Both the position numbers and the translations under genes were made by a program. This document shows positions 1 through 24,000 of a stretch of DNA of 24,000 nt, piece after piece; position 1 is the stretch's first letter, and the number at the start of each line of letters is the position of its first letter. The stretch is from Porcipelethomonas ammoniilytica. Its GTDB lineage: Bacteria; Bacillota; Clostridia; Oscillospirales; Ruminococcaceae. Below the pieces are notes generated by a model. That model saw nothing but the letters and a program-made list of their open reading frames with translations, searched no databases and had not been told where the DNA came from. The stretch covers positions 70,949-94,948 of the forward strand of contig NZ_JAOQKH010000002.1 of NCBI RefSeq assembly GCF_025567485.1, given 5' to 3'.

Positions 1-856
1 CGATAAGAATATTTCCGACAAAAGTTTTTATGTAATGCGAATCCTCAAAAAGCAATGACATATATTCAGGAATATCCGACCATTCACCATAAAGCGTTCC
101 ATTACTTATATAGTATGCCAATTGGATTCCGTCGCCGAGGAATTGTGCAAAGACAACGCATATTATAACAAGCAAAGCCATAATTGGAATTACTGATTTT
201 TTTACTTTTCCGCCAAACATGGTATACCCTTTAACTATTGCTGCACCTATAAGTGCACCCAGCCAGCCTACGAACCAGCCCAAAGCGTAAACGACAGCCC
301 ACGGAATAGCTGAAACCAATCCGAAAATAACACTGCCTAAAAGACCTTTTCCGGCGTTTGATTCAGAATTTTTAAATTCCTCTTCTTCGGCTTTAACATT
401 GTTAATAAGTGCCTGTGCACATGCACTGTGCATACAGACTGCGTGACCGCCCAGAAGTTTTTTTACTTCGTCTCCCTGCATAGGATTACCGCATTCAGGA
501 CAAATACTTTCCGGTGCACCAGAAGCTGCTACTATTGGCATAAACCAGTCAATAAAAGGTTCAAGACGCTTCATTATTCCCATTGAAACTACAAATCCTA
601 TGCTGATATAACTGTCGTTTACGTCTATAAAATCTATTTTGTACTGCTTCTGAGCGTTTGCGCTGTTTAATGCTTCAAGGATCTTACTTTTTACATCTTG
701 GTTGATAACCGTTGAAATGTACAGTTCCCTTATCATTCTGCCGTTGTTAATATCCCTCAGTGTAACAGTATAGCCGTTTAAAATGCCGTAGCAAATGTTA
801 TGTGAAATTTTCATTCCCTTTTTAACAGCCAATTTTTTTAAATCTGAATTTACCAC
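1..856 (-). CDS. hypothetical membrane protein with a Cys-rich zinc-ribbon-like motif; C-terminus runs off the window
   Basis: Open minus-strand frame from GTG 854-856 to the window edge, with GGAGGG at 864-869 seven nt upstream; TTG 857-859 is an alternative start. It is absent from the ORF track because no stop lies inside the window. My translation reads VVNSDLKKLAVKKGMKISHNICYG...ICPECGNPMQGDEVKKLLGGHAVCMHSACAQAL. Hydrophobic segments follow (GLLGSVIFGLVSAIPWAVVYALGWFVGWLGALIGAAIV; VIPIMALLVIICVVFAQFL). No family recognised. Confidence 0.6.
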   Translation of the reverse strand, partial: MVNSDLKKLAVKKGMKISHNICYGILNGYTVTLRDINNGRMIRELYISTVINQDVKSKILEALNSANAQKQYKIDFIDVNDSYISIGFVVSMGIMKRLEPFIDWFMPIVAASGAPESICPECGNPMQGDEVKKLLGGHAVCMHSACAQALINNVKAEEEEFKNSESNAGKGLLGSVIFGLVSAIPWAVVYALGWFVGWLGALIGAAIVKGYTMFGGKVKKSVIPIMALLVIICVVFAQFLGDGIQLAYYISNGTLYGEWSDIPEYMSLLFEDSHYIKTFVGNILI

Positions 857-931
857 CAATAATCCCTCCATTATTTTAATATATTTATATTAACACATTT
901 TAATAAATATGTCAATATTCGACATTAAAAT

Positions 932-970
932 AAAAAAAGAACATCTTCATAATCGCTTATAAAGACGTTC
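932..970 (-). terminator. rho-independent terminator downstream of the ferredoxin gene
   Basis: On the minus strand, GAACGTCTT pairs with AAGATGTTC (9 bp, one G-U) and is followed by a run of 7 U (plus-strand A-run 932-938). Confidence 0.7.
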
Positions 971-985
971 TTTTTATAAATAGAA

Positions 986-1222
<237 letters not shown>

Positions 1223-1257
1223 TTAAAAAAAAGCAAGAGTTTTTTTAAAATTGATGA

Positions 1258-1286
1258 TTGACAAATTCTTTATAAAGGTATACTAT
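1258..1286 (+). promoter_or_regulatory. sigma-A type promoter for the amidohydrolase gene
   Basis: TTGACA (1258-1263), 17-nt spacer, TACTAT (1281-1286), about 35 nt upstream of ATG 1322. Confidence 0.55.
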
Positions 1287-1321
1287 AAAAAAGGTAATTT
1301 TAAAGTTAAGGGTGATATAAA

Positions 1322-2119
1322 ATGATCATAGATTTTCATACGCATGCGTTTTCTGAAAAAATCGTAGAGAAGGCAATGAGTAAGCTAACAGCTACTTCAG
1401 GTATGAAGCCGTATACAGACGGAACAGTAAACGGACTTCTTGAAATAATGAATAATTCGGGAGTTGATAAATCGGTAGTTCTGCCTATTGCTACGAAACC
1501 GTCTCAGCAGAGGATTGTAAATAGTTGGGCAAAGGAGATAATGTCCGACAAAATATATGCTTTTGGGAGCGTGCATCCTGATGCAGAGGACGCTCTTGAA
1601 GAACTTGACAGAATAAAAGAATCGGGGCTTTACGGTGTTAAGCTGCATCCGGATTATCAGAATTTTTTTGCTGATGATGAGAAGGCATTTCCCATATATC
1701 AAAAATGTTCTGATCTTGGTCTTATGATCGTTTTTCATGGAGGCTATGATCCAATGTGCGATGTTATTCATGGTAGTCCTAAAGCATTTGCAGAAATTCA
1801 TAAGAAATTTCCGGATCTTACTATGGTACTTGCTCATCTGGGAGGAATGTACCGCTGGGAACAGACTGAACGTATTATTGCCGGAACAGACGGTAATGTT
1901 TATCTTGATGTAAGCTGTATTGCAGGAGAAATCGGACAGGATATTCTGAAAAGAATTATTGAAAAGCATGGTACAGATAGAATCTTATTTGCCAGCGATT
2001 GTCCGTGGGATGATCCGGCAAATGAAATAAAAATGATTAACGCTTTGGATATTTCTCAGGAGGATAAGGAAAAAATATTTTATAAAAATGCTGCCGGACT
2101 GCTGGGAATAAAGTGCTAA
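1322..2119 (+). CDS. metal-dependent hydrolase of the amidohydrolase superfamily (Amidohydro_2 / TatD-like TIM barrel)
   Basis: 265-aa ORF. It has the N-terminal IDFHTH metal-binding signature, internal VFHGG and LAHLGG His motifs and a late FASDCPW Asp. RBS AAGGGTGA lies upstream. Confidence 0.75.
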   Translation: MIIDFHTHAFSEKIVEKAMSKLTATSGMKPYTDGTVNGLLEIMNNSGVDKSVVLPIATKPSQQRIVNSWAKEIMSDKIYAFGSVHPDAEDALEELDRIKESGLYGVKLHPDYQNFFADDEKAFPIYQKCSDLGLMIVFHGGYDPMCDVIHGSPKAFAEIHKKFPDLTMVLAHLGGMYRWEQTERIIAGTDGNVYLDVSCIAGEIGQDILKRIIEKHGTDRILFASDCPWDDPANEIKMINALDISQEDKEKIFYKNAAGLLGIKC

Positions 2120-2201
2120 AACGACCTTTTTTATACTATTGACTAATTATTTTTATTATGTTAAAATATCTCTATACATTATTGATTAAAGGAGATTCCA
2201 A

Positions 2202-2861
2202 ATGAAAAGATTTTTTACGGGTATTATAGCGTCGATCGTTGTAGCCGCTGCTTTTACAGGATGTAATGAAGTGAAAAAAGAAAATTATGTTACCTATAGT
2301 ACTTCTGACAGCTCAAGCGTTCAGCAGAATAGTAATGATAATACAGATACTGATTATCCTGAAACCGCCGATTGGTCAACGCTTACATTTGGTATAGATT
2401 CAGTTTTTTATACGCCGGAATTTAATTACAAGGATCTTACTGATATAGGTTGGTCCTTTGACCCCTCTAATTATGGATTAGAGGATTGTACCTTGAATTC
2501 TGAGATTAGATTATCATGCGATGTTTATTTGAATCATGAGGGCGTTGACGAGGGCGTATTGGCAGTTGGATTTGCAAACGTCGGTCAGGAAGAGGTTCCG
2601 CTTGCAGATTGTCAGATATGGGCTGTAAAGGTTGAAATAAAGGATAAGACAAATTATCCTCAGTTTGCAGTTCCCGGTAACGTAAAATGGAATGCGTCAA
2701 TAGATGACGTCAAAGGGGCACTGGGGGAACCGTCTGAATCAAACCGTGACGAATCGCAGGGTTCTACAGAATTGATTTACAATAAGGACGGAGCATATAT
2801 AGTTCATTATTATGTCTATGACGACGGCGGAATGATGAAATTCTGGATTGAAAAGTATTAA
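2202..2861 (+). CDS. hypothetical secreted lipoprotein
   Basis: 219-aa ORF with RBS AAGGAG upstream. The signal peptide ends in the lipobox-like AAAFTG-C, followed by an S/N/D-rich linker. No family recognised. Confidence 0.6.
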   Translation: MKRFFTGIIASIVVAAAFTGCNEVKKENYVTYSTSDSSSVQQNSNDNTDTDYPETADWSTLTFGIDSVFYTPEFNYKDLTDIGWSFDPSNYGLEDCTLNSEIRLSCDVYLNHEGVDEGVLAVGFANVGQEEVPLADCQIWAVKVEIKDKTNYPQFAVPGNVKWNASIDDVKGALGEPSESNRDESQGSTELIYNKDGAYIVHYYVYDDGGMMKFWIEKY

Positions 2862-2867
2862 AATTAA

Positions 2868-2903
2868 ATGGAACGCTTTTTATTGAAAGGCGTTCCATTT
2901 TTA
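2868..2903. terminator. bidirectional hairpin terminator between convergent genes
   Basis: ATGGAACGC (2868-2876) pairs with GCGTTCCAT (2890-2898) and is followed by TTTTTATT on the plus strand. It sits between the stop at 2861 (+) and the stop at 2910 (-). Confidence 0.75.
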
Positions 2904-2909
2904 TTGATT

Positions 2910-3515
2910 TCAGCTTTCGTATTTTCTTACCCGCAAAGGAATACTCAGTTTATCGGCGATTTCCTGAGCTGCTGCAATTTCTTCGCTGCCGATTACGTCA
3001 ACTACTGTAAAAACAACTGTTTTAACATACTTTTTGCAGTCGATAGCAAATCTTTGCATTGCTTCAAAGGATTTATCGCCGAATGAAGGACGTGTGACTT
3101 TTAAATATTCTTCCTTTGTTCCTGCATTCAGGCTTATTGAAACAATGTCGCAAAGTCCTTGAAGCTTATAAGCAACAGGTTTGCCGTGAATAAGGTCGGC
3201 TAAGCCGTTGGTGTTTAATCTTATTGGAGGACCGTCGTTTTTCTTTATAAATGACGCTGCGGCAGTCAAGGAGTCAAGTCTTTCAGTAGGTTCGCCGTAT
3301 CCGCAGAAAACTATTTCTTTATAATTTTTGAAATTGTGTTCTTTCAGCGCTTGTATAATTTCCTGATCTGACGGATCATGTTCCAGCCACAGACTGTCTG
3401 AGCCGTATGCGCCGTCGCCGTTATTTCTGATACAAAAGGTACAGCTGCATGGACATTTGTTTGTCAGATTAACGTATAAATTATTTCCTACCTCATATAC
3501 TATTGTCATAGCCAT
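2910..3515 (-). CDS. small radical SAM protein, resembling the TatD-family-associated radical SAM group
   Basis: 201 aa. CxxxCxxC motif in LTNKCPCSCTFCIRN near the N-terminus, and a GYGEP glycine-rich SAM motif. The size and N-terminal pattern (IVYEVGNNLYVNLTNKC) match my recollection of TIGR04038-type proteins. The subfamily call is less certain than the superfamily call. Confidence 0.7.
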   Translation of the reverse strand: MAMTIVYEVGNNLYVNLTNKCPCSCTFCIRNNGDGAYGSDSLWLEHDPSDQEIIQALKEHNFKNYKEIVFCGYGEPTERLDSLTAAASFIKKNDGPPIRLNTNGLADLIHGKPVAYKLQGLCDIVSISLNAGTKEEYLKVTRPSFGDKSFEAMQRFAIDCKKYVKTVVFTVVDVIGSEEIAAAQEIADKLSIPLRVRKYES

Positions 3516-3543
3516 AATAATTTTTTCCTTTCTGTTTTAAGAT

Positions 3544-3568
3544 AAAGGACGGCATAAAGCCGTCCTTT
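3544..3568 (-). terminator. GC-rich hairpin immediately after the YfhO stop codon (probable terminator or attenuator)
   Basis: AAAGGACGGC (3544-3553) pairs with GCCGTCCTTT (3559-3568), a 10-bp perfect stem with a 5-nt loop. The U-tail on the minus strand is poor (UAUCUU). Only ~54 bp separate it from the radical SAM start, so read-through is possible. Confidence 0.5.
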
Positions 3569-3569
3569 T

Positions 3570-6548
3570 TTATCTTTTCTTTTTCTTTTTGCCGTTTTTA
3601 TTTTTAGAATTGTTTTTTGCAGAAGCAGTATTAATATTAGTTCCCTTATTTACTGTTTTTATTTCAGATTTTTGATTTTCGGATTTATTTTCTGATGAAA
3701 CAACAGTCGGATACATTTTTGCACGGTATCTTTCAATAAGAATTTTATTGTTCTTTTTATCATATCTGTAAACAAATACAATACAGATGATACCGATCAG
3801 CAATGCGCCGAATCCGGGAATAAGTCCCGGAGGAGTATAAGTCATTTCAACAGTATGATCTCCCGGTTCAAGTTCAATACCTATAAGCGCTTTTACCAGA
3901 CAGATAGGCTCGACCTTTTTGCCGTCGACCTTTATTGTCCAGCCGTCCTCGTAAGGAATGCTTGTCATCATTATCTGATTTTCTCCGGCAGTAATTGTAC
4001 CCTTAAGATGGCGGCCGCCGTATTCGGTTAAATTCCACTGATTCTGCTTGATTTTATCTATATCCTGCTGGAAAAGTTCCTCGTCAAAGGTGTAGAACTG
4101 GAAATCCTGTACGACTGTATATTCGTTTGCGACAGTCATTCTGAGTTCAAATTCCTGTCCTGGGGCGACATCTCCCAGATATGAGCTGAGATTAATAGTA
4201 TGATAGTCATGATTTTCAAAATATGCACTTACGAATCTGTGGTTAATATATTCACCGTTTTCATCTTTTTCGGTACTTAGCCACAGGTTAACTGATTTCT
4301 GGACTTCAGTATTTAAGAACATATAAATAGGTTCTTCCGACGGAACGGTAATATGCATATTTACTGTAGGATCTCCCTCGCCGGCAGTATACATTGTCTG
4401 CTCTGCCGTTGCTGTGTTGTAAGGGGAAGTTGTAACGTTATTTAAAATAAATGAGTTGGGGTCAACGTCAATTCTTTTGAAGTATTCATGGTAGCTGTCA
4501 AATGTTCCTTCATTAAGATTTATGTCGGTATATCCGGCAATTGTACTCATAAAAATATTTTGACTTGTAAAAATATTGCCGTTTCCAAGCTTTTCAACAT
4601 ATCTTATATTTGAATCGGACATATAACCCAGCGCCAGCGCATTAGGATTCTGATAAACGTCAATTACAGTATCTTTGCCGTTTTCATCAACATAGTTATA
4701 GGCGAAAACAGGTTCATACGATTCATTGGTAAGGCGAACTGCATTATCATCTCCTACGGTATTTCTGTCCATGGAGTATTTAATACCGAGAAGAGAATCG
4801 GAAATAGGTGTATTTCCGTCATATCTGGTATAATATGTACTTGCTGAATATCCAAGGGCTTCTATAAATTTAAGAAGCGGAGCGTTCATAACGGAGCTTG
4901 AATGGCTGATGCCTCTGAGTCCGAAAGCGGAATTATCGTTTACTGTTCTGTGGAAGGTTTTTTCAGCTCTGTAAAAGCTTGGGTCATAATTATAGAGCTG
5001 CTGGGTAACTTCACGTCCGTTATTTATAAAATTATACCATGACGTATGAGTTGAATATATAAGATCGGCATCTTCATCTTTAAAAGTATTGTAGCTGTTG
5101 TAAATAAGTTCCCCGCCTGATACGGCTAGAATTATAACAGGGGCGGTTACTGCCATAAGTTTTTCCTTGTTTCTGAATGCGATTATGATAAGGCAGTAAA
5201 CCACAGCCAATACTCCGGCTATAACTATTTCAGTTGTTGTGAGATGTTCTGATTTTCTGGATACGGCTATTGCAAGGAACGCTATAACACAGAACAGCGA
5301 ACCTCCGATACCGGAAGCCTTGATTCCGTCAAGCTTTGAAAACGCCGCCGCACCCATAAGGAGCAATACGAAGGAGAAAGTAAAGGAGTATCGGAACGGC
5401 AGCCAGTTAGGAACCTGAAAACCGTGCCATATAATGTCCAGAGGACGAATGTACATGCTTAAGAAAAGTACTGCAAGAAGTGCGGAATATCCGATTTTTT
5501 TGTTAAGTGAAATTTTATTGTTCAGATAAAAAATCGGGAGCAGTAAAACGGTAAGCATACCGCAGTAAATTTCCGGCAGTCCTTCAGTATCTACAGTATC
5601 ATACTGTGCTGGAAGCAGCTGAGGTAAGAAGTTCAGCGGCGAGAACTGTGTTGCAAATGAGAAATCCGGAGTTGAGAATTCAAATTTACCAAGCTGAAGA
5701 GCTTTGTAAACCGGGATTATCATGAATGCCGAACACAATAGAGCAACGCCTGTACTTCCGGCAAAGCGCAGGAAAGTTTTCCAGTAATCATTGGCTTTAA
5801 ATTTTCTGCCGATTTCATTTCTTCCTGAAAAGATATAGAAAACAAAATAAAGAAATGTGAAAATACCTACGATATATCCGATATAGAAGTTGGAAATAAA
5901 CATAATTGCCAGAGGAATTATGAAATTCAGCTTTCTTCCGTCATCTACAAGATATTCAACCCCAAGTATAATAAGAGGCAGCAGAAAAACGCCGTCTAAC
6001 CACATAGGGTTCATAGCCTGAATTACTCCGTAAGCGCAAAGTGCATAAAGAGTGGAGAATATAACAGTCTGAAGCGGAGGCATTTTCTTTGATTTTTGCA
6101 GATAATAACTGAAAGTTACCCCTGCTGTACCCAGTTTTGCAAGTATCATTATCTGTAAGCTGCCCAACAGCATAGTTCTTGGAAGAAGCATTACAATAAG
6201 AGTAAACGGACTTGCAAGGTAGTAACCGATAATTCCGATATAGCCTCCTGAAAGGTTTCTGGACCAGTTGTATAGAATACTTTCTTCTCCCCAGAATGCA
6301 TCACGGAGAGCTTCAAAGTAATAAACATACTGACCGTTAAGGTCTAAAACCAAGACCGATTCCTCACCGAAAGGATAAACTTTAAACATAGCGTATGCGA
6401 TATACATTATAATTACAGGTATAGCAAACGCCAGAAAATATAATTTGTTTCGGATAAACCAGCCGCCCAGAAAGCTGAAAAAGTTTTTGAAAGACAATTT
6501 TTCTTTTGGGACTGACGGTTTATTTTTTGCTGTAGATAAACCAGCCAT
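3570..6548 (-). CDS. YfhO-family polytopic membrane protein (GT-C-like extracytoplasmic glycosyltransferase for cell-envelope polymers)
   Basis: 992 aa with RBS AAGGAGGAAC upstream. There are many N-terminal TM helices, a large soluble middle/C-terminal domain, one C-terminal TM helix and a Lys-rich tail. The N-terminal PFGEESVLVLDLNGQYVYYF pattern is typical of YfhO proteins. Confidence 0.75.
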   Translation of the reverse strand: MAGLSTAKNKPSVPKEKLSFKNFFSFLGGWFIRNKLYFLAFAIPVIIMYIAYAMFKVYPFGEESVLVLDLNGQYVYYFEALRDAFWGEESILYNWSRNLSGGYIGIIGYYLASPFTLIVMLLPRTMLLGSLQIMILAKLGTAGVTFSYYLQKSKKMPPLQTVIFSTLYALCAYGVIQAMNPMWLDGVFLLPLIILGVEYLVDDGRKLNFIIPLAIMFISNFYIGYIVGIFTFLYFVFYIFSGRNEIGRKFKANDYWKTFLRFAGSTGVALLCSAFMIIPVYKALQLGKFEFSTPDFSFATQFSPLNFLPQLLPAQYDTVDTEGLPEIYCGMLTVLLLPIFYLNNKISLNKKIGYSALLAVLFLSMYIRPLDIIWHGFQVPNWLPFRYSFTFSFVLLLMGAAAFSKLDGIKASGIGGSLFCVIAFLAIAVSRKSEHLTTTEIVIAGVLAVVYCLIIIAFRNKEKLMAVTAPVIILAVSGGELIYNSYNTFKDEDADLIYSTHTSWYNFINNGREVTQQLYNYDPSFYRAEKTFHRTVNDNSAFGLRGISHSSSVMNAPLLKFIEALGYSASTYYTRYDGNTPISDSLLGIKYSMDRNTVGDDNAVRLTNESYEPVFAYNYVDENGKDTVIDVYQNPNALALGYMSDSNIRYVEKLGNGNIFTSQNIFMSTIAGYTDINLNEGTFDSYHEYFKRIDVDPNSFILNNVTTSPYNTATAEQTMYTAGEGDPTVNMHITVPSEEPIYMFLNTEVQKSVNLWLSTEKDENGEYINHRFVSAYFENHDYHTINLSSYLGDVAPGQEFELRMTVANEYTVVQDFQFYTFDEELFQQDIDKIKQNQWNLTEYGGRHLKGTITAGENQIMMTSIPYEDGWTIKVDGKKVEPICLVKALIGIELEPGDHTVEMTYTPPGLIPGFGALLIGIICIVFVYRYDKKNNKILIERYRAKMYPTVVSSENKSENQKSEIKTVNKGTNINTASAKNNSKNKNGKKKKKR

Positions 6549-6601
6549 TTTGTTCCTCCTTATTTTTTACAGCCAACGGCTGAAATTCATAGATATTAAC
6601 T

Positions 6602-6630
6602 ATTATACAATATTTTTGTTCATTTTACAA
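6602..6630 (-). promoter_or_regulatory. sigma-A type promoter for the YfhO gene
   Basis: On the minus strand: TTGTAA (6630-6625), 17-nt spacer, TATAAT (6607-6602). A leader hairpin CAGCC-GTT-GGCTG follows at 6571-6583. Confidence 0.6.
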
Positions 6631-6680
6631 TAGGAAATGAAAAAATCTACAAAAATTATAACAAATAAACTGGTTTTTTA

Positions 6681-8345
6681 TCATTTTAGATTGCATATTT
6701 CCATAAATCTATTTAACGCATCTTCATTATACTGTGCATAATCAACATTCATCGGCTTTATTTTACCGTTTACAAACATGTTTATGCCGGAAAGTATTCC
6801 CTCAATATCGTCAGGCACGAGCAGTCCGCCGTGTTCTTTCATAAATCCTCTCGGACCGTCAATGTCTGTTGCAAAAACAGGAATGCCTAAAGTGTCTGCT
6901 TCAAGCAGAACCAGACCCAGTCCTTCGTATCTGGACGGCAGCATAAATAAATCGCATTTATTCAGTACAGGCATAGGATTTTCCATTGATTTGATAAGAA
7001 TAATTTCAGCTTTGCAGCTTTCGGCGTATTTCAGCGTTTCTTCGTAAAGCTCTCCTCTGCCGCCGATAATAATAAGACAGCTTTCTGAATGACTTTTATA
7101 AAATTCCTCAAAGGCGTCTATAAGACGTATATGTGCTTTTTCTGTGGAAAAGCGTCCTATTGTTATAAATTTCAGTTTTTCGGACGCAAGTAAATCCTGA
7201 AGCTGTTCCAAAGTTACATTTGATTCCGTTTCCTGCTGAAATTCTATGGGAAGACGTGATTTTTCCAGTACTCTCTCATAATTGTGGCAGTTTGGGACAA
7301 CAGTGAAATTTTCACCGTTTCCGCCGCTGATTTCCAGTGCGGAGCGGCGCATGTCCTCTGTTACAAGCGCAACAGTATCGTATTCACGGTACGCTTTTTG
7401 CAATGTTTTATAATGTTGATTTTTTCTTAAATTTATTTCCTCGGTCATATTGTTGTGCACATATATGATGCGTTTTCCCTCAAAACATCTGAACATATTT
7501 ATAACGCCGTATTCATATCCCGTAAACTGAATAGCGCAGCTGACATCTGTACTTCCGAAAAGTCTTTTCCATTCTCTTTTATAAAGGCGGTCTATACGGT
7601 TTTCAATAAAACGGTTAGAAATATTAAGTTTAAAGTAAAGTATATAGCATAAAAATTCACTTATTGTATACTGAGTTTTTCCCGACATCGGAATACAATG
7701 AAATTCATTCGGAATCTTTTTGAGATTGTCCGGAGTTTTTCTAACCGACTCTTCACGGTAAGTTATATAAAAATTATCTGAAAGGTTTTTAAGTCCGGAA
7801 AGCAGACTCAGAAGCGAAGCGGTAAGACCGTTTTGAGCAAGAGAGCCGGAGTAAATAAGTGTTCGATTTTCATTTTTATAAATACATTTTCCTTTTGGGT
7901 TGTTGCCGCTGAGAATTTTATTAACGGTTTCCGAACCGCCGTTTATAACAGTACCTTTATAAATACCGTTAAGCTGAAAGTTTTTTATTATTTCCGCTTC
8001 TGTTTTGCAGTCAGGACAGATAATGTAATCCGACATCAGAAGTGTTCTCTGCATTTTTCCGAAGAAAACGGAACTCTCATATTTGGGTAAGCAGATGATT
8101 TTTTGACCGTCTTTTTTAATAAAAAAGTCCGGAAGAACTCCGGAGGTAATTATAAATTCACAGGAAGAAAGATTTTTAAGAGACATTTTTTTGAAAATCG
8201 TAATATTTTTCAGGCAATCATTTGAAATGTCGCTTTCGCCGTACAGCAATGCAGTTTCTTTGTTTATTTCCTTTTTCAGCATACGCTGATATCGGCTTTG
8301 TAAAAATATACTTTTTAAAAGTACGGATATTGATCTTAAATTCAA
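6681..8345 (-). CDS. glycosyltransferase, GT-B fold / family 4 (TagE-like), with a long uncharacterised N-terminal region
   Basis: The C-terminal region carries an ExxxxxxxE motif (EGLGLVLLE), plus GIPVFATD and FMLPSRYEG. I prefer the in-frame TTG at 8343-8345, preceded by AAGGAG with 6-nt spacing. The ORF-track ATG at 8387 lies inside the palindrome that starts the repeat array and has no RBS. Confidence 0.75.
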   Translation of the reverse strand: MNLRSISVLLKSIFLQSRYQRMLKKEINKETALLYGESDISNDCLKNITIFKKMSLKNLSSCEFIITSGVLPDFFIKKDGQKIICLPKYESSVFFGKMQRTLLMSDYIICPDCKTEAEIIKNFQLNGIYKGTVINGGSETVNKILSGNNPKGKCIYKNENRTLIYSGSLAQNGLTASLLSLLSGLKNLSDNFYITYREESVRKTPDNLKKIPNEFHCIPMSGKTQYTISEFLCYILYFKLNISNRFIENRIDRLYKREWKRLFGSTDVSCAIQFTGYEYGVINMFRCFEGKRIIYVHNNMTEEINLRKNQHYKTLQKAYREYDTVALVTEDMRRSALEISGGNGENFTVVPNCHNYERVLEKSRLPIEFQQETESNVTLEQLQDLLASEKLKFITIGRFSTEKAHIRLIDAFEEFYKSHSESCLIIIGGRGELYEETLKYAESCKAEIILIKSMENPMPVLNKCDLFMLPSRYEGLGLVLLEADTLGIPVFATDIDGPRGFMKEHGGLLVPDDIEGILSGINMFVNGKIKPMNVDYAQYNEDALNRFMEICNLK

Positions 8346-8369
8346 ATTCTGCTCCTTTCTCCTACTTTT

Positions 8370-8690
8370 TTGAAAAAAAGTAGGCAAAAAACTTTAATAT
8401 CGTTTTTAGTATGATGATATAATGTTGTATAAGGCCCGACAGGTAAGTAAACAGAGGATTAAAGGAAAAAATTTGAAAAAAAGTAGGCAAAAAACTTTAA
8501 TATCGTTTTTAGTATGATGATATAATGTTGTATAAGGCCCGACAGGTAAGTAAACAGAGGATTAAAGGAAAAAATTTGAAAAAAAGTAGGCAAAAAATTT
8601 TAATATCGTTTTTAGTATGATGATATAATGTTGTATAAGGCTCGACAGGTAAGTAAACAGAGAATTGAAGGAAAAATTTGAAAAAAGCTT
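8370..8690 (+). repeat. tandem direct repeat array, 3 full units of 103/103/102 bp plus the start of a fourth
   Basis: Units start at 8370, 8473, 8576 and 8678 (TTGAAAAAAAGTAGGC...). Units 1 and 2 are identical by eye. Unit 3 differs by 4 substitutions and 1 single-base deletion. Each unit carries TTGAAA-17nt-TTTAAT and an exact extended -10 TGATATAAT. Confidence 0.95.
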
Positions 8691-8709
8691 ATAAAACTTT
8701 TCATGTTCA

Positions 8710-8797
8710 TTTCTTGTCTCGCAACAAGAAACGAACCAAAGAAATGCGTCCTTTACTTTCTTTCATGTGAAAGAAAGTAAAGCAAAGAAAAACTTTG
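8710..8797. other. cluster of three hairpins/palindromes inside a degenerate beta-like repeat unit
   Basis: H1 at 8710-8731 is TTTCTTGT-ctcgca-ACAAGAAA. H2 at 8751-8782 is CTTTACTTTCTTTCA-tg-TGAAAGAAAGTAAAG (15-bp perfect arms). H3 at 8783-8797 is CAAAG-aaaaa-CTTTG. The AAGAAA motif recurs throughout. Confidence 0.85.
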
Positions 8798-8885
8798 TCC
8801 GTCATTTTGATACTGAACTAATTGGTCTCCCAGTAAAAGGCAAGACTTCTCATCTAAAATTCACACCCCAGTAAAATGGCGGCAA

Positions 8886-9230
8886 TTATTTCTTAGTCTT
8901 TTCAATTATTGTATTCACGATTTCGATTCTATCTGAAAAATTTAAGGATTTGAATGCTTTGAGCATTTCTATTTCCATTTCGTCTTTCGCTTCATGTGCT
9001 ACATGATGAATGTCTGTCCTGCCAAGCAAATAATCTACAGAGCAGTCGAGATAATCGGCGATTTTTGCTAAATTATCCGCCTTTGGCATTGAAGTTTTAT
9101 AATTATCAAGAGTTCTGTCTGATATACCAAGGGTATTATACATTTCTTTTTGTTTTATATTTCTATTTTTTAAAATTTCTTTTATTCTTATGGCAACATC
9201 GTTCGATTTATATGCGTTTTCTATAATCAA
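8886..9230 (-). CDS. XRE-family helix-turn-helix transcriptional regulator (Xre-1)
   Basis: 114 aa. HTH_3-type core IKQKEMYNTLGISDRTLDNYKTSMPKADNLAKIADYLDCSVDYLLGRTD. The C-terminal AFKSLNFSDRIEIVNTIIEK is shared with the next gene. The start is TTG at 9228-9230, placed very close to AGAGGTGA, so the exact start is uncertain. Confidence 0.85.
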   Translation of the reverse strand: MIIENAYKSNDVAIRIKEILKNRNIKQKEMYNTLGISDRTLDNYKTSMPKADNLAKIADYLDCSVDYLLGRTDIHHVAHEAKDEMEIEMLKAFKSLNFSDRIEIVNTIIEKTKK

Positions 9231-9259
9231 TCACCTCTTTTTTTATAATTCATAATTAA

Positions 9260-9315
9260 ATGATAAATTTATCACTTTCGGTTGACAATTCGATAAATTT
9301 ATGGTATGATATAAT
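9260..9315. promoter_or_regulatory. divergent back-to-back promoters with overlapping -35 boxes and two GATAAATTTAT operator candidates
   Basis: Plus strand: TTGACA 9282-9287, 17 nt, TATGAT 9305-9310, which is also read as the extended -10 TGATATAAT at 9307-9315. Minus strand: TTGTCA (9288-9283), 17 nt, TATCAT (9265-9260), driving Xre-1. O1 is the perfect 14-bp palindrome TGATAAATTTATCA at 9261-9274. O2 is CGATAAATTTATGG at 9291-9304, centred 30 bp away. Confidence 0.65.
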
Positions 9316-9382
9316 AAAGTGATATTTACAAGAATATAAAATCCCATAAAAATGTACAATTAATTTTAATTATACCATCATT

Positions 9383-9422
9383 TGATTCAGACCGTCAATA
9401 GCTGAATCAGGATTTATTTTTT
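9383..9422 (+). terminator. plus-strand hairpin with U-tail, ending a short transcript from the 9282 promoter
   Basis: TGATTCAG (9383-9390) pairs with CTGAATCA (9402-9409) around an 11-nt loop ACCGTCAATAG, followed by GGATTTATTTTTT. The U-tail exists only on the plus strand. The stem overlaps the minus-strand stop codon of Xre-2 (9407-9409). Confidence 0.5.
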
Positions 9423-9754
9423 AGCTTTTCATGTATGATGTTCATGATATCTATTTTGTCTGAAAGGTTCAGTGATTTAAAAGCTATTGCAAATTCCGCT
9501 AATAGTTCGTCATGCTGCTCTATTTCATTAATATAATTATTTTCATTTATAACATGAGACTGATTGGTTCTGCCGAGTAAATAATCTACGGAGCAGTTAA
9601 AATAATCTGCTATATTTAACAGTATATCTCCCCTGGGGATTGTTCCGTTTTTCCAATGTGTAGCTGTTGCATTTGATAATTTTAACTTTTTACATACTGC
9701 ATTTGGTGTAGTACCATGTGATTCACATAATGCATAAAAGATATTCCAGAACAT
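9407..9754 (-). CDS. XRE-family helix-turn-helix transcriptional regulator (Xre-2), paralog of Xre-1
   Basis: HTH core PNAVCKKLKLSNATATHWKNGTIPRGDILLNIADYFNCSVDYLLGRTN and C-terminal AFKSLNLSDKIDIMNIIHEK. I prefer the ATG at 9752-9754, with GGAGG at 9764-9760 five nt upstream. The ORF-track start at 9766 overlaps that RBS. Confidence 0.85.
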   Translation of the reverse strand: MFWNIFYALCESHGTTPNAVCKKLKLSNATATHWKNGTIPRGDILLNIADYFNCSVDYLLGRTNQSHVINENNYINEIEQHDELLAEFAIAFKSLNLSDKIDIMNIIHEKLKNKS

Positions 9755-9809
9755 TAAAACCTCCATTTATTAGCAAAATTCTACATAAATTTAGTTCGGA
9801 ATTTGTGAA

Positions 9810-9873
9810 ATTGTACAAAACCTAATAATTTGTAGACAAAAGCGTTGACATCTACAAAAATGTAGCATATAAT
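9810..9873. promoter_or_regulatory. divergent promoter region with CTACA/TGTAG operator candidates
   Basis: Plus strand: consensus TTGACA 9845-9850, 17 nt, TATAAT 9868-9873. The palindrome CTACAAAAATGTAG (9852-9865) fills the spacer. Further half-sites are CTACA at 9781-9785 and TGTAG at 9831-9835. Minus strand: TTGTCT (9839-9834), 18 nt, TACAAT (9815-9810), driving Xre-2. Confidence 0.65.
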
Positions 9874-9999
9874 TATAGTTAGTCATTGATACGGACAAGA
9901 AAACCTAAATTATATTTCTATTTTTTACCTGATTTTAATTATAACATTAATTGGATTAGTCCGTCAATAGCTTAATTTTATAAGATCGGAGAATGAAAA

Positions 10000-10431
10000 A
10001 TGTTGACAAACAGAGAATTTGCCAGACGATTTAAACAAATAAGAATGCAAAGCGGCGCTTCGCAGATTGAAACGGCGAAAGCGATATACCGTAATGAAAA
10101 TCATATAAAGAATATTGAAAGCGGAGTGACATTACCAACAATGAGAAATTTTTTTAAATTGTGTGATTTTTTTAATGTTACTCCACAGACTTTTTTTAAG
10201 AATGAAATTAAGTCTCCTTTTCTGAGATTAAAACAGCTCAGGGAGCAGCGGGGTATTACACAAATTAAGCTTGCGTTAGACTTGAATTTAAATCAGAACA
10301 GTATAAGCAGATATGAAAGCGGAGAACGTCAGGCGGATTACTCTACCTTAGTTCTTCTGGCAGATTACTTTAATGTTTCCGTTGATTATCTTTTGAATCG
10401 TACTAACAATCCGATATTTAATGAAAAATGA
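10000..10431 (+). CDS. XRE-family regulator with two tandem HTH domains (Xre-3)
   Basis: 143 aa with GGAG 8 nt upstream. HTH-1 is FKQIRMQSGASQIETAKAIYRNENHIKNIESGVTLPTMRNFFKLCDFFNVTPQTFF. HTH-2 is LKQLREQRGITQIKLALDLNLNQNSISRYESGERQADYSTLVLLADYFNVSVDYLLNRT. Confidence 0.85.
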   Translation: MLTNREFARRFKQIRMQSGASQIETAKAIYRNENHIKNIESGVTLPTMRNFFKLCDFFNVTPQTFFKNEIKSPFLRLKQLREQRGITQIKLALDLNLNQNSISRYESGERQADYSTLVLLADYFNVSVDYLLNRTNNPIFNEK

Positions 10432-10445
10432 TAATTTTATTAAAA

Positions 10446-10993
10446 AGACTTTGCGAGTTTTCGCCCAGCCTTTTTCAATTTTTTCTTCAATCCTCTGTAT
10501 AATTACCTGTCGAGCCTTATAAAAATCAAATCATCATACTAAAGACGAAATTAAAGTTTTTTTGCTTACTTTTTTTCAAAATTTTTTCTTCATTTCTCTG
10601 CAAAGTAACTTTGCGAGAGTTTATAAAGTGTTTGAAGTTGATGAAATCCGGCATAAAAGTTTTCGCCCAGCCTTTTTCAATTTTTTTCTTCAATCCTCTG
10701 TTTACTTACCTGTCGAGCCTTATAAAAATCAAATTATCATACTAAAGACGATATTAAAGTTTTTTGCTTACTTTTTTTAAAATTTTTTCTTCATTTCTCT
10801 GCAAAGTAACTTTGCGAGAGTTTAGAAAGTGTTTGAAGTTGATGAAATCCGGCATAAAAGTTTTCGCCCAGCCTTTTTCAATTTTTTTCTTCAATCCTCT
10901 GTTTACTTACCTGTCGAGCCTTATAAAAATCAAATCATCATACTAAAGACGATATTAAAGTTTTTTGCTTACTTTTTTTCAAAAAAGTAAGCG
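10446..10993 (-). repeat. composite tandem repeat array (period 202/201 bp) in inverted orientation relative to 8370-8690
   Basis: GCTTAC landmarks fall at 10564, 10766 and 10967. Each ~202-bp unit consists of an alpha subunit and a beta subunit. Alpha is the reverse complement of the left 103-bp unit, roughly 85-88% identical by eye. Beta is a diverged sister sharing the TTGAAAAA...AAAAC...TTTATAA...GAAGAAAAA framework. The innermost beta (10446-10470) has an internal deletion of ~48 bp. Confidence 0.93.
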
Positions 10994-10994
10994 G

Positions 10995-11023
10995 TTGACA
11001 AAAAGGAAGAATCTGAGTATAAT
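10995..11023 (+). promoter_or_regulatory. consensus sigma-A promoter of the cysE-cysS operon
   Basis: TTGACA 10995-11000, 17-nt spacer, TATAAT 11018-11023. It lies directly after the terminal palindrome of the right repeat array. Confidence 0.8.
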
Positions 11024-11029
11024 ATAGTA

Positions 11030-11272
11030 TAGTTATATAATTAAAGACGTAGCAGTCAGAGTAGCCTTTTCGGACGCATTGCAGAGAGTTCTGTATGGGT
11101 GTGAGCAGAATATGCGAGAAAATGTGAAGTGCGGCTGTCAGTTCGGGGCAGGAACGGAATTCTTTCTGAGTATTGCTCTGCGTTTTTCCTCGTTACGGAA
11201 ATCAAGCTATAAATTAAGAGTGGAACCGCGGACTATCCGCCTCTTGACCTTTGCGGGCAGGAGGCTTTTTTT
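11030..11272 (+). promoter_or_regulatory. T-box riboswitch leader, probably cysteine-specific
   Basis: AG-bay AGAGAG at 11083-11088 and distal-loop-like UGGGUGUGAGC at 11096-11106. The T-box sequence AAATTAAGAGTGGAACCGCG at 11211-11230 compares with the consensus AAUUAGGGUGGUACCGCG. The terminator is GCCTCTTGACC / GGGCAGGAGGC (11239-11265) followed by 7 T. The candidate specifier is UGC at 11130-11132, just 5' of the Stem I closing GGCU. Downstream genes are cysE and cysS. Confidence 0.85.
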
Positions 11273-11305
11273 ATACGATAAATAATAAAAAGGGGTGATC
11301 AAATA

Positions 11306-11947
11306 TTGTTTAAACAGTTGAGAGAAGACATTGCTCTCGTAAAAGAACGTGATCCTGCGGCAAGAAGTTCGTTTGAAATATGGCTGACCTATTCTGGACT
11401 TCATGCTGTTCACAGTTACAGACGGGCTCACTGGTTCTATAAGAAAAAGATGTTTACAATAGCCAGAATCATTTCGCAGTTTGCAAGATTCCGGACAGGA
11501 ATAGAAATTCATCCGGGCGCTAAAATAGGAAAAGGACTTTTTATAGATCACGGTATGGGAGTTGTAATAGGCGAAACTGCCGAGATCGGCGACAACTGCC
11601 TTATATATCAGGGAGTGACCCTTGGAGGTACGGGCAAGGAAAAGGGCAAAAGACATCCTACCTTGGGAGACAATGTAATGGTAGGGGCAGGTGCAAAAGT
11701 TTTAGGACCGTTTAAAATAGGAAACAATGTTAAAATTGCTGCAGGAGCCGTAGTGCTTGAAGCTATTCCCGATAACTGTACCGCAGCGGGAGTTCCGGCA
11801 AGAGTTGTAAGAAACAATGGCGCTAAGGTATGCAAGGAGCTTGATCAGATCCATATTCCCGACCCTGTAGCGCAGGAAATGTGTTCTATGTATATGAAGA
11901 TTGAAAAGCTGCAAAAGGAAGTGGAAAAGCTTGAAGCTGAAAGCTGA
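11306..11947 (+). CDS. cysE: serine O-acetyltransferase
   Basis: 213 aa with a TTG start at 11306. It has the N-terminal SAT helical domain ([28 protein letters not shown]) and left-handed beta-helix hexapeptide repeats ([41 protein letters not shown]). Confidence 0.92.
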
Positions 11948-11975
11948 TTGGAAGTTTCCGAAGATTCATATAGGA

Positions 11976-12458
11976 ATGCGTATCTGGAAAACGGTAATAG
12001 CTGTATTTATATGTGCTGTTTTGGGAATGATCTTTAATATCCATCCATTTTACAGTATGATTGCGGCGATTTTATGTATGCAGGCAAATACCAGCGAAAG
12101 TATTAAAAAAGGCGTGGTAAGATGCGTGGGTACTTTTATCGGAGGAATGGCGGCGGTATTGGTACTGCTGATAATCGATTTTACTCCGCTTGTGCCGTTT
12201 TCTTTTTTATATTATATTTTAATATCGCTTTGTATTGCACCGGTCATTTATCTCACGGTTTTATTAAACCGTGAGTCCAGTGCATATATATCCTGTGTGG
12301 TATTTTTAAGTATCGTTCTATCTCATTTTGACTTTGAGAATCATTATCTTTTTGCTCTTCAGCGTATGCTGGAAACTGTTGCAGGTATATTTACGGCTGT
12401 AGCTGTTAACAAAATTATAAGAAATCAAGATAATAAACAGGAAAGAAAGGAATCTTGA
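11976..12458 (+). CDS. small integral membrane protein, FUSC / aromatic-acid-exporter-like (ArAE_1-like N-terminal domain)
   Basis: About 160 aa from ATG 11976 (MRIWKTVIAVFICAVLG...). The ORF-track start at 11901 overlaps cysE by 47 nt and is unlikely. There are 4-5 hydrophobic helices. The RIWKTxIAxF...MQ...S...G..R..GT.IG pattern resembles ArAE_1/FUSC proteins. The RBS is weak. Confidence 0.6.
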   Translation: MRIWKTVIAVFICAVLGMIFNIHPFYSMIAAILCMQANTSESIKKGVVRCVGTFIGGMAAVLVLLIIDFTPLVPFSFLYYILISLCIAPVIYLTVLLNRESSAYISCVVFLSIVLSHFDFENHYLFALQRMLETVAGIFTAVAVNKIIRNQDNKQERKES

Positions 12459-12461
12459 ACT

Positions 12462-13859
12462 ATGAAGATATACAATACGTTAACCGGTCAGAAAGAGGAT
12501 TTCAAACCTATTGAAGAAGGAAAAGCGGGTATTTACGTTTGCGGCCCTACTGTTTATAATTTTATCCATATCGGTAATGCACGTCCTATATGCGTGTTTG
12601 ACGTGTTCAGAAGATATCTGGAATTCAAGGGCTATGATGTGACGTTTATTCAGAATTATACTGATGTAAATGATAAAATTATTAAACAGGCAAAGCTTGA
12701 AAATTCAACTCCGGAAGAAACTGCATTGAAATACATTCATGAATATGAAACCGACGCTAAGGGTCTGAATGTAAGACCTGCCGATGTTCACCCGAAAGTT
12801 TCACTTTATATGGATAAAATTATTGATATGATCCAAACTCTTGTAGATAACGGGTATGCTTATGAATCAAATGGCGACGTATACTACAGAACAAGAAAAT
12901 TTGAGGGCTATGGAAAGCTTTCAAAGCAGTCCCTAGACGACCTTATAGCAGGTGCAAGAGTTGAGGTAAGCGATATCAAGGAAGATCCTCTTGATTTTGC
13001 ACTTTGGAAGTCAGCAGGGGAAGACGAGCAGCACTGGGATTCTCCGTGGGGCAAGGGCAGACCCGGTTGGCATATTGAATGCTCGGCGATGGCTAAGGAC
13101 TGTTTAGGAGATACTATTGATATTCATTGCGGCGGCAAGGATTTAGTATTTCCTCATCATGAAAATGAAATTGCACAGTCGGAAGCAGCGACAGGTAAAA
13201 ACTTTGCGAATTACTGGATGCATAACGGACACATTAATATAGATAATAAAAAGATGTCCAAGTCTGCGGGAAACTTTTTCCTCACAAGAGACGCCGCCGC
13301 AAAGTACGGCTATGAGACTATCAGATACTTAATGATTCAGGCTCATTACAGAATGCCTATGAACTATACCGCTGAGCTTTTGGATTCGTGTAAGGCTTCT
13401 TTGGAACGTTTATATAATTGCCGTGAAAATCTTGACAAGGCAATAGAAAAGGCAGTAAACGGCAGTATTACGGCTGAAGCGGAGGAGATATTTGAAAAGA
13501 GAAAAAATCAGTTTATTACCGCAATGGACGATGATCTTAACACAGCAGACGGTCTGACGGCAATATTCGAGCTGGTTCGTGACCTTAACAAAATGATCTC
13601 CGATCCAGAAACATCAAAGGAACAGCTTGTGAAAGGCGCAGAGCTATTTGACTGTCTTACAGGGGTTCTGGGAATACTTTACAACAGAAATGAGAAGGAA
13701 GAAATTCCCGGGGAAATTCTGGAACTTGTTCAAAAGAGAAAAGAAGCAAGAAAGGCGAAGGATTTTGCTTTGGCGGATAAAATAAGAGACGAAATTACCG
13801 CTATGGGATATACGGTAAAGGAAACAAGACAGGGTACGGAAATTACTAAGAGCAACTGA
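12462..13859 (+). CDS. cysS: cysteine--tRNA ligase
   Basis: 465 aa, class I aaRS signatures HIGN (FIHIGNARP) and KMSKS (KKMSKSAGN), plus the WHIECSAM zinc/Cys-binding region. Confidence 0.96.
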   Translation: MKIYNTLTGQKEDFKPIEEGKAGIYVCGPTVYNFIHIGNARPICVFDVFRRYLEFKGYDVTFIQNYTDVNDKIIKQAKLENSTPEETALKYIHEYETDAKGLNVRPADVHPKVSLYMDKIIDMIQTLVDNGYAYESNGDVYYRTRKFEGYGKLSKQSLDDLIAGARVEVSDIKEDPLDFALWKSAGEDEQHWDSPWGKGRPGWHIECSAMAKDCLGDTIDIHCGGKDLVFPHHENEIAQSEAATGKNFANYWMHNGHINIDNKKMSKSAGNFFLTRDAAAKYGYETIRYLMIQAHYRMPMNYTAELLDSCKASLERLYNCRENLDKAIEKAVNGSITAEAEEIFEKRKNQFITAMDDDLNTADGLTAIFELVRDLNKMISDPETSKEQLVKGAELFDCLTGVLGILYNRNEKEEIPGEILELVQKRKEARKAKDFALADKIRDEITAMGYTVKETRQGTEITKSN

Positions 13860-13869
13860 GGTAAGGTAA

Positions 13870-14661
13870 ATGACTAGAAAATTCAGATTTATTTTAATGG
13901 GATTAGTGGCTAGTGCAGCGATAAGTTTTGCAGGGGTATCATGTATGCAGTATATATCAAGCAGTACGGGAAGTTATATAGACATGAGTACGCTTGAACT
14001 GGTTCAGACTCAGGAACCTGAAAACGGTGATCCTATAGCTACAATAAAAACCAGTCTGGGAGATATAAAGGTTGTTTTGTATCCGGAATACGCTCCGAAT
14101 GCTGTAAAAAATTTTACAGATCTTGCAGAAAGCGGATATTATGACAATACTTATGTTTTTAATTCCGAGCCGGGAGTGTATTTTGGTGCGGGAAGTCCTA
14201 ACAAAAACGGCGATCTGAATAAGGATAATGAACAGGCGGCTTTGGAATATGAGCAGGAGCTTCATCAGAATCTCTGGCCCTTTAAGGGTGCGCTTTGCAG
14301 TCTTACAACAAGCGAGGAGGGCGGATTCTGGAAAAAATTCAAGGGTGAATCAAAGATTCTTAACGGCAGCAGATTTGCGGTGTTAAACAGCGTTGAATTT
14401 ACCGAGGATCTCAAAAAAGAGCTTCTTGAATCGGATAAAAATACTACTCTTGCCGAGGCTTTTATAGAATACGGAGGCTGTCCCAGTCTGTCCCAGAAAA
14501 TAACCGTATTCGGGCAGACATATGAAGGCTTTGATGTTATTGATAAGCTTACTTCTCTGGAAATAACTGACAGTAAGGACGGTACTAAAATCCCTGTGGA
14601 GGATATAATGATCGAAACAATTGAAATCGGAACTTACAGTTCCAAGAGCGATTTAAAATAA
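13870..14661 (+). CDS. membrane-anchored or secreted cyclophilin-like protein with a degenerate active site
   Basis: 263 aa with RBS GAGGTAAGG and an N-terminal hydrophobic signal/anchor. The cyclophilin framework is retained (GDIKVVLYPEYAPNAVKNFTDLAESGYYDN ... ITVFGQTYEGFDVIDKL). The FHRV...FMIQGGD catalytic block is replaced by YVFNSEPGVYFGAGSP. Confidence 0.7.
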   Translation: MTRKFRFILMGLVASAAISFAGVSCMQYISSSTGSYIDMSTLELVQTQEPENGDPIATIKTSLGDIKVVLYPEYAPNAVKNFTDLAESGYYDNTYVFNSEPGVYFGAGSPNKNGDLNKDNEQAALEYEQELHQNLWPFKGALCSLTTSEEGGFWKKFKGESKILNGSRFAVLNSVEFTEDLKKELLESDKNTTLAEAFIEYGGCPSLSQKITVFGQTYEGFDVIDKLTSLEITDSKDGTKIPVEDIMIETIEIGTYSSKSDLK

Positions 14662-14786
14662 ATATGTAAAAGCAATTACCCAACTCCAGAAAGTATGTTT
14701 TGTTAAATTTGACAGTTATAAATTAAAAATCAAGCGTGAAATTGGTTTAAAATTTACCAATAATCATTACAATATGTCTTGAATAC

Positions 14787-14815
14787 TTTACAAATTCGGT
14801 TAAAGAGGTTATAAT
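14787..14815 (+). promoter_or_regulatory. sigma-A type promoter for the second cyclophilin gene
   Basis: TTTACA 14787-14792, 17-nt spacer, TATAAT 14810-14815. Confidence 0.6.
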
Positions 14816-14852
14816 GGTAAAGTTAATATGAAATTATCAGAGGTGTAAATAT

Positions 14853-15647
14853 ATGTTGAATTTTAAAAAGATAACTGCGGCAGCAGTGTGCTGTGTGCTT
14901 TTTACAGCTTTTGCGTCAGGCTGCGGCGATGATGCGTCAGGAAGTTCAGAAAAAGGAAGCGGCAGTGAAGCTTCATCAGTTTCGTCTACTCAGACTGAAG
15001 CCGGTAAGGTCTTAAATTTTACCGCTCCGGAAAAAGGCGAGGAAATTGCCGTATTGACTATCAAGGATTACGGAGATATCAAGATCAAGCTTTTTCCTGA
15101 AGAAGCTGAAAAAGGTGTTGAGAACTTTACAGGTCTTGCAAAGGACGGTTATTACGATAATCTGATATTCCACAGAGTTATAAATGATTTTATGATTCAG
15201 GGCGGCGATCCGTTGGGAAACGGTACCGGCGGAGAATCCATTTGGGGCGATAAGTTTGACGGAGGAACTTCCGAAAATCTTATCCATACCGCAGGGGCTG
15301 TGGCTTATGCAAACAGCGGAAGTACTTCAACAAACGGCAGTCAGTTTTATATAGTGACCGGTACTAAGTATGAGGAGGCCGATCTTACTCAGATGGCGGA
15401 GTATTATGGTTTGACTCTGAGTGACGAAGCAAAGAAAATTTATACGGAAGACGGAGGAACGCCGTGGCTTGACGGAGGATATACTGTTTTCGGTCAGGTG
15501 TTTGACGGTCTTGATATTGTTTTTGAGCTTCAGAAAGCTGCTACAGACAGTTCCGATAAACCGGAAACCGACATTGTTATAGAAAAAATCTCCATTGAAA
15601 AGTATGACGGCGAGGACGTTAAATTTCATATGAGCGATTATAAGTAA
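14853..15647 (+). CDS. peptidyl-prolyl cis-trans isomerase, cyclophilin type, lipoprotein
   Basis: 264 aa with lipobox FASG-C and an S/G-rich linker. The canonical motifs are present: FHRVINDFMIQGGDPLGNGTGGESIWG, ANSGSTSTNGSQFYIV and YTVFGQV. Confidence 0.92.
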   Translation: MLNFKKITAAAVCCVLFTAFASGCGDDASGSSEKGSGSEASSVSSTQTEAGKVLNFTAPEKGEEIAVLTIKDYGDIKIKLFPEEAEKGVENFTGLAKDGYYDNLIFHRVINDFMIQGGDPLGNGTGGESIWGDKFDGGTSENLIHTAGAVAYANSGSTSTNGSQFYIVTGTKYEEADLTQMAEYYGLTLSDEAKKIYTEDGGTPWLDGGYTVFGQVFDGLDIVFELQKAATDSSDKPETDIVIEKISIEKYDGEDVKFHMSDYK

Positions 15648-15862
15648 GTTATTTATATTTAATTATTAAATAAATATTTTTATTATTTTAAAAATGTGCA
15701 CAAACATTTTTCCGTCCGGAAAAAATCAGAATTTTCGCCTGCAAGAAAATCTGTACTTTTTTATAAATAAAAGGATATTTTTCCGATTCGGGCTTATAAT
15801 AAAAAAGGTGAAGAAAAAGAAGAGGGTATTCGTCTGCACGGATATCTTAAGGAGAGAAAATC

Positions 15863-17146
15863 TTGGAAAAATTTGTTGTTAAGGGCGGTCGCTGTCTGCA
15901 TGGCGAAGTCGAAATCAGCGGAGCTAAAAACGCTGCCGTTGGAATTATACCGGCTGTAATACTGTCCGATGAACCTTGTATTCTTGAAAATGTACCGGAT
16001 ATAAGTGACGTTTCAATAAGTCTGAGAATTCTTTATGAAATGGGCGCGCAGGTACAAACCATCAGCAGAAACACATTCAGAATCGACGCAAGCAGGATCA
16101 ATAATTTTTGTGTGCCTTATGAAAGCGCAAGACAGATGAGAGCTTCTTATTATTTTCTCGGAGCGTTGCTGGGAAAATTCAATAAGGCGAGAGTTTCAAT
16201 GCCGGGAGGATGTCCTTTGGGAGATCGTCCTATCGATCAGCATCTGAAAGCGTTTTCCGCATTGGGTGCGAATTGCAATCTTGATCATGGTATGATCGAC
16301 GTAACTGCCGACAGTCTTAGAGGAAATCAGATCTATCTGGACGTTGTTTCTGTAGGCGCAACAATGAACGCAATGCTTGCCGCTGTAAAAGCAAAGGGAC
16401 TGAGCATCATTGAAAACGCAGCAAAAGAACCGCATATTGTCGATCTTGCTAATTTCCTGAACTCAATGGGAGCAGACATCATGGGTGCCGGAACTGATGT
16501 AATTAAAATCAGGGGCGTTGACTATTTGAGAGGTACTACTTATTCTGTAATTCCGGATCAGATCGAAGCGGGTACATTTATGGTTGCAGCAGCAGCTACT
16601 GGCGGAGACATTCTTGTAAAAAACGTTATTCCAAAGCATCTTGAATCAATAACAAACAAGCTTGAAAAAATCGGTGTTAATATCGAAGAATTTGATGACA
16701 GTGTAAGAGTATGGGTCGATGGACCTTTGGTTAAAACTAATATTAAAACCATGCCTCACCCTGGATTTCCTACAGATATGCAGCCGCAGATGGCTACATT
16801 GCTTACTCTTGCTGAAGGAACCAGTATTATTACAGAAGGTGTCTGGGAACAGCGTTTCCGTTATGTTGACGAACTCAGAAGAATGGGCGCCGATATTTCA
16901 GTAGATGGAAAGGTTGCAGTAATTGAGGGCACAGGCTGTTTACAAGGCGCACCTGTTAAAGCATGTGATTTGAGAGCCGGTGCGGCACTGATTATTGCAG
17001 GACTTGCAGCTACCGGTGTTACTGAAGTGGAAGATATTCATCATATTGAACGTGGATATGATAATCTTGACAAAAAGCTTCAAATGTTAGGTGCAGATAT
17101 TGTTAAAAAGCATTTTCCGGGAGCGTCGGTTAAAAAAGCTTTATAG
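15863..17146 (+). CDS. murA: UDP-N-acetylglucosamine 1-carboxyvinyltransferase
   Basis: 427 aa with a TTG start and AAGGAGAG upstream. It has EISGAKNAA near the N-terminus and the active-site loop MPGGCPLGDRPIDQH, with Cys at the position equivalent to E. coli C115. Confidence 0.95.
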   Translation: MEKFVVKGGRCLHGEVEISGAKNAAVGIIPAVILSDEPCILENVPDISDVSISLRILYEMGAQVQTISRNTFRIDASRINNFCVPYESARQMRASYYFLGALLGKFNKARVSMPGGCPLGDRPIDQHLKAFSALGANCNLDHGMIDVTADSLRGNQIYLDVVSVGATMNAMLAAVKAKGLSIIENAAKEPHIVDLANFLNSMGADIMGAGTDVIKIRGVDYLRGTTYSVIPDQIEAGTFMVAAAATGGDILVKNVIPKHLESITNKLEKIGVNIEEFDDSVRVWVDGPLVKTNIKTMPHPGFPTDMQPQMATLLTLAEGTSIITEGVWEQRFRYVDELRRMGADISVDGKVAVIEGTGCLQGAPVKACDLRAGAALIIAGLAATGVTEVEDIHHIERGYDNLDKKLQMLGADIVKKHFPGASVKKAL

Positions 17147-17150
17147 TTAA

Positions 17151-17282
17151 GAATTTGTTCGCATAGGTTGCTGTGCTTCAGATTTTGCTGATTACAGCGC
17201 TGCAAAATTTTTGTTAGGTAAGTTTGTAATTTTGCGCCTTGTACTCAACAAAATTATGCACAAATCCTATGAAAACAAGTTC
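17151..17282 (+). other. long imperfect inverted repeat (~132 nt hairpin) between the murA stop and its terminator
   Basis: Outer arms are GAATTTGTTCGCATAGG (17151-17167) and CCTATGAAAACAAGTTC (17266-17282). The inner arms include GCAAAATT and its perfect complement AATTTTGC. By-eye alignment of the two ~60-nt arms gives roughly two thirds paired, with bulges. Confidence 0.6.
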
Positions 17283-17287
17283 TGATG

Positions 17288-17309
17288 GGCGGATTTTTCC
17301 GCCTTTTTT
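17288..17309 (+). terminator. rho-independent terminator of murA
   Basis: GGCGGA (17288-17293), loop TTTT, TCCGCC (17298-17303), followed by 6 T. Confidence 0.85.
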
Positions 17310-17334
17310 AATTTAGAAGAAAAAGGTGAATAAA

Positions 17335-18117
17335 ATGGCTAGGATATATCCTCTTTTCAGTTCCAGTAAAGGTAATTCCACATTTATCGGAGAACCCGGC
17401 GGCGGCATACTTATTGACGCCGGCGTTTCATTTAAGAAGCTGACCGCAGCACTTGCGGACAGCGGTCTTTCTCTTGCATCAATAAAAGGTATTTTTATAA
17501 CTCACAGTCATTCCGACCATGTAAAAGGACTTAAAATGCTGACTAAAAAAACCGGTCTGCCGGTTTTCGGGCAAAGAGAAACTCTTGAGGAATTGATATC
17601 CGGCGAGATGATAGCTCCGGCTTGTGAGGTATATGAGCTAGACAGTCCCGCAGCGGTGGCAGATATGGAAATAAGCTGTTTTGATACTCCTCATGATACG
17701 GTCCGAAGCTGCGGTTATCGTGTAAAAACCTCTGACGGACGTGTATGCGCTGTATGTACCGATTTGGGATATGTTACCGATACTGTCAGAGAGAACCTTA
17801 ACGGTTGTAATCTTGTCTTGCTGGAATCAAATTATGACGAAAAAATGCTGGCTTCAGGACCATACCCATATTACTTAAAAGAAAGAATACGTTCAAAGCG
17901 TGGACATCTTTCAAATACAGATTGTTCTATGCAGTCGGCTGAATTAATAAGACAGGGGACAACTCATATTATTTTAGGTCATCTTAGTCAGGAAAACAAT
18001 ACGCCTTATATGGCTGATAAGATAGTTGAGACCGGACTTAAAGAGTTCTGTAGAAACAAAGATTACATATTAGAGGTCGCACCTGTTGAAACAAACGGAA
18101 AAATGGTGGTATTCTAA
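17335..18117 (+). CDS. MBL-fold metallo-hydrolase (YycJ/WalJ-like)
   Basis: HxHxDH motif (THSHSDH). I prefer the ATG at 17335 (MARIYPLFSSSKGNSTFIG), with AAAGGTG upstream, over the ORF-track GTG at 17326. The gene sits next to rlmH, as it does in many Firmicutes. Confidence 0.85.
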   Translation: MARIYPLFSSSKGNSTFIGEPGGGILIDAGVSFKKLTAALADSGLSLASIKGIFITHSHSDHVKGLKMLTKKTGLPVFGQRETLEELISGEMIAPACEVYELDSPAAVADMEISCFDTPHDTVRSCGYRVKTSDGRVCAVCTDLGYVTDTVRENLNGCNLVLLESNYDEKMLASGPYPYYLKERIRSKRGHLSNTDCSMQSAELIRQGTTHIILGHLSQENNTPYMADKIVETGLKEFCRNKDYILEVAPVETNGKMVVF

Positions 18118-18593
18118 TGCTTAATATAAAAATAATAACTGTTGGAAGGCTTAAAGAAAAATATCTCAGGGACGCTTGCGGAGAATATCTTAAACGGCTT
18201 AAAAGATTCGGGAATGTTCAGGTAATTGAATTGGACGAATACCGTCTTTCGGATAATCCGTCGGATAGGGAAATTGAAAAGGCTTTGGAAATAGAGGGAA
18301 ACAACATACTAAAAGAGGCTAAAGGTTATCTGATAGCTATGTGTATTGAAGGGAAACAGCTATCCAGCGTTAAGCTTGCGGAGAAAATTTCACAGATCTC
18401 CGTTGATGGACAAAGTAATATTTCATTTATTATCGGCAGTTCCTTTGGTATTGCAGAAAATGTAAAGAAAAAAGTGGATTTTAAGCTTTCAATGTCTGAT
18501 ATGACTTTTCCTCATCAGCTTGCAAGAGTTATGCTGTTAGAACAAATCTATCGTGCTTTTCAGATTAACAATAATGGTAAATACCATAAGTAG
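18117..18593 (+). CDS. rlmH: 23S rRNA (pseudouridine1915-N3)-methyltransferase RlmH
   Basis: 158 aa SPOUT-family protein. It begins IKIITVGRLKEKYLRDACGEYLKRL and ends SMSDMTFPHQLARVMLLEQIYRAF. The ATG overlaps the upstream stop (TAATG). Confidence 0.9.
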   Translation: MLNIKIITVGRLKEKYLRDACGEYLKRLKRFGNVQVIELDEYRLSDNPSDREIEKALEIEGNNILKEAKGYLIAMCIEGKQLSSVKLAEKISQISVDGQSNISFIIGSSFGIAENVKKKVDFKLSMSDMTFPHQLARVMLLEQIYRAFQINNNGKYHK

Positions 18594-18642
18594 TAAGCTG
18601 AAAATTTATCTACAGCTTTTTCCAAGCTAAATAAGATTAAGG

Positions 18643-18671
18643 TTGAAAAATTAAATAAAACCTGCTATAAT
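18643..18671 (+). promoter_or_regulatory. sigma-A type promoter for pssA-psd
   Basis: TTGAAA 18643-18648, 17-nt spacer, TATAAT 18666-18671. Confidence 0.65.
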
Positions 18672-18707
18672 ATATATTATATGTTTTTATTTTTAAGGGG
18701 AATTTAA

Positions 18708-19334
18708 ATGATTGGTTTTTATAATTATACAGTAATTTTGACATACATAGGTCTTGCTTCTGCAATTACGGGAATTTACATTGCTATGGACGGCAGGCAT
18801 ATACTTTTCTCAGTTATTGCTCTGATGATTGCAGGACTGTGCGATATGTTTGACGGTAAGATAGCCAGAACCCGCAAAAGAACTGAACCGGAGAAACGCT
18901 TTGGAATACAGATAGATTCGCTCTGCGACCTTATATGTTTCGGACTGCTTCCGGGAGCTATCGGGTACGCAATAGGCATGAGAGAAGTTTATCACATTGC
19001 AATTCTGATTTTATTTACTCTTGCGGCAGTTATACGCCTTGCGTATTTTAATGTAATGGAAGAAGAACGTCAAAGTAAAACTGAAGAAAACCGTAAAACC
19101 TATGAGGGACTTCCTGTTACAAGCGTATCCTTGATCTTGCCTTTGTTTTACAGCTTTCGCAGGGATATAGGCCGTATTTTTCCGGATCTATATGCTTTTT
19201 TGCTTTTAATTATTGCGATAGCGTTTGTAACGCGCATTAAGCTTAAAAAGCCGAAAATGAAAACCATGCTGATTTTTGTCGGTGTTGGAGGACTTGAATT
19301 TTTATGGCTGCTATTTAAATACAAGATAAAATAA
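18708..19334 (+). CDS. pssA: CDP-diacylglycerol--serine O-phosphatidyltransferase (CDP-alcohol phosphatidyltransferase family)
   Basis: 208-aa polytopic membrane protein. Family motif DMFDGKIAR...G(IQI)D(SLC)D. It lies directly upstream of psd. Confidence 0.85.
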   Translation: MIGFYNYTVILTYIGLASAITGIYIAMDGRHILFSVIALMIAGLCDMFDGKIARTRKRTEPEKRFGIQIDSLCDLICFGLLPGAIGYAIGMREVYHIAILILFTLAAVIRLAYFNVMEEERQSKTEENRKTYEGLPVTSVSLILPLFYSFRRDIGRIFPDLYAFLLLIIAIAFVTRIKLKKPKMKTMLIFVGVGGLEFLWLLFKYKIK

Positions 19335-19345
19335 CGGAGATTTTT

Positions 19346-20212
19346 ATGGAAATAAAGGACAGGCAAGGAAATATAATTTTGTCGGACAAAGGACAGGATA
19401 ATATGCTTGAACGGCTCTACCGTACTGTCGGCGGAAGTATAGCTTTAAAGGGACTGACTGCGCCGTTAGTTTCCAAAGCTGCAGGTCGTTTCTGCGATTC
19501 AATTCTGTCTGCGAAACTGATACCTTCATTTATTGAAAAAGCGGGTATAGATTTAACTGAATATGAGTCCGGTTATTATCGTTCTTTCAATGATTTCTTT
19601 ACAAGAAAAATTAAAACAGATGCAAGACCTGTAAATATGAATCCAAACGTCTTGATAAGTCCATGCGATTCAAAGCTTACAGTGTATAAAATCGGCGAAA
19701 ACAGCCGTTTTATGATAAAAGGCACTGAATACGGAGTATCGTCGTTTTTAAGATGTGCAAAACTTGCGGAAAAGTATAAGGACGGTTGGTTTATGATATT
19801 TCGTCTTGGCGTTTCTGATTATCATAGATACATTTATATAGACGACGGCTGCAAATCAAAAAATATTCATATTCAGGGTATTTATCATACAGTAAACCCC
19901 ATAGCCCTTGAAAAAGCCGATATTTACAAGGAAAATACGAGGGAATTTACCGTTTTGCATACTAAAAATTTCGGGAAGGTGATTCATGCCGAGGTAGGCG
20001 CAATGCTGGTGGGAAGAATAAAAAATCATCATGAAAAATATAAATTTTTAAGAGGTGAGGAAAAGGGAATGTTTGAATACGGCGGTTCGACTGTCGTACT
20101 GATTTTTCCTCCCGATACAGTTATTCCCGACAGTGATATATTAAAAAATACAAACGACGGGTTTGAAACCGTTGTAAAAATAGGTGAAAGAATCGGTATT
20201 AAGAAAGGATAA
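19346..20212 (+). CDS. psd: phosphatidylserine decarboxylase proenzyme
   Basis: 288 aa with the G-S-T self-cleavage motif in FEYGGSTVVLIF and the conserved FFTRKIK and SPCDSKL regions. Confidence 0.9.
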   Translation: MEIKDRQGNIILSDKGQDNMLERLYRTVGGSIALKGLTAPLVSKAAGRFCDSILSAKLIPSFIEKAGIDLTEYESGYYRSFNDFFTRKIKTDARPVNMNPNVLISPCDSKLTVYKIGENSRFMIKGTEYGVSSFLRCAKLAEKYKDGWFMIFRLGVSDYHRYIYIDDGCKSKNIHIQGIYHTVNPIALEKADIYKENTREFTVLHTKNFGKVIHAEVGAMLVGRIKNHHEKYKFLRGEEKGMFEYGGSTVVLIFPPDTVIPDSDILKNTNDGFETVVKIGERIGIKKG

Positions 20213-20216
20213 GAAA

Positions 20217-22349
20217 ATGAAAAACAAAAAGAAAAGCAGACGCTTGATAATTGCCGCTGTTGTATCTGCATTGATACTTACAACCGGCGTATCGTTTACA
20301 GGCTGTAAGGAAAAATCAGATGAACCGTCGGTTTCTGAGACTTCAGCATCGGAATCGGAAACTGTTGAGGAAACTACGGAAGCTCCTACAGAACCTACTA
20401 CAGAAGCTACAACCACTACTGAGCATGTAAGTCCAATAGAAAACGTGAACTTTTCAATGGGCAGTGAAAAAAGCGACATAAACGAAATAATGGACTATGA
20501 CAGTAATAAAACCTATAAGGCAAAGCTAAATGAGTTTGTCAGAGAGGGTGACAAAATAGATTCATTTATTTTTGTTTTCTATGCCGAGGACGGCTCTTCA
20601 AATATAAGCAGCTATAAGGGTGCATGCGGAATTTCAGTTGACAATTCCTGTCCGGCTGCTACTGACGACGGATGGTATCAGTCTGACGATTTTGAAATGG
20701 ACGTTAACAGTGCATATCTTGAGGTTAAATGGGATGTTCCCTCAGAAATCAGAGATTACATAAATACCGGAGATAAGGGAAGTATCGAAGTAGGCTATTG
20801 GTGGGGCGGTCTGCAAAAGCTCAGACTGTCAAGCATTATCTGCAATTACACTACAAGCGCAGATATACCGGTAGACGGTACGAAAACAATTGAACCTAAT
20901 AAGACGCTGAATTACGGCAGAGAAGCGGAAAAAACTGCAAGAATCCCGCTTTCTGATATGATCTCAGATGGAGATATTCCTCAGTACTTTGAATTTAATG
21001 TTGAAGCCGATGGAGAACTCCAGAAATATGCCGGCGCTTTTGGTATCTCAGTTGACGATTCCTGTCCTGACAAGACAGATAAAAGCTGGTATCAGAGCGG
21101 AAATATTGCTGTAATGACTAATTCAAACAACGCTACACTTTACTGGCTTGTACCTGATGAAATCAAGGAGTATATTTCGTCAGGCGGAGACGTTATGTTA
21201 GGTTACTGGTGGAGTCAGCAAGATACTGTAAACCTGAAATCTGTTACTGTTAAGTACAGCAATAACGGTTCTTCTCCGGCAGTACAGACAAATGCGGATA
21301 CCAATGATAAACCTAAGGAAAACAACAACAGCAGTTCAGCTGGAAAATCTTCAGCAGAAATAGTAAAAGATATGAAAATCGGCTGGAATCTGGGAAATAC
21401 TCTGGATTGTTATGATTATTCCGACTATGCCACCGACGGCGAAACTGCGTGGGGCAATCCTAAGACTACTAAATCCATGATCGATACAGTCAAGGCGGCA
21501 GGTTTTAATGCGGTGAGAATTCCTGTATCTTGGAATGATCATATGAACGGCGATACGATCGACAGTGCCTGGATGGATAGAGTAAATGAAGTTGTGGACT
21601 ATGCTATTGATAACGGTATGTATGTTATTTTAAATGTTCACCACGATGATTATACATGGCTGAATCCTTCTAAGGCTGACGAATCAAAGGTAAAGGCACG
21701 ATTGACAAAAATCTGGGAACAGATTGCGTCACGTTTTAAGGACTATGATGAACATCTTCTTTTTGAAGGTATGAATGAACCGAGAATTGTAGGCGGTCAG
21801 GATGAATGGACAGGCGGTACTGAAGAAGAGCGTGAAGTTATTAACAATTTGTTTGCTGCATTTGTGGAAACTGTAAGAAAATCAGGCGGAAATAATGCGA
21901 CACGTTCGCTTATTATCACAGGTCATGCGGCAGCAATTGATGAAAAGGCTGTTAAGGGTATAAAAGTACCTGATGATGATCACATTATAGTTTCTATTCA
22001 TGCTTATGCTCCTTATAGCTTTGCACTTGATCAGAACGGTACTTCAACTTTTTCTGACTCGGATAAATCGGAGCTTGACAAGAATTTTGACTTTTTAAAG
22101 TCCACATTTATTGATAAGGGAGTACCTGTTATAATCGGTGAATTCGGCTCTTTAAATAAAGATAATATGAGCGACCGTGTTAAGCACATGGAATATTATG
22201 TAAGTGCGGCAAAGGCAAGAGGTATTACTTGCTTTATCTGGGATAACGGTGTAAAGGACGGCGAAGGTGCGTTCGGGTTGCTTAACAGAAAAGACGGTTC
22301 ATGGTACTTTAAGGATATAGTGGATGCGGCTATGAATGGACTTGAATAA
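20217..22349 (+). CDS. lipoprotein glycoside hydrolase family 5 (endoglucanase/glycanase) with two tandem uncharacterised N-terminal modules
   Basis: I prefer the ATG at 20217 (MKNKKKSRRL...FTG-C lipobox), with AAAGGA 7 nt upstream. A T/E/S-rich linker follows. Two ~125-aa homologous modules sit at nt ~20436-20849 and ~20865-21257. The GH5 domain runs from ~21345, with GWNLGNTLD, NVHHD, the acid/base FEGMNEPR, SIHAYAPY and the nucleophile IGEFG. Confidence 0.88.
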   Translation: MKNKKKSRRLIIAAVVSALILTTGVSFTGCKEKSDEPSVSETSASESETVEETTEAPTEPTTEATTTTEHVSPIENVNFSMGSEKSDINEIMDYDSNKTYKAKLNEFVREGDKIDSFIFVFYAEDGSSNISSYKGACGISVDNSCPAATDDGWYQSDDFEMDVNSAYLEVKWDVPSEIRDYINTGDKGSIEVGYWWGGLQKLRLSSIICNYTTSADIPVDGTKTIEPNKTLNYGREAEKTARIPLSDMISDGDIPQYFEFNVEADGELQKYAGAFGISVDDSCPDKTDKSWYQSGNIAVMTNSNNATLYWLVPDEIKEYISSGGDVMLGYWWSQQDTVNLKSVTVKYSNNGSSPAVQTNADTNDKPKENNNSSSAGKSSAEIVKDMKIGWNLGNTLDCYDYSDYATDGETAWGNPKTTKSMIDTVKAAGFNAVRIPVSWNDHMNGDTIDSAWMDRVNEVVDYAIDNGMYVILNVHHDDYTWLNPSKADESKVKARLTKIWEQIASRFKDYDEHLLFEGMNEPRIVGGQDEWTGGTEEEREVINNLFAAFVETVRKSGGNNATRSLIITGHAAAIDEKAVKGIKVPDDDHIIVSIHAYAPYSFALDQNGTSTFSDSDKSELDKNFDFLKSTFIDKGVPVIIGEFGSLNKDNMSDRVKHMEYYVSAAKARGITCFIWDNGVKDGEGAFGLLNRKDGSWYFKDIVDAAMNGLE

Positions 22350-22353
22350 AAAT

Positions 22354-22384
22354 AAAAGACGGCTTAAGCCGTCTTTTTGTTTTA
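22354..22384. terminator. bidirectional rho-independent terminator
   Basis: AAAAGACGGC (22354-22363), loop TTAA, GCCGTCTTTT (22368-22377), then TGTTTT. It is shared by the convergent GH5 (+) and lipoprotein (-) genes. Confidence 0.85.
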
Positions 22385-22963
22385 AAACACAAAATCCTCT
22401 GCATAAGTTAAAATTTCTTCCTCAGATAAGTTTCCGGGTACTTGAAAATATATTTTTGTATCTTCATCATACATAAATTCTAAAGCAGTAGTCATACCAT
22501 CGGTTGAATAAAGAGCCTGTCTACCAAATGCGTTTACTTCAATATAATCAAGCATAAATTCTTCTTCAACATTAGATCTACAGCTTTTTACCATTGATTC
22601 AAAATCATGATAATAAGTACGGCAGGTTGCAGAATAGACTATAGTATTACCGGAAGCGATTTCTTTAAAAGCAACTGAATATCCGCTTCGATAAGTTTCT
22701 GCTTGACAAAATTCATATTTTTCTTCATCATATTCCGGTACAGCATATGATGAACGTGTTTTATTGCTGTTTAAAAAAGCTGTCATGGTTTCAAAAGAGA
22801 CTTTATCATTTTCGAGAGCGCACAGATTATCGTTTATTTCTGTTGTTAATTCTGATGATGAACTATTAGTTTCTGTTTGTGATATTTCTGTGTTATTTTT
22901 TTTGCTACCACAGCCGGAGAGAATAATTGAAGTTATAAAAAGAATAGGTATTAATTTTTTCAT
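22382..22963 (-). CDS. hypothetical lipoprotein
   Basis: 193 aa. Signal peptide MKKLIPILFITSIILSG-C with a canonical lipobox, followed by an S/T/E-rich linker. No family recognised. Confidence 0.6.
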   Translation of the reverse strand: MKKLIPILFITSIILSGCGSKKNNTEISQTETNSSSSELTTEINDNLCALENDKVSFETMTAFLNSNKTRSSYAVPEYDEEKYEFCQAETYRSGYSVAFKEIASGNTIVYSATCRTYYHDFESMVKSCRSNVEEEFMLDYIEVNAFGRQALYSTDGMTTALEFMYDEDTKIYFQVPGNLSEEEILTYAEDFVF

Positions 22964-23184
22964 GTTAATATTCTCTTACTTTTCATGTATGATTAAACTT
23001 ACTGTTGTTGTTCTTTAAAATTTCTTTTAAATATTATTTTTATTATATAAAATACTATATTGATATTATATCAGTAAAAAGAAATTAAGTCAATTATTGG
23101 GAGTTACCAAAATTTTAAAAATTATTTATATAATATTGCTAATAATTTAAGCTGTTTTTTACTGTATTATGGTAATAAAGTTTA

Positions 23185-23214
23185 TAATTAAAATTGCCGG
23201 AGATTCTTTATAAA
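23185..23214 (-). terminator. hairpin terminator downstream of thiC
   Basis: TGCCGGAGATT (23185-23195) pairs with AATCTCCGGCA (23204-23214), an 11-bp perfect stem, 17 nt after the thiC stop. The minus-strand tail AAUUUUAAUU is only moderately U-rich. Confidence 0.6.
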
Positions 23215-23230
23215 ATCTCCGGCATAAATT

Positions 23231-24000
23231 TTACTTTTCCGTACAGAATTCAACCTTTTCGCCTGCCAAAATCATATTAGTGGTTCTCATAGCACACATT
23301 TTTCCGCACATAGAGCATGTATGTCTGTCCTTTGGCGGTACGCTTTCAAAGTATCTTTTTGCTTTTTCAGGATCAATTGCGTATTTGAACATTTCGTCCC
23401 ATTCAACACGTCTTCTGGCATCGCTCATTTTATTGTCAATATCTCTTGCATGAGGAATACCCTTTGCAATATCAGCGGCATGAGCGGCGATTTTTGAAGC
23501 TACAATACCCTCTCTTACATCGTCTGCATCAGGAAGTCTGAGATGCTCAGCAGGAGTAACATAACAAAGAAAATCGGCACCGTTGGCAGCTGCAATAGCA
23601 CCGCCGATAGCGGACGTAATGTGGTCGTATCCTGGAGCAATATCGGTAACTAAAGGACCTAAAACGTAGAAAGGAGCGTTGTGACAGATACGCTTTTGCA
23701 ATGTCATATTTGCGGCAATTTCGTTCATAGCCATATGTCCCGGACCTTCAACCATTACTTGAACGTCCTTTTCCCATGCTCTTTTTGTGAGATCACCCAG
23801 CTCAATAAGCTCCGAAATTTGTCCTGCATCAGTACTGTCGTTGATTGAACCTGGTCTTAAAGCGTCTCCAAGACTGATCGTTACGTCATATTCACGAAGA
23901 ATTTCCAGTACTTCATCATAATACTCATAGAATGGGTTTTCATTTCCAGTCATTTCCATCCAAGCAAAAAGCAGTGAACCGCCTCGGGAAACTATGTTGG
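23231..24000 (-). CDS. thiC: phosphomethylpyrimidine synthase ThiC, C-terminal part; N-terminus lies beyond the window
   Basis: The frame stays open to 24000 (..[22 protein letters not shown]..); the Met at 23959 is internal. It has the conserved MVEGPGH and [17 protein letters not shown] blocks and the C-terminal [11 protein letters not shown] Fe-S motif (CxxCxxxxC). Confidence 0.93.

Follow-up and report, generated by a model that had tools for sequence, protein, structure and literature searches.

The XRE cassette and its genomic neighborhood

The window, i.e., the whole 24,000-nucleotide stretch of Porcipelethomonas ammoniilytica DNA analyzed here, contains a cassette of genes coding for XRE-type helix-turn-helix (HTH) proteins that is flanked on either side by tandem repeats (Table 1). 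An earlier note had described mirror-image arrays around three XRE genes with palindromes at both outer ends, and repeat finding and folding recovered precisely this organization. The interval indeed codes for three HTH_3/XRE proteins only; its left flank carries the GT4 and YfhO genes and its right flank a T-box and then cysE and cysS, and the 21 large open reading frames (ORFs) scanned in the window include none for an integrase, a transposase, or a phage protein, all in keeping with that description. The GT4 gene codes for a protein of 554 aa as called in the strain contigs.

The cassette displays traits typical of prophage immunity regions, namely, divergent CI/Cro-like repressors (Pfam HTH_3, NCBIfam RstR) and face-to-face promoters, of which the plus-strand promoter of switch region 2 shows a 12/12 match to the consensus. 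HTH3 scores 83.5 bits against the NCBIfam RstR family model (cutoff, 80) and is 100% identical in sequence across many strains. Identification as an actual prophage immunity region was rejected on the basis of the GT4/YfhO and cysE/cysS flanks, the housekeeping nature of the rest of the window, and the lack of a match in phage collections. The gene content of the cassette varies between strains; in some, the position of HTH1 is taken by a divergent pair of XRE genes coding for proteins of 72 and 73 aa. Such replacements have one breakpoint where the alpha array ends (8687) and the other in a duplicated promoter motif (9376).

Table 1. Features of the locus, with positions numbered along the window
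Feature	Position	Strand	Description
GT4 gene start signals	8343-8358	-	TTG start 8345-8343; Shine-Dalgarno AAAGGAG 8358-8352
Left head cap	8361-8384	none	palindrome CCTACTTTTTT-G-AAAAAAAGTAGG
Left array	8370-8682	+	three 103-bp alpha units (8370-8473, 8473-8576, 8576-8682); head left, tail right
Delta module	8678-8885	-	about 28 nt beta-head-like, then two strong hairpins (8710-8731, 8751-8782)
HTH1	8886-9230	-	114-aa XRE/RstR-like repressor, HTH_3
Switch region 1	9231-9406	none	face-to-face promoters: plus 9282-9310, minus 9398-9369
Switch region 1 palindromes	9261-9274; 9292-9302		TGATAAATTTATCA; GATAAATTTAT
HTH2	9407-9766	-	115-119-aa XRE protein; HTH1 paralogue
Switch region 2	9767-9999	none	face-to-face promoters: plus 9845-9873, minus 9967-9938
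Switch region 2 palindrome	9852-9865		CTACA-N4-TGTAG
HTH3	10000-10431	+	143 aa, two HTH_3 domains
Right array, innermost (tail) unit	~10446-10470	-	truncated beta
Right array, alpha units	10475-10579, 10676-10781, 10877-10982	-	alternate with beta
Right array, full beta units	10583-10673, 10784-10874	-	between alphas
Right head cap	10967-10992	none	palindrome GCTTACTTTTTTT-C-AAAAAAGTAAGC
cysE promoter	10995-11023	+	TTGACA-17-TATAAT; neighboring operon, outside repeat
T-box leader of cysE	11041-11247	+	neighboring operon, outside repeat

Architecture of the two arrays

Tandem Repeats Finder delineates the left array at 8369-8686 (period 103, 3.1 copies, 97% matches, score 601) and the right array at 10456-10984 (period 201, 2.6 copies, 96% matches, score 1000). 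The latter comprises five full units (10475-10982) in reverse complement orientation and extends over 10446-10982 when the truncated beta unit at its tail is included. A 19-nt core, TTACCTGTCGRGCCTTATA, occurs six times in the window and never outside the two arrays (0 occurrences in 100 shuffles), and further unit motifs are likewise restricted to them. The alpha units on the right match the reverse complement of those on the left, for instance, in the arms at 8363-8426 and 10926-10989, which are 92% complementary over 64 nt; more generally, the inverted repeats around the XRE cassette are 89 to 92% identical over about 100 bp.

The beta unit, which had been viewed as a diverged sister, is a full-length homologue of alpha that can be aligned with it from end to end. 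The proposal that the innermost unit on both sides is a degenerate beta holds for the right side, where an internally deleted beta occupies this position, but not for the left, where the corresponding DNA is mostly a different element, delta. Similarly, the supposed degenerate fourth unit of the left array has only about 28 nt in common with beta, and its remainder (~8700-8800) is this separate repeated module. Delta folds into two 14-bp hairpins (-40.5 kcal/mol, z = -6.7), constitutes the 3' flank of HTH1, and recurs at the tails of other arrays. Across loci, alpha, beta, and gamma units, the delta module, and the caps are combined in differing orders.

The terminal palindromes (24 to 26 bp) fold with -10 to -14 kcal/mol (z = -2.6 to -3.5). 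On the left, the cap is only 2 nt from the Shine-Dalgarno sequence of the GT4 gene, too close for a separate promoter of that gene to fit in between; on the right, the cap sits 2 nt upstream of the -35 box of cysE. In strains with beta as the outermost unit, the right cap is of a beta type, CCAGCCTTTTTCAAAAGGCTGG. The concern that the arrays might be an assembly artifact can be dismissed because they are present in 10 independent assemblies and in a second species; one assembly bearing them is a 1.86-Mb contig.

A dispersed, polar repeat family

Searches with nhmmer of 131 sampled loci from human-gut metagenomes and one mouse-gut Oscillospiraceae metagenome-assembled genome (MAG) recovered 455 units of about 100 bp in 191 arrays of one to seven units each, with nonseed arrays occurring at about 0.5 per 10 kb. 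A degenerate unit pattern matched at least 120 metagenome stretches, and the 19-mer core matched six contigs of the mouse-gut MAG, often at contig ends. The unit was not found in phage, plasmid, and viral collections, and no Rfam family matched it. Thus, as the earlier note had allowed, dispersed intergenic copies of the unit are common, and the 2.6-kb module is therefore not a one-off island; the corollary that it would have no preferred association with XRE genes does not hold (see below).

Arrays are polar. A palindromic cap with arms of at least 10 nt is present at 167 of 193 array heads (87%), and at internal unit starts the palindrome mostly reaches 3 to 6 nt. The cap stems fall into at least seven classes and covary with the unit subtype (score of 0.266 versus 0.121 ± 0.013 in shuffled sets, none of 500 of which reached 0.266; slid controls gave at most 0.097). 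The outer arm of the cap matches the subtype of the outermost head unit, a pattern that a templated DNA mechanism, instead of selection for the hairpin, could produce.

Heads face the neighboring operon and are often flush with its Shine-Dalgarno sequence or -35 box: 38 of 169 capped heads (about 11 genes) are directly followed by a Shine-Dalgarno sequence and start codon and 28 of the 169 by a TTGACA box. Tails are turned toward the 3' end of the upstream gene, with tail-side genes directed toward the tail in 102 instances versus 52, while head-side genes are directed away from the head in 97 and toward it in 69. These orientation rules are biases, not laws, and the array counts throughout include strain duplicates, which inflates the p-values. 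Two arrays sharing one intergenic region are always arranged tail to tail. At locus L030, gaps of 9 and 40 nt separate the divergent genes from the ends of the array, and typA at L022 is in a comparable arrangement; with genes this close, a promoter must lie inside the array.

Most neighbors of the arrays are housekeeping genes, but small XRE repressor genes are disproportionately common on the tail side. Of 152 assessable tails, 36 directly adjoin an XRE gene at its 3' end, while no head does so, and XRE genes make up 13 to 16% of the ORFs within 1.5 kb of an array versus 3 to 4% farther away, with 14 distinct XRE proteins involved. The layout with caps outward and tails inward around XRE genes recurs at no fewer than eight sites (L005, L029, L031, L041, L042, L080, L083, and the window). 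A purely neutral-repeat model leaves this enrichment unexplained.

Strain variation

The anticipated variation of unit number between strains was borne out. The right array has from one to seven units, this range being seen among strains with identical HTH3 proteins, and its position is occupied by the unit strings a, bb, abb, aba, abab, babab, and bababab (a, alpha; b, beta). Across the family, a difference of 80 bp or more was seen at 97 of 125 orthologous sites, with the caveat that short-read assemblies may collapse copy number and that two scaffolds have N gaps within arrays. The equivalent site of a second species (CysS 94% identical) has fewer units and two XRE genes. The other prediction, inversion of the interval, failed: all 17 locus-spanning contigs share one orientation. 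Searches for a mechanism of spread recovered no empty site among 125 comparable sites, no target-site duplications or direct repeats flanking the caps, and no transposase or recombinase in the window or adjoining arrays in the sampled loci. Double-capped composites with long inverted arms were seen in the window, at L095, and at L024; most arrays are single-ended.

Coding, structural, and promoter signals in the units

The unit is about 100 bp long, roughly 70% A+T, and nonpalindromic. Indels in A-runs shift its reading frame from one subtype to another, the period of 103 bp is not divisible by 3, and comparison of subtypes revealed no conserved ORF or peptide. RNAalifold analysis of 68 representatives in either orientation yielded no consensus structure, the cap being the only structured part. 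Instead, conservation resides in blocks separated by variable spacers, the most conserved of which lies 6 to 10 nt upstream of the cap. Promoter-like sites are limited to some subtypes and point in either direction; every unit of the left array has one (TTAATA-18-TGaTATAAT) directed inward, and a simple consensus scan found no outward promoter in the arrays of the window. At 17 of 19 distinct heads, base pairing is predicted between the Shine-Dalgarno sequence and the U-run adjacent to the cap.

Interpretation and alternatives

On the basis of these observations, we propose, with a probability of about 0.6, that the arrays are members of a previously undescribed polar, interspersed, minisatellite-like family, comparable to MIRU and BOX elements, of P. 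ammoniilytica and close gut Oscillospiraceae, in which it occupies intergenic regions. We infer that the mirror symmetry of the locus arises from array polarity around the XRE cassette: a CI/Cro-like cassette lies between the divergent GT4-YfhO and cysE-cysS operons, with one array on each side, tail inward. The arrays would lengthen and shorten through slipped-strand mispairing or unequal recombination, and the dispersed repeats, along with duplicated switch DNA, might provide the homology for exchange of XRE cassettes. They may also have a cis-regulatory role. Transcription exiting the cassette, or begun in some units, could pass through an array into the flanking gene, and in the resulting transcript the cap and flanking U-run would form a hairpin beside or including the Shine-Dalgarno sequence, which could stabilize the mRNA or modulate translation.

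It is unlikely that the whole mirror composite (cap, units, cargo, inverted units, cap) is a foldback or MITE-like nonautonomous mobile element with the XRE cassette as cargo, mobilized in trans by an enzyme encoded elsewhere. Occupancy of about 100 sites per genome does require mobility of some form, and this explanation would also account for the recurrent caps-outward layout around XRE genes, the consistent tail-to-tail pairing, and the existence of double-capped composites without cargo (L095, at 10661-10930, and L024). However, the caps lack target-site duplications, neither empty sites nor adjacent transposases or recombinases were found in the searches above, the unit is missing from the viral, phage, and plasmid collections, and the majority of arrays are single-capped and adjoin housekeeping genes. 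By far the least credible idea is that the inverted arrays flip the XRE cassette as a phase variation switch: while closely similar inverted repeats do surround a regulatory cassette, the uniform orientation of the 17 contigs and the absence of an invertase or recombinase gene from the window contradict it, and array polarity explains the same inverted arrangement at many loci. Hence, the three possibilities left standing by the earlier note reduce to two, a small mobile or repetitive element (as a relic or a member) and modules serving as promoters or binding sites; the inversion-prone island lacks support.

Two further alternatives assign the arrays a direct role in expression. A quite unlikely one is that the conserved blocks (TTGAAAAAAAG, AAAACTTTTAT..CG, and CTCG..A.GT) or the caps are operators for XRE repressors or a global regulator, by which the arrays would wire neighboring operons to the XRE switch. 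Strong block conservation with variable spacers and no RNA structure, a unit length (~103 bp) near 10 helical turns, palindromic caps located where promoters have their UP element or -35 box, and the enrichment of XRE genes are all consistent with protein binding. Nevertheless, the switch-region palindromes (GATAAATTTATC and CTACA-N4-TGTAG) are unlike the unit motifs, which are in turn absent from the switch regions; about 75% of the arrays are without a nearby XRE gene; cap types at cysE differ between strains with an identical HTH3; and stem covariation fits a hairpin better than a fixed operator. We likewise deem it improbable that the arrays serve primarily as portable promoter and 5' untranslated region modules for driving or tuning the downstream gene, with a -10-like ATAAAAGT just upstream of the cap and transcripts starting at the cap. 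The position of the most conserved block, the caps flush with the Shine-Dalgarno sequences of about 11 genes, the predicted pairing of the U-run, and the lack of space for an external promoter at L030 and L022 point in this direction. Conversely, there is no conserved -35 box, the -10-like hexamer is without the canonical final T, the consensus scan gave no outward promoter in the window arrays, 69 heads face gene 3' ends, and 28 heads precede a complete promoter, which places them outside the mRNA.

A more speculative, and similarly improbable, elaboration combines the capped repeats and orphan XRE cassettes into a mobile "regulatory wiring" system. Here, the polar arrays would be portable leaders giving internal or read-through transcription, with the cap and U-run hairpin acting like a fourU RNA thermometer to sequester the Shine-Dalgarno sequence. 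Such leaders might couple bistable CI/Cro-like switches to flanking operons, in this case the GT4-YfhO genes for envelope glycosylation, which lack a promoter, with the coupling strength set by array copy number and recombination between repeats exchanging switches between strains. If true, it would represent repeat-mediated, strain-variable control of phase or heterogeneity in a gut commensal.

Comparison with known systems

Several known classes were considered and rejected. The units follow one another directly, head to tail, with no spacers between them, and no cas genes are in the window, unlike in a CRISPR array; an integron cassette array is contradicted by the mutual inversion of the arrays and the lack of an integrase in the window; an invertible switch or shufflon is contradicted by the 17/17 contigs in one orientation and the lack of a recombinase in the window; and type III toxin-antitoxin systems of the ToxI type have tandem RNA repeats of about 36 nt upstream of an endoribonuclease toxin gene, as opposed to a unit of about 100 bp and no toxin gene. 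The statement that the architecture cannot be matched to MITEs or other known repeats was nonetheless too strong, as the family behaves like MIRU, BOX, and BIME elements.

Mycobacterial interspersed repetitive units (MIRUs) often lie between codirectional genes, filling the space from a stop codon to the start signals of the next gene, contain small ORFs overlapping the stop and start codons of the flanking genes, and constitute VNTR. They are tandem units of about 50 to 100 bp at many intergenic sites (Supply et al. 1997). The family described here resembles them in its dispersed intergenic tandem units of strain-variable number and differs in that its units lack a conserved ORF; in turn, MIRUs are not known to have a terminal palindromic cap, alpha/beta alternation, XRE association, or sequence similarity to these units. 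The BOX elements of Streptococcus pneumoniae consist of boxA, boxB repeated n times, and boxC, occupy about 100 sites, and can affect neighboring expression. They are comparable as modular intergenic repeats with a tandem module in variable number, but they end in two different terminal modules and are predicted to fold over their whole length as RNA, whereas here one end is capped and there is no consensus fold; taxon and sequence also differ. REP/BIME and REPIN clusters of Proteobacteria are palindromic extragenic mosaics with inverted orientation at operon ends, the REPs being GC-rich palindromes of 20 to 40 bp that are tied to RAYT transposases. A review of such elements is PMC3184786. In contrast, the palindrome here is only a cap with an A/T center on a 100-bp nonpalindromic unit, and we saw no RAYT in the window or the sampled loci.

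BrickBuilt of Porphyromonas gingivalis is reported to be a MITE containing a minisatellite (PMC4596501), and it is alike in placing a tandem-repeat array within a small noncoding dispersed element. BrickBuilt is reported to have MITE terminal inverted repeats, whereas we found no target-site duplication, short terminal inverted repeat, or parent insertion sequence in the window or the sampled loci. Finally, the XRE cassettes share with CI/Cro immunity switches such as RstR, ImmR, and DicA the small XRE repressors, divergent pairs, face-to-face promoters, and palindromic operators; they differ from them in having no phage or mobile-element genes attached and in being multicopy, strain variable, and bracketed by repeats.

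Anatomy of the arrays and their locus

The window holds two arrays of an interspersed repeat family that is polar, capped and hypervariable, and in both the tail faces a strain-variable, orphan CI/Cro-like cassette (the head being the array end that mostly bears a palindromic cap and the tail the opposite end). Tandem Repeats Finder calls both arrays at the positions where the earlier note had placed its repeats, and the surroundings it described were also recovered: three XRE genes (HTH1 to HTH3) between the arrays, the GT4-YfhO envelope glycosylation operon on the left, the T-box, cysE and cysS on the right, and palindromes at both outer ends, which fold at -10 to -14 kcal/mol. As it had stated, no recombinase or phage gene was present among the large window ORFs scanned; the others code for ordinary metabolic or enzymatic proteins, one of them without a Pfam match.

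Two unit types, alpha and beta, alternate in the right array. Its alpha corresponds to the left unit in reverse complement (88 to 92% over 55- to 65-nt arms), and beta aligns with alpha end to end, being homologous over its full length. A core of 19 nt is found six times in the window, each time within the arrays, and never in shuffles; the remaining unit motifs are likewise restricted to the arrays. The rest of the repeat anatomy given previously stands, except that the supposed fourth unit on the left is mostly a separate repeated module, delta, with two long A/U-rich hairpins (two 14-bp hairpins in the window; -40.5 kcal/mol, z -6.7). Delta recurs at array tails and beside XRE 3' ends in L016, L022, L024, L043 and L046, which are sampled, mostly metagenomic, loci with arrays.

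Read from head (TTGAAAAAAAG) to tail (...ATTGAAGAAAAAA), the alignment of 372 distinct copies displays the conserved blocks TTGAAAAAAAG, AAAACTTTTAT..CG, AA..CTCG..A.GT and AAGAAAAAA, with variable stretches between them. Because of A-run indels and the 103-bp period, the unit has no conserved ORF; the small peptides MKKSRQKTLISFLV and MKKKIEKGWAK... and the F/L-rich ORFs of the outward strand vary in frame and length between copies. A structured sRNA or riboswitch-like unit was ruled out, as RNAalifold retrieved no consensus fold from 68 representatives in either orientation. No Rfam family matches the units at gathering or E-value thresholds, the T-box being the sole match, below its cut-off. 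Judged by eye, resemblance to CodY and Spo0A boxes and to sporulation-sigma motifs was just weak, and these candidates were dropped.

The three enclosed XRE genes form a pair of paralogous modules, each of which has two promoters face to face. The switch regions of the two modules are paralogous as well, the facing transcripts would overlap by ~45-50 nt, and the candidate operator of the second region differs from those of the first. With 83.4 bits, the T-box leader upstream of cysE stays under the Rfam gathering score of 93 and is therefore missed by a default Rfam scan. Between cysE and cysS, and overlapping the end of cysE, lies a gene for a 175-185-aa membrane protein of the FUSC/ArAE family.

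Coordinates of the features discussed (window positions unless a sampled locus, L plus number, is named)
Feature	Location	Details
Left array	8369-8686	period 103, 3.1 copies, 97% matches, score 601
Right array	10456-10984	period 201, 2.6 copies, 96%, score 1000
Heads with predicted U-run/Shine-Dalgarno pairing	8343-8384; L014, L016, L022, L030, L038, L045, L053, L058, L095, L103	
Delta	8678-8885	
HTH1	8886-9230	XRE gene
HTH2	9407-9766	XRE gene
HTH3	10000-10431	XRE gene
First switch region	9231-9406	
Candidate operators, first region	9261-9274; 9292-9302	TGATAAATTTATCA; GATAAATTTAT
Second switch region	9767-9999	
Candidate operator, second region	9852-9865	CTACA-N4-TGTAG
HTH1 replacement breakpoints	8687; 9376	alpha array end; duplicated promoter motif
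T-box leader	11041-11247	
FUSC/ArAE family gene	11901-12458	
HTH-locus XRE variants	L132, L135, L137, L139 (2736-3369); L019, L055	HTH3 identical
Scaffold N gaps inside left array	L138, L140 (~2430-2630)	
Solo beta-type cap	L052, L081 (head near 8446 and 891)	CCAGCCTTTTGAAAAAGGCT
Double-capped composites	L095 10661-10930; L024 414-1035	

Dispersal and strain variation

Exact protein matches assign the window to Porcipelethomonas ammoniilytica (family Oscillospiraceae). The exact 19-mer is present in all 10 of the strain contigs with a 100% identical HTH3 (one of 1.86 Mb, two from NCBI assemblies); a scan of genome contigs for it did not return a P. ammoniilytica representative genome. The 19-mer also matches six contigs of a single Oscillospiraceae MAG from mouse gut, frequently at their ends. 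Five further matches, in four Bacteroidales-type MAGs and one Candidatus Zipacnadia MAG, extend over just 19-27 nt and look like chance. L005, one of the mouse-gut MAG contigs, belongs to a sister species (CysS 94% identical) and covers its orthologous GT4/cysE locus, with the order cap-alpha-beta, two XRE genes, beta-cap. The degenerate alpha plus beta pattern was found in at least 120 metagenome stretches and had no match among viral contigs; among the matches listed, those whose record name states a source are from human-gut assemblies. BLAST retrieved nothing similar to the unit from phage and plasmid collections. A profile search of 131 loci (861 kb) recovered 455 units in 191 arrays of one to seven units each, and the density of non-seed arrays, ~0.5 per 10 kb, extrapolates to ~100 arrays per 2-Mb genome. 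The mirror-symmetric module described in the earlier note is real as an observation and not unique, being two arrays of a dispersed family; the note's interpretation of it is supported in part.

Unit number proved variable between strains, as the earlier note had considered. With HTH3 identical, the left array varies from one to three alpha units, and the right array is found as a, bb, abb, aba, abab, babab or bababab (a, alpha; b, beta), that of the window being ababa; over the whole data set, array length differs by at least 80 bp in 97 of the 125 arrays with an orthologous site. Some unit counts may be collapsed, since arrays are interrupted by N gaps in two scaffolds, and these gaps, together with the many metagenome contigs that end in units, indicate that the repeats break short-read assemblies. 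Assembly collapse cannot account for the alternative cap junctions, and the reading of the arrays as an assembly artefact, also raised previously, is effectively excluded. The XRE content of the same strains varies too: the 114-aa HTH1 is replaced in four of them by a divergent pair of 72- and 73-aa genes, with breakpoints at the array end and at a duplicated promoter motif, and a third variant has a 92/76-aa pair.

Palindromic caps at the array heads

In 167 of 193 arrays, a cap is formed at the head because the first 10-14 nt of the outermost unit are preceded by their own reverse complement; internal unit starts mostly extend to a palindromy of only 3-6 nt. The G+C part of its stem falls into at least seven classes, including CTTAC/GTAAG, CCAGCC/GGCTGG, CCTAC/GTAGG, TTCCGC/GCGGAA and CAAGC/GCTTG, and at three of the base pairs both partners are altered in 12-21 of 44 distinct caps. 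The covariation score of 0.266 compares with 0.121 +/- 0.013 for shuffled caps (0 of 500 reach the real value) and with at most 0.097 in slid controls. At the cysE promoter the cap is of alpha or beta type depending on the strain, matching whichever unit is outermost; therefore, the outer arm is part of the element and not host flank. An intrinsic terminator was rejected, there being no U-tract after the stem on either strand and no terminator in the arrays upon a terminator scan.

In two loci, L052 and L081, a solo beta-type cap directly adjoins an alpha-type cap, from which it follows that caps can exist without a unit. Double-capped composites without cargo, in which inverted units are joined tail to tail, occur in L095 and L024 and resemble the window module minus its XRE genes.

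Genomic context and alternative readings

Arrays are placed in a polar manner with respect to genes. The tail-side gene points at the tail in 102 cases versus 52, and the head-side gene, mostly a housekeeping one (polA, tsaD, dnaA, gyrB, typA and metG among them), points away in 97 versus 69. Where two arrays share an intergenic region, they lie tail to tail with caps outward. In 38 of 169 capped heads, before ~11 different genes including the GT4 gene of the window, a Shine-Dalgarno sequence (typically AGAAAGGAG) and a start codon follow 0-3 nt beyond the cap; in 28 more, a TTGACA -35 box lies within 8 nt, among them the promoter of cysE and three or four others. The dnaA, yaaA-recF, gyrB cluster has arrays in one intergenic region after another (L016, L046, L084, L103 and L122), each running in the same direction as the genes.

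In the outward RNA, pairing is predicted between the conserved U-run 5' of the cap and the Shine-Dalgarno sequence (AGAAAGGAG) 3' of it in 17 of 19 distinct heads of the Shine-Dalgarno class, before ~11 genes, thereby lengthening the cap stem in a manner that we liken to a fourU RNA thermometer. The mean pairing probability is ~0.7, versus ~0.4 with the upstream 16 nt shuffled. Since the sequences are U-rich and purine-rich, we regard this in silico pairing as a lead for a role at the RNA level.

Caps followed by a Shine-Dalgarno sequence leave no room for a promoter outside the array. The opposite neighbor is divergent in L030 and L022, so that transcription there must begin within the array, and some unit subtypes in these loci bear promoter-like sites; a sigma-A promoter conserved in every unit was not supported, such sites being confined to the left alpha and gamma subtypes and varying in direction. 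XRE genes make up 13-16% of the ORFs within 1.5 kb of arrays versus 3-4% farther away (odds ratio 4.3, with an optimistic p-value because the loci include strain duplicates), and 36 of 152 assessable tails have a small XRE gene whose 3' end is no more than 300 nt away (median 17 nt), which holds for none of the heads. The 14 distinct XRE proteins beside arrays (clusters at 90% identity) are generic phage-repressor-like; HTH3 reaches the NCBIfam cut-off for the RstR family, and the DicA and ImmR-like matches are weaker. The truncation point of the tail unit proved not to be peculiar to XRE neighbors.

The rival readings weighed, and judged less likely, are dedicated promoter modules, operator arrays, an element of foldback or MITE type that would bear the XRE genes as cargo, and an invertible switch. 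The layout of array, XRE genes and inverted array, which recurs at no fewer than eight sites, recalls the foldback or MITE-like element. For a MITE, target-site duplications and a parent IS would be expected; a search for such duplications found none, no parent IS was seen in the window or the sampled loci, and there is no empty site among the 125 arrays with an orthologous site, the sole apparent case being an N-gap artefact. An invertible switch, which the earlier note had entertained, is effectively excluded, as all 17 contigs spanning the locus have the same orientation.

On the reading of a polar, capped family, the mirror symmetry of the window would arise from array polarity between two divergent operons. 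Array length would change by slippage or unequal recombination, and the repeats and the duplicated switch DNA could supply homology for cassette exchange. Transcription would pass through, or begin in, the arrays toward the flanking genes, with the cap possibly acting in RNA as a stabilizer or translational modulator or, alternatively, in DNA as an A/T-tract element beside the -35 box.

Significance and comparison with known repeat families

What seemed a unique mirror-symmetric island exemplifies a general rule for a prevalent human-gut genus, many of whose intergenic regions are occupied by polar, capped, hypervariable arrays. These could serve as natural VNTR markers for tracking Porcipelethomonas strains. 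The placement of the cap, the predicted U-run pairing and the XRE enrichment also furnish testable hypotheses on how non-coding repeats and small repressors might shape the expression of neighboring operons, in this case one for cell-envelope glycosylation.

A literature search turned up no account of the repeats, nor of any others in the genus Porcipelethomonas. Like MIRUs, the family comprises dispersed VNTR units between genes, but it lacks the ORF that is a criterion for MIRUs; like BOX elements, it is modular with a variable middle module, but the fold of the whole BOX element is absent. To our knowledge, a single palindromic cap matched to the unit subtype has not been described for MIRU, BOX or MITE families, and we know of no MIRU, BOX or REP family in which a cap abuts Shine-Dalgarno or -35 signals, pairing of a U-run with the Shine-Dalgarno sequence is predicted, or the repeats are enriched beside orphan, strain-variable CI/Cro-like (XRE) cassettes.
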